Shown: piece after piece, positions 1 to 64,000 of the stretch
Layout: the number at the start of each line of letters is the position of its first letter
Position numbering within the stretch: position 1 is the first letter of the stretch
Assembly (NCBI GenBank): GCA_965248455.1
Contig: OZ252105.1
Coordinates: 200,993 to 264,992, forward strand
Direction: 5' to 3'
DNA length: 64,000 bases
DNA from: Dehalococcoidia bacterium
GTDB lineage: Bacteria > Chloroflexota > Dehalococcoidia > Lucifugimonadales > Australimonadaceae
Translations under genes and position numbers: made by a program
Notes under the pieces: generated by a model
What the model saw: only the letters and a program-made list of their open reading frames with translations
Told to the model about the DNA's origin: nothing
Database searches by the model: none

Positions 1-1
1 G

Positions 2-385
2 AAGATCATCATCATCGCTTCCACGGCGGGAAAACGAGGGCTGCCGAGGTATTCGGCCTACACCGCATCGAAGTTCGCGTTGGTGGGCTTCACGCAGTCA
101 GTGGCGCACGAACTGGGGGCGTACGGCGTGAACGTCAACGCGATATGCCCGGGCCTGGCCGAGACCGAGCGCGTCATCCATATCGCCAACGCTGTGCGCT
201 CTGCCGATCAGACGGCTGAGGAGCACCTGCGCGAGATGGTATCCGAGCGGTCGTCGGCCAACCCGCTCGGTCGCATTACGGAGACACGCGACATCGCTCG
301 GATGGCCGCCTTCCTGGCGTCTTCCGAGTCGGACTATCTCACGGGATTGGCCGTCTCCGTCTCAGGCGGGGACGTGATGTACTGA
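2..385 (+). CDS. short-chain dehydrogenase/reductase, 5'-truncated by window edge
   Basis: Frame open from nt 2. Translation KIIIIASTAGKRGLPRYSAYTASKFALVGF... has the SDR catalytic YxxxK (YTASK) and ICPG. Stop at 383-385. Confidence 0.85.
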   Translation, partial: KIIIIASTAGKRGLPRYSAYTASKFALVGFTQSVAHELGAYGVNVNAICPGLAETERVIHIANAVRSADQTAEEHLREMVSERSSANPLGRITETRDIARMAAFLASSESDYLTGLAVSVSGGDVMY

Positions 386-441
386 AGAATCGAGGAGGGC
401 CTGGCTACGCGCCGGGCCCTCTCCCAGCGGCCCCGAGGGCC

Positions 442-597
442 TTACTTCATGTCCGCCATCTTCTTGCCGATGATGTTCAAGCCGGTGCCACAGGTGGGGC
501 AAGAGCCCTTGATGATGGGCTTCCCGTTCTTCGTCATCTCGTCGCGAGGGGCTGTCATCTCACGCTTCTCTCGACACTTGACGCAGTATGCCTGCAT
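442..597 (-). CDS. small zinc-ribbon protein (DUF5679-like)
   Basis: MQAYCVKCREKREM...GSCPTCGTGL has two CxxC pairs. The internal ATG at 597 is preceded by GGAGG (revcomp of 604-610), so the longer 660 start was rejected. Confidence 0.55.
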   Translation of the reverse strand: MQAYCVKCREKREMTAPRDEMTKNGKPIIKGSCPTCGTGLNIIGKKMADMK

Positions 598-801
598 GCA
601 TTTCCTCCTTCGCCGTCCCTTGCGGGCTCGTGATACTCTCAATCCTTTCCTACTGCGCATAGCGTCTACAACACTTTATGAACACGTTTTTCGTGTGTTT
701 TGAGACAGGAATGGAAACGAGGACAGGCTTCATCGGTGTGATTGGCGCACTTTTGAGCGCTCCGATAGACTGCCTACAGCCTGAACATGAGGGAGAACGG
801 C

Positions 802-1413
802 ATGCTTTACGAACTACGCACCTATAACCTGACTGCGAACTCCGTGCCAGAGGTGGAGCGGCGTTTCGCCGAGAAGATCGAGGCTCGCATGAAGCTGTCA
901 CCGCTGGTGGGCTTCTGGCACACGGACATCGGCCCGCTCAACCAGATCGTGCATCTGTGGGCGTACGAGTCCCTGCAGCATCGCGCCGACACCCGAGCCA
1001 AGGCTATAGCCGACAAGGTGTGGCCTCCCGACATCACCGAGTTCATCGTTTCCATGGAGAGCGACATCCTCACCCCGTCGCCGGTGAACGACCCGCTCGA
1101 CGGCCCGCGGGAGTGGGGCAACTTGTACGAGCTGCGCATGTACACCTATCCCTCAGGGGCGGTTCGTTCGATCATGCAGCAGTTCACCGAACAGGCGCCG
1201 AGGCGTCTGGCGCTTTCGCCGGGCTGCTTCTTCGCCAGCGACCTGGGGCAACTCAACCGCTTCTATCAGCTCTGGCCGTACAAGGACTGGGATCATCGGG
1301 ACGAAATGAGGAAGGTGTACAGCCAGGGCATCTGGCCGCCGCACACCGACGAGCACCCCGTGCAGCAACTGGTGCGGCACATGGTTCCGGCGGCGTTCTC
1401 TCCCCTCCATTAA
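802..1413 (+). CDS. NIPSNAP family protein (two tandem domains)
   Basis: MLYELRTY... and a second LYELRMYTY repeat are typical of NIPSNAP. GAGGGAG RBS lies 6 nt before ATG 802. Confidence 0.8.
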   Translation: MLYELRTYNLTANSVPEVERRFAEKIEARMKLSPLVGFWHTDIGPLNQIVHLWAYESLQHRADTRAKAIADKVWPPDITEFIVSMESDILTPSPVNDPLDGPREWGNLYELRMYTYPSGAVRSIMQQFTEQAPRRLALSPGCFFASDLGQLNRFYQLWPYKDWDHRDEMRKVYSQGIWPPHTDEHPVQQLVRHMVPAAFSPLH

Positions 1414-1497
1414 GGCTCGTTTGACCGGCTCAGGGGCGGGTGGTACCTTCCACGTGATCAAAGAAGACACGTGATCAGGCTGGCGAAGGAGGAATCG

Positions 1498-2352
1498 ATG
1501 CGGTTGGTGAGCTTTGACGACTACCAGATAGGGGTACTGACTGAGAACGACGAGGTCGTGGACATAACCGACCTGATTCCCGAACTGCCTGCCGAATTGC
1601 AGTCGTTCCGGATGCTGCTGCTTATCGAGCGATGGGACGGGTTGCGCTCGAAAGTGGAGGAGATGGCCGCTGCCGGAGGCGGCGTGCCGTTGTCCTCGGT
1701 AGGTTTGCTGGCTCCGGTGCCCGCGCCGCGCAAGGTCTACGCGCAGCCTACGAACTACAAGGCTCACTCGGAGGAGATGCAGGGAAGCCCCTGGGGCGGT
1801 ACCGCTCCGCAGGTTACGGCAGATCAGGGGATGTTCCTCAAAGCGTCGAGCGCGGTGTCCGGCCCCAACGACGCGATACAGCTGCCGTATTCCGACCGGG
1901 TGATCCATCACGAGTCGGAGTTGGTGATGGTGATCGGCAAGGGGGGCAGCATGATTCCGGTGGAGGAAGCGCTCTCCCACGTTTTCGGCTACACCTGCGG
2001 TTTGGATATAACCGTGAGAGGGCCGGAGGATCGGAGCAAGCGCAAGTCTTTCGACACGTTCGCTCCAATCGGCTCGTGCATCGTTACGGCGGACGCGATC
2101 CCTGATCCGCAGGATCTGGAGATCAACCTGTGGGTGAACGAGGAGCTTCGGCAGCACGCGTTCACGAAAGACATGATCGTCGATTGCAAGAACCAGATAG
2201 CGAACATGTCCTGGGTTGCGAAGATGGAGCCGGGCGACCTGGTGTTCACGGGCACGCCCGAGGGCGTTGGGCCCGTCGCGCCCGGCGACCTGGTAACCAT
2301 CAACATCAGCGACGTTGGGGAGTTGTCCGCCAAGGCGGAGTCTCGCGAGTAA
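1498..2352 (+). CDS. fumarylacetoacetate hydrolase (FAH) family protein; candidate fumaryl/maleylpyruvate hydrolase
   Basis: MRLVSFDD..., HHESELVMVIGKGG and FTGTPEGVGP motifs match the FAH fold. AAGGAGGA RBS precedes ATG 1498. Confidence 0.85.
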   Translation: MRLVSFDDYQIGVLTENDEVVDITDLIPELPAELQSFRMLLLIERWDGLRSKVEEMAAAGGGVPLSSVGLLAPVPAPRKVYAQPTNYKAHSEEMQGSPWGGTAPQVTADQGMFLKASSAVSGPNDAIQLPYSDRVIHHESELVMVIGKGGSMIPVEEALSHVFGYTCGLDITVRGPEDRSKRKSFDTFAPIGSCIVTADAIPDPQDLEINLWVNEELRQHAFTKDMIVDCKNQIANMSWVAKMEPGDLVFTGTPEGVGPVAPGDLVTINISDVGELSAKAESRE

Positions 2353-2385
2353 GTTATCCGCGAGTAGTTAAAAGAGGAGGCTGCG

Positions 2386-3441
2386 ATGTCCTGGACGATG
2401 CCGGAGACCGAGAAAGCGTACCATCAGGAGCTCGATGACGAGAACATCAACCCGCTGTGGGTGATGCACGCCAACCCGCCGGAGCGGCCGAAGATCGAGC
2501 CGTACGTCTGGCGCTGGGAGCGTATGCGCGAGTTGGCGATGCAGGCAGGTGCGCTGGAGAGCCTGAAGGGCCAGGGCTTCCGCCGTGCGCTGACCATGCG
2601 GAACCCGGGTCTGAAGAACCCGCAGGCGGGCGCGACCAAGACCATGTCCGCTGCTGTCCAGATCGTGTGGCCCGGCGAGATCGCGGAGGCGCACCGCCAC
2701 ACAGCGGCAGCGATCCGTTTCGTCATCGAGGGCGAGGGCGCGTTCACCGTTCAGGACGGCGAGCGTTTCCGCATGGAAGCTGGCGACCTGACGCTCACGC
2801 CGAGTTGGGCATGGCACGACCATAACAACCCGGAAGACAAACCCGTCATCTGGCTGGACTGCCTGGACGCTCCGATGGTGGGGTACTTCGACGCTATGTT
2901 CCAGGAGCCGTACCCGGAGGACGTGCAGCCGATCACGAAGCCCGTTGGCTACACGAACGCCTCCATCGGCAACGGCCTGATGCGGGCAAACCTCAATGAC
3001 GTATCGGGCGGGACGCTGCCGATCACGTATAAGTGGAACGACGCCTATGGCGCACTCCTGGGCTACGGCGAGGAGGATCGTTTCGACGGGGTGCTGATGG
3101 AGTACGCCAACCCGGTTACGGGCGGGCACAGCATGCCGACGCTGGCGCTGAAGTTGCAGCGGCTGGCCCCCGGCTCCCACACGGACGCCCATCGTCATAC
3201 GTCCAGCGTCGTCTATCACGTTGCCAAGGGCGAGGGGTACTCGATCATTGCGGGCAAGCGACTCGAATGGTTCAAGGGCGACACGTTCGTCCTGCCGTCG
3301 TGGTCGTTGCACGAACACGGTACGGATTCGCAGGACGACGCTGTGCTGTTCTCGATGAGCGATCTGCCGATCGTCGAGGCGATGGGTCTCTACCGCGAGG
3401 AAGAGGGCCAGCGTCAGGAAGTCGTCGGCGCCATCGGTTAG
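2386..3441 (+). CDS. gentisate 1,2-dioxygenase-like bicupin dioxygenase
   Basis: 351 aa. HRHTAAAIRFVIEGEG and a second cupin HRHTSSVVYHVAKGEG. Length and motifs are typical of gentisate / 1-hydroxy-2-naphthoate dioxygenases. Confidence 0.8.
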   Translation: MSWTMPETEKAYHQELDDENINPLWVMHANPPERPKIEPYVWRWERMRELAMQAGALESLKGQGFRRALTMRNPGLKNPQAGATKTMSAAVQIVWPGEIAEAHRHTAAAIRFVIEGEGAFTVQDGERFRMEAGDLTLTPSWAWHDHNNPEDKPVIWLDCLDAPMVGYFDAMFQEPYPEDVQPITKPVGYTNASIGNGLMRANLNDVSGGTLPITYKWNDAYGALLGYGEEDRFDGVLMEYANPVTGGHSMPTLALKLQRLAPGSHTDAHRHTSSVVYHVAKGEGYSIIAGKRLEWFKGDTFVLPSWSLHEHGTDSQDDAVLFSMSDLPIVEAMGLYREEEGQRQEVVGAIG

Positions 3442-3453
3442 GTTGGCATTGAC

Positions 3454-3484
3454 GTGAAGGGGCGCTGCGAACGCGCCCCTTCAC
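3454..3484 (+). terminator. GC-rich hairpin after the dioxygenase gene (terminator-like, no U-tract)
   Basis: gtgaaggggcg (3454-3464) pairs perfectly with cgccccttcac (3474-3484). Confidence 0.4.
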
Positions 3485-3508
3485 TGTGCTCATCGATAAG
3501 GAGATTCC

Positions 3509-4768
3509 ATGACCACTGTTCACCCGGACGGCTCCATCAAGCCGCTGAAGATGGGAATCATCGGCGTTGGGGTTGGCGCCACGCAGATCATGCCCAGCAT
3601 GGAGAGCATGGCGGAGATCGACCTGATGGCCGCCGCCGATACGAGCCCCCGCGTTCGGGAAGCGTTCCAGCAACGCTTCCCGGATGCACGCGTCTACGAT
3701 AGCGCGGAGGCGCTCTGCGCCGATCCTGACGTGGAGGCGGTCTGGGTTGCGACTCCCAACAACTTCCACAGTCCGCATGTGGTGCTGGTAGCCAACTCCG
3801 GTAAGCACGCCGTCTCCGAGAAGCCTATGGCGCTGAACATGCGTGAGGCCGAGGCGATGGTGGACGCTGCTGCGAAAAACGGCGTGAAGCTCCTGTGCGG
3901 CCACACGCTGGGGTTCAGCCCTCCGGTGATGGCTATGCGGCGCATCATCCAGTCGGGCGAGTTGGGGCCGCTGAAGGCGCTCAACAATTGGGCGTTCACC
4001 GATTGGATGCTGCAGGCGCGGCAACCCGAGGAGCTGGATGAGAGCGTTGGCGGCGGCGTGCTGTACCGCCAAGGGCCGCACCAGCTCGACAGCCTGCGGT
4101 TGCTGGGCGGAGGCATGGTGCGAACGCTCCGAGGGACGACCGGCAAATGGTGGCCCGAGCGCAACGCCGTGGGGTACTACTCCGCGCTGATGGAGTTCGA
4201 GGACGGCGTAACGGCGAGCGTTACCAACAACGGCTACGGCTACTCCATGACCGCCGACCTGATGCCGTGGAGCGACGAGCAGGGCAGGGGCCTGATCGAG
4301 GGGTACACCCACGACGACCGTGTGCGTATCCGCGCTGAACTGAAGGACGGCACACGCGACGAGTTCGAGGCGAAGGACGCCCTGCGCATCGGGTCAGAGC
4401 ACGAGCGCCGCTTCTGGCGGGAAACACCGAAAGAGAAGCCGCCCTGGCGTCCGACGAACCTTGGCATCCTCGTTGCGACTTGCGAGCGGGGCGACCTGCG
4501 GCAGTCGCGGTACGGGTTGTACGTCTACAAGGACGGCAGCGTCGAGGATCGTGCGCTGCCTGAGTCGGGGTACCACGCGGGGCGCGAAGATTTGATCGAG
4601 CTGTGCAACGCGGTACGGAACGGCGCTCCCGTGTTCCACGATGGGCGATGGGGGATGGCGACGCTGGAACTCATCACCGGCATCATGGAGTCCTCCCGCA
4701 CCGGCAGGGACGTGCAGCTGACGCATCAGGTGCCGATGTCCCCGGAGTACGACGCAGCGGCGAGCTGA
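3509..4768 (+). CDS. Gfo/Idh/MocA family oxidoreductase (copy 1)
   Basis: N-terminal Rossmann MGIIGVGVGATQ, EKP motif (VSEKPMAL). AAGGAG RBS. Confidence 0.85.
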   Translation: MTTVHPDGSIKPLKMGIIGVGVGATQIMPSMESMAEIDLMAAADTSPRVREAFQQRFPDARVYDSAEALCADPDVEAVWVATPNNFHSPHVVLVANSGKHAVSEKPMALNMREAEAMVDAAAKNGVKLLCGHTLGFSPPVMAMRRIIQSGELGPLKALNNWAFTDWMLQARQPEELDESVGGGVLYRQGPHQLDSLRLLGGGMVRTLRGTTGKWWPERNAVGYYSALMEFEDGVTASVTNNGYGYSMTADLMPWSDEQGRGLIEGYTHDDRVRIRAELKDGTRDEFEAKDALRIGSEHERRFWRETPKEKPPWRPTNLGILVATCERGDLRQSRYGLYVYKDGSVEDRALPESGYHAGREDLIELCNAVRNGAPVFHDGRWGMATLELITGIMESSRTGRDVQLTHQVPMSPEYDAAAS

Positions 4769-4803
4769 CCAAGGGTCTGCCCGCCGCTGCATTGCGGTCT
4801 TCC

Positions 4804-4849
4804 CCGAACCCTCACTCTAACCCTCTCCCAGAGGGCGAGGGGATTTGCG
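4804..4849 (+). repeat. interspersed hairpin repeat, module A
   Basis: ccgaaccctcac.ct.accctctcccagagggcgaggggat.tgc is nearly identical to 6321-6366. Reverse-orientation relatives at 60861-60903 and 60955-61002. Confidence 0.8.
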
Positions 4850-4873
4850 CCCCCCATCCCATCGAGAGCGGGA

Positions 4874-6139
4874 CTAGGCGAAATTCGCGTCGATCTCCGG
4901 GGCGAGTTGCGCCTCGATCAATGGCTTCAGGTTCGGCTTGTCCCTGAACGGTCCTCCCGTAACCTCGTAACCGGGGAAGTAGGAGTGCTCCTGCGGGAGG
5001 GTGATGACGCCCTTGTCCTCGCGGTGGACGTTCATCGGCTCGCCGCCGTCCTCGACGATCTGCATCTGCTCCTCCAGCATCTTGCGATAGAGGATGATGC
5101 CCACGTCCGTTACACCCAGGGCCTCGGTCGTGCGGTCGCTGATGGGGCCCTGCATGATCCAGGCGGCCTGATCCTGCCCCAGCACCCAGTCGGCACGGAT
5201 GCGGCCGTCGTCCTTGAAGACGTTCTCGTAGACGTAGGGAATCTCGGTCTGCTCGATTACCTCTCCGGGGTCGGGCACACGCACGCGCAGCACGATGTGG
5301 TAGGTGTGCGTGTCGTCCATGGGGACGCGCATCTGGAAGGCGTGGCTGCGCTGCTGGCCTACGCGGAGGATGTTGGGGAACAGCACCGGGTGGCCGATGC
5401 GCCACCACTCGTTCTCCTCCGTGTCGCCCTGCATCAGCCGACGCTTGATGACGCCGTACTCGAAGCGGTCGAAGCCGACCTTGACCTCGTGGCGTCCACG
5501 AGCGCCGTCGCCCTGCATCTGCTTCTTCCACTGTTCGCGCTCTTCCACGGGCTTCTCCATGCCGAGGACGTAGGAGCCCCAGTAGTTGTGCAGCCATTCG
5601 AAGTGGACGGGGTCGAGGGAGTTATCCATGCACTGGAGCCAGTTGCACGGCAGTTCCATGGCGATGACGCGACGCTCGACGCCCTCCCACATGAGGATGT
5701 CCCACTGGGGGAGCATCGGCGCGGGGGCTTCGCCCATGTAGGCCCAGACGATCCCTGAGCGCTCCTGGACGGGGTAGGCCTTGATGCGCACCTTGTCCTT
5801 GAATTTCGAGCCTTCCGGCTCCGAGGGCTGATCCATGCACTGGCCGGTCTCATTGAATATCCAGCCGTGGTAGGCGCAGCGGATGCCGTTCTCCTCAGGG
5901 ATGCCGTAGGAGAGGTTCGCCTTCCGGTGGGCGCAGGAGGGCTCGATCAGCCCCAGCGTGCCCTTTGCGTCGCGGTAGAGAACGAGGTCTTCGCCCAGGA
6001 TGCGAACCTCTTTCGTTGGGTTGTCAGCGGTGAGCTCGCCGCTCGGCGAGATGGGATGCCAGTAGTGGCGCAGCAACTCGCCCATCGGTGTGCCCTTGCC
6101 GACACGAGTGAGCCGTTGGTTCTGTTCCATCGTAAGCAT
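4874..6139 (-). CDS. Rieske [2Fe-2S] aromatic ring-hydroxylating oxygenase alpha subunit, paralog 1 (subfamily A)
   Basis: CAHRK...CAYHGW Rieske motif and NSLDPVHFEWLH iron motif. 421 aa. GGGAGGA RBS. Confidence 0.9.
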   Translation of the reverse strand: MLTMEQNQRLTRVGKGTPMGELLRHYWHPISPSGELTADNPTKEVRILGEDLVLYRDAKGTLGLIEPSCAHRKANLSYGIPEENGIRCAYHGWIFNETGQCMDQPSEPEGSKFKDKVRIKAYPVQERSGIVWAYMGEAPAPMLPQWDILMWEGVERRVIAMELPCNWLQCMDNSLDPVHFEWLHNYWGSYVLGMEKPVEEREQWKKQMQGDGARGRHEVKVGFDRFEYGVIKRRLMQGDTEENEWWRIGHPVLFPNILRVGQQRSHAFQMRVPMDDTHTYHIVLRVRVPDPGEVIEQTEIPYVYENVFKDDGRIRADWVLGQDQAAWIMQGPISDRTTEALGVTDVGIILYRKMLEEQMQIVEDGGEPMNVHREDKGVITLPQEHSYFPGYEVTGGPFRDKPNLKPLIEAQLAPEIDANFA

Positions 6140-6267
6140 CGGGAGTCCTCCCTCTCAGTGTGTGCTCGTAATGACTACATCCAAGCTTCTGTGTGCATCT
6201 TACTCCAAACGGGTAAGTCAAGGGGTAGGGGGTTCAGCAGCACTTGGACGTTGGGATGCCAGGCGTG

Positions 6268-6390
6268 GCGAAACTTTAATTCAGTCTCATTTAGTCTCAT
6301 TCCGTCTCATTTCCTGTCGTCCGAACCCTCACCCTTGCCCTCTCCCAGAGGGCGAGGGGATCTGCCTTCCAAACCAGGGATGCGAGGTTC
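6268..6390 (+). repeat. mosaic repeat: module E (3 x 10-nt GTCTCATTTN) + module A + 5' part of module B, cut by IS30
   Basis: E flanks (gcgaaactttaattca / cctgtcgtc) match 7612-7667. A matches 4804-4849. B (gggatgcgaggttc) continues at 7418. Confidence 0.8.
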
Positions 6391-7417
6391 GCTGGATTCA
6401 CAAACGAAGTGCAACATCAGATTAAGGTGTTGCCATGGGATACACACAGGTCACCATTGAGGAACGGTGTGAGATTGCCCGCCTACGTGCCGCGGGCACC
6501 TCGATCCGGCAAGTCGCTGCAGGTCTAGATCGCGCGCCATCGACGGTTGCTCGGGAGCTGAAGCGCAACGCTTCACGCACCACGGGCTACCGGCCGTCGT
6601 ACGCGCAGGAGCAGTCCCGCGCGCGCCGCTGGTCCGGTTCCCGGTTGGAGCGGGATACGGCTCTGCGTGCCTGCGTCCTCGAACGCCTCGGTTGGGGTGG
6701 TCGCCGGAGCAGGTATGCGGGCATTTGGCGCGGGGGGCGGGCAGAACGGTCATCTCCTACGAGAGCATCTACCGGTTCATCTACGCGCAGAAAGCGCGGC
6801 ACAAAGACCACGGCTGGAGGCAGTATCTGCCGGAGGCGAAGTGGAAACGCGGCAGGCGTGTGCGCCAAAGGAGCAGTTCGGTCTCCTTCATCCTCGAGCG
6901 TCACTCGCTCGCCGAGCGCCCGCCCGCCGTTGCAGACCGACAGACCTTCGGCCACTGGGAGGCTGACCTGATGCAGTTTGGGAGGTCGGGGGCGGTGGTG
7001 CTGGTGCTGCACGAGCGGCACTCGCGCCTGATGATGGCCGTCCGGCTGCCTTCGAAGGAAGCAGGACCGGTCGTGAAGGCCATGGCGCGCCTCCTGGGGC
7101 CGTTGCCGCCGGAGTTCCGGCAGACGGTGGCGCTCGACAACGGGACGGAGTTCGTGCGGCATCATGAACTGCACGCCTTGGGGATCGAAACGTTCTTCTG
7201 CGACACGCACTCGCCGTGGCAGAAGGGGGGTGTGGAGAATGGGATCGGTCGGCTGCGTCGCGTGCTGCCCCGGAAGACGAACCTGGGAGAGATGTCTGAC
7301 GAGCGGTTTACGGGGCTGCTGCAGGGGTATAACAATACGCCGCGCAAGTGCCTCGGCTACCAGAGCCCATCCGAAATATTCTGGAGTCAAGTGTTGCACT
7401 TCAAATGTGAATCCACC
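6391..7417 (+). mobile_element. IS30-family insertion sequence (about 1.03 kb)
   Basis: Terminal inverted repeats g.tggattcaca...gaagtgcaaca at 6391-6416 and 7392-7417 (22 of 26 by hand). TTC is duplicated at 6388-6390 and 7418-7420. Joining the flanks restores an intact module B. Confidence 0.8.
6435..7415 (+). pseudogene. IS30-family DDE transposase, interrupted by a frameshift near 6690
   Basis: HTH N-terminus in frame 0 (…VLERLGWG), then GWSPEQVCGHL…HWEADLM…LDNGTEF…PWQKGGVEN in frame 2. The shift lies in the run ggttggggtgg. The frame has no stop inside the IS and reads on to 7918. Confidence 0.6.
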
Positions 7418-8070
7418 TTCCCGCCTTCGCGGGAACGACGAGGGGGGGTGAACCCTGGCCCTATTTGGCCCTGTTTGGCCTCGTTTACTCCTAGCGGCGA
7501 GGCTGAAAATGAGGCCACCGTGGCCTCATTTGGCACTGCGCTCACTCGTACGCGGTGGGCCAGTTGGCCCTGGTTGTGGCCTTGGTTGGCCTCGTCAGGA
7601 GTGCCCGGAGTGACGAAACCTTTAATTCAGTTGCATTTGGTTGCATTTGGTTGCATTTCCTATCGTCTACGCGGGGCAGGGATGCGTCGTTCCCGCGAAG
7701 GCAGGAACGACGAAGACCAATGTAGCAGTCAGCGGCGCTATGCCGTAATGGGCAGTTGTCGTTGGTTTGGGGGTTGGGCGTATGTTGGGGATGGCATGGC
7801 GTTCGGGCGATTCGCGAACGGCCCCTACAATCTAGGCAGGGGCCTGACATGCGCGGTTCCCGTCTGCATGGGAACGACGTATGCGAACAATGTAGCAATC
7901 AGCGAGGCTATGGCGTAATGGGCAGTTGTCGTTGGTTCGGGGGTTGGGCGTATGTTGGGGATGGCATGACGTTAGGGTCGTTCGCGAACGGCCCCTACAT
8001 CCAGACAGGGGGCAGGGATGCGAGGTTCCCGCGTTCGCAGGGAACGACGGAGCCTTCGCAGGAACGACGG
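7418..8070 (+). repeat. about 650-bp non-coding repeat array: rest of module B, three sets of 3x short tandem repeats, a 12-bp-stem palindrome, module E, then (B-D)x2-B
   Basis: 3x TGGCCNNNTT at 7456-7485. Palindrome at 7507-7531. 3x GTTGGCC.. at 7563-7594. 3x GTTGCATTTG at 7630-7659. D copies at 7718-7829 and 7888-7999. B hairpins at 7672-7713, 7836-7879 and 8010-8070. Confidence 0.85.
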
Positions 8071-8105
8071 CCCCAAGGCGTACCTATTGCAGATTGCGCT
8101 TGACG

Positions 8106-8954
8106 TTACGTGACACGGGTCATTCGAACTGCGAAGTCGCGGAGATTCGGTGCGCTGGCGCGCGCCGTGTCGATGACCATTGCGAGCGCCCACCCCACAG
8201 CGCTCGCTGTCCATTCAGGTAGGGTAACCGACACGCCGAGGCCGGAGTGCGCAGGGGAGATGGGGTGGTCCGGCGCCCCGAAGAACGACTTTTTGATTGA
8301 GCGCTCATCAGGCACGGCTACTACCGGTCCGAACTCGAATGGTGGTGTGTACTCCCGCCGGAGGCTGGCGAGCAACTCTGCCTCGGTATGTCCCCCGAGC
8401 AATCCCTGGTCGAAGGCGATGAGCGCGTCTGCTTGCTCCTTCTGAGTAGTGTTAAACCAATTGAGCTCAGAAACGAGATCGCCAAGTGGGGATCGTGTCC
8501 TAGGGTCCAGGAAATGTGCCGTAACCTGGAACCCGGACAACTCGACGACCCCAAAGCGGCGGAGTGCGTCATCGAAACACTGAATCAACGCCGGCAGCGC
8601 CAAAGCTAGCTCCACCTCGCTTAGCCGCCGTTTCGATAGCGGCGCATACGCATAACCTACAAAACCTGGGGGCGGCGGGCTGCCTGACTCGACGACATCA
8701 CCTGTCGGATCATCCGCCAGTCCTACCTGCACCCATCCGAGCCGGGATGCGCCGGTTCCGGCGGTCAACTCCGCATCGTTCATATTCCAGAGCGACGAGC
8801 GGCGGTGAGGGTGGCGATTCGACGGCAGGGTGGACCAACCCATCAATTCAGCACGCGCGTTGAAAACGCTATAGAGGTCCTCCTCGTCGGAATCAATCAG
8901 GTTCGTGCCGGGGGCAAGTTGCCCGAAAGCCTCAACGAAAAGCACCGACGGCAT
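8106..8954 (-). CDS. hypothetical protein (282 aa), no family recognised
   Basis: Uninterrupted ORF with a strong AAGGAGGG RBS (revcomp of 8960-8970). By eye slightly less GC-rich than neighbours. Confidence 0.55.
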   Translation of the reverse strand: MPSVLFVEAFGQLAPGTNLIDSDEEDLYSVFNARAELMGWSTLPSNRHPHRRSSLWNMNDAELTAGTGASRLGWVQVGLADDPTGDVVESGSPPPPGFVGYAYAPLSKRRLSEVELALALPALIQCFDDALRRFGVVELSGFQVTAHFLDPRTRSPLGDLVSELNWFNTTQKEQADALIAFDQGLLGGHTEAELLASLRREYTPPFEFGPVVAVPDERSIKKSFFGAPDHPISPAHSGLGVSVTLPEWTASAVGWALAMVIDTARASAPNLRDFAVRMTRVT

Positions 8955-9096
8955 GACAACTGCCCTCCTTCAACCCGGAGACTGCCTTGGCAACACTCCC
9001 ACGCCTGACTATCTCATGTTTTCTCGAAATCGTGTTCGTTTCTGTTGCTATCCAACCTCTGGGCAACTCCTCGCTATCCGCACTTACCCTCCCAAG

Positions 9097-9129
9097 CCAG
9101 GGATGCGAGGTTCCCGCCTGTAAACAACG
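9097..9129 (+). repeat. solo module B
   Basis: ccagggatgcgaggttcccgcc... matches the B consensus. Confidence 0.7.
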
Positions 9130-9188
9130 TCCTTGGGAACTACAGCGGGCGTATCCTGCGCCAAGTCTGCGGCTATACTCCCGCAACC

Positions 9189-10175
9189 ATGGTCAGGGCA
9201 TCCAGGGCGGTATGGCGGTACCGGTGGGAGATTGCGCCGTTCCTTCTGGCCGGCGCAGCGCAGGCTGTCCCCTATTGGTTCATCGCTCTGCTCCACAATT
9301 TCGGTCTGCTCTCCTCTGCGAGGTGGGCTACGGGACGTTCAGGTTGGCAGGCGGCCTACCCGGGGGACGCAGTTTGGTTCCTGTCCGGCATCGTTGGATT
9401 CGCTCTGTTATTCGTTGTGTTACGACATGGCATCCGTCGGTTGGAGGCTCTGGGTCGCCCCGTTACGAAAGCGCTATGGGAGGCGTTGCTGTTGGCGCTG
9501 GGGGTGTCGCTGCTCGCCTATGCTGCGTGGCATGCCCTGACCGTATTCCTTGGGTTGGGTGTCTGGTGGAACGTTTACCCGTGGTTCTACTACCTTGTTC
9601 TTCTTTCGATCGTGGGGATCGTGGGGTGGGCGGTACGCACACTCTGGAGCAGGGGGGCAGCAACCGCGCTTTTCATAGTCATCGCCGCCATCATCGTCGC
9701 AGGCTCCGCTGCTCCTAGGATGTACACTGTGCGCTTGGAAGCCGAGGTGCTGTGGCTTGGCGCTTGGCTAACTATCTGGGCTATCTTCGCTGCTCAGCTG
9801 CTGCTCCTCCTACTCACGGGAGTGCTCGCCCACCATCTGCCATCCCAACCCGCGTGGCGGCAATGGCTGATGACGGGAGGACTCCTCACCACTGCAAGCG
9901 CCGTAAGGGTCGCCACTCTGGTACTACTGGAAGCGTTGGGGAGCACATCCCTTCCTTTCTGGTTCGGCTACGTCTGGGATCTGCTTGAGAGCGGCGACAC
10001 GCCTCTTCGTGTTCCTCCTGTTGGTGTTGTTGTGGCTACCAACCTGGCGCACGTCTATGCAGTCGCAGCACTCGCATTCGTGGCTTCGTTCGGATTCCAC
10101 ACGCTGCTTCGGAGGCGCCACTCCGCCGCCTCTGAAGCCGACCCCCCGCCTGCGCCGGCTAGCGAAGAGCGCTGA
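9189..10175 (+). CDS. hypothetical polytopic membrane protein
   Basis: Multiple long hydrophobic segments (FLLAGAAQAVPYWFIALL, LLALGVSLLAYAAW, ...). ATG 9189 was chosen because the upstream ORF part runs through repeat B. No clear RBS. Confidence 0.5.
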   Translation: MVRASRAVWRYRWEIAPFLLAGAAQAVPYWFIALLHNFGLLSSARWATGRSGWQAAYPGDAVWFLSGIVGFALLFVVLRHGIRRLEALGRPVTKALWEALLLALGVSLLAYAAWHALTVFLGLGVWWNVYPWFYYLVLLSIVGIVGWAVRTLWSRGAATALFIVIAAIIVAGSAAPRMYTVRLEAEVLWLGAWLTIWAIFAAQLLLLLLTGVLAHHLPSQPAWRQWLMTGGLLTTASAVRVATLVLLEALGSTSLPFWFGYVWDLLESGDTPLRVPPVGVVVATNLAHVYAVAALAFVASFGFHTLLRRRHSAASEADPPPAPASEER

Positions 10176-10182
10176 GTATCCT

Positions 10183-10279
10183 GGGGTTCACCCTCATCCC
10201 CGCCTGGATTCCAGCCTTCGCTGGAATGACGGGGACAGGGGGCCGGGGATGCGAGGTTCCCGCCTTCGTGAGAACGACG
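10183..10279 (+). repeat. partial module A + hairpin variant + module B
   Basis: ggggttcaccctcatcc (A tail), attccagccttcgctggaat palindrome, ggggatgcgaggttcccgccttcgtgagaacgacga (B). Confidence 0.7.
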
Positions 10280-10351
10280 AACCACTAACGACTGAGGTTG
10301 CATGTGAGGCGTGTCTCCGTGAAGATGCGGTGCAGGGAGCGTGTGAGCCTT

Positions 10352-10573
10352 ATGCGATGGCCTGAGTCGCCGGATGAGATCGTTGTGCGGGATGGTCATC
10401 TGACTATCAAGCTGTTCAAGCTTGACGGCGGCTGGTACGCACAGGTGGAGTCTTCGCTGGAGGGTAAGATCTTCGAGGGGCGCGTGACGGAGATGTCCGG
10501 CCTGCTCGCGGGGCATCCGCTCGTGAGTACGCTGGTCGAGACTGGCGACGATGAAAATACCAATGGTGGATAG
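10352..10573 (+). CDS. small hypothetical protein
   Basis: ORF only (MRWPESPDEIVV...). No recognised motifs and a weak RBS. Confidence 0.25.
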   Translation: MRWPESPDEIVVRDGHLTIKLFKLDGGWYAQVESSLEGKIFEGRVTEMSGLLAGHPLVSTLVETGDDENTNGG

Positions 10574-10585
10574 GAGAGGGGCCAG

Positions 10586-11407
10586 GTGACTGACAGACTT
10601 GCCGGGAAGGTTGCGATCGTAACGGGGGCAGGGTCGAGCGGGGCGGGAGTCGGCAACGGGAAGGCTGCGTCCATTCTGTTCGCTCGGGAGGGCGCGAGCG
10701 TCCTGCTGGTGGATCGTGAACTGGAGCGCGCGCAGGAGACGCTCGCGCTGATCGAGGCGGAGGGCGGCACAGCGTCGGCTATCGCGGGCGACGTTACGAG
10801 CGCGGCGGACTGCGAGAACATCGTGCGCGCCGTCGTCGAGCGGTACGGACGGCTCGACATACTGCACAACAACGTGGGCATCTCCACGCGCGCTAACGTG
10901 GTGGAGGTAACCGAGGAGCAGTGGGATCACATCATGGCGGTGAACGTCAAGAGCATCGTGCTGACCTCGAAGTACGCTATCCCTGAGATGAAGAAGAACG
11001 GCGGCGGGTCGATCATCAACCTTGCGTCCATTGCCGGGCTGCGGGCGAACAGCAGCGCTCCGTATACGGCGTCGAAAGCGGCAGTTATCGGCCTTACGAC
11101 GTCGATGGCGGGCGACCACGGAGGGGATGGCATACGGGTGAACTGCATCGCCCCGGGGCTGGTGTACACGCCGATGGTTGCGCCGCGCATGGATGACGAT
11201 CTGCGGCAGGTACGCAAGCGCGCCGCGCCGCTCGGCACGGAGGGCACCGCCTGGGACGTTGCATGGGCGGCGGTGTACCTGGCAAGCGACGAGGCTCGCT
11301 GGGTTACCGCCATCACGTTGCCGGTCGACGCGGGTCTGCTGGCGACCTCTCCCGTTACGTACAACAGACTCGGTCAGCAGCAGCACGGAGGCCCCGTCAC
11401 CGGATAG
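10586..11407 (+). CDS. SDR family oxidoreductase
   Basis: GKVAIVTGAGSSGAGVG glycine-rich loop and YTASKAAV catalytic motif. GTG start after GGAGAGGGG. Confidence 0.85.
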   Translation: MTDRLAGKVAIVTGAGSSGAGVGNGKAASILFAREGASVLLVDRELERAQETLALIEAEGGTASAIAGDVTSAADCENIVRAVVERYGRLDILHNNVGISTRANVVEVTEEQWDHIMAVNVKSIVLTSKYAIPEMKKNGGGSIINLASIAGLRANSSAPYTASKAAVIGLTTSMAGDHGGDGIRVNCIAPGLVYTPMVAPRMDDDLRQVRKRAAPLGTEGTAWDVAWAAVYLASDEARWVTAITLPVDAGLLATSPVTYNRLGQQQHGGPVTG

Positions 11408-11469
11408 CGGGCGTGTGGTACGCTCTCGCAGGGCTTGGCAGACTAGGCGCCCTATGCGCTGGAGGAGAC

Positions 11470-12561
11470 ATGAAAGCGGCTGTTCTGGTTGAAAGCAATG
11501 CACCACTCGTCATCACGGATGTCGAGCTGGACCCACCCAAGGCGCATGAGGTTCGCGTGCGCATCGCGGCGGCGGGCGTCTGCCGCAGCGACCTGCACTT
11601 CATGCGCGGCGAGGCGGTCATCGCGCGGCCTGCCGTGCTGGGCCACGAAGGCTCCGCCATCGTGGAGGAGGTGGGCGAAGGGGTAACGCGGGTAGCGCCC
11701 GGCGACCACGTCATCCTCTCGTTCGTTCCGTTCTGCGGGCATTGCAACTCCTGCCTGAGCGGCAGGGCGAACATCTGCGATACGCATCTCAAGACGGGCC
11801 CCAATATGTTCGACGGGACGCGCCGCCTCCACTGGAACGGGCAGGACGTGGCGCACATGGGCAAAGTCGCGTGCTTCGCGGAGCATGCCGTCGTCCCGGA
11901 GACGGGCTGCGTGAAGATATCGCCGGACTTTCCGCTTCCGCAGGCGGCGTTGATCGGGTGCAGCGTTACGACGGGCGTCGGCGCGGCGCTCTTCAACGCG
12001 AAGATCGAGCCCGGCAGCACCGTTGCGGTCATCGGCTGCGGCGGCGTGGGGCTGAACATCGTGCAGGGCGCACGGCTGGCCGGCGCGAGCAGGATCATCG
12101 CCGTTGACATCAACGACGCAGCGCTCGAGTTCGCCACGCGGTTCGGCGCCACCGACGCCGTGAACGCAAAGCAGACGGACGCACTGAAAGCGGTGCGCGA
12201 TCTGACCGACGGCGGCACGGATTACAGCTTCGAGTCGTTCGGCTCGTCGGAGACCGTAACGCTCGCGTTCGACTCGGCGCGCAAGGGCGGGACGGCGATC
12301 ATTGTGGGGCTTGCGGCTGTGGGAGACTACGCCAGCATCGATCCGGTGGCGCTCGTGCGGCAGGAGAAGACGCTCAAAGGCTCGTACTACGGCACCTCCC
12401 GCCCGGCGATCGACTTCCACCGGATGGTGGACCTGTACAACCGCGGGCAGATCGACGTCGATGGGTTGATCACGCGGACGTACACGCTCGATCAGATCAA
12501 TGAAGCCTATGATGAGTTGGGGCGCGGCGTCGTTGGGCGCGGCGTGATCACGTTCGGGTAG
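11470..12561 (+). CDS. zinc-dependent alcohol dehydrogenase family protein
   Basis: GVCRSDLH, GHEGSAIVEEVGEGV and GCGGVGL Rossmann motif. GGAGGAG RBS before ATG 11470. Confidence 0.85.
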   Translation: MKAAVLVESNAPLVITDVELDPPKAHEVRVRIAAAGVCRSDLHFMRGEAVIARPAVLGHEGSAIVEEVGEGVTRVAPGDHVILSFVPFCGHCNSCLSGRANICDTHLKTGPNMFDGTRRLHWNGQDVAHMGKVACFAEHAVVPETGCVKISPDFPLPQAALIGCSVTTGVGAALFNAKIEPGSTVAVIGCGGVGLNIVQGARLAGASRIIAVDINDAALEFATRFGATDAVNAKQTDALKAVRDLTDGGTDYSFESFGSSETVTLAFDSARKGGTAIIVGLAAVGDYASIDPVALVRQEKTLKGSYYGTSRPAIDFHRMVDLYNRGQIDVDGLITRTYTLDQINEAYDELGRGVVGRGVITFG

Positions 12562-12564
12562 GGC

Positions 12565-13038
12565 ATGACACACGTTACGCTGACAGTCAACGGCAAACGC
12601 CGCTCCGCAGAGGTCGAGGACCGCGACCTGCTGGTCGATCTGCTGCGCGAGAAGCTGCGCCTTACGGGAACGCACGTGGGCTGCGATACGAGTCAGTGCG
12701 GTGCGTGTACGGTGCTGGTCAACGGCGCGGCGGTGAAGTCGTGCTCGATGTTCGCGGTGCAGGCGGAGGGCGCGCGCGTCACGACGATAGAGGGCCTCGC
12801 GAAAGGCGAGACGCTCCATCCCATACAGCAGGCGTTCCATGAGCAGCACGGCTTACAGTGCGGCTTCTGCACTCCGGGGATGGTGATGATGCTGCACGAG
12901 TTCCTGAGGCGAAACCCCGACCCCTCCGAGCACGAGGTACGCTCCGCTCTGAGCGGGAACATGTGCCGCTGCACCGGCTACCAGAACATCGTCGCTTCCG
13001 CGCTGCATGCCGCGAAGACGATGCAGGCGCGAACGTGA
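12565..13038 (+). CDS. (2Fe-2S)-binding small subunit of the xanthine dehydrogenase/CoxS family
   Basis: [12 protein letters not shown] and CGFCTPG...CRCTGY cluster motifs. Confidence 0.85.
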
Positions 13039-13910
13039 TACCCGCGACGTTTGCCTATCACGCGCCCAAGTCGCTTCGCGAGGCGGTGCGTCTGCTGCGC
13101 GAGCACGAGGGCGAGGCGCGGGTCGTCTCCGGCGGGATGAGCCTGATCCCGGCGATGAAGCTCCGGCTCGTTCAGCCCGAGCATCTCGTCGATATCGGGA
13201 GGCTGGACGAGCTCTCCTATGTCCAGCGGGCGGGCGATGGTTTACGCATCGGCGCTGCGACTACCTACCGAGACATCGAGAAGTCGCGCATCGTGGAGAG
13301 TGTTGCGCCGTTGCTCACGGAGACCGTCCGTGTGGTGGGCGACCTGCAGGTGCGGAACAAGGGCACCATCGGTGGCGCGGCGGCGCATGCCGACCCCGCG
13401 GCTGACGTTCCTGCTGCGCTGCTTGCGCTGGAGGCGAGGCTTCGCGTCGTGGGCGGGCGGCGGTCGCGCGTCATCCCCGCGCATCGATTCTTCGTCGATG
13501 CTTACGAGACGGTCCTGGGGCCGACCGAAGTGCTGACGGAGGTGGAGATTCCCAAGATGCCTCCGCGCACCGGGTGGGCCTACGTGAAATTCGCGAACAA
13601 GGCGTCGCGGTTCGCCATCGTGGGCGTTGCTGCGTTGCTGACGCTCGACCGCAAGGGCGGCGTTACGCGAGCACGGATAGCCGTCACCGGCGCAGGGCCG
13701 AGGCCGGTTCGCGCCAGGGTGAGCGAGCGACTGCTGACGGGACGGTCGGCATCGAGCGCCGCTATCGAGGCCGCCGGGGATAGAGCCTCACGCGGGATGG
13801 AGTTCCTCTCGGACATACATGGTTCCGAGGAGTACCGCGAGCATCTGACGGGAGTCATCACGAAGCGTGCGCTCGAAACGGCAGCGGAGCGCGCCGGCAT
13901 CGCGTTGTAG
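13035..13910 (+). CDS. FAD-binding medium subunit of the xanthine dehydrogenase/CoxM family
   Basis: [28 protein letters not shown] motifs. GTG 13035 overlaps the coxS-like stop (GTGA). Confidence 0.8.
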
Positions 13911-13921
13911 GGAGGGGACTT

Positions 13922-14311
13922 ATGGCTATGACGGCAGAGCGCGTGATGAAGATTCTGGCGCAATCACGGGCGAAATCGGCGGAGCTTGGTTTGCTGACTA
14001 CGACGGCGGTCGTTGACGAGAACGGCCTGCTGCAAGGTCTGCTGCGGATGGAAGGCGCTCGCTTCACGACGGTGGAGATCGCGCAAGGCAAGGCGAGAGG
14101 GTGCGCCGGCGCTCGCCGCCCCACCGTGGAGATGGCGGAACGCGCGCAGCGCCCCGTTTTCATGTATCAGGCCATCCACCAGGGCTTCATCTTCGCGCAG
14201 GGCGGCGTGCCGATCATGGACGGCGAAGCGTTCGTTGGGGCGGTTGGCGTCTCAGGCGCAACCGACCCCAACGACGACGAGGCCATCGCTTACGCGGGCC
14301 TCGCCGATTAG
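13922..14311 (+). CDS. GlcG/HbpS-like (DUF336) heme-binding protein
   Basis: 129 aa. ...AQGGVPIMDGEAFVGAVGVSGATDPNDDEAIA is typical of the GlcG family. Confidence 0.75.
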   Translation: MAMTAERVMKILAQSRAKSAELGLLTTTAVVDENGLLQGLLRMEGARFTTVEIAQGKARGCAGARRPTVEMAERAQRPVFMYQAIHQGFIFAQGGVPIMDGEAFVGAVGVSGATDPNDDEAIAYAGLAD

Positions 14312-14342
14312 CGTCGGATAGCAGCGGCTTTCGCGGGCATCA

Positions 14343-14450
14343 CGCGGCATGGAATGCATCGGGGATATCCACGGCTCGGAGGAGTACACACGAGCATCTG
14401 CACCCGCGTCATCACTCAGTGCGCGTTGGAAGAGGCCTTCCGTGGATTGG
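14343..14450 (+). pseudogene. degenerate fragment of a CoxM-like 3' end
   Basis: Reads [15 protein letters not shown], then a 1-nt indel, versus [29 protein letters not shown] at the real coxM-like end (13790-13880). Aligned by hand at nucleotide level. Confidence 0.5.
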
Positions 14451-14633
14451 GCGCCATTCAGATGCCTGCTCAGGTAACACGGTAGCGATCACAGGTGTTT
14501 CGTGATCCGCAAACTCAACCACGAACGCCTTGCCAGACGCATGAACATGCACGATTGTCCCAACCTCCCCAGCCTGTAAACCGTCCTGTGGAAGGGCAGT
14601 TGTAAGAGTGATGATGTCATGTTCCTTGAGCAT
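14412..14633 (-). CDS. DUF4926 domain protein
   Basis: MLKEHDIITLTTALPQDGLQAGEVGTIVHVHASGKAFVVEF resembles DUF4926. GGGAGG RBS before ATG 14633. Confidence 0.6.
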   Translation of the reverse strand: MLKEHDIITLTTALPQDGLQAGEVGTIVHVHASGKAFVVEFADHETPVIATVLPEQASEWRPIHGRPLPTRTE

Positions 14634-14728
14634 CTCGCCTCCCAAGCGGGTAAGCCGTAATCAGCCGTGGACTAGTGTTCCCTGTGTCTACGACCGGTTA
14701 ACGTGGGCCTGTCTCGCATTCGGAAGCC

Positions 14729-15340
14729 TCAACCCCGGTTGTCCCACTTGTCCCAGTGCGTTACCTCGGAGGAGGGTCGGCGGGTCGTTGGGCCGTAGTT
14801 ATGCCCATCCTGCGGCCAGCCCAGGGGGATCATGGCGGCGGTTACCCAATCGTCCGGCAGGCCGATGGCCTCGCGGATCTGGGGCTCGAAACCTCGGCGC
14901 ACGCGCGTCGTCAGCACGCTGCCGAGCCCGTAAGCTCGCGCGGCGAGCAGCATGTTCTGCACGGCGGGGTAGATGGACGCGCCGTGATGCACATCCGTTC
15001 CGGGGTGGTGCGTCACGGCCAGTATCCACACAGGAACGTCCATGACGTGCTGCGCGAGGTAGTCCGCCGACGCAGCGGCGCGCTCCTCGGAGGGAGTCGA
15101 CGCTTCGCCGTGGTTCGGGCGGGCGGTCGCCGGGTAGTGCTCGGCGATGATGCGCTTGGTGGCCTCATCCTTGATGACGACGAACCCCCACTGCTGCGAG
15201 TTCCCGCCGTTGGGGGCGCGTATGCCTGCGTCGATCACCTTGCGGACGAGGTCATCCGGGACAGGGTCGGGTTTCAGGTAGCGCAGCGCTCGCTGCGTGT
15301 ACATGGCATCGAACAGACCGATATCTTCACTCATTGTCAC
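14729..15340 (-). CDS. nitroreductase family protein
   Basis: RALRYLKPDPVPDDLVRKVIDAGIRAPNGGNSQQW is a typical nitroreductase N-terminus. Confidence 0.85.
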   Translation of the reverse strand: MTMSEDIGLFDAMYTQRALRYLKPDPVPDDLVRKVIDAGIRAPNGGNSQQWGFVVIKDEATKRIIAEHYPATARPNHGEASTPSEERAAASADYLAQHVMDVPVWILAVTHHPGTDVHHGASIYPAVQNMLLAARAYGLGSVLTTRVRRGFEPQIREAIGLPDDWVTAAMIPLGWPQDGHNYGPTTRRPSSEVTHWDKWDNRG

Positions 15341-15429
15341 CGCACCTCGTTAGTATGCGTCTTGCGCGTTGGAGTAAACTTACCACGGTAACGGCTCCTA
15401 CGCTTACGCTGCCCACAACTGGAGGAAGC

Positions 15430-16662
15430 ATGCTGACCACTGATATGAATGACCGCTTGACGCAGGTTGGCCCGGGGACGCCGATGGGCGGATTGATGCG
15501 CCGCTATTGGCATCCGATAGCCGCCAGCGTAGAGCTCACCGCCGACAACCCGACGAAAGAGATTCGCCTGCTCGGCGAGGACCTGGTGCTGTACCGCGAC
15601 GCCAAGGGCACGGTCGGATGCATCGAGCCGTCCTGCGCGCATCGCAAGGCGAACCTCTCCTACGGCATACCTGAGGAGAACGGCATCCGCTGTGCGTACC
15701 ACGGCTGGATATTCAACGAGACCGGCCAGTGCATGGACCAGCCCTCGGAGCCGGAAGGTTCGAAGTTCAAGGACAAGGTGCGCATCAAAGCGTATCCCGT
15801 CGAGGAGAAGGGCGGCGTCATCCACGTCTACATGGGCCCCACGCCGGTTCCCGTTCTGCCGAACTGGGACCTCTATCAGTGGGAGGGCGTCGAGCGCTCC
15901 ACCTACGCGGTGATGCTTCCGTGCAACTGGCTGCAGTGCCACGAGAACTCGCTGGACCCCGTCCACTTCCAGTGGCTGCACCGCTACTACGGCATGTGGC
16001 GAGCGGCCAAGATCATGGGAGAGGAGACCCGCGAGGAGTTCGACCGGATATCGGCGGCTCGGGGCAGGGCGCACGTCAAGATCGGATTCGACCGCTTCGA
16101 GTACGGCATCATCAAGCGTCGGATGCTGGAAGGCGAGGATGAGAACAGCGAATGGTGGCGCATCGGCCACCCGATCCTGTTCCCGTACACGTTGCGGGTA
16201 GGGCAGGAGCGATGGTTCGAGTTCCAGCACCGCGTGCCCGTGGACGACACGCACACGCTCCATTTCGGCTACACGATCCGCGTCCCGGATCCGGGCGAGA
16301 CGATCGAACCTGCGCCGATGGTTCACGACCCCAGGCCCGCTTTCTTCGATAACGGCCGCGTGAAAGACGACTGGGTGGTGGGGCAGGATCAGCTCGCGTG
16401 GATCATCCAGGGCCCGCGGATGGACCGGAGCACCGAGGCGCTCGGCGTTACGGACATCGGGCTTATCATGTTCCGCAACCTGCTGAACGAGCAGATCCAG
16501 ATCGTGGAGGACGGCGGCGATCCGCTGAACGTTCACCGTCAGGAGAAGGAGATCATCGAGCTGCCCACGGAACATGCGTACTTCCCCGGCTACGAAGTTA
16601 CGGGAGGGCCGTTCGCGGGCTTGCAGCCCGGCCCTGTGGAGCTCGAACGCTCGCTCCTCTGA
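15430..16662 (+). CDS. Rieske oxygenase alpha subunit, paralog 2 (subfamily A)
   Basis: CAHRK...CAYHGW and NSLDPVHFQWLH. GGAGGA RBS before ATG 15430. Close to paralog 1. Confidence 0.9.
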   Translation: MLTTDMNDRLTQVGPGTPMGGLMRRYWHPIAASVELTADNPTKEIRLLGEDLVLYRDAKGTVGCIEPSCAHRKANLSYGIPEENGIRCAYHGWIFNETGQCMDQPSEPEGSKFKDKVRIKAYPVEEKGGVIHVYMGPTPVPVLPNWDLYQWEGVERSTYAVMLPCNWLQCHENSLDPVHFQWLHRYYGMWRAAKIMGEETREEFDRISAARGRAHVKIGFDRFEYGIIKRRMLEGEDENSEWWRIGHPILFPYTLRVGQERWFEFQHRVPVDDTHTLHFGYTIRVPDPGETIEPAPMVHDPRPAFFDNGRVKDDWVVGQDQLAWIIQGPRMDRSTEALGVTDIGLIMFRNLLNEQIQIVEDGGDPLNVHRQEKEIIELPTEHAYFPGYEVTGGPFAGLQPGPVELERSLL

Positions 16663-16693
16663 GCGCGCTCGGGCGCATAACGGACGTATGAGT

Positions 16694-16728
16694 AAGGGGG
16701 CTGTCGTTGCGATAGCCCCCTTCTTTTG
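16694..16728 (+). terminator. rho-independent terminator
   Basis: aagggggct (16694-16702) pairs with agccccctt (16714-16722), followed by cttttg. Confidence 0.65.
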
Positions 16729-16750
16729 AGGACGACCGGGCATGAACCGG

Positions 16751-17176
16751 TCACGGCAATTCAAGGGCGACGCGCTCATTGACAGCGTCAAAGGTACACC
16801 GGAATTGGTTAAGGATGTCGCGGCCTAGCAGCGATGGCAGTTGCGCGTCTGTCTTGCCTGCAATGAGATCGATAGCAATCTCGATTTCACGGAAACCGCC
16901 AAGGGCAGCAGTATCGTGAAATCGGAGGATAGCCTCCGTCTTCTTGGACCGTGTCTCACCGCCCACGCCGTTCGCGGTCTGGTAGCGTCCCTTGACTGAT
17001 GACATCTGGATACCCATCCTGCCCACGTCATAGGGTAGTAGCGAAGTACCATCTGCTCCCGTGTCCACGAGGAATTCTATATCTGCGTGAAGTCTTAGAG
17101 CAGGAAGGTAGACCTGAGCTAGGATGTAAGGCGCAGGCGGGGTATCGTCGTGCTGGTAGTACCCGTGTATCGCCAC
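16751..17176 (-). CDS. retropepsin-like (clan AA) aspartic protease, single lobe, copy 1
   Basis: FLVDTGADGTSL catalytic DTGA and LLGRDILNQF. GTG start lies 1 nt after the upstream stop. Confidence 0.75.
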   Translation of the reverse strand: MAIHGYYQHDDTPPAPYILAQVYLPALRLHADIEFLVDTGADGTSLLPYDVGRMGIQMSSVKGRYQTANGVGGETRSKKTEAILRFHDTAALGGFREIEIAIDLIAGKTDAQLPSLLGRDILNQFRCTFDAVNERVALELP

Positions 17177-17177
17177 G

Positions 17178-17435
17178 TTACAGAATCAAGCGCCTCGGTT
17201 TCTTGGACGCGTATCTGAGGACGGCGTGGTTCTTGGGCACTCCCTTGTTATCCATCTCCTTCAAGACGCCTTTCAATGTCTTGTGGGTAGCCACAATCGT
17301 GCCCTTGTAGACTGCCACGTAGCTGTCAGGGTACTTCTTGCGCACCTGTGGCCAGATAGAGCTGAGATAGTCGCCGTCTTCACGGAACTGCGTGTGCGTC
17401 GCCAGATCAAAGCTCGGTATGCTCTCGGTAGTCAT
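17178..17435 (-). CDS. small partner protein (DUF5678-like), copy 1
   Basis: 85 aa. ...KKYPDSYVAVYKGTIVATHKTLKGVLKEM... AGGAG RBS. Homologous by eye to 48206-48502. Confidence 0.55.
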   Translation of the reverse strand: MTTESIPSFDLATHTQFREDGDYLSSIWPQVRKKYPDSYVAVYKGTIVATHKTLKGVLKEMDNKGVPKNHAVLRYASKKPRRLIL

Positions 17436-17592
17436 GGTCAGTGACTCCTAATCCTTCTCTCTTCGTCGTATGACTTCCCCATAGGAGAATTCATTTAGCA
17501 TGATAGCAAACGCGGACGCTCGGGACGCAGCGGGTTGTTGTTGCGGAGTGGGTTTCGGTGATGCGGAGGTTGATCCATGACGAGTGCTCTGT

Positions 17593-17628
17593 TTGACAGG
17601 CCCCTTGAGTTAGTCACATACTTAGTCA
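17593..17628 (+). promoter_or_regulatory. candidate phd-vapC promoter with direct-repeat operator
   Basis: TTGACA (17593-17598), 18-nt spacer, CATACT (17617-17622). TTAGTCA is repeated at 17610-17616 and 17622-17628. Confidence 0.35.
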
Positions 17629-17650
17629 GGATGCCCATCAAGGAGCCGCG

Positions 17651-17881
17651 ATGTTAACGGTGAACGTGCACGAAGCAAAGACCCACTTGTCACGGTTGCT
17701 GGCGAAAGTCGAGGCTGGCGAGAACGTCATCATCGCCCGCAGCGGCAAGCCGGTTGCGCGGTTGGTGGGATACCAGCGCCAGGGTAAACCGCAGTTCGGC
17801 TCCTGGAAGGGCCGGATATCGCTTGACGATAGCTTCTTCGACCCACTCCCGGAGGAGGAGTTGGCCGCTTGGGAGAGATGA
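17651..17881 (+). CDS. type II antitoxin, Phd/YefM family
   Basis: MLTVNVHEAKTHLSRLLAKVEAGENVIIARSGKPVARLV is the canonical Phd N-terminus. Confidence 0.8.
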   Translation: MLTVNVHEAKTHLSRLLAKVEAGENVIIARSGKPVARLVGYQRQGKPQFGSWKGRISLDDSFFDPLPEEELAAWER

Positions 17882-17884
17882 GCA

Positions 17885-18271
17885 TTGCGGCTGCTGCTCG
17901 ATACTCACGCGTTCATATGGTGGCTTGCCGGAAGCGAACGGCTGCCGGTCATCGCCCGCCGCGCCATCGGTGACGAATCGAACGACATACTGATCAGCGC
18001 AGCGTCTGCCTGGGAGATTGCCACCAAGCATCGTCTCGGCAAGCTTCCGGGAGCCGAAGCCCTTGCGTACGACGTTGCCGGAGCCATTGCCGACGAGGGC
18101 TTTGAAGAGTTGCCCATCACCATTGAAGACGCTGCACACGCGGGAAGATTGCCCGGCTCCCATCGCGACCCCTTCGACCGGATGCTCATTGCGCAAGCGC
18201 TGAGGCGCGACCTGACGCTCATATCGAGCGAATCGTTGTTCGACCAGTACAGCGTCAGCCGTATCTGGTGA
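17885..18271 (+). CDS. vapC: type II toxin, PIN-domain VapC
   Basis: LLLDTHAFIWW...SAASAWEIATK...DPFDRMLIAQA PIN acidic residues. TTG start. Confidence 0.85.
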   Translation: MRLLLDTHAFIWWLAGSERLPVIARRAIGDESNDILISAASAWEIATKHRLGKLPGAEALAYDVAGAIADEGFEELPITIEDAAHAGRLPGSHRDPFDRMLIAQALRRDLTLISSESLFDQYSVSRIW

Positions 18272-18344
18272 ATCGACGGGCGAACCCTGACGGGTCTGCA
18301 CATTCATTGCCCACGAGGGACGCCCCTACGACAAATCGCCGCTA

Positions 18345-18374
18345 CTAGGAGACGCCCTGGCCGGAGTAGGCTAC
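18345..18374 (-). repeat. degenerate duplicate of the Gfo/Idh/MocA (copy 2) 3' end
   Basis: 24 of 30 nt identical to 18780-18809, including a 19-nt perfect run. Reads VAYSGQGVS* versus the real IAYSGQGVG*. Confidence 0.75.
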
Positions 18375-18761
18375 TTATTGTTCGGCTGACTGTTGGTAAC
18401 GAGAGATGATGCTCGTAACGCCGGGGTACACAGAGACTTGTTCTTTGCCGTCCCACCAGATATACGCTTCCAGCTCGCTGCGGTTGAGTTTCACTTTTCC
18501 GCCAGCATGTACTAGCACCACCTTGTGAACGTTGAAACTCTCCTCGCTGTTGTAATCAAAAAGCCGTTCCGCTTTGTATGCCCGCAATCCCAACTCTTCG
18601 CTGAGTTCGCGGCAAGCGGCGGTAAGGGCAGCCTCGCCTCGTTCGATGCCGCCGCCGGGCAATGAGTAATGCTGTCTGCCCTTATCGAGTACCAACAGGT
18701 ACTTACCATCTCTGATTACAAGGGCAGTGGCGCGTTGGCGTTTAGCAACACCTTTACTCAT
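18375..18761 (-). CDS. NUDIX hydrolase (copy 1)
   Basis: Nudix box GGGIERGEAALTAACRELSEELGL. Visibly AT-richer than its surroundings. Confidence 0.85.
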   Translation of the reverse strand: MSKGVAKRQRATALVIRDGKYLLVLDKGRQHYSLPGGGIERGEAALTAACRELSEELGLRAYKAERLFDYNSEESFNVHKVVLVHAGGKVKLNRSELEAYIWWDGKEQVSVYPGVTSIISRYQQSAEQ

Positions 18762-18779
18762 GCCAGACGGACTGCACGG

Positions 18780-20006
18780 CTAACCCACACCCTGGCCGGA
18801 GTAGGCTATCTGGTGCTCCATGAAAACTTCTCGGCGCTCCTCGGAGGATTTGATGATGCCGAGGATGACCTCCTGCGTGGCCTTGCCCCAGTGCGCGTCG
18901 TGGATGCGGACGGGCGTGTCTTCTCGGGTGGCGCGGCACATCTCGTCGACCTCTACGGAGCAGTAGCGCCGGTTGTAGCCGTCGCCCGCGGACACCTCCA
19001 GCTCCTCGTTGCCGTCGTTGCCGTAGATGGTCAGGCCCGTTGGCGTCTGGCGCATGTCGCCGTGCTCGCACGAGACGAGCGTGAGGCCGAAGAACGCATG
19101 CCGCCTGTCCGGCGAGACCGGGTGGTCGATGGGGCGGTTGAGGGAGCCTCCGTAGCGAGTCGTGTCCTTGTACGCCTCCTCGGCGTCGGCGTCGGGGAAG
19201 GCGGCGATGCGCTTCCGGGAACTGACGTGCAGATCCGGGTTCATCGTCGTGCCCTGGAGCGTATAACCGAACGTCAGCTCGGCGCTGTTGAAGTGGCCGT
19301 AGCCGTCGTAAGTGATGGTTGCGGTGTGCCCGTCCACGAAGTCGAGGAACGCGGTGAAGCTGCCGTCGATGGGGCGGTTCGTGTCGACGATGTTGGTCCT
19401 GGCGCGCACGGAGCGCACCATGCCGCCGCCGACCATCCGTGCGATGTCCACCTGGATAGGCCCCTGGCGGCGGACGATGCTGCCGCCCCGGTGCTGCATC
19501 AGCTCCTCCTTGGCGCGCGGACGGTAGATCCAGTCGCTGTAGAACATCGTGTGAATCATCACGACGTTCCCAAGCCTGCCACTGTTGGCGATCTCCGCCA
19601 TCTTCAGAATCGGCAAGTCGAGGCTCTGGGAGTGGCCTACGATCACGCGCGTGCCGTTCCGCTCCGTCGCTTCGATGATGGAATCGCACTCGTCCAGCGT
19701 CAGCCCCATCGGCTTGTCGAGGATGACCTGCTTGCCGCGCTCCGCCGCCATGACGGTATGCGAGGCGTGCATCTCGTCCGGCGTCATCACGTAGACGACG
19801 TCCACCTCGGGGTCGGCGCACAGGCCCTCTGCGTCATCGTAGGCGCGCCCGCCGAAATCGCGCTCGAACCGTTCGCGGGCTTCCGGTCGCGGGTCGGCTG
19901 CCGCCACGATGCGGGCGTTAGGGTTCGCGCGCAGTTCAGGAATCATGTTCATCGCGCCTGCGCCCAGGCCGATGATGCCGAAATTGAGGGGCGTTGAGTT
20001 GGTCAT
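18780..20006 (-). CDS. Gfo/Idh/MocA family oxidoreductase (copy 2)
   Basis: FGIIGLGAGAMN Rossmann motif and ILDKPMGL. ATG 20006 after GGGAG. Lies 90 nt downstream of Rieske paralog 3. Confidence 0.85.
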   Translation of the reverse strand: MTNSTPLNFGIIGLGAGAMNMIPELRANPNARIVAAADPRPEARERFERDFGGRAYDDAEGLCADPEVDVVYVMTPDEMHASHTVMAAERGKQVILDKPMGLTLDECDSIIEATERNGTRVIVGHSQSLDLPILKMAEIANSGRLGNVVMIHTMFYSDWIYRPRAKEELMQHRGGSIVRRQGPIQVDIARMVGGGMVRSVRARTNIVDTNRPIDGSFTAFLDFVDGHTATITYDGYGHFNSAELTFGYTLQGTTMNPDLHVSSRKRIAAFPDADAEEAYKDTTRYGGSLNRPIDHPVSPDRRHAFFGLTLVSCEHGDMRQTPTGLTIYGNDGNEELEVSAGDGYNRRYCSVEVDEMCRATREDTPVRIHDAHWGKATQEVILGIIKSSEERREVFMEHQIAYSGQGVG

Positions 20007-20096
20007 GGTTGCTCCCTGGTAGACGCTTGAAGTGGAACGGACGAAGCGGGAGCGGGCATCCGCCGCCCCCTGCTTCCAACGCAACGCATAGGCGAA

Positions 20097-21374
20097 TCAA
20101 GCCGTTGCGTGCTCCTTCGAGACGTAGTCGGTCTGTGCGAGGAGGTCGACGATCAGGGGCTTGAGCTTGCTCCCGTAGCGCGCGACCTCGTCGATATCGG
20201 ACGTTCGGCTGAGCGTTCCCCAGCCCTCCTGCGGCACGTGGATCATCACGTTCTCCGCCGGGTCGCGGATGACGTTGAGCGGCTCGCCGTTGTCCTCGAC
20301 CACGGACGTCTGCTCGTCGAGCATCTTGCGGTAGAACACCAGCCCACGGTCGGACTCGCCGAGGCGCTCCATCGTGCGGTCCATGACGGGGCCTTGGAGA
20401 ATCCAGACGACGTGATCCTGAGCGAGCGTATCGTCGCTGCGCCATGCGCCGTCCGGGCGCGTCAGCGCGATGTTCGTGTACGGCACTTCATCCTGCTCCG
20501 GCACCTCGATGTCCTCGGGGAACCAGTAGCTCGTCAGTTCGACATGCCATGTGTGGGTATCGTCTATCGGCACGCGGTACTGGAAGAAGTAACGTCCGCC
20601 TCCGCCCTGCTGCAGGAGGTTCGGGAAGAGCAGGGGGTGGCCCACGCTCCACTTGGGGGACTCCTTCGTCGTGTTGCCGTAGATGCGCCGCTTGACGATG
20701 CCGCGCTCGAACTGGTCGAAGCCTATCTCCTTGTGGCGGTCGTAGGCGGCGAGGCTCTCAGCGACGGCGTCGCGCCGTCCTTCCAGCCTGGCGGTGTGCG
20801 CGCCGTAGACGCCGTGCAGCCATTCCAGGTGCACCGGATCCACCGAGTTCTCCATGCATTGCAGCCAGTTGATCGGCAGCTCAGCGATGAACGCCTCGCG
20901 GAGGACGCCCTTCGTCTGAGCGAGGATGTCGTAGTTGGGCAGCAATGGAGCGGGCTGCGGCCCCATGTATGCGAAAACGAGGCCTCCCAGTACCTGCACG
21001 GGGTAGCCCGCGATCTTCACCTTCTCCTTGAAGCGTCCGTCGGGATGCACCGTCTCTTCGAACGGCTGTTCGATGCACTGGCCGGTCTCGTCCATCATCC
21101 AGCCGTGGTACATGCAGCGCAGGCCGTGCTCCTCCGGTATGCCGTAGGAGAGATCGACGCGTCGATGCGGGCAGGCGCGTTCGATGAGTCCGAGCGTACC
21201 GGACTTGTCGCGGTAGAGGACGAGGTCTTCTCCGAGCAGGCGCACCGACTTGGTGGGGCGTTCGTTGAGCTCGGCGGCGGCGGAGATGGGATGCCAGTAG
21301 CGGCGCATCAGTTCGCCCATGGGCGTACCGGGGCCGACTCGTGTTATTCGTTCGTTCTGCTCAGCGGTCAGCAC
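20097..21374 (-). CDS. Rieske oxygenase alpha subunit, paralog 3 (subfamily B)
   Basis: CPHRR...CMYHGW and NSVDPVHLEWLH. GTG start after GGGAGG. Confidence 0.9.
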   Translation of the reverse strand: MLTAEQNERITRVGPGTPMGELMRRYWHPISAAAELNERPTKSVRLLGEDLVLYRDKSGTLGLIERACPHRRVDLSYGIPEEHGLRCMYHGWMMDETGQCIEQPFEETVHPDGRFKEKVKIAGYPVQVLGGLVFAYMGPQPAPLLPNYDILAQTKGVLREAFIAELPINWLQCMENSVDPVHLEWLHGVYGAHTARLEGRRDAVAESLAAYDRHKEIGFDQFERGIVKRRIYGNTTKESPKWSVGHPLLFPNLLQQGGGGRYFFQYRVPIDDTHTWHVELTSYWFPEDIEVPEQDEVPYTNIALTRPDGAWRSDDTLAQDHVVWILQGPVMDRTMERLGESDRGLVFYRKMLDEQTSVVEDNGEPLNVIRDPAENVMIHVPQEGWGTLSRTSDIDEVARYGSKLKPLIVDLLAQTDYVSKEHATA

Positions 21375-21433
21375 TGCCGAACCTCCCTCATACGTTCAGT
21401 ACGCTTTCGGACTTTCGGAGATTGTAACGCTCC

Positions 21434-21958
21434 TCAGGCTCCGTACCACCCATGCTTGTCCACCAAGCCTCGGACGTAGGCGATCTGTCCTGTGTGCTGG
21501 ATGAGGTCTCCGGTTACGCGGGCGATGGAGATCTTGATGGTTTCGTTCTGTGGAACGCCTACCGCGCTCGGCTTCTCCAGGTCCTCGTCCTTTACCGCCT
21601 CGAGGAATGCGCGGGATTTTTCACGCGCGGCTACGAAATAGGCCATGAGCGTTTCGGCGTCCACGGGGTCGAATCCGCGCACCTGTTCCAGCGAGTCGCC
21701 GTTGCCCGTCCCTCTGTCCGGCGCGAGGCCGAAGCGTTCGTGCCAGCTGTCGGCCACCCATGCCTCTTCGGTGCCGAGGAGCTGGGAGTAGTTCCTGTCC
21801 TGCGTACGGGTGAGGTGCCAGGCCGTCCAGCCGATAGGGTTGCCTTCCGGGCCGGATGGCTGCGCCTTGAGCTGCTCGATGCTCAGGCCGGTGAGGGCGC
21901 GGTTGAATACGCCGCCGATGCGGTCGTACGCCGCGTTGGAAATCTCTCCTGCGCTCAT
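21434..21958 (-). CDS. DinB family protein
   Basis: 174 aa. WTAWHLTRTQD and DLIQHTGQIAYVRG are typical DinB/DUF664 His motifs. The longer ORF to 22723 is antisense to the crotonase gene. Confidence 0.75.
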   Translation of the reverse strand: MSAGEISNAAYDRIGGVFNRALTGLSIEQLKAQPSGPEGNPIGWTAWHLTRTQDRNYSQLLGTEEAWVADSWHERFGLAPDRGTGNGDSLEQVRGFDPVDAETLMAYFVAAREKSRAFLEAVKDEDLEKPSAVGVPQNETIKISIARVTGDLIQHTGQIAYVRGLVDKHGWYGA

Positions 21959-22063
21959 TGAAGACCTCGTGTTTTCACGTTGGGTATGGCAGAAGACTAG
22001 CCGCCGTTTCGGAGCCTCGTCAATCGTAGCGTTCATTGGACACCGGGGGAGAGCGTCCATAGA

Positions 22064-22951
22064 ATGCTGCGCGGGCTTCTGCATGGAGCGAGGAGAGAGA
22101 TCACGGCCAATTTCATCGATGTTCAGCGGACCGACGGCGTTGTCCTGATCACGCTCGACCACCCGGAGACGCGGAATGCGCTCGGTGGTGAGATGGCGGC
22201 GGAACTGTACGAGGAGTTCGACCGATTCGAGTCGAGCGCGGAGGATCGCGTGCTGGTGCTCACGGGGCGCGACCCCTCGTTCTGCTCGGGCGCGAACATC
22301 CGGCGCTTCGACGAGGTGATTGACCGCATCGAAAGCAGCGAGCCTGAGTCGCTGCCCTGGGGCGGCATGGAGGCCAGGCTTGGCCAGCCTCAGGCGGGCA
22401 GGGCGGAGGCCGGGTTTGGCTCGGTGTCCAACGTGCCCCTGCGCATCAACGAGATACAGAAACCGACGATAGCGGCGGTGAATGGCCATGCGATAGGCGT
22501 CGGCCTGGGCCTGGCACTGTCGTGCGACATCCGCATTGCATCGGAGAAGGCGGAGTTCGCGGAGGCGTTCGTGCGGATGGGGCTCGTTCCGGGCGACGGC
22601 TCGTGCTGGCAGTTGCCGCGTCTCATCGGCCTGAGCAATACGTACTACATGCAGTACACGGGCGAGCGTTTGAGCGCGGCAGAGGCGTACCGCATGAATC
22701 TGGTGAGCAAGGTGCACCCGCACGACGAGATGCTGACATCAGCGCTCGAATTCGCCGCGCGGCTTGCGGCAGGCGCGACCTACGCGATGTCGCTCACCAA
22801 ATATCTCGTGCAGAAGTCACACAGCATGGAACTCGGCGAGAGCCTGCGGCTTGCGCAAGCGGCGCAGGAGTTGGCCCGGCGTTCCGACGATCATAAGGAA
22901 GCGGTCAAGGCGTTCATCGAGAAGCGTCAGCCGGAGTACAAAGGCAGGTGA
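22064..22951 (+). CDS. enoyl-CoA hydratase/isomerase (crotonase) family protein
   Basis: VVLITLDHPETRNAL, FCSGANI and AAVNGHAIGVGLGLALSCDIRIAS. Start uncertain. Confidence 0.8.
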   Translation: MLRGLLHGARREITANFIDVQRTDGVVLITLDHPETRNALGGEMAAELYEEFDRFESSAEDRVLVLTGRDPSFCSGANIRRFDEVIDRIESSEPESLPWGGMEARLGQPQAGRAEAGFGSVSNVPLRINEIQKPTIAAVNGHAIGVGLGLALSCDIRIASEKAEFAEAFVRMGLVPGDGSCWQLPRLIGLSNTYYMQYTGERLSAAEAYRMNLVSKVHPHDEMLTSALEFAARLAAGATYAMSLTKYLVQKSHSMELGESLRLAQAAQELARRSDDHKEAVKAFIEKRQPEYKGR

Positions 22952-22955
22952 TGCA

Positions 22956-23828
22956 GTGAAGGTTGGAGTGGGGCTCCCGTTCAAGATGCCGACCGATAGC
23001 TGGGACTATATCTCCGAGTTGGCGCGCCGCGCGGACGAAGGGCCGTTCTCCTCGTTCTCCGCGCTCGACCGTCTGGCGTACGACAACTTCGAGGCGATGG
23101 CCGAACTCGCGGCGGTCGCTGCTATCACCAAGCGTCTGCGCCTCGTCACAGCCATCCTGATGGCCCCGCTTCGGAACTCGGGGGTTCTCGCCAAGCAGGC
23201 GGCGACGATCGACGCTATCTCGAACGGCAGGCTGACATTGGGGCTCGCCGTCGGAGGGCGCGAGGACGATTCCATCGTTGCGCCGGTGGAGTTTCACGAT
23301 CGGGGGGACCGATTCGACGAGCAGTTGGTGCACATGCGCCGCATCTGGGCGGGCGAGGTGCTGGAAGGCGCGCAGAGGCCGGTGGGCCCCGCGCCCGTTC
23401 AGCCGGGCGGCCCTGAGATCCTCATAGGAGGCCTGAGCCGGAGGGCGATCGCACGCGTGGGCAAATTCGCGAATGGATACGTCATGGGCGGCAGGGCGCT
23501 CGAGGCCGAGTGGGCGAAAGAGGTCATCACCGACGTCGAGAAGTCGTGGGCGGATCATGGACGCGAGGGCAAGCCGCGTATCATCGTTACGCTGCCGTGC
23601 GCGCTTGGCCCCGGCGCCGAGGACGCAGTCTCCGATGCGCTCGGCGACTACTACGGCGGTCGGCAAGCCTCGGCTGCTTCCCGCCAGGCGCGCCTGCAAC
23701 CCACGTCCCCGGAGATCATCAGAGACGCCATCCGATTGCACGAGGAGCTGGGCACGGACGAGATAATCTTCCGCTCCGTGACGGCGGATCTGGATCAGCT
23801 CGACAGGTTGGCTGACGCCATCAGCTGA
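22956..23828 (+). CDS. luciferase-like (LLM class) flavin/F420-dependent oxidoreductase
   Basis: VKVGVGLPF..., ISNGRLTLGLAVGGREDD and RFDEQLVHMRRIWAGE. GTG start just after the crotonase stop. Confidence 0.8.
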   Translation: MKVGVGLPFKMPTDSWDYISELARRADEGPFSSFSALDRLAYDNFEAMAELAAVAAITKRLRLVTAILMAPLRNSGVLAKQAATIDAISNGRLTLGLAVGGREDDSIVAPVEFHDRGDRFDEQLVHMRRIWAGEVLEGAQRPVGPAPVQPGGPEILIGGLSRRAIARVGKFANGYVMGGRALEAEWAKEVITDVEKSWADHGREGKPRIIVTLPCALGPGAEDAVSDALGDYYGGRQASAASRQARLQPTSPEIIRDAIRLHEELGTDEIIFRSVTADLDQLDRLADAIS

Positions 23829-23830
23829 CC

Positions 23831-25117
23831 ATGACAACCGAGCCGGAAGGACAGGAACCCGATACGCTGGAGGCTCCTCCTCCGCCTCGCGGTATACGGG
23901 AGTGGGCGAGGCGTAACGATACCCTCGTCGCGCTCCTTCTTCCTGCGTTCCTCCTTGGTTTGGGCAGAGGTTTCATCGTTCCGGTGCTGCCGGGGATAGC
24001 GATGGGTTTCGGCGCGAATGCCGCCGGAGCCGGTCTCATGATATTCGTGCCCATGCTCGGCGGGGTCTTCTCGACGTTGCCGACCGGCTACTTCATCGAC
24101 AAGATAGGCCGCAGGAAGATCCTCATATCGAGCACGCTGCTGGCGTCCGCCTCGGCGCTGCTTGCGCTCCGCGCCACCAGTTACGCCGAGCTTCTGCTCT
24201 ACCTTGGCCTTGGCGGAGTCGCGCAGCAGGTATGGCAGATGAGCCGCCTGACGGTGATCGCCGACTCCGGAGCGCAGTCTCAGCGCGGGCGGATGATCAC
24301 GGGCATGGCGGGAGCGAGCCGCGCCGGCATGATGCTTGGTCCGCTGCTGGGCGGCATCGTCGGCGAGGTGTTCAGCTTGCGCGCGCCCTTCCTGCTGTTC
24401 GGCATCGCGGCGTTTCTCGCTACGATTCCCACCTACCTGTTCGTACTGGAGACAGCGCCAACGGTGCTCGCGCGGCGCAGGGGCGAGAGCGTCGATACGA
24501 CGGATACGTCGTGGAGCAAACTGCTCACGCGCTCGGTGGTCGTGTTGTTCGCGGCGCAGTTCATGGCGAACATCGGACGAGGCGGCGCGCAGGGGCAGGC
24601 GGGCATCTACGTCATCTTTGCTGCATATGCGTACGGCCTCAGCGCTGGCGCTCTAGGCGGCGTCAGTTCCGCGATGGCAGTGATCAGCATCCCCGTTACG
24701 CTGATGGCAGGCCAGGTGATGGACCGCTTTGGCCGCAAGCGCACCATCGTTCCGGCGAGCGCGCTGCTGGGCGTGGGCCTCTGGTCGATGGCGTCAGTGG
24801 CAGGCGGCGAGTTCCCGCTGCCGTTCTTTATCATCGCGTTCATCATCATCAACCTGGCCGTGTCGTTCATGGCGGGTTCGATGCAGACGCTGGGCTCGGA
24901 CATAGCGCCTCCCGGAGCGCGAGGCAAGTTCTTCGGCGTCAACCGTCTCATCGCAGAGGCTGGCTCGATGAGCAACCCGGGCATCTTCATCGTGGCGACG
25001 GCGCTGGTGACCGGCGCGGCGGGGTTTGCGGCGGCGTTCGCGTCCATGGGGGCGTTTGCGCTGATCGCATCGTCGCTCGTGGGGCTTCTGCTGCGGGAGA
25101 CGTTGCGGAAGGGTTAG
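23831..25117 (+). CDS. MFS transporter
   Basis: About 12 hydrophobic segments and the MFS loop motif GYFIDKIGRRK. Confidence 0.85.
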   Translation: MTTEPEGQEPDTLEAPPPPRGIREWARRNDTLVALLLPAFLLGLGRGFIVPVLPGIAMGFGANAAGAGLMIFVPMLGGVFSTLPTGYFIDKIGRRKILISSTLLASASALLALRATSYAELLLYLGLGGVAQQVWQMSRLTVIADSGAQSQRGRMITGMAGASRAGMMLGPLLGGIVGEVFSLRAPFLLFGIAAFLATIPTYLFVLETAPTVLARRRGESVDTTDTSWSKLLTRSVVVLFAAQFMANIGRGGAQGQAGIYVIFAAYAYGLSAGALGGVSSAMAVISIPVTLMAGQVMDRFGRKRTIVPASALLGVGLWSMASVAGGEFPLPFFIIAFIIINLAVSFMAGSMQTLGSDIAPPGARGKFFGVNRLIAEAGSMSNPGIFIVATALVTGAAGFAAAFASMGAFALIASSLVGLLLRETLRKG

Positions 25118-25194
25118 GCGCGCGGCATGAAGCGCATCGAGCAACAGTGAACACATCTGTTGACTGCAACAGAACTTTGCATATGCTATAGGCG

Positions 25195-25383
25195 ATGACC
25201 GCGAATGAACTGCGTCGCTGGCTCAGGAGCCGGGGTTGTACTTTCCACACACACAAAGGCGGCAGTGGACACCTCACGGTCAGACACGAAAACCGCACAT
25301 CGCAACTGCCGATGCATGGTAATCAGAAAGAACTCGGCCCGAAGCTTGTCGCGAAGATCAAGAAAGACCTGGGGTTGGAGTGA
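25195..25383 (+). CDS. hicA: type II toxin HicA (mRNA interferase)
   Basis: 62 aa. ELRRWLRSRGCTFHTHKGGSGHLTV is the canonical HicA sequence. Confidence 0.85.
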   Translation: MTANELRRWLRSRGCTFHTHKGGSGHLTVRHENRTSQLPMHGNQKELGPKLVAKIKKDLGLE

Positions 25384-25799
25384 TGATTGACTACCCGATT
25401 CGATTGGAAGCCGACGACGACGGCAGCATGCTGGTAACCGCGCCTGACTTTGCGGAGCTCACCACGTTCGGGGAGGATCGGGATGAGGCTCTCATCCGCG
25501 CGGTGGATGCGCTGGAAGAGGCCATCGCGGCGCGGATACATGCCGGTCAGGACATCCCTACGCCCTCGCCAGGTCAGATTCGTGTCGTGTTGCCAACCCT
25601 TACGGCAGTGAAAGTTGCTCTCTACCAGACCATGAGAAACCAGGGCATCGGCAAGGCCGAGTTGGCGCGCCGCCTGGGCTGGCATCTGCCGCAGGTCGAT
25701 CGTGCGCTGGACATTCAGCATCACTCACGGATGGACCAGATGGACGCTGCCCTAGGCGCGGTCGGCTACAGGCTTCAGGTCAGCGCTTCGCCAAGGTAG
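25380..25799 (+). CDS. hicB: type II antitoxin HicB with C-terminal HTH
   Basis: Overlaps the hicA stop by 4 nt. YPIRLEADDDGSMLVTAPDF HicB fold plus an IGKAELARRLGW HTH. Confidence 0.8.
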   Translation: MMIDYPIRLEADDDGSMLVTAPDFAELTTFGEDRDEALIRAVDALEEAIAARIHAGQDIPTPSPGQIRVVLPTLTAVKVALYQTMRNQGIGKAELARRLGWHLPQVDRALDIQHHSRMDQMDAALGAVGYRLQVSASPR

Positions 25800-25842
25800 T
25801 GGCTCCACGCTTTGCCGCTACGCAACGTTTCTCGGGACACGC

Positions 25843-27012
25843 CTAGGCGAGCAGCGGGGCGCGCTGAGCCGGCGCTGGCGGCAGTTCGTGGGTACGCGGC
25901 TGCCCGACCGAACCGCCATCGAGGTTCTCGATAGACATCGTGCTTGCGCCATACACGATGTACTCCTGCCCCGTCTGGAAGCGCTCGCGCTCGATCATGC
26001 TGGAGAGCAGTTGCGCTGCGCCGCGCCCCACACGACCGATGGGGATGGTTACGAAGGTGAAGGGCCTGCGGTCGTGCTGAGGGAGCACCTCCCGATTGCC
26101 GAGGGAGATGATGCTGATGTCGTCAGGCCAGCGTACCCCTGCCGCGTAGCAGGCGCGCACGAGGAGAGAGAGATGCGAAGGGGGCGTGAAGATCGCCGTG
26201 GCGCTTGCAAAGGCCTCCGTGAGCTCCGGGCTCGCCTCCGTGTCGGATTCCCATACCAGCGCATCCTCATCGAAAGGCAGGCCCAGGTTCGCCCAGGCTT
26301 TGTCCAGCCCGCGGTAGCGTCCGCCGAAACCGGCACCGGTTCCACCGAGGACGGCTCGTATCCGGGAATGGCCGAGGTTCGCCAACACTCCCACCGCGCG
26401 TTCGACGGCGGCTACCGAATCCCACCCGATGCTGCCTACGCCGGGGGGTAACGAAACGGAGCCGGTCCAAGGCTTCAGGAGCACGACGGGGATGTCGGCG
26501 GCGACGGCGGGCCCCAGCGAAGAGAACAGATCGTCGTCGGGATCCGGTACGTCTCCGGGAACGCCGCAGAGCAACAGCCCCGCGACGCCGGTCGTTACCG
26601 CCTGCCGTATGTATGCTCGCCGCAGCCGGTGCTCAGCGGTGCAATCAACGATCAGGCACTGATAGCCCAACCCTTCGAGGGCGTTGCGGACGACGATGGT
26701 GATGGGCCCGAACAGTCCGGAGTTCATCAGATTCCAGGTCATCAACATGACGGTAGGCTGAGAGCCCTGTGCCTTCAGCGTGAACCTGCCGGGAGCGAGG
26801 CCCTGCGCCTCGAGTTCGCGCACGACCATTTGGGAGAGTTCGTCCGAGGGGACGCCCATGTCCTCAAGCAATGCGCAGAGCTGGCCTATCTTCCGGGTCG
26901 GGATGCTAACCCGTCCGCTGCACCAGTTATGCACCGTCTGCACAGAGACGTTGAGCCTGTGCGCCAGATTGGAGCGGGAGAGGTGGTGTGATTTGAGCAA
27001 TAGACTGAGCAT
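25843..27012 (-). CDS. transcriptional regulator: XRE-type HTH fused to a LacI-type periplasmic-binding-protein-like sensor domain
   Basis: LSRSNLAHRLNVSVQTVHNWCSG HTH, then a PBP-like domain. Divergent from the tctC genes. Confidence 0.75.
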   Translation of the reverse strand: MLSLLLKSHHLSRSNLAHRLNVSVQTVHNWCSGRVSIPTRKIGQLCALLEDMGVPSDELSQMVVRELEAQGLAPGRFTLKAQGSQPTVMLMTWNLMNSGLFGPITIVVRNALEGLGYQCLIVDCTAEHRLRRAYIRQAVTTGVAGLLLCGVPGDVPDPDDDLFSSLGPAVAADIPVVLLKPWTGSVSLPPGVGSIGWDSVAAVERAVGVLANLGHSRIRAVLGGTGAGFGGRYRGLDKAWANLGLPFDEDALVWESDTEASPELTEAFASATAIFTPPSHLSLLVRACYAAGVRWPDDISIISLGNREVLPQHDRRPFTFVTIPIGRVGRGAAQLLSSMIERERFQTGQEYIVYGASTMSIENLDGGSVGQPRTHELPPAPAQRAPLLA

Positions 27013-27142
27013 GTGATGCCTTGGGCAAGCCAACCCAACGAAATTACAGCATCCAGGCACGGAGTTTGCAATCATTCGGGGCAGTGCCTATGCTCCAGTG
27101 GATTAAATCGGCAATCCGTTATGCACCGGGTAGGGAGGGAAC

Positions 27143-28495
27143 ATGCGACTACGACTAAATGGGTGGACGGCCGCCTTCGCGGCTGGAGCAGCGATGTTGC
27201 TCGTGCTGGCCGCTTGCGGCGGCGATGACCCCACCGCGGCGCCAGCTGCGACGTCGACACCGACGCCGGAAGCGATGATGGAGGCGACAGCGACGCCTGA
27301 CGCGATGGTGGCGACGGCAGCGCCGACGGCAGCACCGGCAGGGGCGACAGCCGCGCCAGCTGCGACGGCAGGACCGACAGCAGCGCCAACAGCAGCGCCG
27401 ACGGCAGCCCCAACGGCAGTGCCCGCGGTTCCCGACCCGGCGGTCACGTTTGAAGGGAGGACCATCCGCATCGTGGCGAACTCGTCTCCGGGCGGCGGCA
27501 CGGACACGCAGGGGCGCGTTATGGCGGCGTTCATGAGCCAGTACATACCGGGCAACCCGCGCGTGGTGTTCACGAACCAGCCGAACAAGCCACTGGAGTA
27601 CATTTTCGCAGCGACAGAAGCGCCCAAGGATGGCACGTACATCTCCTGGAACAGCTCGCCGCAGTTGAATTACGGCTTCAATGCGGACACGAAGTTCATC
27701 AAACGCAGCACGTTCGAGCCTCTGGGCTCGACCATCGATCCGACCCGCGCATGGATAACGTATGACGCGGTGGGCAACCTGGGTCCAAGCGCAGCTACGA
27801 ACTGCCTTTGGGACTACTCCGGCATGAGCAGCACGGGCGGCGGCACGCATGGCGAATTCCTGCTGGCCGATGAACTCTCCGACATCGCCCAGGGCAACCC
27901 CACGCTGTTGTCGACGGTGTACGCGTCCGAGCAGTTGGACATCCCGTTCCGCTTCTTCGGTTTCACCACTGTTGACACGAATGCGTTGTTCCTGATGTGG
28001 GCGCGTGGAGATGTCAACAGCACCGTGCAGCCCAGCTACTGGCACCGGTTCCCGCTGGAGAACCCGGGCTGGTTGGAAACCGGCTTCGTCCGGCAGTTGG
28101 CGGGCATGGGCCCTGGCACCATGAAGCCCAACTCGCTGGGTCCACCGCAGTGCGGCGATATGCGCGATTACCTCAACGATGAGCAGAAGTTCATCTACAA
28201 CTCCATGATCGGCCCGCCGAATTACGCATCGAAGGCGCTTTGGCTGCCGCCGGGCACACCGGACAACATCGCCGACACGCTTTCAGCGGCGTTCGAAACA
28301 GCGTTGACGCAAGACGAAGAACTGATTCGGAAGTATGCGGGAGTAGCGGGCGAGAGCCCCGGTTGGATCGGCCGTGACGAACTGACTGCGGCGACAATCG
28401 AGAACGAGATGCTGTACGAAGGCGCTCAAGCGGTTGTCGAGGCGCAGATGGATCGGCTGCTGCCCAAGTACTTCTCCGATTACATCGGCAGGTAG
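27143..28495 (+). CDS. tctC: tripartite tricarboxylate transporter substrate-binding lipoprotein (TctC/Bug family), copy 1
   Basis: Lipobox LVLAACGG, a long Ala/Pro/Thr linker, then IRIVANSSPGGGTDTQGR Bug-family motif. Confidence 0.75.
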   Translation: MRLRLNGWTAAFAAGAAMLLVLAACGGDDPTAAPAATSTPTPEAMMEATATPDAMVATAAPTAAPAGATAAPAATAGPTAAPTAAPTAAPTAVPAVPDPAVTFEGRTIRIVANSSPGGGTDTQGRVMAAFMSQYIPGNPRVVFTNQPNKPLEYIFAATEAPKDGTYISWNSSPQLNYGFNADTKFIKRSTFEPLGSTIDPTRAWITYDAVGNLGPSAATNCLWDYSGMSSTGGGTHGEFLLADELSDIAQGNPTLLSTVYASEQLDIPFRFFGFTTVDTNALFLMWARGDVNSTVQPSYWHRFPLENPGWLETGFVRQLAGMGPGTMKPNSLGPPQCGDMRDYLNDEQKFIYNSMIGPPNYASKALWLPPGTPDNIADTLSAAFETALTQDEELIRKYAGVAGESPGWIGRDELTAATIENEMLYEGAQAVVEAQMDRLLPKYFSDYIGR

Positions 28496-28583
28496 TACGA
28501 CCTAACGCAGTGGGGGAGCGGCGGCCCCTGGATACCGCAGGAGCCGCCCTTCCTCCGAAGTTGGAAGCTGCATATAAATAAAA

Positions 28584-28612
28584 TTGCAATATTCTGTGAT
28601 ATGATTTGTAAT
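28584..28612 (+). promoter_or_regulatory. candidate sigma70-type promoter inside an AT-rich island (about 28571-28650)
   Basis: TTGCAA, 17-nt spacer, TGTAAT. A second weaker candidate is TTGACG (28618), 18-nt spacer, GATAAA. Confidence 0.3.
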
Positions 28613-28780
28613 AAATCTTGACGATTGCGTATGCTCCTCGTGATAAACATGCACGGGTGTGCGGCTGACCCGTAAGGGTCATTCGTGCGTAGTGTCTTAT
28701 CCCTCAGGGAGGAAGGCGAAGAAACGCCGGTGGCTTACGTTCGAGTAGAGACGCACATGGAAAGCAACAGGGAGGATGAG

Positions 28781-30139
28781 ATGCGGATTACGACTAAATG
28801 GGTGGCCGCCTTCACGGCTGGCGCAGCGATGCTGCTCGTGCTGGCCGCTTGCGGCGGCGACGACCCCACCGCTGCGCCTGCTGCGACGGCGACGCCAACG
28901 CCGGAAGCGATGGCGGCGACAGCAGCGCCGACGGCAGCCCCGGCACCAGGGGCGACAGCAGCGCCAACGGCAGCCCCGGCACCAGGGGCGACAGCAGCGC
29001 CAGCTGCGACGGCAGCGCCCGCTGCGACGGCAGCGCCCGCTGCGACGGCAGCCCCAACGGCAGCGCCTGCGGTTCCAGACCCGGCGGTCACCTTTGAGGG
29101 CCGGACGGTTCGCATCGTGGCGAACTCGTCTCCCGGTGGTGGCACGGACACACAGGGGCGCGTCTTGGCGGCATTCATGAGTAAGTACATCCCCGGCAAC
29201 CCGCGCGTGGTGTTCACGAACCAGCCGAACAAGCCGCTGGAATACATCTACTCAGCGACGGAAGCGCCCAAGGATGGCACGTACATCTCCTGGAACAGCA
29301 CGCCCCAGTTGGACTTCGGCTTCAATGAGAGCACGCAGTTCATCAGGCGCAGCACGTTCGAACCCATCGGTTCCACGATCGACCCGACGCGCAGTTGGAT
29401 GACGTACGATCCGGTAGGCAACCTGGGCCCCAGCGCGGCCAACAGCTGCATCTGGGACTACTCCGGCATGAGCAGCACGGGCGGCGGGAACCATGGCGAG
29501 TTCCTGCTGGCAGACGAACTCTCCGACATCGCTGAGGGCAATCCCACGCTGTTGGCCACGGTGTATGCGTCTGAGCAGTTGGACATTCCGTTCCGCTACT
29601 TCGGATTCACCACTGTTGACACGAACGCGGTGCGCACGATGTGGGCACGCGGAGACATCAACTCCACGGTGCGGTCCAGCCTCTGGTACCGCTTCCCCGT
29701 GGAGAACCCGGACTGGATTCCTTCCGGCCTGATGCGCGTGATGGCGGGCATGGGCCCGGGCATGTTGCGGGCTAATGCACAGACCGAACCGCACTGCCCC
29801 GACGTGCGCGGACAGTTCGACGACGACCAGACCTTTATCTACAACTCACTGATCGGCCCGACGAACTACGCGTCGAAGGCGCTTTGGCTGCCGCCCGGCA
29901 CACCGGAAAATATCGCGGACACGCTGACGGCGGCGTTCGAGACGGCGCTGACGCAGGATCAGGACTTGATTCAGAAGTACGCCGGAGTCGCGGGCGAAAG
30001 CCCCGGCTGGATCGGCCGTGCCGAGTTGAAGGCCGCGACGATCGAAAACGAGATGCTGTTCGAAGGCGCTCAAGCGGTTGTCGTGGCGCAGATGGAGCGG
30101 TTGCTGCCGAAGTACTTCTCCGACTACATCAGCGGATAG
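28781..30139 (+). CDS. tctC: TctC/Bug family substrate-binding lipoprotein, copy 2 (tandem paralog)
   Basis: Same architecture as copy 1. GGGAGGA RBS before ATG 28781. The linker is built from nucleotide tandem repeats. Confidence 0.75.
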   Translation: MRITTKWVAAFTAGAAMLLVLAACGGDDPTAAPAATATPTPEAMAATAAPTAAPAPGATAAPTAAPAPGATAAPAATAAPAATAAPAATAAPTAAPAVPDPAVTFEGRTVRIVANSSPGGGTDTQGRVLAAFMSKYIPGNPRVVFTNQPNKPLEYIYSATEAPKDGTYISWNSTPQLDFGFNESTQFIRRSTFEPIGSTIDPTRSWMTYDPVGNLGPSAANSCIWDYSGMSSTGGGNHGEFLLADELSDIAEGNPTLLATVYASEQLDIPFRYFGFTTVDTNAVRTMWARGDINSTVRSSLWYRFPVENPDWIPSGLMRVMAGMGPGMLRANAQTEPHCPDVRGQFDDDQTFIYNSLIGPTNYASKALWLPPGTPENIADTLTAAFETALTQDQDLIQKYAGVAGESPGWIGRAELKAATIENEMLFEGAQAVVVAQMERLLPKYFSDYISG

Positions 30140-30158
30140 CAACTGAGAGACTGCTAAC

Positions 30159-30199
30159 GGAAGGGGCGGCGCATGGCGCCACCGTGGCCGCCCCTTTCC
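30159..30199 (+). terminator. GC-rich hairpin after tctC copy 2 (terminator-like)
   Basis: ggaaggggcggc ... gccgcccctttcc. Confidence 0.45.
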
Positions 30200-30323
30200 G
30201 GCGCTAAGGTGAGTGAACGGACGAGTATGCTCCCCCGCCTGCGAGGCGGGCCGGGGCTGAGCTTCTATCCCTTGGTTCCGAACGTCGAATGCTTGGCATG
30301 GCGGCGTGATTGGAGCGGATGCG

Positions 30324-32363
30324 ATGCTGGGTGATTTTGCAGACGGACTCGCTTATCTGGGCACCGTTAGCTACTGGGGGGCGTTCCTGTTGGCCGTATT
30401 CATCACCGTGCCGATTGCCCTGATACCGGGCATCTCGGCCACGCTGGTGATGGCCATCATGATTCCGTTCATCGTTATCCAAGTGGACGATCCGGTGATT
30501 GGCTTGGTTATGCTGGCGACGCTCACCGGCATCGACAATACACTGGATTCCATCCCCTCGATTCTCCTGGGGATGCCAGGCGGCGCGACGCAGGTAACGT
30601 TCCTCGAAGGGAATCAGTTAGCCCAGAGAGGGCAGGCTGCGCATACGTTGGGCGCCGTCTACGCCGTTTCAGCCATTGGCGGGGTTGTCGGCGCGTTGTC
30701 ACTTGCCATCATTATCCCCGTCATCTCACCGTTCGTACTGGCGTTCGGTTTCGCGGAGATCGGCGCGATGGCCTTGTTCGGCGTCGCGATGGTGGCGGCA
30801 TTGAGCGGCGGCGCGATGATCAAGGGAATCGCTGCTGCCATTGTCGGGATGCTGCTCAGCACCGTCGGCCCTGCCGGTCTCGACTTCCGTTATTCGTTCG
30901 ACCAGCAGTGGTTGATGTGGACCGGATTCCCGCTTATCGCGACGACCATCGGCGTGTTCGCGCTGCCGGAGATCATCGACCTCACCATGACGCGCAAACC
31001 TCTCGCGCCTCCGAATGCGAAGATCAGCTACAACGAGATATTCAGCGGCGCGAGGTATGGCTTCAAGCGATGGCCCATAGCCATCCGCCAGTCGCTCTTC
31101 GGCGTCTTCCTGGGCGCAGTGCCCGGCATCGGCAGCGGTGTCGTGGACTGGATGTCCTACGCCTTCGGCATCTTCTGGACGAAGGACAAGAGCCAGTTCG
31201 GCAAAGGATCGCTGGACGGCGTGTTGTTCGCGGAATCGGCGCAGAACGCGAAAGAAGGCGGCCAGGCGGTGCCAACGTTGGCATTGGGCATCCCGGGCGG
31301 ACGCGCATGGGCTTTCGTCATCGTCGCCATGCTGTCATACGGCATCGCGCCAGGCCCCCGGATGCTGGAGGAGCATGCCGACATCACCATCATGATCATC
31401 CTGAGCCTCGGGCTAGGAAACCTCATGGTGACGATGCTCGGCATGGGCTTCACGCGGCAGATGGCGCGTCTCACCCTGATTCCGTACCCCGTCCTCGGTT
31501 TCCTCATCATTCCCATCTCGCTCCTGGCTGCGTTCCAGGACACGCGGGATGTGAGCGCGATCGCTATCGTACTGGGCGGCGCGGCGCTGGGCATGCTCAT
31601 GAAGCGCTACCGCTGGCCGAGGCCCCCGCTGCTCATCGGGTTCATTCTGGGGTCGATCATCGAGAAGAACATCACGGACTCGGTGGCACGATACGACTGG
31701 GTGGGGACGTTTACGCGTCCGTTGTTCATCATCCTGGTGATACTGGCAATCGCGATAGCAGCGCTGTTCACGAAATTCATGAGCGGCGGAACGAACACCT
31801 CTCCGGTGGAGGGCGTTCCGATTCCACCGGCGGGTGAATCGCAGGACGCGCCGGTTCGCCGTTCCTCACGGTTCAGCAACATGCGATGGCGTTGGCGTGA
31901 AGAACAGATATTCACCCTGACCGCCATACTGGTGATGGGCTACGTTATCTGGGAAGCGCAGTTCTTCTCATTCTTCGGGCGATGGTTCCCCATGAGCCTC
32001 GGCATAGTCGGGCTCGTCCTCGTGATCGCGCAGTTCATCCGTGAAGGCCTTGGCGCCAAGACGGGCGACATCATGGATATCGGCATCCGCAGCAGAGGAA
32101 TGGAGGGCGCGCGATCCGCAGGGCTCATCTTCCTCGGTTTGCTGTTAGGCATGCTGGTCATAGCGGGTCTCATCGACGAGGGGTTGAAGTGGGGAGCGAT
32201 AGTGATTGCGCTCCTTGGACCGCCTCTCATCATGCAGAACCGCACCGGCGTGATTGGCGGTATCCTCGCGGCGACGTTGCTTCTGAATCTGAATGTGTGG
32301 TTCTTCGATTACCTGCTTGCCGTGATCTGGCCGAATGCCTTCATCCTTCGCTGGTTCAGCTAG
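30324..32363 (+). CDS. tctA: TctA-family permease with a C-terminal 4-TM TctB-like extension
   Basis: 679 aa versus about 500 for TctA alone. After a polar linker (…GESQDAPVRRSSRFSNMRW…) come four more hydrophobic helices. No separate tctB ORF. Confidence 0.75.
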   Translation: MLGDFADGLAYLGTVSYWGAFLLAVFITVPIALIPGISATLVMAIMIPFIVIQVDDPVIGLVMLATLTGIDNTLDSIPSILLGMPGGATQVTFLEGNQLAQRGQAAHTLGAVYAVSAIGGVVGALSLAIIIPVISPFVLAFGFAEIGAMALFGVAMVAALSGGAMIKGIAAAIVGMLLSTVGPAGLDFRYSFDQQWLMWTGFPLIATTIGVFALPEIIDLTMTRKPLAPPNAKISYNEIFSGARYGFKRWPIAIRQSLFGVFLGAVPGIGSGVVDWMSYAFGIFWTKDKSQFGKGSLDGVLFAESAQNAKEGGQAVPTLALGIPGGRAWAFVIVAMLSYGIAPGPRMLEEHADITIMIILSLGLGNLMVTMLGMGFTRQMARLTLIPYPVLGFLIIPISLLAAFQDTRDVSAIAIVLGGAALGMLMKRYRWPRPPLLIGFILGSIIEKNITDSVARYDWVGTFTRPLFIILVILAIAIAALFTKFMSGGTNTSPVEGVPIPPAGESQDAPVRRSSRFSNMRWRWREEQIFTLTAILVMGYVIWEAQFFSFFGRWFPMSLGIVGLVLVIAQFIREGLGAKTGDIMDIGIRSRGMEGARSAGLIFLGLLLGMLVIAGLIDEGLKWGAIVIALLGPPLIMQNRTGVIGGILAATLLLNLNVWFFDYLLAVIWPNAFILRWFS

Positions 32364-32607
32364 GTCTTATGCAAACGAAGGCTTTCGGACGGGGTGCCCG
32401 TGTGGAGGTTCCGTCCGCTGCCTATCGGCGGGCTTTCACCCTGGTTGCAACGGGAGTAGATCGGCGGGAGAGGCGCGATGCGCGCGATCGCTGATGGTGG
32501 CTCACAGCCTTTAAATGAATGGCTGATCGCCCTCGGCGTGATTGGACTCGCGATAGATGGACTAGGTGCGTTTTGCTCGCACACTTCCGTGAAAAAGGAG
32601 AAGGTTG

Positions 32608-32814
32608 ATGTCTAATCGGCAAAAGCTCTGGCGACAGGCGGCGTTGGGGGTTATGGCTTTGGTTTTGGTGGTGGCGGCGGCGGCGGGCGCGGGTATGGTG
32701 ACAGAGGCGGGAGAGATGGCGTTGGCGGCGTTTTCACTAACGTCGATAGTGGTGGCTGCGGGGTTGGTGATAGTGGCGAGGAGAATCGCAGAATGGGGAG
32801 GGATGGAAAGATGA
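32608..32814 (+). CDS. small hypothetical membrane protein
   Basis: AAGGAGAAGG RBS and two hydrophobic helices. Confidence 0.35.
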   Translation: MSNRQKLWRQAALGVMALVLVVAAAAGAGMVTEAGEMALAAFSLTSIVVAAGLVIVARRIAEWGGMER

Positions 32815-32864
32815 CACTTGGCCGCCGTGGCAGAAGGTCGGCGGTGGCGCGCGATGGGTGACGA

Positions 32865-33326
32865 ATGAGAATTACCATGAAGCTGGCGCTGGCTGCATTC
32901 GTAGTGGGGCTGGTAGCTGCGCTGGTCGGCTGGGTGTGGCTCGGCGAGGTGGGGGAACTGAAATCGCGCACGGAACGCTCGGTTGCCACCTACCAGGACG
33001 GGATGCTGATCTACACGACGCTCGCCGGAACAGAGGCCACGATTCCGGTGTGGGACGAGTGCAAGAATCTGGGCCCGCGTCCTGCGAACGAGTGCATTGC
33101 GTACTACGAGAACGGCGATGAAGTAGTCATTACGTACGATTCGGCAGAGCCCACGCACGCGTGGCGTGGCCCGACGCCTAACGGCGTGCCAGCAACCGGG
33201 TTGTTCTGGGGCGGCATCGCGCTGGGGATATTCGCGCTGTTCGGAATCTGGTTCACGTCGTCGTGGTACCGGCGACTCAGCCGCCCCACCATCGCAGGGC
33301 AGGGCGCTCCTCCTGTGGAGGATTAG
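32865..33326 (+). CDS. hypothetical membrane protein (DUF3592-like topology)
   Basis: N-terminal TM, soluble middle part, C-terminal TM (LFWGGIALGIFALFGIWF). Confidence 0.45.
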   Translation: MRITMKLALAAFVVGLVAALVGWVWLGEVGELKSRTERSVATYQDGMLIYTTLAGTEATIPVWDECKNLGPRPANECIAYYENGDEVVITYDSAEPTHAWRGPTPNGVPATGLFWGGIALGIFALFGIWFTSSWYRRLSRPTIAGQGAPPVED

Positions 33327-34885
33327 TCCAGCACCTCCGCCGTCTGCTTCTCGATCTCAGGGAAGAGCAGCGACTTCACCACGACAGGGACGACGCGCGC
33401 CGGGTAGATCATCTCCCCGATGTCTATGTAATCGAACTCCTGCAGGAACAGGTTGTCTATGGAGATGACCGGGTTCGTGATGCCAATGTCCTTCGTGATG
33501 GTTTCGCCGATGAGCTTGGCGAAATCGCCCGTGAACACCAGCATCAGCGGCGACCCGTTCGCCAGCGACCGGGGCATCGCCGCAACGATGCCGTCCGCGA
33601 TCTTCCGTATCTGCGAGTAGCGGGGCAGACCATCCCAATCGAAAGCGAGCGCCACCTGCTGCCCTCCCTCGGTGAGGTCCTGACGCTCGAACGCCTGGTT
33701 GACCAGTGCGGCAACCTCCTCCGGCTGCACTTCGTGATCCTCCGACAGCTTCGAGATGAGCACCGGCACGTTCCGGTACGGCAGAAGCGACGTGTCGGAG
33801 ATGGAGAGCGTGTTGCCGCTCAACTGAACCGTGAATTGCGATGCACCTATCACCGTAGCCCTGATGCGCTCCGTCGCGGGCTGTACGGGCGCGGGAAGGG
33901 CGTTCTCGGCCATCTTACGGCTCACTGCGTCGGCCAACGCCATGGCCAGATCGCCGAAGTCTTTGGTCTCGTTACCGTAGATGTACTCCGAGACGCCGCC
34001 GGAGAAGACGAGAGCGTCGTAGGCCATGTCGGCTGGCATATCGGGCGTCAGGAGCAGCGCCTGCGTCAGTTCGGAGCGCGGACGGCCCTGGATGACGTCG
34101 ATGATGACTTCTCCGAGCGCGTCAGCGATAGCGATCCTGCTCTGATCCGACAGCGGTTCGCCGAAGCTCAGGGGAACGCTGATGGCGTCGGCGGTGGTGT
34201 GCGCCGCTTCCTCGACGCGCGTGATGCTGCCGTCAGCGCCGGTGGCGACGAGCCTGCCGCCGACGTTGACCGTGGCGGTCTGCGCGACGCGTCCGTCCTT
34301 GACCAGTGCGAATTTCGTCGTGCCCCCTCCGATGTCCACGTTGAGCACCGTCTGATGCGGATTGCGCGAGAGCTTCACCGCGCCGGAGCCGTTCGCTGCC
34401 AGCACCGATTCCAGGTTGTGGCCGGCTGAGGCGCACACGAACTTGCCCGCGTGATCGGCGAAGATGTCGGCTATGGCGTGAGCGTTGCGACGCTTGATCG
34501 CCTCGCCGGTGAGGATGATAGCTCCGCTGTCGATGTCCTGCGCCTGAAATCCCGCCTCTGCGTAGGAGTCAGCGATGAACCCTTCGAGGAGTTGTGTGTT
34601 GATGAGGTTGTCGTGCGTGTACGGCGTCAGCAGGATGGGCGACTTGTAGAGCGTCTGCCGGTCGACGACGACGTACCTGCTCGAGTGCATCTCCTGCACG
34701 CGCTGCAGCGTGATGTTGGAGAACATCAGGTGCGAGGTTGACGACCCGATGTCTATCCCGACGGTCTTGAGTTCGATGACCTCGTGATGGTAGTAGTCGT
34801 GGTCCGGGTTGTTCAGCTCGATAGAGAGCTTCGCCAGCCGCTCTTCGTCGGGATCGTGGGCATGCGCCCAGGGCTCATCGTGCAT
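33323..34885 (-). CDS. EutA-like ASKHA-superfamily ATPase, copy 1
   Basis: 520 aa. VGIDIGSSTSH and NVDIGGGTTKF phosphate-binding motifs. His/Asp-rich N-terminus MHDEPWAHAHDPDEE. Confidence 0.8.
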   Translation of the reverse strand: MHDEPWAHAHDPDEERLAKLSIELNNPDHDYYHHEVIELKTVGIDIGSSTSHLMFSNITLQRVQEMHSSRYVVVDRQTLYKSPILLTPYTHDNLINTQLLEGFIADSYAEAGFQAQDIDSGAIILTGEAIKRRNAHAIADIFADHAGKFVCASAGHNLESVLAANGSGAVKLSRNPHQTVLNVDIGGGTTKFALVKDGRVAQTATVNVGGRLVATGADGSITRVEEAAHTTADAISVPLSFGEPLSDQSRIAIADALGEVIIDVIQGRPRSELTQALLLTPDMPADMAYDALVFSGGVSEYIYGNETKDFGDLAMALADAVSRKMAENALPAPVQPATERIRATVIGASQFTVQLSGNTLSISDTSLLPYRNVPVLISKLSEDHEVQPEEVAALVNQAFERQDLTEGGQQVALAFDWDGLPRYSQIRKIADGIVAAMPRSLANGSPLMLVFTGDFAKLIGETITKDIGITNPVISIDNLFLQEFDYIDIGEMIYPARVVPVVVKSLLFPEIEKQTAEVLD

Positions 34886-34984
34886 CGTGTGCGTTCCTTT
34901 CCGTATTCCGATTGCGTTTCGGGACGCACGGGGCTGGCGCGCGTTGAACGCACGTCAGTTCCCACCGGCGCTGCGCGCCCGCTG

Positions 34985-36079
34985 TTAGTGGTCAGCGACG
35001 CCTGTGTAGTCCCATTGATAGTTGACGTCGCGGTATGCCCCGTCCGGCATCCCGCACGGGATGTCGCGCTTGGCGAGCTCCTCCTCGAACATCTGCCGGA
35101 TCCACGGCTCCTCGTTCGGGTATTCGATCTGGTCTTCGGACAGATTCTGCACCTGCTCCGACATGCCCATGAACTGGTTGGGCGGATGGAGCGCGAGGTA
35201 GCGCCCGTGGGTCGCGCCCAGGTTGAAATGCTGATGGAACCAACGGTCGGGGGGAACGAAGCAACTGGCCTCGTGCCACGGCACCACGACCTTCTCCTTG
35301 CCTTCCTGCCACATGATCGAATAGCCCTCGCCGCCGGGGATGACGATGACGCGCCCCGGCCCGTGGCGGTGGCCCTTCTTGTAGGTGCCGGTAGGGAAGA
35401 CGGACATGTGCGCATGCAGCTCCGACCCCGGAATCTGCATGTAGACCGACCGGTTGACGGAGCCTCGCCCTGGCCGGTGCATCAGCTTGTCCCAGACGCC
35501 CATGTCAGGGAAGAAGTTGCCGAACCAGAGGGTGCGCCCGGCGGCCCCTTCCGCGACGTGTTCCTGTGTCGTCGCCTCGGCTTCGGAGTAGAACTCCTGG
35601 CCGCTGAGCACGTCCTCCTCGAACGGGTTGTTGAAGAAGAAGGCGGGGTTCGGAATCGCGGACATCGCGATGGGCAGGTAGTTGTAGTGCAGCAGCCGCA
35701 CCGGACGGTCGCCGTGCATATTGTTGAACTGCGCCCACGAGTTGCGGGGGATGAGGAAGAGCGAGCGCGGAGACCACTCGAACGTGTGGCGCTCGCTGCC
35801 TTCGCTGCTCCAAACGACGGTTGTGCCCTGACCGCTCAGCACGTAGACCATCTCGTCTATCGCCTGCTTGAAGGGTTTGAGCGTACCGCCGGGCGGAATC
35901 TCCTGCACGCGCCCCTCCACGACGCCGGGCATACCCTCCAGCTGGATGAACGCAGCATCGCACTCGCGGAGGCTCCATGGTCCGACTTCCACGTTGCGGA
36001 GGTCTTCGAGGTAGTAACCCCGATGCACAGGGACGCCTTGCTCATTCATCCATCGGTCGTAGGTGAAATCGTTGGCCAT
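34985..36079 (-). CDS. bicupin protein, copy 1 (unknown function)
   Basis: 364 aa with two cupin barrels. The C-terminal barrel has LHAHM, KKGHRHGPG and WFHQHFN. GGAGGAG RBS. Confidence 0.8.
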   Translation of the reverse strand: MANDFTYDRWMNEQGVPVHRGYYLEDLRNVEVGPWSLRECDAAFIQLEGMPGVVEGRVQEIPPGGTLKPFKQAIDEMVYVLSGQGTTVVWSSEGSERHTFEWSPRSLFLIPRNSWAQFNNMHGDRPVRLLHYNYLPIAMSAIPNPAFFFNNPFEEDVLSGQEFYSEAEATTQEHVAEGAAGRTLWFGNFFPDMGVWDKLMHRPGRGSVNRSVYMQIPGSELHAHMSVFPTGTYKKGHRHGPGRVIVIPGGEGYSIMWQEGKEKVVVPWHEASCFVPPDRWFHQHFNLGATHGRYLALHPPNQFMGMSEQVQNLSEDQIEYPNEEPWIRQMFEEELAKRDIPCGMPDGAYRDVNYQWDYTGVADH

Positions 36080-36205
36080 ATCTCCTCCGTGGGCCTCGAT
36101 GGTCGGCCCGGATCCCTCGCTGGTAGTGGCGTTGCGCGCGTTGCCGCCACGCCATCACCAGCATATTATGCCACTGCGGGAATCATCGGCGAGGTGACTA
36201 TAGTA

Positions 36206-37855
36206 GTGAGCAGCATATTGAACAGATCGCATAGCCCCATTTATACCACCCGAGGCATCGTTGGCTCGGCTTCTCCGCTCGCAGGAGCGGCGGGCGCGCA
36301 CGTTCTGCGCGAGGGCGGCAACGCCTTCGACGCCGCCATCGCAGTGGCCGCCGCGGAGGCCGTCACGCTTCCCATGATGTGCGGCATCGGCGGTGAAGTG
36401 TTCGCGCTTCTCTACCATGCGGCCTCCGGCAAGATATACGGCATCTCCGGCTCAGGGAAGGCTTCCCTCAGCGCGACACGCGACTATTTCGTGAGCCGGG
36501 GGTACGTGAAGATGCCGGCGGACGGTCCACTTACCCCTGCCGTGCCCGGCGAGGTACACGCCTGGCAGACGATCCTCGACAACTTCGGGTCGAGGACGCT
36601 CGCGCAGCTCATCGAGCCGGCCATCACGCTTGCGACCGATGGCTTCTCGTTGCCTCCGCGCTCGGCCAGCTACTTCACGGATCACTACACGAAGCTCTCC
36701 AAGTACCCCACGACGGCCAAGGTATTCATCAAACCGGACGGCTCGCCGTACCTGTTGGGCGACGTGTTCGCGCAGCCCGCTCTGGCTCGCTCCCTCCGCC
36801 GGGTAGCGGACGGCGGCCCGGACGAGTTCTACCGAGGCGCGCTTGGCAAGGAGATTGCGCAGGGCATCGCCGACGGCGGAGGGCTCATCGACGAGGACGA
36901 CCTTGCGCAGCACGAGACGCTCTTCTATGACGACCCGCCTTCCGTGGGCTACCACGGGCATACGGTGTACGCAACGGGCCTACCGTCCCAGGGAGCGCTG
37001 ACGCTCGAACTGTTGAGCCTTCTCGATGGGTTCGACCTCGCCGCGCTTGGCCACAACACGGCGGAGTGCATTCATACCATGGTAGAGGCGAAGCGTCTCG
37101 CGTTTGCCGACCGCCTCGCCTACATAGGCGACCCTGAATTCGTGCGCGTGCCGCTCGATGAACTGCTCTCTCCTGAATACGCCGCGCGCCGCCGGTCGCT
37201 CATCGACCCTGAACGGGCAGCGGGAAGCATCGTTCGCGCGGGCGAGCTGGCGCATTCCGTGTCGCCCTCACCGACTACGTCGTATTTCAACGTCATCGAC
37301 AGCGAGGGCAATGCCGTCTCGTTCATCCACAGCCTTTCGATGTACTTCGGTAGCGGGTTCGTTGCAGGCGACACCGGCGTTCTGCTGAACGACCGCGTGG
37401 GCCGCGGCTTCTCCCTCGAAGAAGGACACGTCAACGTCGTTGCTCCGGGGAAGAAGACGATCAACACGATTCACTCCTACATGGTGTTTCAGGACGGCAA
37501 ACCCGTGCTCGTCGGCGGTACGCCTGGCGGGGACAATCAGCCTCAGTGGAACGCGCAGGCTATCTCCAACGTCATCGATCACGGGATGGACGTGCAGCAG
37601 GCCGCCGATGCTCCGCGATGGACGCACTTCCCCGGAACGGATCCGCGCTCCATCGACCAGGAGATGGCGCTGCGGATGGAAGACGGCTTCAGCGAGGAGG
37701 TCACACGCAGCCTCGCAGCGAAAGGCCACAACGTCGCCGGCTATCCCACGGTGGGTACGCCGGGCGCGGTTCAACTCATCGCGATAGATCATGAACGGGG
37801 CGTTCGCACCGGCGGCACGGACCGCCGTTCGGACGGCTACCCCACACCGGAGTAA
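36206..37855 (+). CDS. ggt: gamma-glutamyltransferase family protein
   Basis: GIVGSASPLAGAAGAHVLREGGNAFDAAIAV and later the GGTPGGDNQPQ motif. GTG 36206 after GAGGTG. The upstream part of the 1023-aa ORF is antisense to the bicupin gene. Confidence 0.85.
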   Translation: MSSILNRSHSPIYTTRGIVGSASPLAGAAGAHVLREGGNAFDAAIAVAAAEAVTLPMMCGIGGEVFALLYHAASGKIYGISGSGKASLSATRDYFVSRGYVKMPADGPLTPAVPGEVHAWQTILDNFGSRTLAQLIEPAITLATDGFSLPPRSASYFTDHYTKLSKYPTTAKVFIKPDGSPYLLGDVFAQPALARSLRRVADGGPDEFYRGALGKEIAQGIADGGGLIDEDDLAQHETLFYDDPPSVGYHGHTVYATGLPSQGALTLELLSLLDGFDLAALGHNTAECIHTMVEAKRLAFADRLAYIGDPEFVRVPLDELLSPEYAARRRSLIDPERAAGSIVRAGELAHSVSPSPTTSYFNVIDSEGNAVSFIHSLSMYFGSGFVAGDTGVLLNDRVGRGFSLEEGHVNVVAPGKKTINTIHSYMVFQDGKPVLVGGTPGGDNQPQWNAQAISNVIDHGMDVQQAADAPRWTHFPGTDPRSIDQEMALRMEDGFSEEVTRSLAAKGHNVAGYPTVGTPGAVQLIAIDHERGVRTGGTDRRSDGYPTPE

Positions 37856-37859
37856 CGAC

Positions 37860-38783
37860 ATGCCCATCACGCTCATGGCGGATCATGAATACGCCGCCGA
37901 ATACCTCGCGAACGGCTCTATCAAGGTCGAAGGATTCGACGTCGAGACGGTCTGGCCGGAGGGAGGCTCAGCGTCCGTCTACGCCAAACTGTTCACGGAA
38001 CCTCCCTACGATGTGATGGTGGTGCCCATCACGAACTTCCTCATCGCGGTTGACCTCGGCAGGCCGTTGGCGGGCATCCCCGTGTTCCCGGACGTGTCGT
38101 TTGCGCACACCGGCGCGCAGGTGAATACGAACGCCGGTATCACGAGCCCCAAGGATCTCGAAGGCAAGCGCGTCGGTGTTCGCGGGTGGGGCTTCAACCC
38201 TGGGACATGGCTGCGAGGCGCGCTCGCGGATGTCTACGGCCTCGACGCTACACGGGTGCATTGGGTGGAGGCGGAGCCCAACTCACTGATGAACGCGGAC
38301 TACCCCCGCGATTCCCGGTTCAGCGTCTCCAAGGGCGGCGACCAGATCGCGGAGCTGGAGAGCGGCGCGTTGGACGCGGTGCTGTTCGACCGCTCCGGCC
38401 CGCCGCTCGCAGGAAACCGCGCCCGGCTGTTCGACGACCCTTTGGCCGCAGCGCTGGAATATCACGCGCAGACGAGCGTGCTGCCGGTGAACGTGATGCT
38501 GGTGGCGAAGCGGGATGTGCTCGATGCGAACCCCGGCCTCGCACAGGCGGTCGTCGAGGCGTCGGACAAAGCGCGTGAAGCGTATTACGCCCACGCTTCC
38601 GACGACGATGAGCATATGGGCTTGCCCATCGGCTGGCTGCGGCAGCACGGCCTGTTCCCGCACGAGAACGGGTTGGAGCGCAACCGCAACGCCATCGAGA
38701 CCATCGTCCGCTACGCGGCAGACCTCGGCCTCATCAGCCGTCGCTTTACGCCGGAGGAGCTGTTCTTCGACGGCGTGCGTTAG
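37860..38783 (+). CDS. 4,5-dihydroxyphthalate decarboxylase-like (PBP-fold) protein, copy 1
   Basis: IPVFPDVSFAHTG…GITSPKDLEGKRVGV pattern is shared with copy 2 (57360-58337) and with my recollection of PhtD/Pht5-type decarboxylases. Confidence 0.65.
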   Translation: MPITLMADHEYAAEYLANGSIKVEGFDVETVWPEGGSASVYAKLFTEPPYDVMVVPITNFLIAVDLGRPLAGIPVFPDVSFAHTGAQVNTNAGITSPKDLEGKRVGVRGWGFNPGTWLRGALADVYGLDATRVHWVEAEPNSLMNADYPRDSRFSVSKGGDQIAELESGALDAVLFDRSGPPLAGNRARLFDDPLAAALEYHAQTSVLPVNVMLVAKRDVLDANPGLAQAVVEASDKAREAYYAHASDDDEHMGLPIGWLRQHGLFPHENGLERNRNAIETIVRYAADLGLISRRFTPEELFFDGVR

Positions 38784-38882
38784 GAGTGGCACGGGCGATA
38801 TATAGCAAAGTTAGGGAGTTTATCAAAATTCGATAACTTTCCTAACCTTACTAACTTCCATAACTTCGCTAACTTTGCTATA
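38739..38882 (+). repeat. direct repeat L: last 14 codons of the decarboxylase-like gene + TAG + AT-rich palindrome with 5 x 9-nt TAACTTNNC units
   Basis: tatagcaaagttag (38801-38814) pairs with ctaactttgctata (38869-38882). 9-mers at 38834-38878. Matches 40048-40164. Confidence 0.8.
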
Positions 38883-38892
38883 AACTGGATGC

Positions 38893-40092
38893 ATGGATCC
38901 TATACGTAACCCGTACGCGCCTGGCGCGGGAACACAGCCTCCGGAACTGGCAGGCCGCCAGGAGATACGCGAAGCCGCGCGTATCGCGCTGGAACGGATT
39001 CGGAGGGGACGTCCCAACAAGAGCATGATGATGGTGGGCTTGCGGGGCGTGGGGAAAACGGTGTTGCTCGACCGGGTGAGGCTGGACGCAGAGGCCGCCG
39101 GGATCGTCGCCTTGCGTGTGGAAGCCGCTGATGACCGCTCGCTCCCATCGATGCTTGCGCCGGAATTGCGCGCAGCCTTGTTGCGTCTGTCGATGAAGGA
39201 TGCCGCCAGGGAGTTAGCGCAACGCGCTTTGAGAGGTCTCGCGGGGTTCGTCGGCGCGCTCAGAGTGAGGTACCACGACATCGAGGTCGGCCTGGACTTG
39301 GAACCGGAACCGGGGTTGGCGGACAACGGGGACTTGGAGATTGACCTGCAGAGCCTGTTCGAAGCGGTAGGGGCTGCCGCAAAGGCGGATGGAACCTGCA
39401 TAACACTCTTCGTCGACGAACTCCAGTATGTGAAGGTGAACGAACTCGCGGCGCTGATTACCGCATTGCACCGGATGGCGCAGCGGCAGCTCCCTGTCAC
39501 TATGGTTGGGGCGGGCTTGCCCCAGGTGCGGGGCCGCATGGGGAATGCGAAATCCTACGCAGAGCGGCTTTTCGATTTCCCCGAAATCGGGCCGTTATCC
39601 CCCCAAGATGCCAAACTGGCCATCGTCAAGCCCGCTGAGGACGAGGGCGTGACGATAGAGGAGCCCGCCCTCGACGCCATCGTTGCCAGAACGGGGTGCT
39701 ACCCTTACTTCCTACAAGAGTGGGGAAAACATCTGTGGGATGCCGCCGAAAGTTCCCCTATCACCATCGCCAGTGTGGAGACTGCCTCTGCGCAGGCCAT
39801 AGCCGATCTGGATGCGAGCTTCTTCATGGTCAGGTTCGACCGGCTGACCCAGTCAGAGAAGAGATACCTCCGAGCGATGGCCAGCCTTGGCGATGGGATC
39901 CACCGCTCCGGTGACATCGCCCAAGCGATGGGCCGCAGCGTCAGTTCCCTCGCGCCCACTCGCAGCCAGCTCATCAACAAGGGCATGGTCTGGAGTCCGA
40001 GCCATGGAGATACCGCCTTCACCGTCCCCATGTTCGACGAGTTCATGCGGCGCATCATGCCGGAGGAACGGCTCTTCGATGGCGCTGAATAG
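38893..40092 (+). CDS. AAA+ ATPase with C-terminal winged-helix-like domain
   Basis: Walker A GLRGVGKT and Walker B LFVDELQ. The last 14 aa RRIMPEERLFDGAE resemble RRFTPEELFFDGVR at the end of the preceding gene. Confidence 0.75.
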   Translation: MDPIRNPYAPGAGTQPPELAGRQEIREAARIALERIRRGRPNKSMMMVGLRGVGKTVLLDRVRLDAEAAGIVALRVEAADDRSLPSMLAPELRAALLRLSMKDAARELAQRALRGLAGFVGALRVRYHDIEVGLDLEPEPGLADNGDLEIDLQSLFEAVGAAAKADGTCITLFVDELQYVKVNELAALITALHRMAQRQLPVTMVGAGLPQVRGRMGNAKSYAERLFDFPEIGPLSPQDAKLAIVKPAEDEGVTIEEPALDAIVARTGCYPYFLQEWGKHLWDAAESSPITIASVETASAQAIADLDASFFMVRFDRLTQSEKRYLRAMASLGDGIHRSGDIAQAMGRSVSSLAPTRSQLINKGMVWSPSHGDTAFTVPMFDEFMRRIMPEERLFDGAE

Positions 40093-40164
40093 GAGTGGCG
40101 CAGTACATTTATAGTAAAGTTAGGGAAGTTAGCAAAATTCGATAAACTACCTAACTTTGCTATA
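40048..40164 (+). repeat. direct repeat R: copy of the decarboxylase-like 3' end + TAG + AT-rich palindrome with 2 x 9-nt units
   Basis: 32 of 45 coding nt identical to 38739-38783 by hand. TAGGAGTGGC is shared. Palindrome arms at 40110-40123 and 40151-40164. 27 nt (3 units) shorter than copy L. Confidence 0.8.
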
Positions 40165-40211
40165 AATGGCGTTATACCTCCGCACGCAGCACATGTAACC
40201 GACGGCGCGCG

Positions 40212-40805
40212 TTAACGCAGGAGCGCCTGTCCGGCTGCAACTGCGGCTTCCCATTCCGGCGTTCCGAGCAGCTCCGGGAGACCCAGCGGCTCCGCAGGAG
40301 GGAAGTTGGCGTTTCCCAGCATGTACTCCAGCCATATGACGTCTCTCCACGCTCCAAGCTTGTAGCCGACCTCGTGAAATGTGCCGATCTGCTCGAAGCC
40401 CATGGCCTCGTGTAGTCCGATGCTTGCAGGGTTCGGCTCCGTGACTCCGGCGTAGGCGCGGCGGTATCCGAGCAGGCGGAGCGTTCCCAAGAGAGCGATG
40501 TACAACGCTGTGCCGATGCCCGTGCGGTGGTGCTTCGGGTGGATATAGATGGTGGTCTCGACAGACCAGCGGTAGGCAGGGGAGACGCGGTGCGGGCTGG
40601 CGTAGGCGTAGCCGGTCACGAGGCCATCGCGCTCGCAGACGAACCATGGCAACCGATCGATTGACCTCTGGATGCGGTCGCGGAAATCAGCGCCGGTGGG
40701 AGCTGTGTAGACGAAGGTTATCGCCGTATCGCGGGCGTAAGGCTCGTAGATCGCCGCGATCTGGTCGGCGTCGTCTTCGCGAACGAGCCGGAGGGTAGTT
40801 GGCAT
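40212..40805 (-). CDS. GNAT N-acetyltransferase (phosphinothricin/YncA-like)
   Basis: IHPKHHRTGIGTALY…GLHEAMGFEQIG is the acetyl-CoA-binding region. Confidence 0.8.
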   Translation of the reverse strand: MPTTLRLVREDDADQIAAIYEPYARDTAITFVYTAPTGADFRDRIQRSIDRLPWFVCERDGLVTGYAYASPHRVSPAYRWSVETTIYIHPKHHRTGIGTALYIALLGTLRLLGYRRAYAGVTEPNPASIGLHEAMGFEQIGTFHEVGYKLGAWRDVIWLEYMLGNANFPPAEPLGLPELLGTPEWEAAVAAGQALLR

Positions 40806-40808
40806 AGC

Positions 40809-42125
40809 CTACGCATCGCGGACGGCTGCGACTCCGGCGCGGAATGCTTCGATGGTGCGCTCGATGTCCTCGTCGGTGTGGCAGACGCCGACGTACAGCT
40901 TGCCGGAGGGCTTGAAGACGCCGTGCTCCAGCAGCGTGTTGTCGAATATGCGGTTGAGCGTCTTGTCCACCAGCGTGGAGCGGTAGTCGACGATGGGTTG
41001 CTCGGTGAAGTAGACATCGAACATCACGTCGACGCCGCTCACGACCGCAGGAACCTCCGCCTCGTCGAAGAGGCGTTGGAGCGTGTTGCGGAGCCTTGCA
41101 GCGCGCTCGTGGTACGCCCCGTACGTCCCGGGTACGCTCAGGACATCCAGCGTTGCGAGGCCTGCCGCCGCCGCGACCGGGTTGCCGTTCAGCGTGCCTG
41201 TCTGCGGCACGTAGCGGTCAGCGGGCGCAGTGCGAGGGTCGTACGCTTCCAGCAGGTCGCGCCGTCCAACGACCGCTGCCAGGGGGAAGCCGCCCCCCAC
41301 GATCTTGCCGATGGCCGCGATGTCCGGCACGACGCCGTAGTGTTCCTGCGCGCCGCCGTAGGCGAGGCGGAAGCTCGTGACGACCTCGTCGAAGATGAGC
41401 AGAACGCCGTAGCGCTCCGTCAGCGTGCGCAGTCCGGCGAGGAATCCCGGCTGCGGTGCGATGACGCGCTGCACCGGCTCCACGATGACCGCCGCGAGTT
41501 CGTCGTGGTACCGGTCGAGCAGGTCCTCCACCATGTTGAGGTCGTTGAATGGCGCGACAAGCACCGTCTCCTGGACGGCCTTGGGTATGCCCGCGGAGCT
41601 CGGTTCACCGTGAGGGAACTCCGTCTTCCCGGAAGGCGACAGGCTCATCAGTGAGTAGTCGTGCATCCCGTGGAAGCCGCCCTCGAATTTGAGGATCTTC
41701 TCCCGTTTGCGGAACGAACGCGCGATCTTCAACGCGTTGTAGGTCGCCTCGGTGCCGGTGCTGACGAAGCGCACCTGCTCCGCGCACGGCATCGCTTCGA
41801 TGATGCGCTCGGCCAGTGCGATAGCGTACTCGTTCTGCGTGAAGAACGTCGTGCCCTTGGCCATCGCCGCGCTTGCGGCTTCGATGACCTTGGGGTGGGC
41901 ATGGCCAAGCACCATCGGCCCCGACCCCAGCAGATAGTCGATGTAGGAGTTGCCGCTCATGTCGCTGATGTGCGACCCGTGGCCCTCGCGTACGACGAAC
42001 GCATAATCGTCATCGAGCCGCAGGTTCCCGAGCGTACCGCCGGGCAGCGCGCGCGCCGCTCTCGCGAGCATCTCTCGTTCTTCAGGTGTCCTGTTCAAGC
42101 GTGACAAGGGGCAACTCCTCTCCAT
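40809..42125 (-). CDS. class III aminotransferase / glutamate-1-semialdehyde aminomutase-like
   Basis: LPGGTLGN…YIDYLLGSGPMVLGHAHP…FVSTGTEAT…FDEVVTSFR motifs. Start uncertain. Confidence 0.8.
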   Translation of the reverse strand: MERSCPLSRLNRTPEEREMLARAARALPGGTLGNLRLDDDYAFVVREGHGSHISDMSGNSYIDYLLGSGPMVLGHAHPKVIEAASAAMAKGTTFFTQNEYAIALAERIIEAMPCAEQVRFVSTGTEATYNALKIARSFRKREKILKFEGGFHGMHDYSLMSLSPSGKTEFPHGEPSSAGIPKAVQETVLVAPFNDLNMVEDLLDRYHDELAAVIVEPVQRVIAPQPGFLAGLRTLTERYGVLLIFDEVVTSFRLAYGGAQEHYGVVPDIAAIGKIVGGGFPLAAVVGRRDLLEAYDPRTAPADRYVPQTGTLNGNPVAAAAGLATLDVLSVPGTYGAYHERAARLRNTLQRLFDEAEVPAVVSGVDVMFDVYFTEQPIVDYRSTLVDKTLNRIFDNTLLEHGVFKPSGKLYVGVCHTDEDIERTIEAFRAGVAAVRDA

Positions 42126-42364
42126 CGTCTATCGTTGAATCGTCCGGTCGATTCTGCCATGCGCGCCGACGCGTTGCTACTGCCGGGGCGCTGTCCTCCG
42201 AACGATCAGGCGCGAGATGGGGCTGTGGCCTTCCAAGGCGCTGGCGTTGTGATAGGCTTTCGGTTGGCGTCGGTTCGTTGCCGAGGCGCGCGGCTGGCGG
42301 CAGTAGAGGTTGGGCGTGCAAACGCGCCTACCTTGAAAATCTTGTGAATACGCGGAGGGAGAGC

Positions 42365-43099
42365 ATGGCAATAAAGGAAGTTGCGGAAGTCAGCGCTGGG
42401 GGAGACCCGATGCCGGTTCATACGGCACGTCCGGATGGCGACGGGAAGAGCCCGGCAGTCATCGTGATTCAGGAGGTATTCGGCGTCAACAACCACATGA
42501 AGAGCATCGTTGATCGCTTTGCCGCCGAGGGCTACTTCGCCGCTGCGCCCGAGCTGTTCCACCGCTCCGGCGCGGGCACAGAGGTTGCGTTCACGGACAT
42601 GGAGCGCGCGTTCGCCGAGCGGGGCAAGCTGTCCATGGAGGACATCAACGCCGACGTGCAGGCGACGATAGACTACCTGCGCAGCAACCCGAACGTGGAC
42701 GCCGACAACATCGGCATCGTTGGCTTCTGCTTCGGCGGCATGGTGTCGTACCTCGGCGCGACCATGGACGGTATCAAGGCGGCAGCCGTGTACTACGGCG
42801 GAGGCATCCTGCCGCGACCGGACGCAGCGGAAGGCACGCCGCGTCTCCTCGACCAGACCGCCGACAGCGTGCAGGCGCCGATCATCGGCTTCTGGGGCGA
42901 TCAGGACGGCGGCATACCCGTCTCCAACGTCGACGCCATCGAGGCCACGTTGAAGGAGAAGGGCAAGTCCATCGAGAACCACGTCTACGAGGGCGCGGGG
43001 CACGGCTTCTTCTGCGACGAGCGCGGCAGCTACAACGAGGCCGCTTCGAACGACGCATGGCCCAAGACGCTCGCGTTCTTCGGTGCGAACCTCAAGTAA
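42365..43099 (+). CDS. dienelactone hydrolase family protein
   Basis: AVIVIQEVFGVNNHMK and GIVGFCFGG nucleophile elbow. GGAGGGAG RBS before ATG 42365. Confidence 0.85.
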   Translation: MAIKEVAEVSAGGDPMPVHTARPDGDGKSPAVIVIQEVFGVNNHMKSIVDRFAAEGYFAAAPELFHRSGAGTEVAFTDMERAFAERGKLSMEDINADVQATIDYLRSNPNVDADNIGIVGFCFGGMVSYLGATMDGIKAAAVYYGGGILPRPDAAEGTPRLLDQTADSVQAPIIGFWGDQDGGIPVSNVDAIEATLKEKGKSIENHVYEGAGHGFFCDERGSYNEAASNDAWPKTLAFFGANLK

Positions 43100-43128
43100 T
43101 CGCGAAGCGGTACACGATACGCAAAGCG

Positions 43129-43163
43129 AAGGGCCGGAGCTGATGCTCCGGCCCTTTCTCGTT
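43129..43163 (+). terminator. bidirectional rho-independent terminator between convergent genes
   Basis: aagggccggagc (43129-43140), tgat loop, gctccggccctt (43145-43156), then tctcgtt. Confidence 0.6.
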
Positions 43164-43215
43164 GGCCTCTCATGGCGTCGGCGGGCGCATCGAGCCACCC
43201 GTCGCGGTTCGCGCC

Positions 43216-44736
43216 TCAACCCGACTGTGAGCGTAAGGAAAAGACGAGCGACTTGACCGTTACGGGGATAACCTCCGACGCGCCCATAGGCTTGCCGATG
43301 TCCACGTAGTCAAGGTCGCCGACCTCAATGCCGTCTATGGCGATGATAGCGCGATTGAAGTTCAACTCCTCACGGATGATGCCGCCGAGCGATTTGGCGA
43401 CGTCCACGTCAACGACGAGGAAAACGGGTGCTTCGGGCGGCTCGTCGGCGACCGTCTTGATGATCGACTCAGCAAGGCGGCGGATGTACCAGTAATCGGG
43501 TTGGCCGGCGATGGACATGGCGAGGACCATCGAGGAGGGCAGCCTGTCCATGTCGTACTTACCGACGCCTGCTGCGAGCGCGGCCTCCATCTCCTCCGCG
43601 CTTTGCTCCTTATTGATGAAGGCGCGTGCCACCTGTACGCCCCGGACGGGGAGCACGTCAGCGGTTGCGATGTAACTCGTGCTGCCGCTGGCCTGCAGCG
43701 TGTACTCGCCCGCGCCGATGACCGTAGCGCGGATGCCCTCCGCAGGGGTGATGAGCACGCCGGGCCGGAATGTTCCCATGGAGCGCTCGCGGACGATTCT
43801 GCCGAACCAAGGGCCTACGTCTCCGTACGACTCGCTCGTACGGTCGTAGACGTACTCCGAGACGCCGCCTGAATAGACGATATGGTCGATGTCGTGCAGG
43901 GACGATACGCGCAGGCCGTCGGTCAGCAGAAGGGACTCGGTAAGTGGGTCCACGTCGCCGCCGCTGATGACGTCGAACAGGATGTCGGTCATCCTGGCAA
44001 CGAATTGATCGCGCTGGGCCTCGGTCAGCTTGCCGCCGACCGCGACCTCGTGGCCGAGCGTCTTCATGATGGTGCGCGCGGGCTGTTCGACCCGCGTGAT
44101 CGTCATATCGTCGTCGTAGGCGATGAGCCGCGCGCCGATCTCGACCACCACCATCTGGGAGATCTCGCCGCCTTGGATGAGCGATATCTTGGTCGTTCCG
44201 CCGCCCATGTCTATGTCGAGCACGGAATTGGAGTGGCTCTTGGAGATGGCGACTGCGCCCGACCCGAAGGCCGCGAGGAGCGCCTCGTGCATCGGCCCTG
44301 CAGACGCGCAGATGAACCCGCCGGACTTTTCGGAGAAGTACTCCAGGATGGGCTGAGCGTTCTCCTTCTTGAGCGCCTCGCCCGTGATGACGACTGCGCC
44401 CGTATCGATGTCGCCCGGGGTGAACCCGGCCTCGCTATAGGACTCCTCGATGAACTGCTGCACGCTGTCCGTGTCGATGGCCGTGTTGGAGGAGTACGGC
44501 GTGAGCATGATGGGGGAGCGGTAGAGCACGTCACGGTTGGTGACGACGAACTTCGCCGACAGCCCCGCCCCCTCGCGCCGCAGGATGAGCCTGGAGAAGA
44601 TGGTGTGTGTGGTGGAGGAGCCTATATCAATGCCCACGCTGTGCAACGTGAACTTCTCGATTCCCTCGATGTCCTCGGCATCCTCGCTGTAGAGGAGGTC
44701 GAGGGCGTGTCCGTGATCGTGATCGTCGTCGTGCAT
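43216..44736 (-). CDS. EutA-like ASKHA-superfamily ATPase, copy 2
   Basis: 506 aa. VGIDIGSSTTH and DIDMGGGTTKI. His/Asp-rich N-terminus MHDDDHDHGHALD. Confidence 0.8.
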   Translation of the reverse strand: MHDDDHDHGHALDLLYSEDAEDIEGIEKFTLHSVGIDIGSSTTHTIFSRLILRREGAGLSAKFVVTNRDVLYRSPIMLTPYSSNTAIDTDSVQQFIEESYSEAGFTPGDIDTGAVVITGEALKKENAQPILEYFSEKSGGFICASAGPMHEALLAAFGSGAVAISKSHSNSVLDIDMGGGTTKISLIQGGEISQMVVVEIGARLIAYDDDMTITRVEQPARTIMKTLGHEVAVGGKLTEAQRDQFVARMTDILFDVISGGDVDPLTESLLLTDGLRVSSLHDIDHIVYSGGVSEYVYDRTSESYGDVGPWFGRIVRERSMGTFRPGVLITPAEGIRATVIGAGEYTLQASGSTSYIATADVLPVRGVQVARAFINKEQSAEEMEAALAAGVGKYDMDRLPSSMVLAMSIAGQPDYWYIRRLAESIIKTVADEPPEAPVFLVVDVDVAKSLGGIIREELNFNRAIIAIDGIEVGDLDYVDIGKPMGASEVIPVTVKSLVFSLRSQSG

Positions 44737-44781
44737 CCGTCAGTTATCCCTCAATGTTGATGTAGTGTCTGGCGGGGCGGG

Positions 44782-45882
44782 TCAGGCTTTCGCGGCCTCG
44801 TAGTTCCATTCGTACGCGTGGTTCTTGTAGGCCTCGTCCGGAATCTCGGAGGTCATGCCGCGCTCGGCCAGCTGACCCTCGAAGTATTCGCGTATCCACG
44901 GATCCTCGTCGGGGTACTCGATCTGGTCGCGTCCGCGGTCTTCTACCTTCTCGCTCATGCCCATGAACTGGTTGGGTGGATGGAGCGCGAGATAGCGTCC
45001 GTCCGCCTTGCCCAGGTTGAAGTGCTGATGGAACCAGCGGTCGGGCGGAACGAAGCAACTGGCCTCGCGCCAGTGGATAACGACCTTCTCCTGGCCTTCC
45101 TCCCACATGACGGAGTAGCCCTCGCCGCCGGGGATGACGATGACGCGTCCCGGGCCGTGGCGATGGCCCTTCTTATACGTTTTCGCGGGGAAGACGGACA
45201 TGTGCGCGTGCATCTCCGAGCCGGGGGATTGGATGAACACCACGTGCCCACCTGCGCCCCGTCCCCAGAAAGGCACGAGCTTGTCCCAGGCGGCCATGTC
45301 GGGGAAGAAGTTGCCGTGCCATACCTGGCGCCCGCGTCCGGCGAAAGCGCCCTCGCCCGCTTCCATGATGGCCTTTGCCTCGGAGTAGAACTCGTCGGTG
45401 CTGTGCAGGAAGCTACTCTCGGAGTAGGGGTTGTTGAAGAAGAATTCCGGGTCGGGCGTGGCGGACATCGCGATAGGCAGGTAGTTGTAATGGAGGAGCC
45501 GCGCGGGATTCTGGCCGTCCATGTTCGTGAGTTGGCAGTGCGAATTGCGCGGGATGAGGAAGAGGCTGCGCGTCGCCCACTCGAACGTCTTCTTGGGTCG
45601 TGAGTCGTCCGTCCATACGGTGGCGACGCCGCGCCCGCCGAGGACGTAGACCTGCTCGTCGACCGCGAGTTTCAGCGGCGGGAGCGTGCGGCCGGGCGGA
45701 ATCTCCTCGATGCGCCCCTCGACGACGCCTTCCATGCCTCGCAACTGCATGAACGCTGCATCGACCTGGCGGTCCTCCCACCAGCCGAGTTCAACGGTGC
45801 GCAGGTCTTCCACGTAGTAGCCCCGGTGAACGGGTATCCCCTGTGCTTCCATCCAGTCGTCATACGTGAAACGTCGTGCCAT
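44782..45882 (-). CDS. bicupin protein, copy 2
   Basis: 366 aa, collinear with 34985-36079. Same MHAHM, KKGHRHGPG and WFHQHFN motifs. Confidence 0.8.
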   Translation of the reverse strand: MARRFTYDDWMEAQGIPVHRGYYVEDLRTVELGWWEDRQVDAAFMQLRGMEGVVEGRIEEIPPGRTLPPLKLAVDEQVYVLGGRGVATVWTDDSRPKKTFEWATRSLFLIPRNSHCQLTNMDGQNPARLLHYNYLPIAMSATPDPEFFFNNPYSESSFLHSTDEFYSEAKAIMEAGEGAFAGRGRQVWHGNFFPDMAAWDKLVPFWGRGAGGHVVFIQSPGSEMHAHMSVFPAKTYKKGHRHGPGRVIVIPGGEGYSVMWEEGQEKVVIHWREASCFVPPDRWFHQHFNLGKADGRYLALHPPNQFMGMSEKVEDRGRDQIEYPDEDPWIREYFEGQLAERGMTSEIPDEAYKNHAYEWNYEAAKA

Positions 45883-46080
45883 CGCTAAGCCTCCTCTGGC
45901 TTGCTAGCCGTGGTGCATCTTACCTGAGTGGCGGGGTTGGCGGTAGACGGGGCGGGAGGAGCTTTGGAGGAGGTATTCGGCGGATACGCCGCCGGACGCG
46001 GTGATGCCTCTCGCCGGCTCCGCATTGCGCCCCGCTGGCGGCGCAGCAGGGAAAGGACGCTCTCCACCGCGCTGCTATCA

Positions 46081-46482
46081 TCACTTAATCTCTTTTGTCT
46101 GTGTTCCTTGCTTCGATGCCTTCCACAAACCCAGGGCCTTACTGTCATAACCAAAGGCAAGCTCCCATAGTTCAATATTCCATGGATTCCGCCATCGAGC
46201 ATCCATGCACTCTTTACGCTGAAAATGCAGGTTGCCCCCCGTGGGACGACCAGTGAATACCGTAATAGGATGTTTGTTTCCAGTGAACAATATGCCGGTT
46301 ATTTCTACGATAATGCCGGTTTCTTCCTTGGTTTCACGATAGGCAGCATGGCGACTTCTTTCATGGTGGTCAACATGACCGCCTGGCAACGCCCACTTCC
46401 CCTTCCGTGACCCATATGCCCGCTGCACAAATAGAGTTTCCCCATGGTCGTTTCCGACCAAACAAGCCGCCACCCTCGTCAT
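46081..46482 (-). CDS. NUDIX hydrolase (copy 2, divergent from copy 1)
   Basis: Nudix box GGHVDHHERSRHAAYRETKEETGI. AAGGAG RBS before ATG 46482. Visibly AT-richer than its surroundings. Confidence 0.75.
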   Translation of the reverse strand: MTRVAACLVGNDHGETLFVQRAYGSRKGKWALPGGHVDHHERSRHAAYRETKEETGIIVEITGILFTGNKHPITVFTGRPTGGNLHFQRKECMDARWRNPWNIELWELAFGYDSKALGLWKASKQGTQTKEIK

Positions 46483-46635
46483 GGTATTATCTCCTTCTGC
46501 ACCTGCGCCCGTGCCGAACAATTTATCTTCATCGCCTAACCTCAAAGCCTCGCTCGATATCGAAGATGTCATAGAAGTCTTCCGCCAAGCGCTCTCTGTA
46601 GGCTTCCTCGGGGCGGGGAGCCGCCGCCTGCGCGC

Positions 46636-47745
46636 CTAGTCGCGTATGTCCTGGAGGAACCACTCGGTGGGGAGCTCGTGGCCGAGGCCCTGAGCCTTCG
46701 CCAGCTCGTAGGCGCGGCCTGCCACGGCGAAGAACTGCGCGCCCTGGATGTTCCCGCGCTCCGAGTAGGTTACCGCGCTGTTGCTCGGCCTGCCTTCCGC
46801 GCCCTCGATCATCTCTTGCAGGAAGACGACGCGGCCCTCCGCGACGATACCGTGGGCGCGGCTGACGCGCGACCGCGATTGGTTGCTGGACGCCGGGCGT
46901 CCGCCGGGCGCGTTGGCCTCGTAGGCGATGAACTCGTCGTGCAGCGCCATCTCCGGTATGCCGACAGGGGCGGGCGCGGAGCCGAGGCGCAACGAGCGGT
47001 CTATGCGCTCCATGGCCTCTCCATCTATGCGCCCGCCGACGCAGGTGATGTGCGCGCCGTCCTCGATGTCCTTGCCGAAGATGACCGGCTCCACGGAGTC
47101 GGTGCAGCCTGCGACGATGTGCGCTCCCTTGCACGCTTCGGCGGCGCTCGTGACAGGGATGACCTCGATGCCCAGCTTCTCCTGAATCTCAGCGGCGTAC
47201 GCTTCCCGGTTGGCCTTAGTGGGGCTGAACACCTGGATGCGCTTGATGTCGCGGACGGCGGCGAACGATTCGGCGTGCGAGCGCGCCATACCGCCTGAGC
47301 CGATCATCGCGACGACCGAGGCATCCTCGCGCGCCATGTACCCCGCGCCGATGCCGGAGTCCGCGCCGACGCGCATGTGCTGCAGAAAGCCGTCGTTCAT
47401 GATCGCCAGAGGTTCGCCGTTCTCGGTGCTCATCAGGAAGATGAGGCCGCAGAAGAGGCCGGGCTGCACGCAGTACTTCTCCTCCGTGCGTACGCCCTCG
47501 TACTCCTGTTCGTACACCACGTCGGACTTCATGCGAATGGCGAAGTAGCCGGATGCGGAGCCTCCCTCCATCGTGCCCCACTGGTACATCTTGTTCGGGT
47601 CGGACGTGGGGATGCGCAGATCGATGCGCGGCCTGCAGACCGCCTCAGTGCGCGCGAGCTCCTCATAGGCGCGCTTCAGCGAGTCGATGGTGTCCTGCAT
47701 CGTGAGGACGGCTGCGACGTTGTCGTTGTTCAGGATGAGCGTCAT
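46636..47745 (-). CDS. ornithine cyclodeaminase / mu-crystallin family protein
   Basis: MTLILNNDNVAAVLTMQDTIDSLKRAYEELA N-terminus and MIGSGGMARSH Rossmann motif. ATG 47745 overlaps the protease stop (ATGA). Confidence 0.8.
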   Translation of the reverse strand: MTLILNNDNVAAVLTMQDTIDSLKRAYEELARTEAVCRPRIDLRIPTSDPNKMYQWGTMEGGSASGYFAIRMKSDVVYEQEYEGVRTEEKYCVQPGLFCGLIFLMSTENGEPLAIMNDGFLQHMRVGADSGIGAGYMAREDASVVAMIGSGGMARSHAESFAAVRDIKRIQVFSPTKANREAYAAEIQEKLGIEVIPVTSAAEACKGAHIVAGCTDSVEPVIFGKDIEDGAHITCVGGRIDGEAMERIDRSLRLGSAPAPVGIPEMALHDEFIAYEANAPGGRPASSNQSRSRVSRAHGIVAEGRVVFLQEMIEGAEGRPSNSAVTYSERGNIQGAQFFAVAGRAYELAKAQGLGHELPTEWFLQDIRD

Positions 47746-48206
47746 GGGGTAGGCTCCTGTCGTGGGTAGGACTCGAAAGTAACGCGGCCGGTAACGCCGT
47801 TGTAAGTCATGGTGAAGCGCCGGAGAATGTCCCTGCCAATGATGGCATAGTAGGGCAGGCCCCCACTTGTCAGATGAACGCCTGCGAATTGGCCGTTGAT
47901 CGTGAAGTCGAAATGGGGGATATGAACCTGCGCTAGGTGCATGTTCATCGCGGCTGGGCCATGAATCCCAGTTATGACCTGGTGATCCACTACGGGAAGG
48001 CGCAGGTTGTCGGCAAGGCTTGTGTCGATGCAACTTTCTGAGGCGCCCGTATCGATGAGAGCGGGGAACTGGTCAGACCCAAGGTTAGGCTGGTTGCCGC
48101 TGTCAGGGTCGTAAGAAGTGTCAAGGCCAATTCGGACAGCCAGTGTTGGCCCTATGCTCACCAGCATGTCCGGCTGCCCGTCGAATCCGCAGTCGGCAAC
48201 TGGCAT
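47742..48206 (-). CDS. retropepsin-like aspartic protease, copy 2
   Basis: ALIDTGASESCI (DTGA) and IIGRDILRRF. The ATG overlaps the upstream stop by 1 nt. Confidence 0.7.
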   Translation of the reverse strand: MPVADCGFDGQPDMLVSIGPTLAVRIGLDTSYDPDSGNQPNLGSDQFPALIDTGASESCIDTSLADNLRLPVVDHQVITGIHGPAAMNMHLAQVHIPHFDFTINGQFAGVHLTSGGLPYYAIIGRDILRRFTMTYNGVTGRVTFESYPRQEPTP

Positions 48207-48502
48207 CAGTGAATCCCGAAAACGAGGGACGGAGGCAACTGCAACGGCCCTTTCCCTACTTTGCGAATGAGGTACGGCCCGCGACCGAAGCGGCGCATCG
48301 CCACCCGGGCCGCATCCTCAAATGCCGGATAGGTTCCGATGAGTTCCCCGTCACGCACGATGACCCACTCGCCGAAGTGGTCGGTTTCCAGCAAGTCCTG
48401 CATCCGCTCGTAGGCGGCAATCTCTTCACTCAACTTGGCCATGGCGTCCCCCGCCGGTTGTTCGCCAACCTCATGGGTAGATTGCTGCCTATTAGCGCGC
48501 AT
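48206..48502 (-). CDS. small partner protein (DUF5678-like), copy 2
   Basis: …DHFGEWVIVRDGELIGTYPAFEDAARVAMRRF… aligns with copy 1. Start is either 48502 (overlapping the Rieske stop) or ATG 48442. Confidence 0.5.
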   Translation of the reverse strand: MRANRQQSTHEVGEQPAGDAMAKLSEEIAAYERMQDLLETDHFGEWVIVRDGELIGTYPAFEDAARVAMRRFGRGPYLIRKVGKGPLQLPPSLVFGIH

Positions 48503-49785
48503 CAGCCTTTTGCTGCTGCAGCCTCGCGTCTGTCCAGGATGGGGCTGTACATCGTGGCGGCACCCTGGCGAGAGGACGTGTCCACGTAGTTGTGCTGCTC
48601 CGTCATGAACGGGATGTAGGCGTTCTGCTCAGCGTCTCGGTAGACCTCCATGGGGTCTCCGCCGTCCTCGACGATGCGGATGTTGTCCTCCAGCATCTGC
48701 CGGAACATGATGATGCCCTTGTCGGAGCGTCCCAGATGCTCGCCGGTGCGGTCCGCGATATCGCCCTGCGTGATCCACGCAGCGGGGTCTTGCGAGGAAT
48801 TGCTGCGCAATTCCGGGTAGACCGGCTGACCATTCACGTCCAGCATGGGAACGGGCGGGCGGTAGAAGGGAATCTCCTCCGCTGTCTGTTCCTCGTCGCC
48901 TGCGACCATCGGGTAGCACGCCACCCACCAGTGGCCGGTCGTGTAGTCGTCGATGGGGGTGCGAATCTGGAACGCGGGGCCCATCGAGAAGCTGCCCCGG
49001 TACGTGCCGTCGGTGATGTTGAAGCCGTCGCCGCCCTGGCGCAGGTAGTTCGGGAAGATGATGGGGTGCCCATCCTTCCATTCGGTGTCTTCCTCGGAGC
49101 CGCCTTCCCAGATACGGCGCTTGATGATGCCGTGCTCGAACGCGTCGAAGTGGATGACCTTGTGAGGGCGGCGCGTACGCCGATCCTCATCGCCGTTCAT
49201 CTCTCGGATGAAGTTTGCCCACGCGACGTGCAGCCATTCGAGGTGTACGGGGTCGAGCGAGTTCTCCTGGCACTGCAGCCAGTTGCACGACAGTTCAGCG
49301 TAGCCGATGTCGCGCAGGACGCCGGTTGCGGAGAAGACATCGTAGTTGGGGATGAGCGGCACGGGCGTGGGGCCCATGTAGGCGAACACCAACCCAGCCT
49401 TCACCTCCACCGGGTACGCCTTCATCTTGATCTTGTCCTTGAACCGCGCCTCCGGGTCCTCCGTCTCCTCGTACGGCTGCTCGATGCACTGCCCCGTCTC
49501 GTCGTACAGCCATCCGTGATACGGACAGCGCAGACCATGCTCCTCCGGTATGCCGTAGATCACGTTCATGCGCCGGTGAGCGCAGTGCGGCTCCATGAGG
49601 CCGAATGTGCCGGAGCGATCCTTGTACAGGATGAGATCCTCGCCCAGGAGGCGCACCTTCATCGTCCACTTGTCGTTCATCTGCGAAACGGCGGCGATGG
49701 GGTGCCAGTAGCGGCGCATCAGCTCGCCCATCGGCGTGCCGGGGCCGACTCGGGTATAGCGGTCGTTAGCTTCCTGTGTCAGCAT
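48502..49785 (-). CDS. Rieske oxygenase alpha subunit, paralog 4 (intermediate subfamily)
   Basis: CAHRR...CPYHGW and NSLDPVHLEWLH. AAGGAGAG RBS. Confidence 0.9.
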   Translation of the reverse strand: MLTQEANDRYTRVGPGTPMGELMRRYWHPIAAVSQMNDKWTMKVRLLGEDLILYKDRSGTFGLMEPHCAHRRMNVIYGIPEEHGLRCPYHGWLYDETGQCIEQPYEETEDPEARFKDKIKMKAYPVEVKAGLVFAYMGPTPVPLIPNYDVFSATGVLRDIGYAELSCNWLQCQENSLDPVHLEWLHVAWANFIREMNGDEDRRTRRPHKVIHFDAFEHGIIKRRIWEGGSEEDTEWKDGHPIIFPNYLRQGGDGFNITDGTYRGSFSMGPAFQIRTPIDDYTTGHWWVACYPMVAGDEEQTAEEIPFYRPPVPMLDVNGQPVYPELRSNSSQDPAAWITQGDIADRTGEHLGRSDKGIIMFRQMLEDNIRIVEDGGDPMEVYRDAEQNAYIPFMTEQHNYVDTSSRQGAATMYSPILDRREAAAAKG

Positions 49786-49852
49786 GAGAATTCTCTCCTT
49801 GTGCTGTGGTTACCGGATTCTGTGCGATTTGGCCAGAGTATAGCAGTCCTTC

Positions 49853-51130
49853 CTATGCTCCCTGTGCTGCCCCCGCGGTGCGGGGTATGCTGCGCAGGCC
49901 TTCCCAGCTTTCCAACGTCTCATCCACGAGCGAGGCGACTGTTGGCTCGCCGGCCTCGACGAGCGTGTAGCCGAAGCGGCGGCGATTGCCGAACTTCACG
50001 TGCTCCAGCGGCAGGTGGATGGCCTCGTTCGTCGCAGGGTCGCGGAACGTGTTCATGGGGTCGCCCCCGTCCGCGACGAGTTGCGCCTGCTCCTGAAGGA
50101 GCTTGCGGAAGAGGATGATGCCCTTGTCCGACTCACCAAGATGTTCGAGGTTGCGCTTGGCGACGGGGCCCTGCGTTATCCACGCGAGGTAATCCTGGTT
50201 GAAGAGGATGTCGCTGATGTAGCGCCCCTCGTCGTTCTTGAGCGGGATGTAGCGGTAGGGGACGACGTCCTGACGCGGCGCCTGCGACCCAGGTGCGGGC
50301 CGCCAGGCGTAATAGGAGACGTGGTAGGTGTGCGTGTCGTCCGCGGGCACACGGAACTGGAAGGTGGAGCGTACCTCGTCCCCGACGAGCAGGATGTTGG
50401 GGAACATGATGGGGTGCCCCTCTGACCAGTCGTCGTCTTCCTCCGTGTAGCCTGCCTCGACGCGGCGCTTGATGATGCCGTGCTCGAAGACGTCGAATCC
50501 GATCTTCAGATGCGTGCCTCGCAGTTCAGGCAGTGCGTGGACGCCGTTGCGCTGCACGTTGGTGTAGTAGGCGTGGAGCCACTCGTTGTGAACCGGGTCG
50601 AGCGAGTTCTCCTGGCACTGCAGCCAGTTGCACGGGAGCTCCGATATGCAGACCTCCCGCACGGCGTTGTCCCAGGTCAGCTGCTCCCAACGCGGCAGCA
50701 GCGGCGCAGGCTGCGGACCCATGTATGCGAAGACGAGGCCTCCCAATTCCTGCACCGGGTAGCCCGCGATCTTCACCTTCTCCTTGAAACGTCCGTCCGG
50801 GTGCACCGTCTCCTCGAACGGCTGCTCTATGCACTGGCCGGTCTCGTCCATCATCCAGCCGTGGTACATGCAGCGCAGGCCGTGCTCCTCCGGTATGCCG
50901 TAGGTGAGATCGACCCTGCGATGCGGGCAGGCGCGCTCGATGAGTCCGAGCGTACCGGACTTGTCGCGATAGAGAACGAGATCTTCGTTGAGCAGGCGCA
51001 CTGGCTTGGTGGGGCGCTCGTTGAGTTCAGCGGTAGCGGCGATGGGATGCCAGTAGCGGCGCATCAGTTCGCCCATAGGCGTACCCTGACCTACTTTCGT
51101 AAGGTCTTCGTTGGCTTTGACGCTAAGCAT
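49853..51130 (-). CDS. Rieske oxygenase alpha subunit, paralog 5 (subfamily B)
   Basis: CPHRR...CMYHGW and NSLDPVHNEWLH. GGGAG RBS. Confidence 0.9.
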   Translation of the reverse strand: MLSVKANEDLTKVGQGTPMGELMRRYWHPIAATAELNERPTKPVRLLNEDLVLYRDKSGTLGLIERACPHRRVDLTYGIPEEHGLRCMYHGWMMDETGQCIEQPFEETVHPDGRFKEKVKIAGYPVQELGGLVFAYMGPQPAPLLPRWEQLTWDNAVREVCISELPCNWLQCQENSLDPVHNEWLHAYYTNVQRNGVHALPELRGTHLKIGFDVFEHGIIKRRVEAGYTEEDDDWSEGHPIMFPNILLVGDEVRSTFQFRVPADDTHTYHVSYYAWRPAPGSQAPRQDVVPYRYIPLKNDEGRYISDILFNQDYLAWITQGPVAKRNLEHLGESDKGIILFRKLLQEQAQLVADGGDPMNTFRDPATNEAIHLPLEHVKFGNRRRFGYTLVEAGEPTVASLVDETLESWEGLRSIPRTAGAAQGA

Positions 51131-51190
51131 GCATTATCTCCCGAGTCTGGAGTTAGGCGATAGCGTAGTTAAGCAGGAAGCACTCGTCAA

Positions 51191-51224
51191 GGAGAGAACG
51201 TGCGCGGGTCAGCGAACGTAGGCG
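51191..51224 (+). repeat. direct repeat flanking the higBA cassette (left)
   Basis: ggagag..g.gcgcggg.tc.gcgaacgtaggcg is shared with 51971-52006, with a perfect 13-nt core gcgaacgtaggcg. Confidence 0.45.
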
Positions 51225-51262
51225 TGGGATCGGGGATGATCATCGAAGTGTCATGAGCGGCT

Positions 51263-51586
51263 TTAGTGGGCAGGCGCGTAGAGGGAGAGCTTCTCTTCAT
51301 CCAGGAGCTTGGCACGGCGCTCGACCCCCTCGACGGGGGATTGATCCCGCCAGAGTTGCCATCGCACTTCTAGGTTGAGCCAGACCTCGGCGCTCGTCCC
51401 GAAGGCGGCCCCTAGTTCTCTGGCTGTCTGGCTGGTGATTGCCCGCTTGCCATTGATCAGTTCGCTGACCTTCGGTTCGCTTCTGCCTAGAACCTTGGCG
51501 AGGTCGCGCTGAGTCCAGCCGCGTGCCTCGATCTCATCCTTGATGTACGCACCGGGAGGATATGCTTCCGCAACTGTCCGTTCCAT
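51263..51586 (-). CDS. higA: type II antitoxin HigA (XRE HTH)
   Basis: PGAYIKDEIEARGWTQRDLAKVLGRSEPKVSELINGKRAIT. Confidence 0.8.
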   Translation of the reverse strand: MERTVAEAYPPGAYIKDEIEARGWTQRDLAKVLGRSEPKVSELINGKRAITSQTARELGAAFGTSAEVWLNLEVRWQLWRDQSPVEGVERRAKLLDEEKLSLYAPAH

Positions 51587-51615
51587 GTCCTCGCCCTCGC
51601 GGCCTTGCGCCGGAT

Positions 51616-51912
51616 TCAGTGGTAATCGGTGACCTCTACCAAAACAACTCTGGAGCGTCCACCCGCCTTTTCAAGTTCGATGATGAGCCTGTATTGATCG
51701 TTCAGGCGCATCGAGTGCTGGTGGCTGCGGTTGCCGCGAAGCTTCTCGAAACGCAACGACCGCATCTGCCGCAGATCCCGCTCGTCCTGGGCCGCCCGAA
51801 TCCAGCCGATGACCTTGCGGTAACTCTTGACCACGCCAACGGGCAACCCCGCGTCAACCCCAGGGTCAGTCTCCAAGCGATCCAGTTCTTCATCCGCGAA
51901 CTCGATATCCAC
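51616..51912 (-). CDS. higB: type II toxin HigB / RelE-ParE superfamily
   Basis: …SLRFEKLRGNRSHQHSMRLNDQYRLI… killer-protein motif. Lies upstream of higA, the usual HigBA order. Confidence 0.8.
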   Translation of the reverse strand: MDIEFADEELDRLETDPGVDAGLPVGVVKSYRKVIGWIRAAQDERDLRQMRSLRFEKLRGNRSHQHSMRLNDQYRLIIELEKAGGRSRVVLVEVTDYH

Positions 51913-51970
51913 AGGCTAGCTCACTTTACCAGGTTACCACAAGGTGATAACTCCATCTATCTCGTCTTAC

Positions 51971-52006
51971 GGAGAGCGCCGCGCGCGGGGTCGGCGAACG
52001 TAGGCG
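51971..52006 (+). repeat. direct repeat flanking the higBA cassette (right)
   Basis: See 51191-51224. Confidence 0.45.
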
Positions 52007-52111
52007 GCTGCTATTATGGCTTGCCAACCAAACCGCGCACAGCCCGGAGCCTCACTGCTTGCAGGGTGGTACCACATAGTCGCAGTGCTTTACGCATGCA
52101 ACCACATGTAG

Positions 52112-52495
52112 GTGTACGACATGGCCACCTACAGCATAAGAGAATTCAAAACCAGAGTCAGCGGCATACTCAGGAACCTCGACAATGGCGAAGAAGTGAT
52201 CATCACCCGCCGCGGGGAACCGTGCGCTAGGCTCATGCCTGTCCAGCGTTCCATTGGGGGAAGGCCTTCACTCGGCACACTCAGGGGAGCCTTGGCCAAC
52301 CTGCCGGACGCGAGTTACGAGGACTTCCAGAAATCTACCAGCTCGATCCCCACTTCCTGTAATCGAGACAGAGACCGCCACGAGGGCGGTCTCCACTCTA
52401 CCGGCGAAACGTCAGGGATAGCGCCATACGAACGCGCCCGCACTATCGGCCCAGCGTGGCCTCCACGCCGAGGTAGTCTACCCAGGTGCGCATGA
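52112..52495 (+). CDS. orphan Phd/YefM-type antitoxin; only the N-terminal 70-80 aa look genuine
   Basis: MATYSIREFKTRVSGILRNLDNGEEVIITRRGEPCARLMPV. The ORF then runs through a hairpin and 53 nt into the 3' end of Rieske paralog 6. No toxin gene follows. Confidence 0.4.
   Translation: MYDMATYSIREFKTRVSGILRNLDNGEEVIITRRGEPCARLMPVQRSIGGRPSLGTLRGALANLPDASYEDFQKSTSSIPTSCNRDRDRHEGGLHSTGETSGIAPYERARTIGPAWPPRRGSLPRCA
52369..52393. other. conserved GC hairpin downstream of Rieske paralog 6
   Basis: cagagaccgcc acgag ggcggtctc. The same sequence occurs at 58500-58525. Confidence 0.6.
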
Positions 52496-53711
52496 CCTCC
52501 TCGATGTCGGTTACGGCGGTGGTGTCGCCCGCCTCAGGCGGGATGTAGCGTGCCTGCGCCCGCATGCCGAACTTGACCTTCTCCACAGGGGCGTGGAGCA
52601 GCTGATCAGGGTCGTTGCGGAAGACGTTCATCGGGTCGCCGCCGTCCTGGGCGATGGCGATGTTACGCTGCAACTGCTTACGGAACAGGATGATGCCGAC
52701 GTCCGACGCGCCGAGCTTCTCCTTCTCGCGCTTGGCGATCGGACCCTGAGTCGCCCACGCCATGTAGTCCTGGTTGAACGTCCAGTCGACGATGAAGCGG
52801 CCCTCGTCGTCCTTGAGGGGGACGTAGCGGTAGGGCACGGTCTCCTGTCGCGGGGCGGCTGCGCCGGGAGCGGCGCGGTAGTTGTAGATCGACACATGCA
52901 GCGTGTTGGAGTCGTCGACGGGTACGCGGAACTGGAAGGTGGCGCGCGCCTCGTTGCCCACGAGCAGGATGTTGGGGAAGAGGACGGGGTGCCCCTCGGC
53001 CCACTCGTCGTCGGTTTCGTCCTTCCCGAACAACAGGCGGCGCTTGATGATGCCGAACTCGAATTCGTCGAACCCGATATTCATATGCTTCCGGGATGAA
53101 CCCTGTTGGGAAACGGCGATGCGATCCGTGTTGCGGTACGCGCCCATGTACGCGTGAAGCCATTCGACGTGAACCGGGTCGAGCGAATTCTCCTGGCATT
53201 GCAGCCAGTTGCAGGGGATCGTCGTGATCGCGATGTCGCGGACGGCGTTATCCCACAGCAGGTGCTCCCAGCGCGGCAGCAAGGGGGTGGGCTGCGGGCC
53301 CATGTAGGCGAAAACAAGCCCTGCCATCTCCTGCACGGGGTAGCCCGCGATCTTCACCTTCTCCTTGAAGCGTCCGTCCGGGTGAACGGTCTCCTCGAAC
53401 GGCTGCTCGATACACTGGCCGGTCTCGTCCATCATCCAGCCGTGGTACATGCAGCGCAGACCGTGCTCCTCCGGTATGCCGTAGGAGAGATCGACGCGGC
53501 GATGCGGGCAGGCGCGCTCGATGAGTCCGAGCGTACCGGACTTGTCGCGATAGAGCACCAGGTCCTCGCCCATGAGTCGCACGGCCTTGGTGGGGCGTTC
53601 GTCGAGCTCGGCGGTAGCGGCGATGGGATGCCAGTAGCGGCGCATCAGATCGCCCATCGGCGTACCGGGGCCGACCTGTGTGAGTTCTGCGTTCTCCTGG
53701 GTGCTCAACAT
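52443..53711 (-). CDS. Rieske oxygenase alpha subunit, paralog 6 (subfamily B)
   Basis: CPHRR...CMYHGW and NSLDPVHVEWLH. GGAGGGA RBS before ATG 53711. Confidence 0.9.
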   Translation of the reverse strand: MLSTQENAELTQVGPGTPMGDLMRRYWHPIAATAELDERPTKAVRLMGEDLVLYRDKSGTLGLIERACPHRRVDLSYGIPEEHGLRCMYHGWMMDETGQCIEQPFEETVHPDGRFKEKVKIAGYPVQEMAGLVFAYMGPQPTPLLPRWEHLLWDNAVRDIAITTIPCNWLQCQENSLDPVHVEWLHAYMGAYRNTDRIAVSQQGSSRKHMNIGFDEFEFGIIKRRLLFGKDETDDEWAEGHPVLFPNILLVGNEARATFQFRVPVDDSNTLHVSIYNYRAAPGAAAPRQETVPYRYVPLKDDEGRFIVDWTFNQDYMAWATQGPIAKREKEKLGASDVGIILFRKQLQRNIAIAQDGGDPMNVFRNDPDQLLHAPVEKVKFGMRAQARYIPPEAGDTTAVTDIEEVMRTWVDYLGVEATLGR

Positions 53712-53736
53712 GGACTGATCCCTCCACACGTGCAGA

Positions 53737-53757
53737 TTGGCGGCATTGTAGCACTGC
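53737..53757 (-). promoter_or_regulatory. conserved 21-nt motif carrying an extended -10-like TGCTACAAT
   Basis: Revcomp reads gcagTGcTACAATgccgccaa, 25 nt upstream of the paralog 6 ATG. An identical 21-mer lies at 56210-56230. Confidence 0.35.
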
Positions 53758-53974
53758 GCTAGCCCGGCGATGCAGTTGCCTGGGACTGTGTGGAACTATG
53801 CGCTATCGTGCAGCCGTGGGCGTAGTACGTGTGGCTGCTTAGTTGCACACAGGCATCGCAGCGCTGGTGTCTGCTACTGCTATCTTCCCTGCACCGCTGT
53901 CTACTGGGCGTGACTGTCAGCGTATAAGTGCCGCTTTCTCCTGCGAAGTTCTCCACACTTACGCAGTATTAGGC

Positions 53975-55258
53975 TCAACCTTGGTATCGGACGATGTCGC
54001 GAACCGTGAGCATCGCCACTACCAATGTCGCAACGCCGATAACGACACCCACGATGAGCGCGTTGGGCGCCAGGATCGCAGCCGCCATGCTCCCAAGGAT
54101 CAGCTGACCCAGCGACGGCCCGCCGCGATTCGAGAGTTGCAGCACGGCGGTCGCGCGGCCTCGTATGTCGTCGGGCACCGCCATCTGCAGGATCGTTGAG
54201 CGCATGATGGCGCCGATCCCGTCCGTCGCTCCCACCAACGTCAGCGCGAGCAGCGAGAGCAGATAGTTACGCGACAGTGCAAACACCGCCATCGAAGCGA
54301 GATACGCAGCGTAGGAGCCCACCACCACGAGTCCCTTGCGTTTGAAGTCACCGGCGATCAGCAGCGCGCCGGAGCCCAGCAGGAACCCCACCGCTGGCGC
54401 GGAGAACAGCACCCCGTAGCCGAACGTGCCGACCTCCAGGATGTCCTTGAACACCGGCACGAGGCCCCGATGGTTCGTGAACAGCATCGCCACGATATCC
54501 AGCAGCATCATGGCAAGTATCACGTGTGTGCTGAACACGAACCGGAAACCCTGCAGCATCGACTTCACGTCCATGCGCCGCCTGCCTCCCGATGTGCCGG
54601 GCGGCATCGCCTTGACCAGGAACAGTGCGCCGATGGAAGGGACGAAGATGAAGCAGACGGTGGCGTAGGTCCAGCCCGCGCCAACCAGTCCGATCAACAG
54701 TCCGCCTATGGCCGGGCCGATGAGCATCGCGGCGTGGCGTGCGGCTTGGTTCAACGTGATCGCGTTCATCAGGTGGCTGCGAGGCACCAGGTGGGGGAGC
54801 ATCGCCATGCGCGCCGGACCCTCGAACGTGTTCACCGCCGCAGTCACGAGGGTGGTTCCGTAGATGTGCCACACCTCGATGCTGTCGGTCAGCATCAGCG
54901 CCGCAAGCACACAGGCCAGCAGGAAATTGCCTGCCTGCGTGATGATTAGCAGCGTCCGGCGATCCACCATGTCGGCGATGGAGCCTCCGATGAACACGAG
55001 GAGGAGCATCGGCCCGAACTGGAAGACGCCGAGAAGACCGAGGCTGAAAGGGGAGCCGGTGATCTCCCAGATGACCAGGAGGTTGGTGATCTGCCGTATC
55101 TGAAAGCCGACGAAGCCGATGACAAAGCTGGCGAGCACCCATCGGAACTCGCCGAACCCGAACGAAGCCAGAGGTTTGATCCTGGCAACGCTTGGCTCGC
55201 GTTCAGGGGTTGGCCCGCGTCCGGCGGATGGAGAATCCGGGCCTAGCGTTTCAGCCAC
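53975..55258 (-). CDS. MFS transporter
   Basis: About 12 TM segments and GGSIADMVDRR loop motif. Confidence 0.8.
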   Translation of the reverse strand: MAETLGPDSPSAGRGPTPEREPSVARIKPLASFGFGEFRWVLASFVIGFVGFQIRQITNLLVIWEITGSPFSLGLLGVFQFGPMLLLVFIGGSIADMVDRRTLLIITQAGNFLLACVLAALMLTDSIEVWHIYGTTLVTAAVNTFEGPARMAMLPHLVPRSHLMNAITLNQAARHAAMLIGPAIGGLLIGLVGAGWTYATVCFIFVPSIGALFLVKAMPPGTSGGRRRMDVKSMLQGFRFVFSTHVILAMMLLDIVAMLFTNHRGLVPVFKDILEVGTFGYGVLFSAPAVGFLLGSGALLIAGDFKRKGLVVVGSYAAYLASMAVFALSRNYLLSLLALTLVGATDGIGAIMRSTILQMAVPDDIRGRATAVLQLSNRGGPSLGQLILGSMAAAILAPNALIVGVVIGVATLVVAMLTVRDIVRYQG

Positions 55259-56277
55259 GCAGCGCGATCCTCACGAAACAACTGCCGCAGCAGCGCGTAG
55301 ACCATCACGGTTACCAGGCTCCAGCCAAGGAAGTCGACTGCTCCAACGATGCTGGATGGTATCGCATCTCTGTACGAACTCCCCAGTACCAGCATGCGGC
55401 CTATGTAGAAACTTCCTAGGTGGAAGACAATAGCTTTGCTAACCACCGCGACTGCGACAAACCCTGCCAACGCGGTCAACTGCAAGCGTCGCGCGCTAGG
55501 GGAGCGGGAATCGAACCCGGATGCGATGACCGCAGCGCCCAACAGCATGAGCATGTAAACCAATATCGCCACCGGTGAGTACAGGTTGAAAGGGAAATCC
55601 AGCGGAGGCACCCCCAATAGTACCGGCGCATACGCTCCTTCACGTGCGAGGTGCACCGCAATCACGAACCACCCTCCGAAGGCGGCGCGCCGCGCTGAAT
55701 AGACTGCGAGGAGTGCCACAAACACGACGGACGCACTCCGCAGCAGGAGAAACCAAACCGCTGGCGGTAACTCATCTCTCTCAAATACCACCACCCCGAG
55801 AAACAGCGCCCACTGGAAGAAGGCGACCAGAAGCCACCCGGTAACCAGCGCCCATAGCGCGCGCTCCGCCACACCGAAGTCGCCGCGCCATACCCTCATG
55901 GTTCCCACCACCGCGATTCCAGCGGCCACGCCATAGCCCACGAAGCCGGCGGCTGACCATACGGAATACGAAGTGGCGCCTAACCACCGATACAACACGG
56001 ACGAAAACTGATACAGCTCGAACGAAACGAATACCTCCGATGCCAGCAGCAGGGAGACAGGAAGCAGCGTTCGTATTCGTAGCGGTTGCGAAATGAAGAC
56101 GGCAATCTCTCCGAGACTGTCTTCCCTTCCGAGACTAGGCGGACTGCGGGCAGCAACCAGCTTGGGGAGGCTGACCCTACAGGGACCAATTGTCCTTGAT
56201 GTTGTCCACTTGGCGGCATTGTAGCACTGCACCCAACCTGTCCCAGCACATACGGGATGACTATGAGGCGCGCTCAA
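55243..56277 (-). CDS. hypothetical polytopic membrane protein, start unresolved
   Basis: Hydrophobic throughout. The N-terminal about 36 codons of the ORF run through the Rieske remnant (56170-56230), so the true start must lie below 56170. It may be 5'-truncated. Confidence 0.4.
   Translation of the reverse strand: MSAPHSHPVCAGTGWVQCYNAAKWTTSRTIGPCRVSLPKLVAARSPPSLGREDSLGEIAVFISQPLRIRTLLPVSLLLASEVFVSFELYQFSSVLYRWLGATSYSVWSAAGFVGYGVAAGIAVVGTMRVWRGDFGVAERALWALVTGWLLVAFFQWALFLGVVVFERDELPPAVWFLLLRSASVVFVALLAVYSARRAAFGGWFVIAVHLAREGAYAPVLLGVPPLDFPFNLYSPVAILVYMLMLLGAAVIASGFDSRSPSARRLQLTALAGFVAVAVVSKAIVFHLGSFYIGRMLVLGSSYRDAIPSSIVGAVDFLGWSLVTVMVYALLRQLFREDRAAWLKR
56170..56230 (-). pseudogene. deletion scar of a Rieske oxygenase gene (upstream motif fused to the 3' terminus)
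   Basis: 56170-56209 matches 58548-58587 (last codons plus stop of paralog 7) at 37 of 40 nt. 56210-56230 is identical to the upstream motif of paralog 6. Confidence 0.55.
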
Positions 56278-56305
56278 GTCAGCGTCGTCCTGATATGGTG
56301 CTGAT

Positions 56306-56839
56306 ATGGAGATTGACTTGGCGAACGGCTACGTGCTCCGGCCTTGGGACACCGCGTGGCGGGACGGCGACCAGGGGCGTTTCGTCACGCTCGCGAACGA
56401 CTACGACATCTGGATAAACCTCCGCGACCGCTTCCCCCACCCATACACCCGCTCAGACGCCGAGGACTGGGTTGCCTTTCAATCGGGCCGGGACCCGACC
56501 ACGGTATTCGCGGTCTGCGACGCCGAAGGGCCGATCGGCGCCATCGGCCTGGAAACGCGCGAGGACGACTACCGGCACTCCGCCGAGATCGGCTACTGGC
56601 TGGGCAAGCCGTTCTGGGGACGCGGGATCATCACCTGCGCCGCAAAGGCCGTGACAGCCTACGGCTTCCAGACGCTGGGACTCATGCGCATCGACGCGCC
56701 TGTCAGGGCATCAAACGACGCCTCGGCACGCGTGCTGGAGAAGGCGGGCTACCAACGCGAAGGGCTGCTCCGCAAGGTCGCGCTGAAGGAAGGCGAGCCC
56801 GTGGACTACTTGCTCTTCGCCATCCTGCGAGAGGACTGA
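56306..56839 (+). CDS. GNAT N-acetyltransferase (RimJ/RimL-like)
   Basis: EIGYWLGKPFWGRGIITCA…NDASARVLEKAGYQREG. Confidence 0.8.
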   Translation: MEIDLANGYVLRPWDTAWRDGDQGRFVTLANDYDIWINLRDRFPHPYTRSDAEDWVAFQSGRDPTTVFAVCDAEGPIGAIGLETREDDYRHSAEIGYWLGKPFWGRGIITCAAKAVTAYGFQTLGLMRIDAPVRASNDASARVLEKAGYQREGLLRKVALKEGEPVDYLLFAILRED

Positions 56840-56840
56840 A

Positions 56841-57353
56841 TTGGACATTCCCGCTGGCAACTACCTGATCCGCTCATGGCGTCCCGAGGACGCCGAATCG
56901 TTGTCGGCGCACCTCGATAACCCGAACGTGACGGGCCAGCTCCTCGCCCGGCATCCGCGTCCCTACACCGTCGAGCGGGCGCGGGCGTGGATCGATCTCT
57001 GCGCCATCGAGGCCGACCCGGTCAACTTCGCAATCACCGACAAGCAGGACGCCATCGGCGGCATCAGCTTGTACCTTCAGCGCGGCGCCCGGGGGCGGTC
57101 CGCAGAGATCGGCTTCTGGGTCGCCGAGCCCTTCTGGGGGAAGGGCGTCGCTTCGGCGGCGGTTGGCGCGTTCGTGGACTACGCATTCACGCAGTTCGAC
57201 CTCGCCCGGCTGTACGCCAACGTGTTCAGTGGCAACGGGGCCTCCGTCCGGGTGCTCGAGAAGATAGGATTCGTCTACGAAGGAACGATGGCCAAGAGCG
57301 TATGGAAGGACGGGCGCTTCATCGACGAGCTCGTCTACGCGGTAGTGAGGTAA
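56841..57353 (+). CDS. GNAT N-acetyltransferase (RimJ/RimL-like), tandem paralog
   Basis: EIGFWVAEPFWGKGVASAA…NGASVRVLEKIGFVYEG. TTG start. Confidence 0.8.
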   Translation: MDIPAGNYLIRSWRPEDAESLSAHLDNPNVTGQLLARHPRPYTVERARAWIDLCAIEADPVNFAITDKQDAIGGISLYLQRGARGRSAEIGFWVAEPFWGKGVASAAVGAFVDYAFTQFDLARLYANVFSGNGASVRVLEKIGFVYEGTMAKSVWKDGRFIDELVYAVVR

Positions 57354-57359
57354 ACAACC

Positions 57360-58337
57360 ATGCCGAACCTGAAACTGACGATAGCAATTTCCCCTTGGGA
57401 CCGCATCAACCCCCTTCTGATCGGCGAGGTGAAGCCCGAGGGCATCACGCTGGAGCACCATAACATCCCGCTTCAGGACATCTGGCGTCGCCAGCTCCAG
57501 GACAACGAGTTCGACATCTCCGAGATGTCCATGTCCTTCACGCTGCAGGCCATCCCGCTGGGCTGGGACTACCGCGTCCTGCCCGTCTTCCACAACCGCA
57601 CCTTCTCCTACGTGAACACGATGATTCGCCTCGGATCCGGCATCCGGCAGGACCACCCCGAGGATATGATCGGTAAGCGCGTTGGCGTCGTCGATTACCA
57701 GATGACAGCGGCGCTCTGGACGCGAGGCATCTTGGAGCACGAGTTCGGCGTCGCCCCGCGCGGCGTCGAGTGGTTCCAGGGCAGGCTCGACCCCGCCATC
57801 CCCGGCCAGACGGAGCCCTTCCGCCCGCCGGAGGGAGTCGTGATCAACCCGCCGCCCAACAACCTCGAACAGCTGATGGCCAACGGCGCGCTTGATGCGA
57901 TGTACTCGGTCCATCCGCCCACGAGCGGCCCGCTGGCCGACCGCTCGCGCTTCGTTCCGCTGTTCGCGGACGGCGTCGCGGAATCGGAGCGTTACTACGC
58001 CAGGACGGGCGTCTTTCCCGCTCATCACGCGACGATCGTCCGTAAGAGCATGCTCGACGCGCATCCGTGGGCCGCGAAGAGCCTGCTCGATGCGCTCGTC
58101 GAGGCGCAGCGGCTGACGATGGAGCGCGCGATGAAGGAGCCGCCGTCAGCCCTCGTCTTCTCGCGGGAGATGATGGAGCGCCAGCGCGAGACGTTCGGTG
58201 ACAATCCCTACGCCTACGGCCTCGCCGCCAACGCGACGACCATCGACCTGGTCCAGACCTTCGCCGTCGAGCACGGCATGACGCCGCAGAAGCAGCCGCT
58301 CGCGGGGTTCATCGCGGCAGGGGCGCTGGATAGCTAA
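57360..58337 (+). CDS. 4,5-dihydroxyphthalate decarboxylase-like protein, copy 2
   Basis: LKLTIAISPWDRINPLLIGEVKPEGITL…EFDISEMSMS…GKRVGVVDYQMTAALWTRGILEHEFGV fits my recollection of PhtD/Pht5-type decarboxylases. Confidence 0.75.
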   Translation: MPNLKLTIAISPWDRINPLLIGEVKPEGITLEHHNIPLQDIWRRQLQDNEFDISEMSMSFTLQAIPLGWDYRVLPVFHNRTFSYVNTMIRLGSGIRQDHPEDMIGKRVGVVDYQMTAALWTRGILEHEFGVAPRGVEWFQGRLDPAIPGQTEPFRPPEGVVINPPPNNLEQLMANGALDAMYSVHPPTSGPLADRSRFVPLFADGVAESERYYARTGVFPAHHATIVRKSMLDAHPWAAKSLLDALVEAQRLTMERAMKEPPSALVFSREMMERQRETFGDNPYAYGLAANATTIDLVQTFAVEHGMTPQKQPLAGFIAAGALDS

Positions 58338-58380
58338 GCAGGGCAGCCCCCCGCCCGGTGTAGGCGCGGCCCCCTGTCCG

Positions 58381-58478
58381 GTGTAGGGGCCGTTCGCGAA
58401 CGGCCCTAACGTTATGCCACCCCAACGTACTTCCCAAATCAACGACAACTGCCCATTACGCCGTAACCTCGCTGATTT
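58381..58478 (-). repeat. module D repeat (reverse orientation)
   Basis: gtgtaggggccgttcgcgaacggccctaacg…caactgcccattacgcc… matches the revcomp of 7718-7829. Confidence 0.8.
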
Positions 58479-58499
58479 CACGCATGTTCAACCCAAAAG

Positions 58500-58525
58500 C
58501 AGAGACCGCCACGAGGGGCGGTCTC
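58500..58525. other. conserved GC hairpin downstream of Rieske paralog 7
   Basis: cagagaccgcc acgagg ggcggtctc. Copy of 52369-52393. Confidence 0.6.
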
Positions 58526-58553
58526 GACTCAACTGCTCTGATGCACGCTGACC

Positions 58554-59900
58554 CTACAGAGGCCAGTTGTCCTTGATGTTGTCCACAGCGCCGACCTTGC
58601 CGCCGCCGGCAGCGCGCTCGGTGAGCTCATTCTCGGAAGCGGCAGGCGCCTTGTCGGGGAGATCATCCCACGTCTGCAGCACCTGGTTGATAAGCTCGGC
58701 GTCGCGGGAATACCCAGCCTCCCCGGGGATGTACTTCTTCGCGCGCTTCATCCCGAACTTCACGCGCTCCAGCGGAGCGGTGATGCCGCCCTCCGGCGCG
58801 GGTGAGCGGAAAACGTTCATCGGGTCGCCGCCGTCCGCCGTGATATCCATCTGATCGCGCAGCAGCTTGCGGTAGAGGATGAGCCCGCGGTCGGACTCGC
58901 CAAGGTGTTCGAGGTTGCGTTTCGCGATGGGGCCTTGCGTTGCCCACATCGTGTAGTCCTGATTGAAGACAACGTCCACGATCCAGCGGCCGTTCTCGTC
59001 CAGCAGCGGTACCTCACGGTAGGGGACGGACTCCTGCGTCGGGACTGGCTGACCGGGAGCGCCGTGCCATGTGTAGAGCGAGACGTGCAAGGTGTGCTCG
59101 TCGTCTATCGGCACGCGGAACTGCATGGTCACGGATACCTCGCTGCCCACCAGCAGGATGTTCGGCACGAACACCGGGTGCCCGTGCTTCCAGTCGTCGT
59201 CCTCCTCGGTGTAGCCCCTGAACACGCGGCGCTTGACCACGCCGTGATCGAAGATGTCGAAACCGATCTTCTCGTGCTTCGGCAGGTCGAGCAGCGCGCC
59301 CTTGAATCCGGCCCCCTGCTGGACGTACTGCCCCCAGTACGAATGTGCCCACTCGACGTGGACGGGATCGAGCGAGTTCTCCTGGCACTGAAGCCAGTTG
59401 CACGGCAAGTGCGATATCGCGATGTCGCGCACGGCGTTGTCCCAGGCCATCGGCTCCCACATAGGCAGGAAGGGAACGGGCTGCGGGCCCATGTACGCGA
59501 ACACGAGCCCGGCTGCGGCCTGCACCGGGTACCCCGCAATCTTCACCTTCTCCTTGAAGCGTCCGTCCGGGTGAACGGTCTCCTCGAACGGCTGCTCGAT
59601 GCACTGGCCCGTCTCGTCCATCATCCAGCCGTGGTACATGCAGCGCAGCCCATGCTCCTCCGGTATGCCGTAGGAGAGATCGACGCGGCGGTGCGGGCAC
59701 GCGCGCTCGAGGAGCCCCAGCGTGCCGGACTTGTCCTTATAGAGCACGAGATCCTCGCCGAGGAGACGGACGGCCTTCGTAGGCCGGTCGTCGAGTTCAG
59801 CGGCGGCGGCGATGGGATGCCAGTAGCGGCGCATCAGTTCGCCCATCGGCGTGCCCGGACCGACTTTCGTAAGGTCTTCGTTGGCTTTGACGGTGAGCAT
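58554..59900 (-). CDS. Rieske oxygenase alpha subunit, paralog 7 (subfamily B, longer C-terminus)
   Basis: CPHRR...CMYHGW and NSLDPVHVEWAH. 448 aa. GGAGAG RBS. Confidence 0.9.
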   Translation of the reverse strand: MLTVKANEDLTKVGPGTPMGELMRRYWHPIAAAAELDDRPTKAVRLLGEDLVLYKDKSGTLGLLERACPHRRVDLSYGIPEEHGLRCMYHGWMMDETGQCIEQPFEETVHPDGRFKEKVKIAGYPVQAAAGLVFAYMGPQPVPFLPMWEPMAWDNAVRDIAISHLPCNWLQCQENSLDPVHVEWAHSYWGQYVQQGAGFKGALLDLPKHEKIGFDIFDHGVVKRRVFRGYTEEDDDWKHGHPVFVPNILLVGSEVSVTMQFRVPIDDEHTLHVSLYTWHGAPGQPVPTQESVPYREVPLLDENGRWIVDVVFNQDYTMWATQGPIAKRNLEHLGESDRGLILYRKLLRDQMDITADGGDPMNVFRSPAPEGGITAPLERVKFGMKRAKKYIPGEAGYSRDAELINQVLQTWDDLPDKAPAASENELTERAAGGGKVGAVDNIKDNWPL

Positions 59901-60027
59901 GTGTATCTCTCCTCAGCGTGGAGTGGTAAGCATAGAGGTAGTCGAGGATAAGGGTAGGCCGCAAGCCGCTGCGCGTCAATGCGCGCGAGGCGCGTTTCGT
60001 GCGGCGCCTCGCGCGTTTCCCGAGTCG

Positions 60028-60828
60028 TTACGGCCTTGATATCTGCGGAGCGGCCTCCGGGTTGTTCGTAACGATGCGCGTGTAGTACTGCCACACGCCG
60101 CCGACGACGGGACGCGAGCCCGGCGCCAGCACGCCCATGAAGTGCGGCAGTTCCGGCAACGGCGTGCGCCCGGACATCTCGTCCACGATCTCGTCTTCCA
60201 GGTAGGCGTGATCTGCCCCCGCGGCGGAGTAAGCCCAGTAGTTCATCTTGGCCTGCTCCTCCAGCTGGATCATCGTCATGACGGCGTTCTCCAGGCTGCT
60301 GTCTGCGGTGGTGGCCCCGTGGCCGCGCAGCAGGATGGCAGGGGAGTCCCCCATCAGGGTCGCGACTTCCAGCCCCTCCTCCTCGGTCTGGACGGTCTTG
60401 ACGTGCTCCCACACCGGCAGCTCTTTCTGCACGAGTTGCGCGCCCTCCTGGTTCATGGGACGGAGGCGCTTGCGGAGTGTCGTCGCAAGGATGGTGTAGT
60501 GCGGATGTACGTGTACGACCGAGTTCACCTCGGGGCGCAGCTTCATGATGGAGGAGTGCATCTTGACCTCGAACGGCTGCGAGGAACCGCGAGGCCCGTC
60601 AACCTTGTGGCCTTCGATGTCCACCACGATCATGTCCTGAGGGCGCATCGAGTACAGGGCGTCCACGGTGTAACCGCGCCCCTTCACGACGAACTTGTCA
60701 GGATCGTTCGGCAGTCGCAGGCTGGCATGTCCCAGCGACGCCCTGAATCCGGTCGCGAGCCCGACTTCAGCGAGCACGCGGTTAGCGACGGCGACTTCGT
60801 ACTTGATCTCGTCCCATTCCCTGGTCAT
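60028..60828 (-). CDS. class II aldolase/adducin-domain protein
   Basis: …NSVVHVHPHYTILATT… and LLRGHGATT His motifs of the class II aldolase fold. Confidence 0.85.
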   Translation of the reverse strand: MTREWDEIKYEVAVANRVLAEVGLATGFRASLGHASLRLPNDPDKFVVKGRGYTVDALYSMRPQDMIVVDIEGHKVDGPRGSSQPFEVKMHSSIMKLRPEVNSVVHVHPHYTILATTLRKRLRPMNQEGAQLVQKELPVWEHVKTVQTEEEGLEVATLMGDSPAILLRGHGATTADSSLENAVMTMIQLEEQAKMNYWAYSAAGADHAYLEDEIVDEMSGRTPLPELPHFMGVLAPGSRPVVGGVWQYYTRIVTNNPEAAPQISRP

Positions 60829-60860
60829 CTATATGTTCTCCTTACCTTGGTTTGCTTCTG

Positions 60861-61032
60861 GTCCCTTCTCCCTTGAGGGGAGAAGGCTAGGATGAGGGTG
60901 ACCTGCCTCCGTCGTTCCCGCGCAGGCGGGAACCTCGCATCCCTGCCCCCTTCAGATCCCTTCTCCCTTGAGGGGAGAAGGTGAGGATGAGGGTGAGGGT
61001 TCCCCTACGGAACCTCGCATCCCTGCCCCTGC
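60861..61032 (-). repeat. (module A - module B) x 2, reverse orientation
   Basis: A at 60861-60903 and 60955-61002 (cccttctcccttgaggggagaagg palindrome). B at 60910-60948 and 61005-61032 (…ggaacctcgcatccctgcccc). Confidence 0.8.
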
Positions 61033-62220
61033 TCAATCATGCACCTGCTTCTGATGCTGGAGGTATATCTCCTTGTGTTCGCGCGCGGATTGCAGCACGG
61101 AGAGGCAGACTTCGAGGTTCGCCTTCCCCCAGCGCCCGTCGTGCAGAGGCGGGACGCCGTTGACGATGGCGTCGTGCAGTTCCGTGAGGATGTTATCGCG
61201 TCCGGACGTGCCCTTGACCAGCTCGACCTCGCGTTGCCCATCCTCGGCATAGACGAGCAGGCCGTCGGGCGACTGGCGGATGTCGCCGCGTTCGCAACTG
61301 ATGAGGAGCAGGCCGTAGAAGGGAAGGTGCGACGGTGTGTTGCGGTTGCGCGCGCCGGATGCCCCGTAACGAACGCTGCGCTTCAGCGCCTGCTCATGCG
61401 CTTTATCGCCCTGCCGTAGCCTGGCGCGCGCCGCTCCGTAGGACGACACGTCGAACGGCTGTCCGCCCTCTCCTACGTTGAAGCCGAGCTCGGCGGTGCG
61501 GAAGCGGTCGTAACCGTTGTACACGGCTGTTGCGGCCACCCCGTCCTCGAACTCCAGGAAGATGGTGTGCGCGCCCTCGGCAGGCCGCGAGGGGTCGAAC
61601 TTCCCCGTCATCGCGCGAACGCTGCGGACGAGCCCGCCTCCGATCAGCCTGATGACGTCGAACTGATGCGAACCCTGCCGGAAGGTGACGCCGCCCCCGA
61701 GCGAGGTGTCGAGCTCCTCCGGGTTGCGCGGTCGGTACATCCAATCGGTGTAGTACCAGTTGTGCAGCATGCGGAGCGGCCCCAACTCCCCGCTTGCGAC
61801 GAGTGTGCGTATCGCTTTGATGGGCGTTTCATAGCCGAACGAATGGCCGACCATGAACGTAACGCCCGCCTTGTCCGCCGCCTCGATCATCTTGTCGGCA
61901 TCGTCGAGGTTGGTGGCGATGGGTTTCTCGGATACGACGTGCTTGCCATTGGCTATCGCGGCAAGGACGTGGCCGGTGTGATGCTGCGTGGGCGTCGAGA
62001 CGAACAGTGCGTCGATGTTGGGCGACTCAGCGATCGCCTCGGCGCTGGTGAAGGTTTCGGCGTTGGGGAAGTCGGCCTTGAATCGGGCCAGCGTCTCCTC
62101 GTCGAGGTCTGCGGCGCCGGCCATCTCGAAGTTGGGGTTCTTCACGGCTGGAGGCACCAGAGCGCCCCCGGCGGTGCCGAGCCCGACGATTCCGAATCTG
62201 ATGGGTTTCGTAGTGGTCAT
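61033..62220 (-). CDS. Gfo/Idh/MocA family oxidoreductase (copy 3)
   Basis: IRFGIVGLGTAGG Rossmann motif and VVSEKPIAT. Collinear with copies 1 and 2. Confidence 0.85.
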   Translation of the reverse strand: MTTTKPIRFGIVGLGTAGGALVPPAVKNPNFEMAGAADLDEETLARFKADFPNAETFTSAEAIAESPNIDALFVSTPTQHHTGHVLAAIANGKHVVSEKPIATNLDDADKMIEAADKAGVTFMVGHSFGYETPIKAIRTLVASGELGPLRMLHNWYYTDWMYRPRNPEELDTSLGGGVTFRQGSHQFDVIRLIGGGLVRSVRAMTGKFDPSRPAEGAHTIFLEFEDGVAATAVYNGYDRFRTAELGFNVGEGGQPFDVSSYGAARARLRQGDKAHEQALKRSVRYGASGARNRNTPSHLPFYGLLLISCERGDIRQSPDGLLVYAEDGQREVELVKGTSGRDNILTELHDAIVNGVPPLHDGRWGKANLEVCLSVLQSAREHKEIYLQHQKQVHD

Positions 62221-62290
62221 TGCATACTCCGGCCAGCGGGATGGTAGCGAGTGGATAGTAGCGAGAATGGCGTCCGCTTGCTAGTGCCGC

Positions 62291-62677
62291 CCCCTCGTCG
62301 TTCCCCGCACTAGGCCCCGCCGTTCCCGTGGAGACGGGAACCTCGCATCCCTGCCCCTGTTCGGGTGTATGGGGCGGCCCCACCATCGTTCCCGCGAAGG
62401 CACGAACCTCGCATCCCTGCCCCTGCCCGGTGTTAGGGCCGTTCGCGAATGGCCCTAACGTCATGCCATCCCCAACGTACGCTCAACCCCCAAACCAACG
62501 ACAACTGCCCATTACGCCATAGCCCGCTGATTGCTACATTGTTCGCATACGTCGCTCCCGCGAAGGCACGAACCTCGTATCCCTGCCTCCTGCCCGGTGT
62601 TAGGGCCGTTCGCAAATGGCCCTAACGTCATGCCATCCCCAACGTACGCTCAACCCCCAAACCAACGACAACTGCCC
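62291..62677 (-). repeat. repeat array B-B-D-B-D(5' part), reverse orientation, cut by IS110
   Basis: B at 62291-62357, 62384-62427 and 62549-62590. D at 62431-62543 and 62598-62677, truncated at …caactgccc. Confidence 0.85.
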
Positions 62678-62684
62678 CTTGTAT

Positions 62685-62827
62685 GGTGGTGAGAGGCGGG
62701 GTAGGCCGTTTGCCCCTTGGTCGCTGAGACCGTGCGTAAGCATGACCGCCCCGCCTCTATTCCACCCGCCCTACCGGTAGCCCGAACAGTTGCCTGAGCT
62801 AGTGAGCTCGTATTCACAAGGCAGGGC
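62685..62827 (+). ncRNA. putative IS110 bridge RNA (two stem / internal-loop modules) in the left end
   Basis: Stem 62692-62701 pairs with 62749-62758 (10 bp), plus 62685-62689 with 62762-62766. Its loop holds tgcccct (62711-62717, same as target-left plus core) and gcgtaag (62734-62740, complement of cttacgc at 63810-63816). The second module holds acagttg (62786-62792, same as the right IS end) and acaag (62816-62820, complement of cttgt at the left junction). Confidence 0.55.
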
Positions 62828-62854
62828 ACGGAAGGGCAGTCAGGAGCATAGCGT

Positions 62855-63793
62855 ATGGACTCATCCCTCTGCATCGGCATAGACGTTTCCCAGGATTGGC
62901 TCGATCTCGCGGCTCACCCAACCGGACAACCCCAGCGCTTCAAGACCACTCCCGCCGGCCTGCATTCCCTCGTCGAGCACTGTCGCGATGCTCAGCCCCG
63001 CCTGATTGCCTTCGAAGCCTCCGGCGGTTACGAACGCCCTCTCTCCCACGCACTCACCCACGCCCAACTCCCCTTCGCCATCCTCAACCCCCGCAACGTC
63101 CGTTACTATGCCCGCTCCACCGGCGTCCTGGCTAAGACCGACCGCATTGATGCGGCCGTCATCGCCCAGTTCGCCCACGACATCCGCATCCAGCCGAAGC
63201 CTGCGCCGTCGCGCCCCGAGCAGACCGTGCGCGATCTTGCCACCCGCCGCAATCAACTGGTGGGGGACCACACGCGGGTGCGACACCAAGCCCGGCTGTT
63301 CTCCGGCGCAAGCCTGGCCAGCGCGAAGCGCCATCTCGCCTTCCTGAAGCGGGAGATCGCGGCGGTGGAGCAGGAACTGCGGAGGGTCATCGCCCAGGAT
63401 GTCTCCCTGCGCGAGCGTTGGGAGCGGCTGCGGAGCGTTCCTGGCGTGGGTGAGACCCTAGCGGCAGCGCTACTCGGCAGTATGCCGGAGCTGGGACACT
63501 TGAACCGAGCAGCGGTCGGGATGCTGGCAGGCCTCGCCCCGCACGCCCGCGACAGCGGGAAGCGCGAGGGGAAGCGCTTCTGCTGGGGCGGGCGTGCAAA
63601 CGTGCGGAGGGCGCTGTACATGCCTATGCTCTCGGCAGTCCAGCACAACCCCGTGATACGCACGTTCTACCAGCGGCTGCTGGACCAGGGTAAGCCGAGG
63701 AAGGTGGCGCTCGTCGCATGCATGCGCAAGATGCTGACCATACTGAATGCCATCCTGCGTGAGGAGACCACCTGGGACCCACAAATCGCTTGA
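62855..63793 (+). CDS. IS110-family transposase/recombinase (DEDD RuvC-like + Tnp domain)
   Basis: CIGIDVSQDWLD…AFEASGGYE…KTDRIDA… and C-terminal SVPGVGETLAAALL…GKR…GGRANVRRALYM motifs. AGGAG RBS. Confidence 0.9.
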   Translation: MDSSLCIGIDVSQDWLDLAAHPTGQPQRFKTTPAGLHSLVEHCRDAQPRLIAFEASGGYERPLSHALTHAQLPFAILNPRNVRYYARSTGVLAKTDRIDAAVIAQFAHDIRIQPKPAPSRPEQTVRDLATRRNQLVGDHTRVRHQARLFSGASLASAKRHLAFLKREIAAVEQELRRVIAQDVSLRERWERLRSVPGVGETLAAALLGSMPELGHLNRAAVGMLAGLAPHARDSGKREGKRFCWGGRANVRRALYMPMLSAVQHNPVIRTFYQRLLDQGKPRKVALVACMRKMLTILNAILREETTWDPQIA

Positions 63794-63810
63794 CCTGCTA
63801 TCACAGTTGC

Positions 63811-64000
63811 TTACGCCGTACCCCCGCCGACTGCTACATTGTTCGCATACGTCGTTCCCGCGAAGGCACGAACCTCGCCTCCCCGCCCCCTGTCTGGATG
63901 TAGGGGCCGTTCGCGAACGGCCCTAACGTCATGCCACCCCAACGTACCTCCCAAACCAACGACAACTGCCCATTGCGCCGCCATCGCGCCGGCCCTTACA
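63811..64000 (-). repeat. rest of the interrupted module D, then B, then another D; runs off the window
   Basis: ttacgccgta…ctgctacattgttcgcatacgtcgttcccgcgaaggcacgaacctcgc…gtaggggccgttcgcgaacggccctaacg…. Confidence 0.85.

Follow-up and report, generated by a model that had tools for sequence, protein, structure and literature searches.

A DUF5678–retropepsin gene pair in the Rieske 4–OCD spacer of a Dehalococcoidia genome, a probable horizontally mobile passenger module

Two conserved neighbours in a Rieske oxygenase gene array, Rieske 4 and an OCD/mu-crystallin family gene (OCD), are separated in this Dehalococcoidia genome by a small gene and a gene for a retropepsin-like protease. Analysis of the 64,000-nucleotide stretch of DNA that contains them (the window), and of related loci, suggests that the pair would be an autonomous, horizontally mobile two-gene module. 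It would have been acquired by an ancestor of the Dehalococcoidia lineage, in the short spacer between Rieske 4 and OCD, and retained as passenger DNA with no working part in the pathway. Taken together, the mobile module, its acquisition in the spacer, the origins proposed below for the gene junctions, co-transcription with the neighbouring genes and inhibition of the protease by the small protein form an explanation that we consider probable. The main result is a correction. The preliminary description of the locus had hinted at a regulatory or maturation role for the pair. We propose that the pair is passenger DNA and does not hide a step of maturation or regulation in the Rieske–OCD pathway, and that annotators of paralogue-rich Dehalococcoidia genomes should read no pathway meaning into it.

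Gene layout and the two proteins

The gene order and the 67-nt gap (49786-49852) between Rieske 5 and Rieske 4 given in the preliminary description were confirmed from the sequence (Table 1). Its family calls also hold: Rieske plus LigXa_C for the oxygenases, Asp_protease_2/RVP for the protease and OCD_Mu_crystall for the OCD enzyme.

Table 1. Features of the locus and related features of the window.
Feature	Position	Strand	Basis
Rieske 5, Rieske/LigXa_C oxygenase alpha subunit, conserved backbone	49853..51130	-	Pfam
Rieske 4, Rieske/LigXa_C oxygenase, conserved partner of the OCD gene	48502..49785	-	Pfam
Spacer, Rieske 4 stop to small-gene start, 59 nt	48443..48501	-	start fixed by homologues
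Small partner gene, 78 aa, divergent DUF5678	48206..48442	-	alignment, Pfam
TGATG overlap, small-gene stop / protease start	48204..48208	-	sequence, relatives
Retropepsin-like aspartic protease, single-domain, 154 aa	47742..48206	-	Pfam, AF2 model, Foldseek
OCD ribosome-binding site and ATGA overlap, within the last six protease codons	47742..47758	-	sequence
OCD/mu-crystallin family enzyme, conserved backbone	46636..47745	-	Pfam (OCD_Mu_crystall), NCBIfam
NUDIX gene, insertion in the next spacer, this genome only	46081..46572	-	Pfam
Copy A, other DUF5678 + retropepsin pair of the window	16751..17435	-	sequence, Pfam
HigBA pair in the same gene array	51263-51912

The protease is, as judged from its sequence and predicted structure, a cytoplasmic clan-AA (DTGA) retropepsin-like enzyme with a single-lobe fold. 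It scores above the cut-offs of Asp_protease_2 (28.5 bits, cut-off 24.3) and RVP (27.9 bits, cut-off 20.7) and below that of TIGR03698 (clan_AA_DTGF; 23.4 bits, cut-off 57.35), and it has no signal peptide. The catalytic motif D52-T53-G54-A55 is invariant in 25 homologues, and residues G124 and R125 of the IGRD motif are invariant as well. The AF2 model (pLDDT 89) was matched by Foldseek to the EIAV, FIV and SFV proteases, DDI1 and APRc at probability 1.0. By analogy with retropepsin-like proteases, the enzyme presumably acts as a homodimer. It shares the single clan-AA lobe, the DTG(A) motif and the G-R-D/N motif with APRc of Rickettsia conorii (PDB 5c9b) and the RVP domain of DDI1 (PDB 3s8i). 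However, it is only 13-18% identical to them, carries neither a membrane anchor nor a ubiquitin-like domain, and is paired with a DUF5678 gene.

The small gene starts at the ATG at 48442 (MAKLSEEIAAYE...), preceded by a GGGGGA ribosome-binding site at 48447-48452, and encodes a 78-residue protein. This start is common to all five syntenic orthologues and is matched by 41/41 homologues in alignment A2; independent gene calls on two metagenome contigs also give 78 residues. A 98-residue protein initiated further upstream was rejected, its 20 extra codons having no counterpart in any relative. An overlap of Rieske 4 with the small gene had been considered possible from a TGATG at 48500-48504. The motif is present, but on the sequence comparison it contains no real start. 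Since the small gene starts at 48442, it lies 59 nt from Rieske 4 and is not coupled to it by overlapping codons. A hairpin is predicted to form from the 59-nt spacer and the first small-gene codons, enclosing the GGGGGA site and the AUG (-44.3 kcal/mol, z -3.2 in G000). It was discarded as a functional RNA element: it is significant in G000 but its structure is not kept in relatives. An Rfam search of the region found nothing.

The small protein carries the invariant motif FGRGPYLIR.VG..P..LP. Its match to Pfam DUF5678 (PF18929; 13.1 bits, E 0.088) is below the gathering score of 23.2, and 25/42 close homologues match the family at E up to 0.1, the best at 3.5e-5. The small protein of copy A reaches 27.3 bits. 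Among curated sequence families, DUF5678, TIGR03698 and Asp_protease_2 are the best for the two proteins; the first two are sub-threshold for the studied copy and functionally uncharacterised. The AF2 model of the small protein has a pLDDT of 81. The genome contains three DUF5678–retropepsin pairs, the third outside the window. Copy A is only distantly related to the studied pair (copy B), and tblastn with copy B misses it at 1e-3.

Junctions between genes and transcription

The TGATG shared by the small gene and the protease, and the ATGA shared by the protease and OCD (47742-47745), are exactly where they had been reported. The two junctions differ in their behaviour among relatives. The TGATG is identical in G021, G004, G008, G005 and G019, and gene calls on contigs P0002 and P0003 give a 1-nt overlap; in other copies the small gene and the protease overlap by 8 nt (L052) or 14 nt. 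This junction belongs to the module and moves with it.

The ATGA, by contrast, is missing where the protease ends short of OCD: by 12-16 nt in G008 and G004, and by 98 nt on the P0002 contig. The OCD gene has a ribosome-binding site, AGGAG at 47754-47758, which is conserved before OCD in pair-bearing loci; in empty loci a related GGAGG is found before OCD. In this lineage the protease frame runs on through the OCD ribosome-binding site, and this is what creates the ATGA overlap. The protease would have lost its own stop here, and as OCD begins with ATGAC, the overlap would be a local accident. The read-through tail would comprise about five residues, predicted to be disordered; residues 150-154 have a pLDDT below 50.

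Because fewer than 60 nt separate the small gene from Rieske 4 and nothing separates the protease from OCD, the pair is most likely transcribed together with both neighbours, judging from the spacing. There is no room for a promoter between the protease and OCD, and the small gene could have its own promoter only inside Rieske 4. A promoter and terminator scan of 42.9-54.2 kb, which is uninformative for a Chloroflexota genome, returned no sigma-70-like promoter and no minus-strand terminator.

The Rieske 4–OCD site in relatives and the module elsewhere

Identity is 83-93% across the conserved order Rieske 6 - 5 - 4 - OCD - bicupin - EutA-like. In most relatives an orthologue of Rieske 5 (83-90%) precedes Rieske 4, in every locus-bearing relative one of Rieske 4 (88-93%) stands directly upstream of OCD, and 18 other genus genomes have an orthologue of OCD (84-87%). 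The comparison with orthologous operons lacking the pair, as the preliminary description had proposed, was run. Rieske 4 and OCD are conserved together in 19 genus genomes, and in 13 of these the spacer between them (5-345 nt, typically 140 nt with a GC hairpin) is free of the pair. These 13 genomes and the family-level outgroups nevertheless keep the Rieske 4–OCD unit at 84-93% protein identity, and the spacer is empty of the pair in the outgroups G022, G023 and G027. Very divergent alleles of the pair are found in 4/19 genus genomes. The syntenic holders are G000, G021, G004, G008 and two metagenome contigs, and every syntenic copy occupies one position, between the Rieske 4 hairpin and the OCD ribosome-binding site.

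Other occupants of the same spacer are an HsdR_N gene in G010 and an unrelated ORF in G033, and G004 carries the small gene in two copies. In G002 the protease body is exactly replaced by a restriction-modification unit (a DNA methylase and a putative nuclease ORF). Homology is lost 9 nt into the protease and returns at the protease stop, with no change in the flanks. In the flank tree, the flanks of a protease-bearing contig are only 0.016 substitutions per site from those of G002. The locus thus offers a natural series of states of a single site: without cargo, with the pair, with the small gene duplicated, with restriction-modification in place of the protease, and with other cargo. Precise cassette insertion, the other possibility raised in the preliminary description, is favoured by the pair-free relatives, by the other cargo in the spacer and by the occurrence of the pair as a unit in unrelated contexts.

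In these contexts the small gene lies directly upstream of the protease in 37/39 loci from at least ten phyla, and in all nine further loci from the genus and the order. No Rieske or OCD gene was found within 3 kb in the 39 loci, nor as a neighbour of any of the 48 pairs outside the studied locus. Of 10 sampled loci, 4 have a recombinase or transposase gene as a neighbour. The studied copy shares 54% identity with one from Thermodesulfobacteriota, compared to 51% with the syntenic copy of G021. In relatives the pair is either present or absent, at the Rieske 4–OCD site and at other sites. The small gene is retained without an intact protease in G002 (replaced) and L062 (truncated), while no complete protease locus lacking the small gene was seen among the loci examined. 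Gene calls had suggested that L062 and L063 have a small gene and no protease; L062 proved to hold a truncated protease, and L063 an intact, uncalled one.

These observations bear on a reading in which the pair would serve the Rieske–OCD pathway as a working accessory, its overlaps selected for stoichiometric co-expression. The protease might, for example, mature the oxygenase or the OCD enzyme or control its turnover, tuned in this by the small protein. The tight same-strand packing of the genes, the retention of the pair at its exact site in all syntenic holders, purifying selection on both genes (see below) and the fact that copy A also adjoins a Rieske gene would fit such a role. However, the pair is not co-conserved with Rieske 4 and OCD, being absent from 13/19 genus genomes and three outgroups and replaced in two. 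The swap in G002 left the flanks intact, the C-terminus of Rieske 4 does not differ between loci that have the pair and loci that lack it, the ATGA overlap is inconstant, and Rieske or OCD neighbours are lacking elsewhere. We therefore regard an accessory function as highly improbable, and the regulatory or maturation role first proposed finds no support in a Rieske 4–OCD unit that is conserved without the pair and a pair that occurs elsewhere without Rieske or OCD.

The dN/dS of both pair genes is 0.1-0.4, so that both are functional. Since the pair is present at the Rieske 4–OCD site in four deep lineages, its insertion is old. A recent insertion with its own promoter, seen in syntenic genomes, had been named in the preliminary description as a refuting finding; this age, and the lack of promoter room between the protease and OCD, speak against such an insertion. 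That the pair has persisted at one site, in four deep lineages and with purifying selection acting on it, also counts against the passenger-module explanation, as a domesticated role would give the same pattern.

Protease alleles are highly divergent. The protease is 49-62% identical where the flanks reach 86-96%, and in G004 and G008, whose flanks are 95-96% identical, the proteases share only 53%. We also considered that the pair entered the spacer several times, or by repeated import, and not once in an ancestor. The proteases of G000, G008, P0002 and P0003 form a well-supported clade that leaves out those of G004 and G021. Moreover, the small protein of G000 is 76-78% identical to those of G004 and G008 and 53% to that of G021, the opposite of what the flanks give. 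Protease synonymous divergence is 3-5 times the flank value, a suggestive difference only, as dS is saturated and codon bias is stronger in the backbone. On the other hand, a single origin of all proteases located between Rieske 4 and OCD was not rejected by the AU test (p 0.295), a parsimony reconstruction on the flank tree requires no more than 3 changes, and every copy sits at the same position. Multiple entry is therefore possible but appears the less likely course. Flanking direct repeats were dismissed as traces of insertion, since they were limited to imperfect ones of 10-19 nt, at chance level. One of them, CTACCCA(C/T)GA, which occurs in the spacer ahead of the small gene and again immediately ahead of the OCD ribosome-binding site, was not seen in relatives.

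Relation to toxin-antitoxin and defence systems

The pair resembles type II toxin-antitoxin systems such as HigBA in several respects. It is a co-oriented, coupled two-gene unit inherited as such, in which the small gene comes first and its stop overlaps the start of the next gene. Genomes carry it in several copies, and its distribution is patchy and horizontally spread, with copies from other phyla as close as copies from the same genus. Loss of the downstream gene need not entail loss of the upstream one. It differs in that the downstream gene encodes an aspartic protease and no nuclease, kinase or other described toxin class. Searches of the small protein against Pfam and NCBIfam found no DNA-binding family, and a fold search found no PDB match, so that no DNA-binding autoregulating antitoxin was recognised. 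The upstream protein is also far better conserved than its partner (60-80% versus 45-60% identity), the reverse of the usual antitoxin and toxin pattern, which argues against a toxin-antitoxin model.

In the putative mechanism that we favour, the small protein would bind the protease dimer and hold it inactive, in the fashion of toxin-antitoxin or abortive-defence systems, and the freed protease would cut cellular or phage proteins. The loss or truncation of the protease in G002 and L062, with the small gene kept, would fit this mechanism indirectly. As toxins or defence executors go, a protease effector would be unusual. A full-text literature search retrieved no paper studying DUF5678, and a literature search none linking retropepsin-like proteases to toxin-antitoxin systems. 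By fixing the true start of the small gene and showing protease loss with the small gene kept, and not the reverse, the locus places first constraints on the possible working of this widespread, uncharacterised DUF5678–retropepsin module.

The occupants of the spacer raise the related possibility that the module is an anti-phage abortive-infection system and the spacer a small defence hotspot, whose cargo would be exchanged by recombination in conserved flanks or in the conserved small gene. The restriction-modification unit of G002 and the HsdR_N gene of G010 at the same site point this way, as do the highly divergent protease alleles within nearly identical flanks, the second small-gene copy of G004, as expected from recombination within that gene, and the mobile-element genes adjoining copies in other phyla. 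There are also weak matches to PDC-M08 of PADLOC-DB, a two-protein system with an aspartic-protease-like model as its B component. For copy A the match has an E of 2.6e-5; for the studied copy, however, the protease match is far from significant (E 0.029) and the small protein gives none, whereas both proteins should match, and PDC-M08 is itself a candidate system only. Moreover, no divergence gradient marking imported DNA was found in the flanks. We hold the hotspot reading to be tentative; it overlaps with the explanation of the pair as a mobile passenger module and does not exclude it.

A further, rather doubtful proposal is that the DUF5678 gene and its stop/start junction are the stable core of an undescribed conflict-system family with an exchangeable effector gene. 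The usual effector would be the retropepsin-like protease restrained by the small protein, and other defence cargo would be swappable at the level of the ORF. The restriction-modification unit of G002 starts at the protease's own initiation codon. If this proposal were true, a module placed inside an operon would tie its own expression to the catabolic pathway.

Both a HigBA pair and a Phd-type remnant lie in spacers of the gene array of the window. The embedding of the studied pair in an operon had been called unexpected for a toxin-antitoxin element, a premise weakened by these two neighbours. As for the HigBA pair (GC3 0.69-0.73), the GC3 of the studied pair (0.66-0.75) is below that of the backbone (0.83-0.89). 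The NUDIX gene, which lies between OCD and the bicupin gene and is absent from that position in all relatives, also has a low GC3, of 0.49.

Gene layout, junctions and expression

The gene order of the preliminary description, including the gap between the two Rieske genes, was confirmed in the sequence (see table), and both of its stop/start overlaps are real: TGATG at 48204-48208 between small gene and protease, and ATGA at 47742-47745 between protease and OCD. A further overlap proposed there between Rieske 4 and the small gene (TGATG at 48500-48504) gave way to its own alternative, a start at 48442. At the syntenic site all five small-gene orthologues open with MAKLSEEIAAYE or MDQLDREIAAYE at the ATG aligned with 48442, and every one of them has a purine-rich ribosome-binding site ahead of this codon. 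The 41 homologues of alignment A2 share this start position without exception, and gene calls made independently for the metagenome contigs P0002 and P0003, where the pair likewise sits between a Rieske and an OCD gene, give a 78-residue protein. The 98-aa version was rejected, since all relatives begin at 48442 and its 20 extra codons found no counterpart in any relative compared. These comparisons place the start of the small gene at 48442, and hence 59 nt between it and Rieske 4, with no coupling by overlap.

Features of the Rieske 4 - OCD locus and of the other pairs in the genome (window coordinates unless stated)
Feature	Position	Strand	Assignment
Rieske 5	49853-51130	minus	Pfam Rieske + LigXa_C
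Gap, Rieske 5 to Rieske 4	67 nt	minus	Read from sequence
Rieske 4	48502-49785	minus	Pfam Rieske + LigXa_C
Predicted hairpin	48395-48505	minus	59-nt spacer and first small-gene codons
Small gene, 78 aa	48206-48442	minus	Probable divergent DUF5678 member
Protease, 154 aa	47742-48206	minus	Pfam Asp_protease_2 + RVP, both over cut-offs
OCD/mu-crystallin gene	46636-47745	minus	Pfam OCD_Mu_crystall
NUDIX gene	46081-46572		Between OCD and bicupin genes
Second pair	16751-17435		DUF5678-retropepsin
Third pair	C1:127936-128740 (outside window)		DUF5678-retropepsin

The TGATG between small gene and protease is common to copies at the Rieske 4 - OCD site and elsewhere, and belongs to the module itself. 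The OCD ribosome-binding site AGGAG is kept in all pair-bearing loci. In the relatives G004 and G008 the protease ends in TAA immediately ahead of this site, leaving 12-16 nt to the OCD start, and on the P0002 contig protease and OCD are 98 nt apart. In the present genome (G000) and congeneric G021 the protease frame meets no earlier stop and runs past AGGAG to the TGA formed by ATGAC. Thus the ATGA overlap results incidentally from the context of the OCD start and is not a conserved design. The AF2 model of the G000 protease predicts disorder for the five C-terminal residues that reading past AGGAG adds.

A search from 42.9 to 54.2 kb revealed no promoter of sigma-70 type, no terminator on the minus strand and no Rfam element, and protease and OCD leave no space for a promoter between them; the simplest reading of this arrangement would be that Rieske 4, the pair and OCD are co-transcribed. 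The hairpin predicted in G000 (-44.3 kcal/mol, z -3.2) encloses the ribosome-binding site and AUG of the small gene and has its base at the Rieske 4 stop codon, where it could be unfolded by ribosomes as they terminate. Relatives do not conserve this structure. Within the spacer that follows Rieske 4 lies an inverted copy of small-gene codons 7-12.

The NUDIX gene has a GC3 of 0.49, compared with about 0.85 in its neighbours. It occupies the OCD - bicupin spacer in G000 only, with none at that spacer in any relative examined, and was therefore taken as a separate, G000-specific insertion. It was rejected as a partner of the pair.

The two proteins

In the homologue alignment of the protease, D-T-G-A and the G-R of the IGRD motif are invariant. 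Its confident AF2 model (pLDDT 89) matches retroviral proteases, DDI1 and Rickettsia APRc with a Foldseek probability of 1.0. TIGR03698 is its sole NCBIfam match and is sub-threshold; no signal peptide or membrane segment was seen by inspection. The small protein matches DUF5678 with an E value of 0.088, and 25 of 42 close homologues match it too (best 3.5e-5), which suggests a divergent member of that family. The motif FGRGPYLIR.VG..P..LP is strikingly conserved in alignment A2. The predicted fold comprises a helix, a hairpin, a helix, a strand and a floppy tail, and a PDB fold search with this model returned no match.

The DUF5678 - retropepsin module family is uncharacterised. PADLOC relates the protease to candidate PDC-M08B only at E 0.029, candidate PDC-M08 is not mentioned in the main text of the PADLOC preprint, and our literature search found no paper studying DUF5678 or a retropepsin-type toxin. 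Three such pairs are present in G000 (2.8 Mb, 63% G+C, more than 50 Rieske paralogues). Paralogue expansions of this kind have been described for SAR202 (PMC6946804). The partner protein of the third pair has 146 aa; it carries a weak GIY-YIG-like N-terminal stretch (E 0.16) and a C-terminal half that looks by eye like the small partner proteins.

The Rieske 4 - OCD spacer in relatives

Eighteen other genomes of the genus have an OCD orthologue, each 84-87% identical. In the 12 of these compared for gene order (about 11 kb each), Rieske 5 - Rieske 4 - OCD - bicupin - EutA-like ATPase is kept at 83-93% identity. In the comparison of orthologous operons suggested in the preliminary description, 13 genomes of the genus (14 loci) keep Rieske 4 and OCD without the pair, 5-345 nt apart. 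The empty spacer is typically about 140 nt long and contains a GC hairpin immediately behind the Rieske 4 stop, TATGAT, and GGAGG before OCD; OCD may have its own promoter in such genomes of the crown clade. In these crown-clade spacers the first hairpin is conserved and a second follows TATGAT. The hairpin sequence of empty spacers occurs nowhere in G000.

The pair lies between Rieske 4 and OCD in G000, G021, G004 (with two copies of the small gene) and G008, as well as on the P0002 and P0003 contigs. Other occupants are an HSDR_N-domain gene in G010 and an unrelated 91-aa ORF in G033, a member of another genus. In G002 a DNA methylase (PF01555) and a PD-(D/E)xK-like ORF come after the small gene. 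P0003 (L057), with its pair intact, is only 0.016 substitutions per site from G002 (L033) on a tree of the flanking Rieske 4 and OCD DNA. Homology between the two ends 9 nt into the protease and picks up again at its stop codon, so that the protease body (codon 4 to stop, 435 nt) has been exchanged for a 1249-nt restriction-modification (methylase-nuclease) unit. The methylase frame opens at the protease's TGATG with identical first residues (MPT), and the restriction gene ends in the ATGA of OCD, as the G000 and G021 proteases do. The unit turns up again in two further families of the order, where no DUF5678 gene accompanies it; it is therefore an independent mobile unit that landed at the G002 site.

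Other spacers of the array vary as well. In many relatives (e.g. L021 3147-3578, L029, L028) the Rieske 5 - Rieske 4 spacer, only 67 nt in G000, holds a variable 74-110-aa ORF, mostly with an acidic N-terminus and a single hydrophobic segment in its C-terminal part. The OCD - bicupin spacer of G021 (L022) carries a 3.4-kb insertion with a 479-aa ORF lacking a Pfam match, further evidence that every spacer of the array is variable.

On the flank tree the pair appears in four deep lineages (G000; P0002; a G004/G008/G002/P0003 clade; G021). G033, sister of P0002, lacks it, as do the outgroups and the 15 loci of a well-supported crown clade. The tree, whose deep branching order is poorly supported, requires a minimum of three state changes. 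The protease tree unites G000, G008, P0002 and P0003 in one supported clade with G004 and G021 outside, and an AU test did not reject a single clade of all proteases located at this site (p 0.295). Between genomes, protease proteins are 49-62% identical, compared with 86-96% for the flanks. One insertion followed by fast divergence and losses and repeated import of the pair into the spacer would both account for these patterns, and we favour neither. No divergence gradient was found in the flanks next to the cassette, and dN/dS is 0.1-0.4 for small gene and protease alike. We conclude from these sequence comparisons that the insertion is old, its four deep lineages speaking against the recent event considered in the preliminary description, and that both genes are functional.

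Spread and putative role of the module

Nine other loci of the same genus and order have a small-gene homologue directly ahead of a protease homologue, with no Rieske and no OCD gene closer than 4 kb in any of them. A wider scan, with one genome per species, recovered 39 loci in Thermodesulfobacteriota, Latescibacterota, Alpha- and Gammaproteobacteria, Acidobacteriota, Verrucomicrobiota, Chloroflexota and others. The small gene is immediately upstream of the protease in 37 of them, the two exceptions being a contig end and a fragment, and a Rieske, OCD, bicupin or EutA-like ATPase gene is absent within 3 kb in all 39. A serine recombinase or transposase flanks the pair in 4 of 10 sampled loci. 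The G000 protease is 54% identical to a Thermodesulfobacteriota copy, compared with 51% to the same-site copy of G021. GC3 is 0.66-0.75 in the pair and 0.83-0.89 in the backbone; the neighbouring HigBA pair resembles the former.

Small gene and protease thus form an autonomous and tightly coupled unit. It is under purifying selection, has a patchy distribution and has spread horizontally, and its presence at the Rieske 4 - OCD site is ordinary for a cassette-rich genome. The preliminary description was mostly right: its reading of a cassette insertion is upheld by this autonomy and by the empty and swapped versions of the locus in relatives. Its alternative, a role in regulation or maturation, finds no support, the backbone being kept without the pair.

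The protease is lost or truncated with the small gene retained in G002 and at locus L062, and no complete protease locus without a small gene was seen in the wider scan. By analogy with toxin-antitoxin or abortive-defence pairs, the small protein might neutralise a potentially harmful protease dimer. Unlike a textbook antitoxin, however, it is better conserved than its partner and has no detectable DNA-binding domain. The natural series of states at the Rieske 4 - OCD site provides useful constraints for testing the module family. At L059 and L060 (Candidatus Dadabacteria) the pair adjoins ThiF and BubE genes and an HTH gene.

What the first reader, a model, noticed from the sequence alone, without database searches (positions are those of the whole stretch)
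62680..63811. IS110 element with a readable bridge-RNA: loop sequences match the module-D target and the element's own ends
The element splits a D repeat between …actgccc and acgcc…, with CT(T) at both junctions. The 175-nt left end folds by eye into two stem / internal-loop modules.

Module 1 has stems 62685-62689 with 62762-62766, and 62692-62701 with 62749-62758.
- Its 5' side carries tgcccct (62711-62717), identical to target-left plus core.
- Its 3' side carries gcgtaag (62734-62740), the exact complement of core plus target-right cttacgc (63810-63816).

Module 2 has an outer stem 62768-62772 with 62823-62827 and an apical hairpin at 62796-62809.
- It carries acagttg (62786-62792), identical to the last 7 nt of the element (63803-63809).
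- It carries acaag (62816-62820), the complement of cttgt at the left junction.

This is the target-loop/donor-loop logic described for IS621-type bridge RNAs, which also target REP-like repeats. The other five D copies in the window read cccATTacg instead of cccCTTacg at this site, so they are near-cognate targets differing in the core.
Basis: partly seen in the sequence, partly recalled or inferred. Interest (0 to 1): 0.7.

Follow-up and report, generated by a model that had tools for sequence, protein, structure and literature searches.

The report
IS110 element with bridge RNA
This is an ordinary but very clearly readable mobile element of the IS110 family: its 175-base leader encodes a two-loop "bridge RNA" that spells out both the repeat it inserted into and its own ends, a mechanism first described in 2024.

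Summary
Window 62680-63809 is a 1130-bp IS110-family element with a CT core at both junctions, inserted in a REP-like "D" repeat. It encodes a 312-aa DEDD/Ser recombinase homologous to IS621 and ISCro4.

Its 175-nt left end folds into two stem/internal-loop modules. 40 of 41 base pairs show compensatory changes across about 75 related left ends.

Loop 1 carries TGCCCCT (left target plus core) and GCGTAAG (complement of core plus right target). Loop 2 carries ACAGTTGC (element end plus C) and ACAAG (complement of core plus element start).

The decisive evidence is that close relatives (70-88% aa) keep the stems and donor loop but carry different target-loop sequences. Each matches its own, different flanks: the right guide is 7/7 in 19 of 20 loci, and a permutation test over 34 guide types gave 0 of 10,000.

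Corrections:
- The core is CT, not CTT.
- The module-2 outer stem pairs with 62833-62837, not 62823-62827.

All 14 unoccupied D copies seen have an AT core, and all 7 occupied ones have CT at both junctions. The likeliest reading is that only rare A-to-C variants are permissive.

Verdict: a new member of a known kind, of modest interest. In passing, Rfam sX15 is the antisense strand of a homologous bridge-RNA region.

The parts
62665..62677 (+). Left half of the interrupted D repeat (left target, ...ACGACAACTGCCC). The five bases TGCCC (62673-77) are read by the left target guide.
   Evidence: The same left flank occurs at six other copies of this IS.
62678..62679 (+). Left copy of the CT core dinucleotide.
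   Evidence: Relatives with other flanks share only CT at both junctions. Unoccupied cognate sites of relatives contain a single CT.
62680..63809 (+). IS110-family insertion sequence, 1130 bp. It has no terminal inverted repeats (7 of 30 matches) and is single-copy in the window.
62680..62854 (+). Non-coding left end of 175 nt: the inferred bridge RNA gene.
   Evidence: - Fold.
- Own covariance model R1 scores 191.5 bits here and finds full-length homologues directly upstream of the recombinase gene in about 60 distant loci.
- 90.3% of cells are paired and 40 of 41 pairs show compensatory change.
- Rfam sX15 hits the opposite strand at 62680-62847.
62685..62766 (+). Target-binding module.
- Stems: 62685-89 with 62762-66, 62692-702 with 62748-58, 62704-05 with 62746-47, and 62706 with 62744.
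- Inner hairpin: 62718-32.
   Evidence: The MFE pairs inside the loop are kept in only 63.5% of cells among close relatives, so they are not a conserved stem.
62709..62717 (+). Left target guide UUUGCCCCU. The last 7 nt (62711-17) are identical to the top strand TGCCC+CT, so the guide would pair with the bottom strand.
   Evidence: This is the hypervariable block of alignment A1 and it covaries with the left flanks.
62734..62740 (+). Right target guide GCGUAAG, complementary to the top strand CT+TACGC (63810-16).
   Evidence: The corresponding guide matches its own right flank 7/7 in 19 of 20 related loci.
62741..62742 (+). Candidate handshake guide CA. It is complementary to donor positions 7 and 6 (G and T of ...GTTG|CT) and not to the target (C, C).
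   Evidence: Read from the sequence against the rule in PMC11208158. This is an inference.
62768..62837 (+). Donor-binding module.
- Stems: 62768-72 with 62833-37, 62774-76 with 62829-31, and 62780-83 with 62824-27.
- Apical hairpin: 62796-809.
62786..62793 (+). Left donor guide ACAGUUGC. It is identical to the element end ACAGTTG plus core C (63803-10). The next base is C where the core has T.
   Evidence: The guide and the element end are conserved together in all close relatives.
62812..62820 (+). Right donor guide AUUCACAAG. ACAAG pairs with CT+TGT. After a 2-nt bulge, AU can pair with the next AT of the element start (9 RNA nt with 7 DNA nt).
   Evidence: and sequence reading. A discontiguous 9-with-7 pairing is described for IS621 (PMC11208160).
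62821..62822 (+). Candidate handshake guide GC. G is complementary to target position 7 (C). The second base is not complementary.
   Evidence: Sequence reading against PMC11208158. This is an inference.
62842..62846 (+). AGGAG ribosome-binding site, 8 nt before the ATG.
62855..63793 (+). Recombinase gene, 312 aa. It has a DEDD RuvC-like domain (D10, E54, D96, D99) and a Tnp domain with S234-G235.
   Evidence: - Pfam PF01548 at 6e-21 and PF02371 at 1e-18.
- PDB ISCro4 9t56 at 4.6e-35 and IS621 8wt6 at 2.7e-34 over residues 6-308.
- Residue positions.
63790..63795 (+). TTGACC, a -35-like hexamer overlapping the stop codon. In a circularised element it lies 18 nt upstream of TATGGT (62682-87).
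   Evidence: No promoter-like site is found in the integrated arrangement. The hexamer is conserved in relatives. Promoter function is inferred from IS621.
63794..63809 (+). Right end, only 16 nt after the stop codon. It ends in the left-donor sequence ACAGTTG.
63810..63816 (+). Right copy of the CT core (63810-11) and the right target TACGC (63812-16), the right half of the D repeat.
62506..62517 (+). Unoccupied near-cognate D site TGCCC-AT-TACGC. The others are at 58450-61 (+), 63967-78 (+, TGCCCATTGCGC), 7743-54 (-) and 7913-24 (-).

Best explanation
Window 62680-63809 is an intact IS110-group insertion sequence that moves by bridge-RNA-guided recombination of the IS621 type.

Guides:
- The 175-nt left end is transcribed into an RNA with two internal loops.
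- Loop 1 (target-binding) reads the 12-bp site TGCCC-CT-TACGC. A same-sense left guide reads one half and a complementary right guide reads the other.
- Loop 2 (donor-binding) reads the joined ends of the element, ...ACAGTTG-CT-TGTAT..., in the same way.

Inferred reaction, from IS621:
- The element circularises, which brings a -35 box in its right end next to a -10 box in its left end.
- The RNA bridges the circle and the target inside a recombinase tetramer.
- Ser234, working with the DEDD site, cuts the top strands just 3' of CT. The strands are exchanged, helped by the CA and G handshake bases.
- The Holliday junction is resolved on the bottom strands, which leaves CT on both sides.

Shown here in silico:
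- The boundaries and the CT core.
- The protein family and its catalytic residues.
- The conserved RNA structure.
- Covariation of the guides with the flanks.

Inferred from IS621:
- Transcription, circle formation and the chemistry.

The D-repeat consensus has AT where the guides and the donor have CT. The many unoccupied copies are therefore probably poor targets, and only rare A-to-C variants are hit.
For: - Protein: both IS110 domains are present. It is homologous to the IS621 and ISCro4 recombinases, with D10/E54/D96/D99 and S234-G235 aligned to D11/E60/D102/D105 and S241-G242 (residue roles from PMC11208158).
- Structure: the MFE fold gives two modules. Model R1 finds full-length homologues immediately 5' of the recombinase gene in about 60 loci at 31-48% aa identity. 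There, 90.3% of cells are paired against 64.3% in shuffles and 34-56% in slid controls, and 40 of 41 pairs have compensatory changes.
- Strand: frequent U-G pairs (for example 22 and 36 sequences at two pairs) would be C-A on the other strand.
- Guides: among close relatives the variation is concentrated in the two loop-1 guide blocks. Six guide types match their own flanks at 14.45 of 16 positions, against 9.56 for non-cognate flanks. The right guide is 7/7 in 19 of 20 loci.
- Clade-wide: across 34 guide types in the wider clade, own-flank matches exceed all 10,000 permutations.
- Empty sites: unoccupied sites of relatives have a single CT and a perfect guide match, at L002:5667, L086:17, L002:914 and L003:608.
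- Other copies: six further copies of this very IS (two of them decayed) lie in the same D site.
- Promoter: the junction reads TTGACC-18-TATGGT only in the circle, and no promoter-like site exists in the integrated state.
- Transcription of a homologue: the Xanthomonas RNA asX7 is confirmed by Northern blot (PMC3300014; mapping).
Against: - No transcript, circle junction or recombination data exist for this element. No RE-LE junction was found in any fetched locus.
- No curated bridge-RNA family in Rfam 15 matched the sense strand.
- The left target guide matches only 7 of 9 positions here. The left donor guide mismatches the second core base.
- Exceptions among relatives: L085 carries guides that do not fit its flanks (a hybrid left end with a decayed stem), and L087 has 3 mismatches on the left side.
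- All 14 unoccupied D copies seen have an AT core, so no unoccupied fully cognate site was observed for this particular IS.
- The covariation counts were made on an alignment fitted to the model's structure.
Confidence: 0.9

Rival explanations
1. The element is a true IS110 with a once-functional bridge RNA, but this copy (or the whole lineage) is now an inactive relic. The loop matches record a past insertion only.
For: Decayed copies exist. L095 has lost the donor-loop hairpin and part of the gene. L096 encodes only a 188-aa fragment. L085 has a hybrid left end. No circle junction was seen.
Against: The window copy has an intact ORF with all catalytic residues and intact stems and guides. 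An identical protein and left end occur at another locus, and copies 99% identical in protein, with one or two left-end substitutions, at three more. This indicates recent spread.
Confidence: 0.12
2. The abundant AT-core D copies are the real targets, and the C at both junctions is copied from the donor during or after insertion (core conversion).
For: There is a perfect association: 14 of 14 unoccupied D copies have AT, and 7 of 7 occupied copies have CT on both sides. No other flank difference marks a CT subfamily.
Against: - In the IS621 mechanism the top strand is cut 3' of the core and the bottom strand on the other side of it (PMC11208158). Each product strand would therefore keep the target core at one junction.
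- An AT target should leave AT at one junction, which is never seen.
- The sample of occupied sites was collected through the IS, so the 7:14 ratio is ascertainment-biased.
- D copies differ at other positions too, so a few per cent of A-to-C variants is plausible.
- Both target guides specify C.
Confidence: 0.05
3. The left-end structure is mainly a regulatory 5' leader or the target of an antisense RNA (as with the sX15/asX7 pair in Xanthomonas). On this view the loop matches to the flanks are incidental.
For: Rfam sX15, an experimentally detected RNA, corresponds to the antisense strand of a homologous left end (PMC3300014). The RBS lies in the 3' tail of the left end.
Against: - Incidental matches cannot explain why loop-1 sequences change together with the flanks in six close and 34 wider guide types.
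- The joint chance of the four matches in this copy is about 2e-7.
- A regulatory role could exist in addition, but it does not replace guiding.
Confidence: 0.03

Closest known systems
IS621 bridge recombinase system of Escherichia coli (PMC11208160, PMC11208158; PDB 8wt6)
   Same: - Two-domain DEDD plus Ser recombinase (E = 2.7e-34 over residues 6-308).
- Non-coding RNA encoded in the left end, about 175 nt, with the target-binding loop first and the donor-binding loop second.
- Left guides have the same sense as the top strand, right guides are complementary to it, and the CT core is included.
- Discontiguous pairing of the right donor guide, and handshake positions 3' of the right guides.
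- A -35/-10 pair split between the right and left ends.
- Insertion into REP-like repeats.
   Different: - A distant orthologue from an uncultured lineage. Its nearest relatives are in Dehalococcoidia MAGs.
- No separate 5' stem-loop ahead of the target module (in IS621 the target loop is nucleotides 34-98).
- A longer right target guide: 7 nt including the core, against 4.
- A left target guide matched at 7 of 9 positions.
- The left donor guide mismatches the core T.
- Nothing has been tested experimentally.
ISCro4 transposase (PDB 9t56)
   Same: It is the best-scoring solved relative of the recombinase (E = 4.6e-35), with the same catalytic motifs.
   Different: Only the protein could be compared.
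sX15 / asX7 locus on Xanthomonas plasmid pXCV183 (Rfam RF02234; PMC3300014)
   Same: - It is a homologous left end. My model R1 hits it at 52 bits.
- It has the same donor-guide block CCCGAACAGTTGCC.
- It is followed by an IS110-type N-terminus, MNGIGIDV.
- asX7 is the sense RNA over the target-binding module and was detected by Northern blot.
   Different: - Rfam models the antisense strand (sX15), which is why the window hit is on the minus strand and below threshold (38.1 bits against 55).
- The Xanthomonas RNAs were described as sRNAs of unknown function. No paper in the library links them to bridge RNA.
ISPpu9 / ISPpu10 of Pseudomonas putida (PMC12288879; bioRxiv 10.64898/2026.03.19.712850)
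   Same: These are IS110-family elements inserted in multi-copy repetitive extragenic sequences. For ISPpu10 a hairpin next to the target adds specificity. The relatives found here also target hairpin-forming repeats.
   Different: The window's own insertion point is not in a hairpin arm. The nearest palindrome (62599-62626) lies about 50 nt upstream. The P. putida sequences were not compared directly.
IS1111-group elements with seekRNA
   Same: The same recombinase superfamily and the same idea of RNA-guided choice of target and donor.
   Different: Here only 16 nt follow the stop codon and the structured RNA lies 5' of the gene.

Membership tests
IS110 family (IS110 group) bridge-recombinase element | N-terminal RuvC-like DEDD domain with the four acidic residues. 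| tested here: met
   PF01548 at E = 6e-21. D10, E54, D96 and D99 align with IS621 D11, E60, D102 and D105 (roles).
IS110 family (IS110 group) bridge-recombinase element | C-terminal Tnp domain with the catalytic serine followed by glycine. | tested here: met
   PF02371 at E = 1.4e-18. S234-G235 in RDSGK aligns with YESGS of IS621 (S241-G242).
IS110 family (IS110 group) bridge-recombinase element | No terminal inverted repeats, and a 2-bp core (usually CT) present at both junctions and once in the empty site. | tested here: met
   The ends match at 7 of 30 positions. CT lies at 62678-79 and 63810-11. Empty sites with a single CT were found for two related IS types. No empty CT site was found for this IS itself.
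IS110 family (IS110 group) bridge-recombinase element | Structured non-coding RNA of about 150-200 nt in the left end, with two stem/internal-loop modules. | tested here: met
   Fold. Stems among close relatives. Clade-wide: 40 of 41 pairs show compensatory change and 90.3% of cells are paired.
IS110 family (IS110 group) bridge-recombinase element | Target-binding loop in which the left guide equals the top strand of left target plus core, and the right guide is the complement of core plus right target. Both covary with the insertion site. | tested here: met
   7 nt plus 7 nt in the window. Cognate matches average 14.45 of 16 against 9.56 for non-cognate. A permutation test gave 0 of 10,000. 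The exceptions are L085 and the left side of L087.
IS110 family (IS110 group) bridge-recombinase element | Donor-binding loop in which the left guide equals the element end plus core, and the right guide is the complement of core plus element start. | tested here: met
   ACAGTTGC is 8 nt (reached in 0.34% of resamplings). ACAAG is 5 nt, plus AU after a bulge. The guides and the ends are conserved together. The second core base is mismatched in the left guide.
IS110 family (IS110 group) bridge-recombinase element | Handshake guides: the bases 3' of each right guide pair with position 7 (and 6) of the other DNA, not with their own. | tested here: met
   CA (62741-42) pairs with donor G7 and T6, not with target C and C. 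G (62821) pairs with target C7, not with donor G7. This is a sequence reading against the rule. Target position 7 is C in all relatives, so covariation could not be tested.
IS110 family (IS110 group) bridge-recombinase element | A promoter reconstituted across the RE-LE junction of the circular form. | tested here: inconclusive
   TTGACC-18 nt-TATGGT (9 of 12 matches) exists only in the joined form. No promoter-like site exists in the integrated form. This is a consensus match only, and the promoter rules of this lineage are unknown.
IS110 family (IS110 group) bridge-recombinase element | Expression of the RNA, and RNA-dependent recombination. | not testable with these tools
   Only indirect evidence exists: the homologous sense RNA asX7 was detected in Xanthomonas (PMC3300014).
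Rfam RF02234 (sX15) | A score at or above the gathering threshold on the modelled strand. | tested here: not met
   38.1 bits against a threshold of 55, on the strand opposite to the recombinase gene. The family models the antisense strand of a homologous left end.
IS1111 group (seekRNA 3' of the gene) | Guide RNA encoded downstream of the recombinase gene. | tested here: not met
   Only 16 nt lie between the stop codon and the element end. The structured RNA is upstream.

The most novel reading that the evidence does not exclude
The element does use the abundant AT-core D copies as targets, and the C seen at both junctions of all seven occupied sites is donor-derived. That would imply a core-conversion step, or a different cleavage geometry, that is not part of the IS621 model.

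A milder variant is that the D-repeat family is held one core nucleotide away from the IS's specificity. In that case a single base gates the spread of the element.
Probability: 0.07. Interest if true: 0.6.

Novelty: new member of a known kind. Interest (0 to 1): 0.3.

Why it matters
The finding adds no new mechanism. It is a clean natural example, from an uncultured lineage whose nearest relatives are Dehalococcoidia MAGs, of how bridge RNAs are reprogrammed in nature.

Sister elements at 70-88% protein identity keep the scaffold and the donor loop. They have swapped the target-loop guides to follow different REP-like repeats. This could supply orthologues and natural guide sets for engineering.

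Two by-products may be useful:
- The repeat consensus differs from the cognate site only in the first core base. This offers a natural test of core stringency.
- The Rfam family sX15 and the Xanthomonas RNA asX7, described in 2011 as sRNAs of unknown function, can be re-read as the antisense and sense transcripts of a bridge-RNA region.

Tried and rejected
- Rfam scan of the region: there was no sense-strand hit up to E = 10, only sX15 on the antisense strand. An Rfam gathering scan of 20 related loci found no sX15.
- Empty-site search: both scans of JGI metagenome contigs, for the unoccupied CT-core and AT-core D sites, found nothing. The organism is simply absent from that collection, so the result is uninformative.
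- Neighbouring gene: looking up 61033-62220 to find a strain without the IS gave only a 2.9-kb contig that stops short of the site.
- Circle junction: a search for a circle or tandem junction (CACAGTTGCTTGTATGG) in all 96 loci found none.
- Promoters and terminators: the integrated region has none, so the transcription start is inferred only.
- pXCV183: accession AM039951 was not in the plasmid collection. NC_007507 worked.
- MFE pairs inside loop 1: rejected as a real stem, because they are kept in only 63.5% of cells among close relatives.
- A CTT core: rejected in favour of CT.
- Not done: structure prediction of the protein was judged unnecessary, given the PDB sequence matches.
Full report
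**1. What is in the sequence**

The element runs from 62680 (TGTATGG...) to 63809 (...CACAGTTG).

Comparison with 19 related copies shows that the only sequence shared by both junctions is CT, at 62678-79 and 63810-11. The third T is a coincidence of this particular target.

Other basic features:
- There are no terminal inverted repeats (7 of 30 matches), and the IS is single-copy in the window.
- It interrupts one unit of a tandem array of composite repeats about 167 bp long. These repeats contain a 28-bp palindrome, GTTAGGGCCGTTCG/CGAATGGCCCTAAC. The insertion point is about 50 nt downstream of that palindrome.

**2. The protein**

ORF 62855-63793 (312 aa, with AGGAG 8 nt upstream) has the two IS110 domains, PF01548 and PF02371.

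It aligns over residues 6-308 with the two solved bridge recombinases: ISCro4 (9t56, E = 4.6e-35) and IS621 (8wt6, E = 2.7e-34).

D10, E54, D96, D99 and S234-G235 align with the residues shown to be essential in IS621, namely D11, E60, D102, D105 and S241-G242 (PMC11208158).

**3. The RNA structure**

The MFE fold of the 175-nt left end gives two stem/internal-loop modules (-77.4 kcal/mol, z = -2.9).

*Close relatives.* Among nine distinct left ends (alignment A1) the stems are almost invariant. They show compensatory changes at three pairs.
- One is GGUGG/CCACC against GGUGA/UCACC.
- Another is GCCCU/AGGGC against GUCCU/AGGAC.
Positions 62824-27 pair with 62780-83 instead.
- The pairs that the MFE draws inside loop 1 are kept in only 63.5% of cells, so they are not a conserved helix.

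*Wider clade.* I built a covariance model from A1 (R1).
- It finds the window's left end at 191.5 bits.
- It finds full-length matches directly upstream of the recombinase gene in about 60 loci whose proteins are only 31-48% identical. These come from Alpha- and Gammaproteobacteria, Verrucomicrobia, Acidobacteria and others.
- On that alignment 90.3% of cells pair, against 64.3% in shuffles and 34-56% when partners are slid.
- 40 of 41 pairs show changes on both sides.
- The alignment is fitted to the model, which inflates pairing somewhat, but the controls are far below the observed values.
- Frequent U-G pairs argue for the sense strand.

**4. The guides**

In the window:
- Loop 1 carries UUUGCCCCU on its 5' side. 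Its last 7 nt equal the top strand TGCCC+CT.
- Loop 1 carries GCGUAAG on its 3' side, the complement of CT+TACGC.
- Loop 2 carries ACAGUUGC, equal to the element end plus core C.
- Loop 2 carries ACAAG, the complement of CT+TGT. After a 2-nt bulge, AU can pair with the next AT of the element start.

Shuffled left ends reach these matches as follows:
- left target guide 3.3%;
- right target guide 2.2%;
- left donor guide 0.34%;
- right donor guide 9%;
- both target guides together, 18 of 20,000.

The strand logic is exactly that described for IS621 (PMC11208160). Left guides pair with the bottom strand and right guides with the top strand. The core is included in the pairings. The right donor guide pairs discontiguously, 9 RNA nt with 7 DNA nt.

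The two bases 3' of each right guide fit the handshake rule of PMC11208158:
- CA (62741-42) is complementary to donor positions 7 and 6 (G, T) and not to the target.
- G (62821) is complementary to target position 7 (C) and not to the donor.

**5. The decisive test: covariation with the insertion site**

*Other copies of this IS.* Six further copies were found: L080-83, four intact copies at 99-100% protein identity, plus two decayed ones, L095 and L096. All lie in the same D-repeat site, with different sequence further out.

*Relatives.* Relatives at 62-88% identity keep the stems, the donor loop and the element ends. Their variation is concentrated in the two guide blocks of loop 1. Each guide type matches its own flanks:

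| Left guide / right guide | Site |
|---|---|
| CCCCATCCU / AGGUUAG | CCCCATC-CT-AACCT |
| ACUAGCCCU / GGGAGAG | CCTAGCC-CT-CTCCC |
| UCUCCCCCU / GGGAGAG | xxxCCCC-CT-CTCCC |

- The right guide matches 7/7 in 19 of 20 loci, and the left guide matches 6-9 of 9.
- Own flanks score 14.45 of 16, against 9.56 for non-cognate flanks.
- For two of these types I found unoccupied copies of the target repeat with a single CT and a perfect match (L002:5667, L086:17, L002:914, L003:608). This confirms the boundaries.
- Across 34 guide types in the wider clade, a crude longest-match statistic is higher for own flanks: left 6.5 against 4.4, right 7.1 against 5.3. None of 10,000 permutations reached the observed sum.

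*Exceptions.*
- L085 has a hybrid left end. Loop 1 is of one type and the 3' part of another, with a broken stem. It sits in a site of the window type.
- L087 has a perfect right match but three mismatches on the left.
- Half-matched insertion has been reported for IS621 (bioRxiv 10.64898/2026.08.31.748434).

**6. Expression (inferred)**

In the integrated state no sigma-70-like promoter or terminator is found.

If the ends are joined, TTGACC (63790-95, overlapping the stop codon) lies 18 nt from TATGGT (62682-87). That is 9 of 12 consensus matches. Both hexamers are conserved in relatives. IS621 uses the same arrangement.

Indirect evidence for transcription comes from Xanthomonas.
- The only Rfam hit in the region is sX15 (RF02234) on the minus strand, covering 62680-62847 (38.1 bits, below the threshold of 55).
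- On plasmid pXCV183, sX15 lies on the plus strand (150.9 bits).
- My sense-strand model hits the minus strand there (52 bits).
- An IS110-type N-terminus (MNGIGIDV...) follows on the minus strand, and the donor-guide block CCCGAACAGTTGCC is present.
- sX15 is therefore the antisense strand of a homologous left end.
- asX7 is the complementary RNA confirmed by Northern blot in 2011 (PMC3300014). It starts at the 5' base of the target-binding module.
- No paper in the library connects these RNAs with bridge RNA.

**7. The AT/CT puzzle**

All 14 unoccupied D copies that I could read (in the window, L080, L091-93 and L095) have TGCCC-AT-T(A/G)CG(C/G)C. All 7 occupied copies have CT at both junctions.

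In the IS621 mechanism the top strand is cut 3' of the core and the bottom strand on the other side. Each product strand therefore keeps the target's core at one junction. An AT target should leave AT at one junction, and this is never seen.

The occupied sites were collected through the IS, so the ratio is biased. The D copies also differ at other positions.

The simplest reading is that the IS requires CT, as both target guides and the donor specify. It would then hit only the rare A-to-C variants of a repeat whose consensus is one core base away from cognate. CT is strongly preferred in IS621.

Core conversion remains possible but unlikely. Relatives differ in this respect: the repeats they target have CT in the consensus.

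**8. Comparison and verdict**

Every testable defining feature of an IS110-group bridge-recombinase element is met. The junction promoter is only a consensus match, and activity is untested.

Differences from IS621 are of degree:
- no extra 5' stem-loop;
- a longer right target guide;
- a left donor guide that skips the second core base.

Bridge RNAs and their covariation with thousands of natural targets have been published since 2024. This is a new member of a known kind, well read by the first-stage reader.

I score interest at 0.3. What it offers is a clean natural reprogramming series, the core-gated repeat family, and the re-reading of sX15/asX7.

Noticed in passing
window 62680-62847 (minus strand); L094 1879-2037: Rfam family RF02234 (sX15, Xanthomonadaceae sRNA) models the antisense strand of the left end of an IS110-family element. 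The complementary RNA asX7, confirmed by Northern blot (PMC3300014), is the sense transcript over the target-binding module. No paper in the library links either RNA to bridge RNA.
   Followed up: partly
window 58450-61, 62506-17, 63967-78 (+), 7743-54, 7913-24 (-); also L080, L091-93, L095: All 14 unoccupied D-repeat copies have an AT core where the IS guides and the donor have CT. All 7 occupied copies have CT at both junctions. The repeat consensus is thus one core base away from cognate.
   Followed up: partly
L095 2047-3026: This is a decayed copy of the window's IS. It has a 14-nt deletion of the donor-loop apical hairpin. A D-repeat fragment with an AT core (...AACGACAACTGCCCATTACGCCATAGCC...) replaces part of the N-terminal coding region. 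It could be a real rearrangement or an assembly artefact.
   Followed up: partly
L085 825-1000 and flanks: This is a hybrid left end. Its target-binding loop is of the L001 type (CTAACCCT / GGGAGAG) and its 3' part is of the window type, with a broken stem. It sits in a window-type site, CCGCCC-CT-TACGCC. It looks like recombination between related IS copies after insertion.
   Followed up: no
L091 1510-2457, 10001-13560; L092 8664-10939: Two or three different IS110-family elements lie side by side in repeat arrays. Their left ends also match model R1 (87-88 bits) with other guide sequences. The arrays act as landing pads for several bridge-RNA elements.
   Followed up: no
L002 5667, L086 17, L002 914, L003 608: These are unoccupied, perfectly cognate target repeats of the related IS types. 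Their right target is the 5' arm of a hairpin (CT|AACCTTCCCCCATCAAGGGGGAAGG, CT|CTCCCCTTGTAGGGAGAGG). This recalls the target stem-loop requirement reported for ISPpu10.
   Followed up: partly
window 15661, 21138, 49549, 50894, 53475, 59664: A motif of about 32 nt, CGCAGGCCGTGCTCCTCCGG-TATGCCGTAGGA, recurs six times with few changes. It is probably a conserved stretch of paralogous genes.
   Followed up: no
window 62318-62677 and 63843-63960: The IS lies in a tandem array of composite repeats (spacing 166-167 bp). These contain a 28-bp palindrome, GTTAGGGCCGTTCG/CGAATGGCCCTAAC. There is a weak sub-threshold Rfam hit, Betaproteobacteria-1, on the minus strand at 63843-63949 (18 bits, E = 1.3), which is most likely chance.
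   Followed up: no
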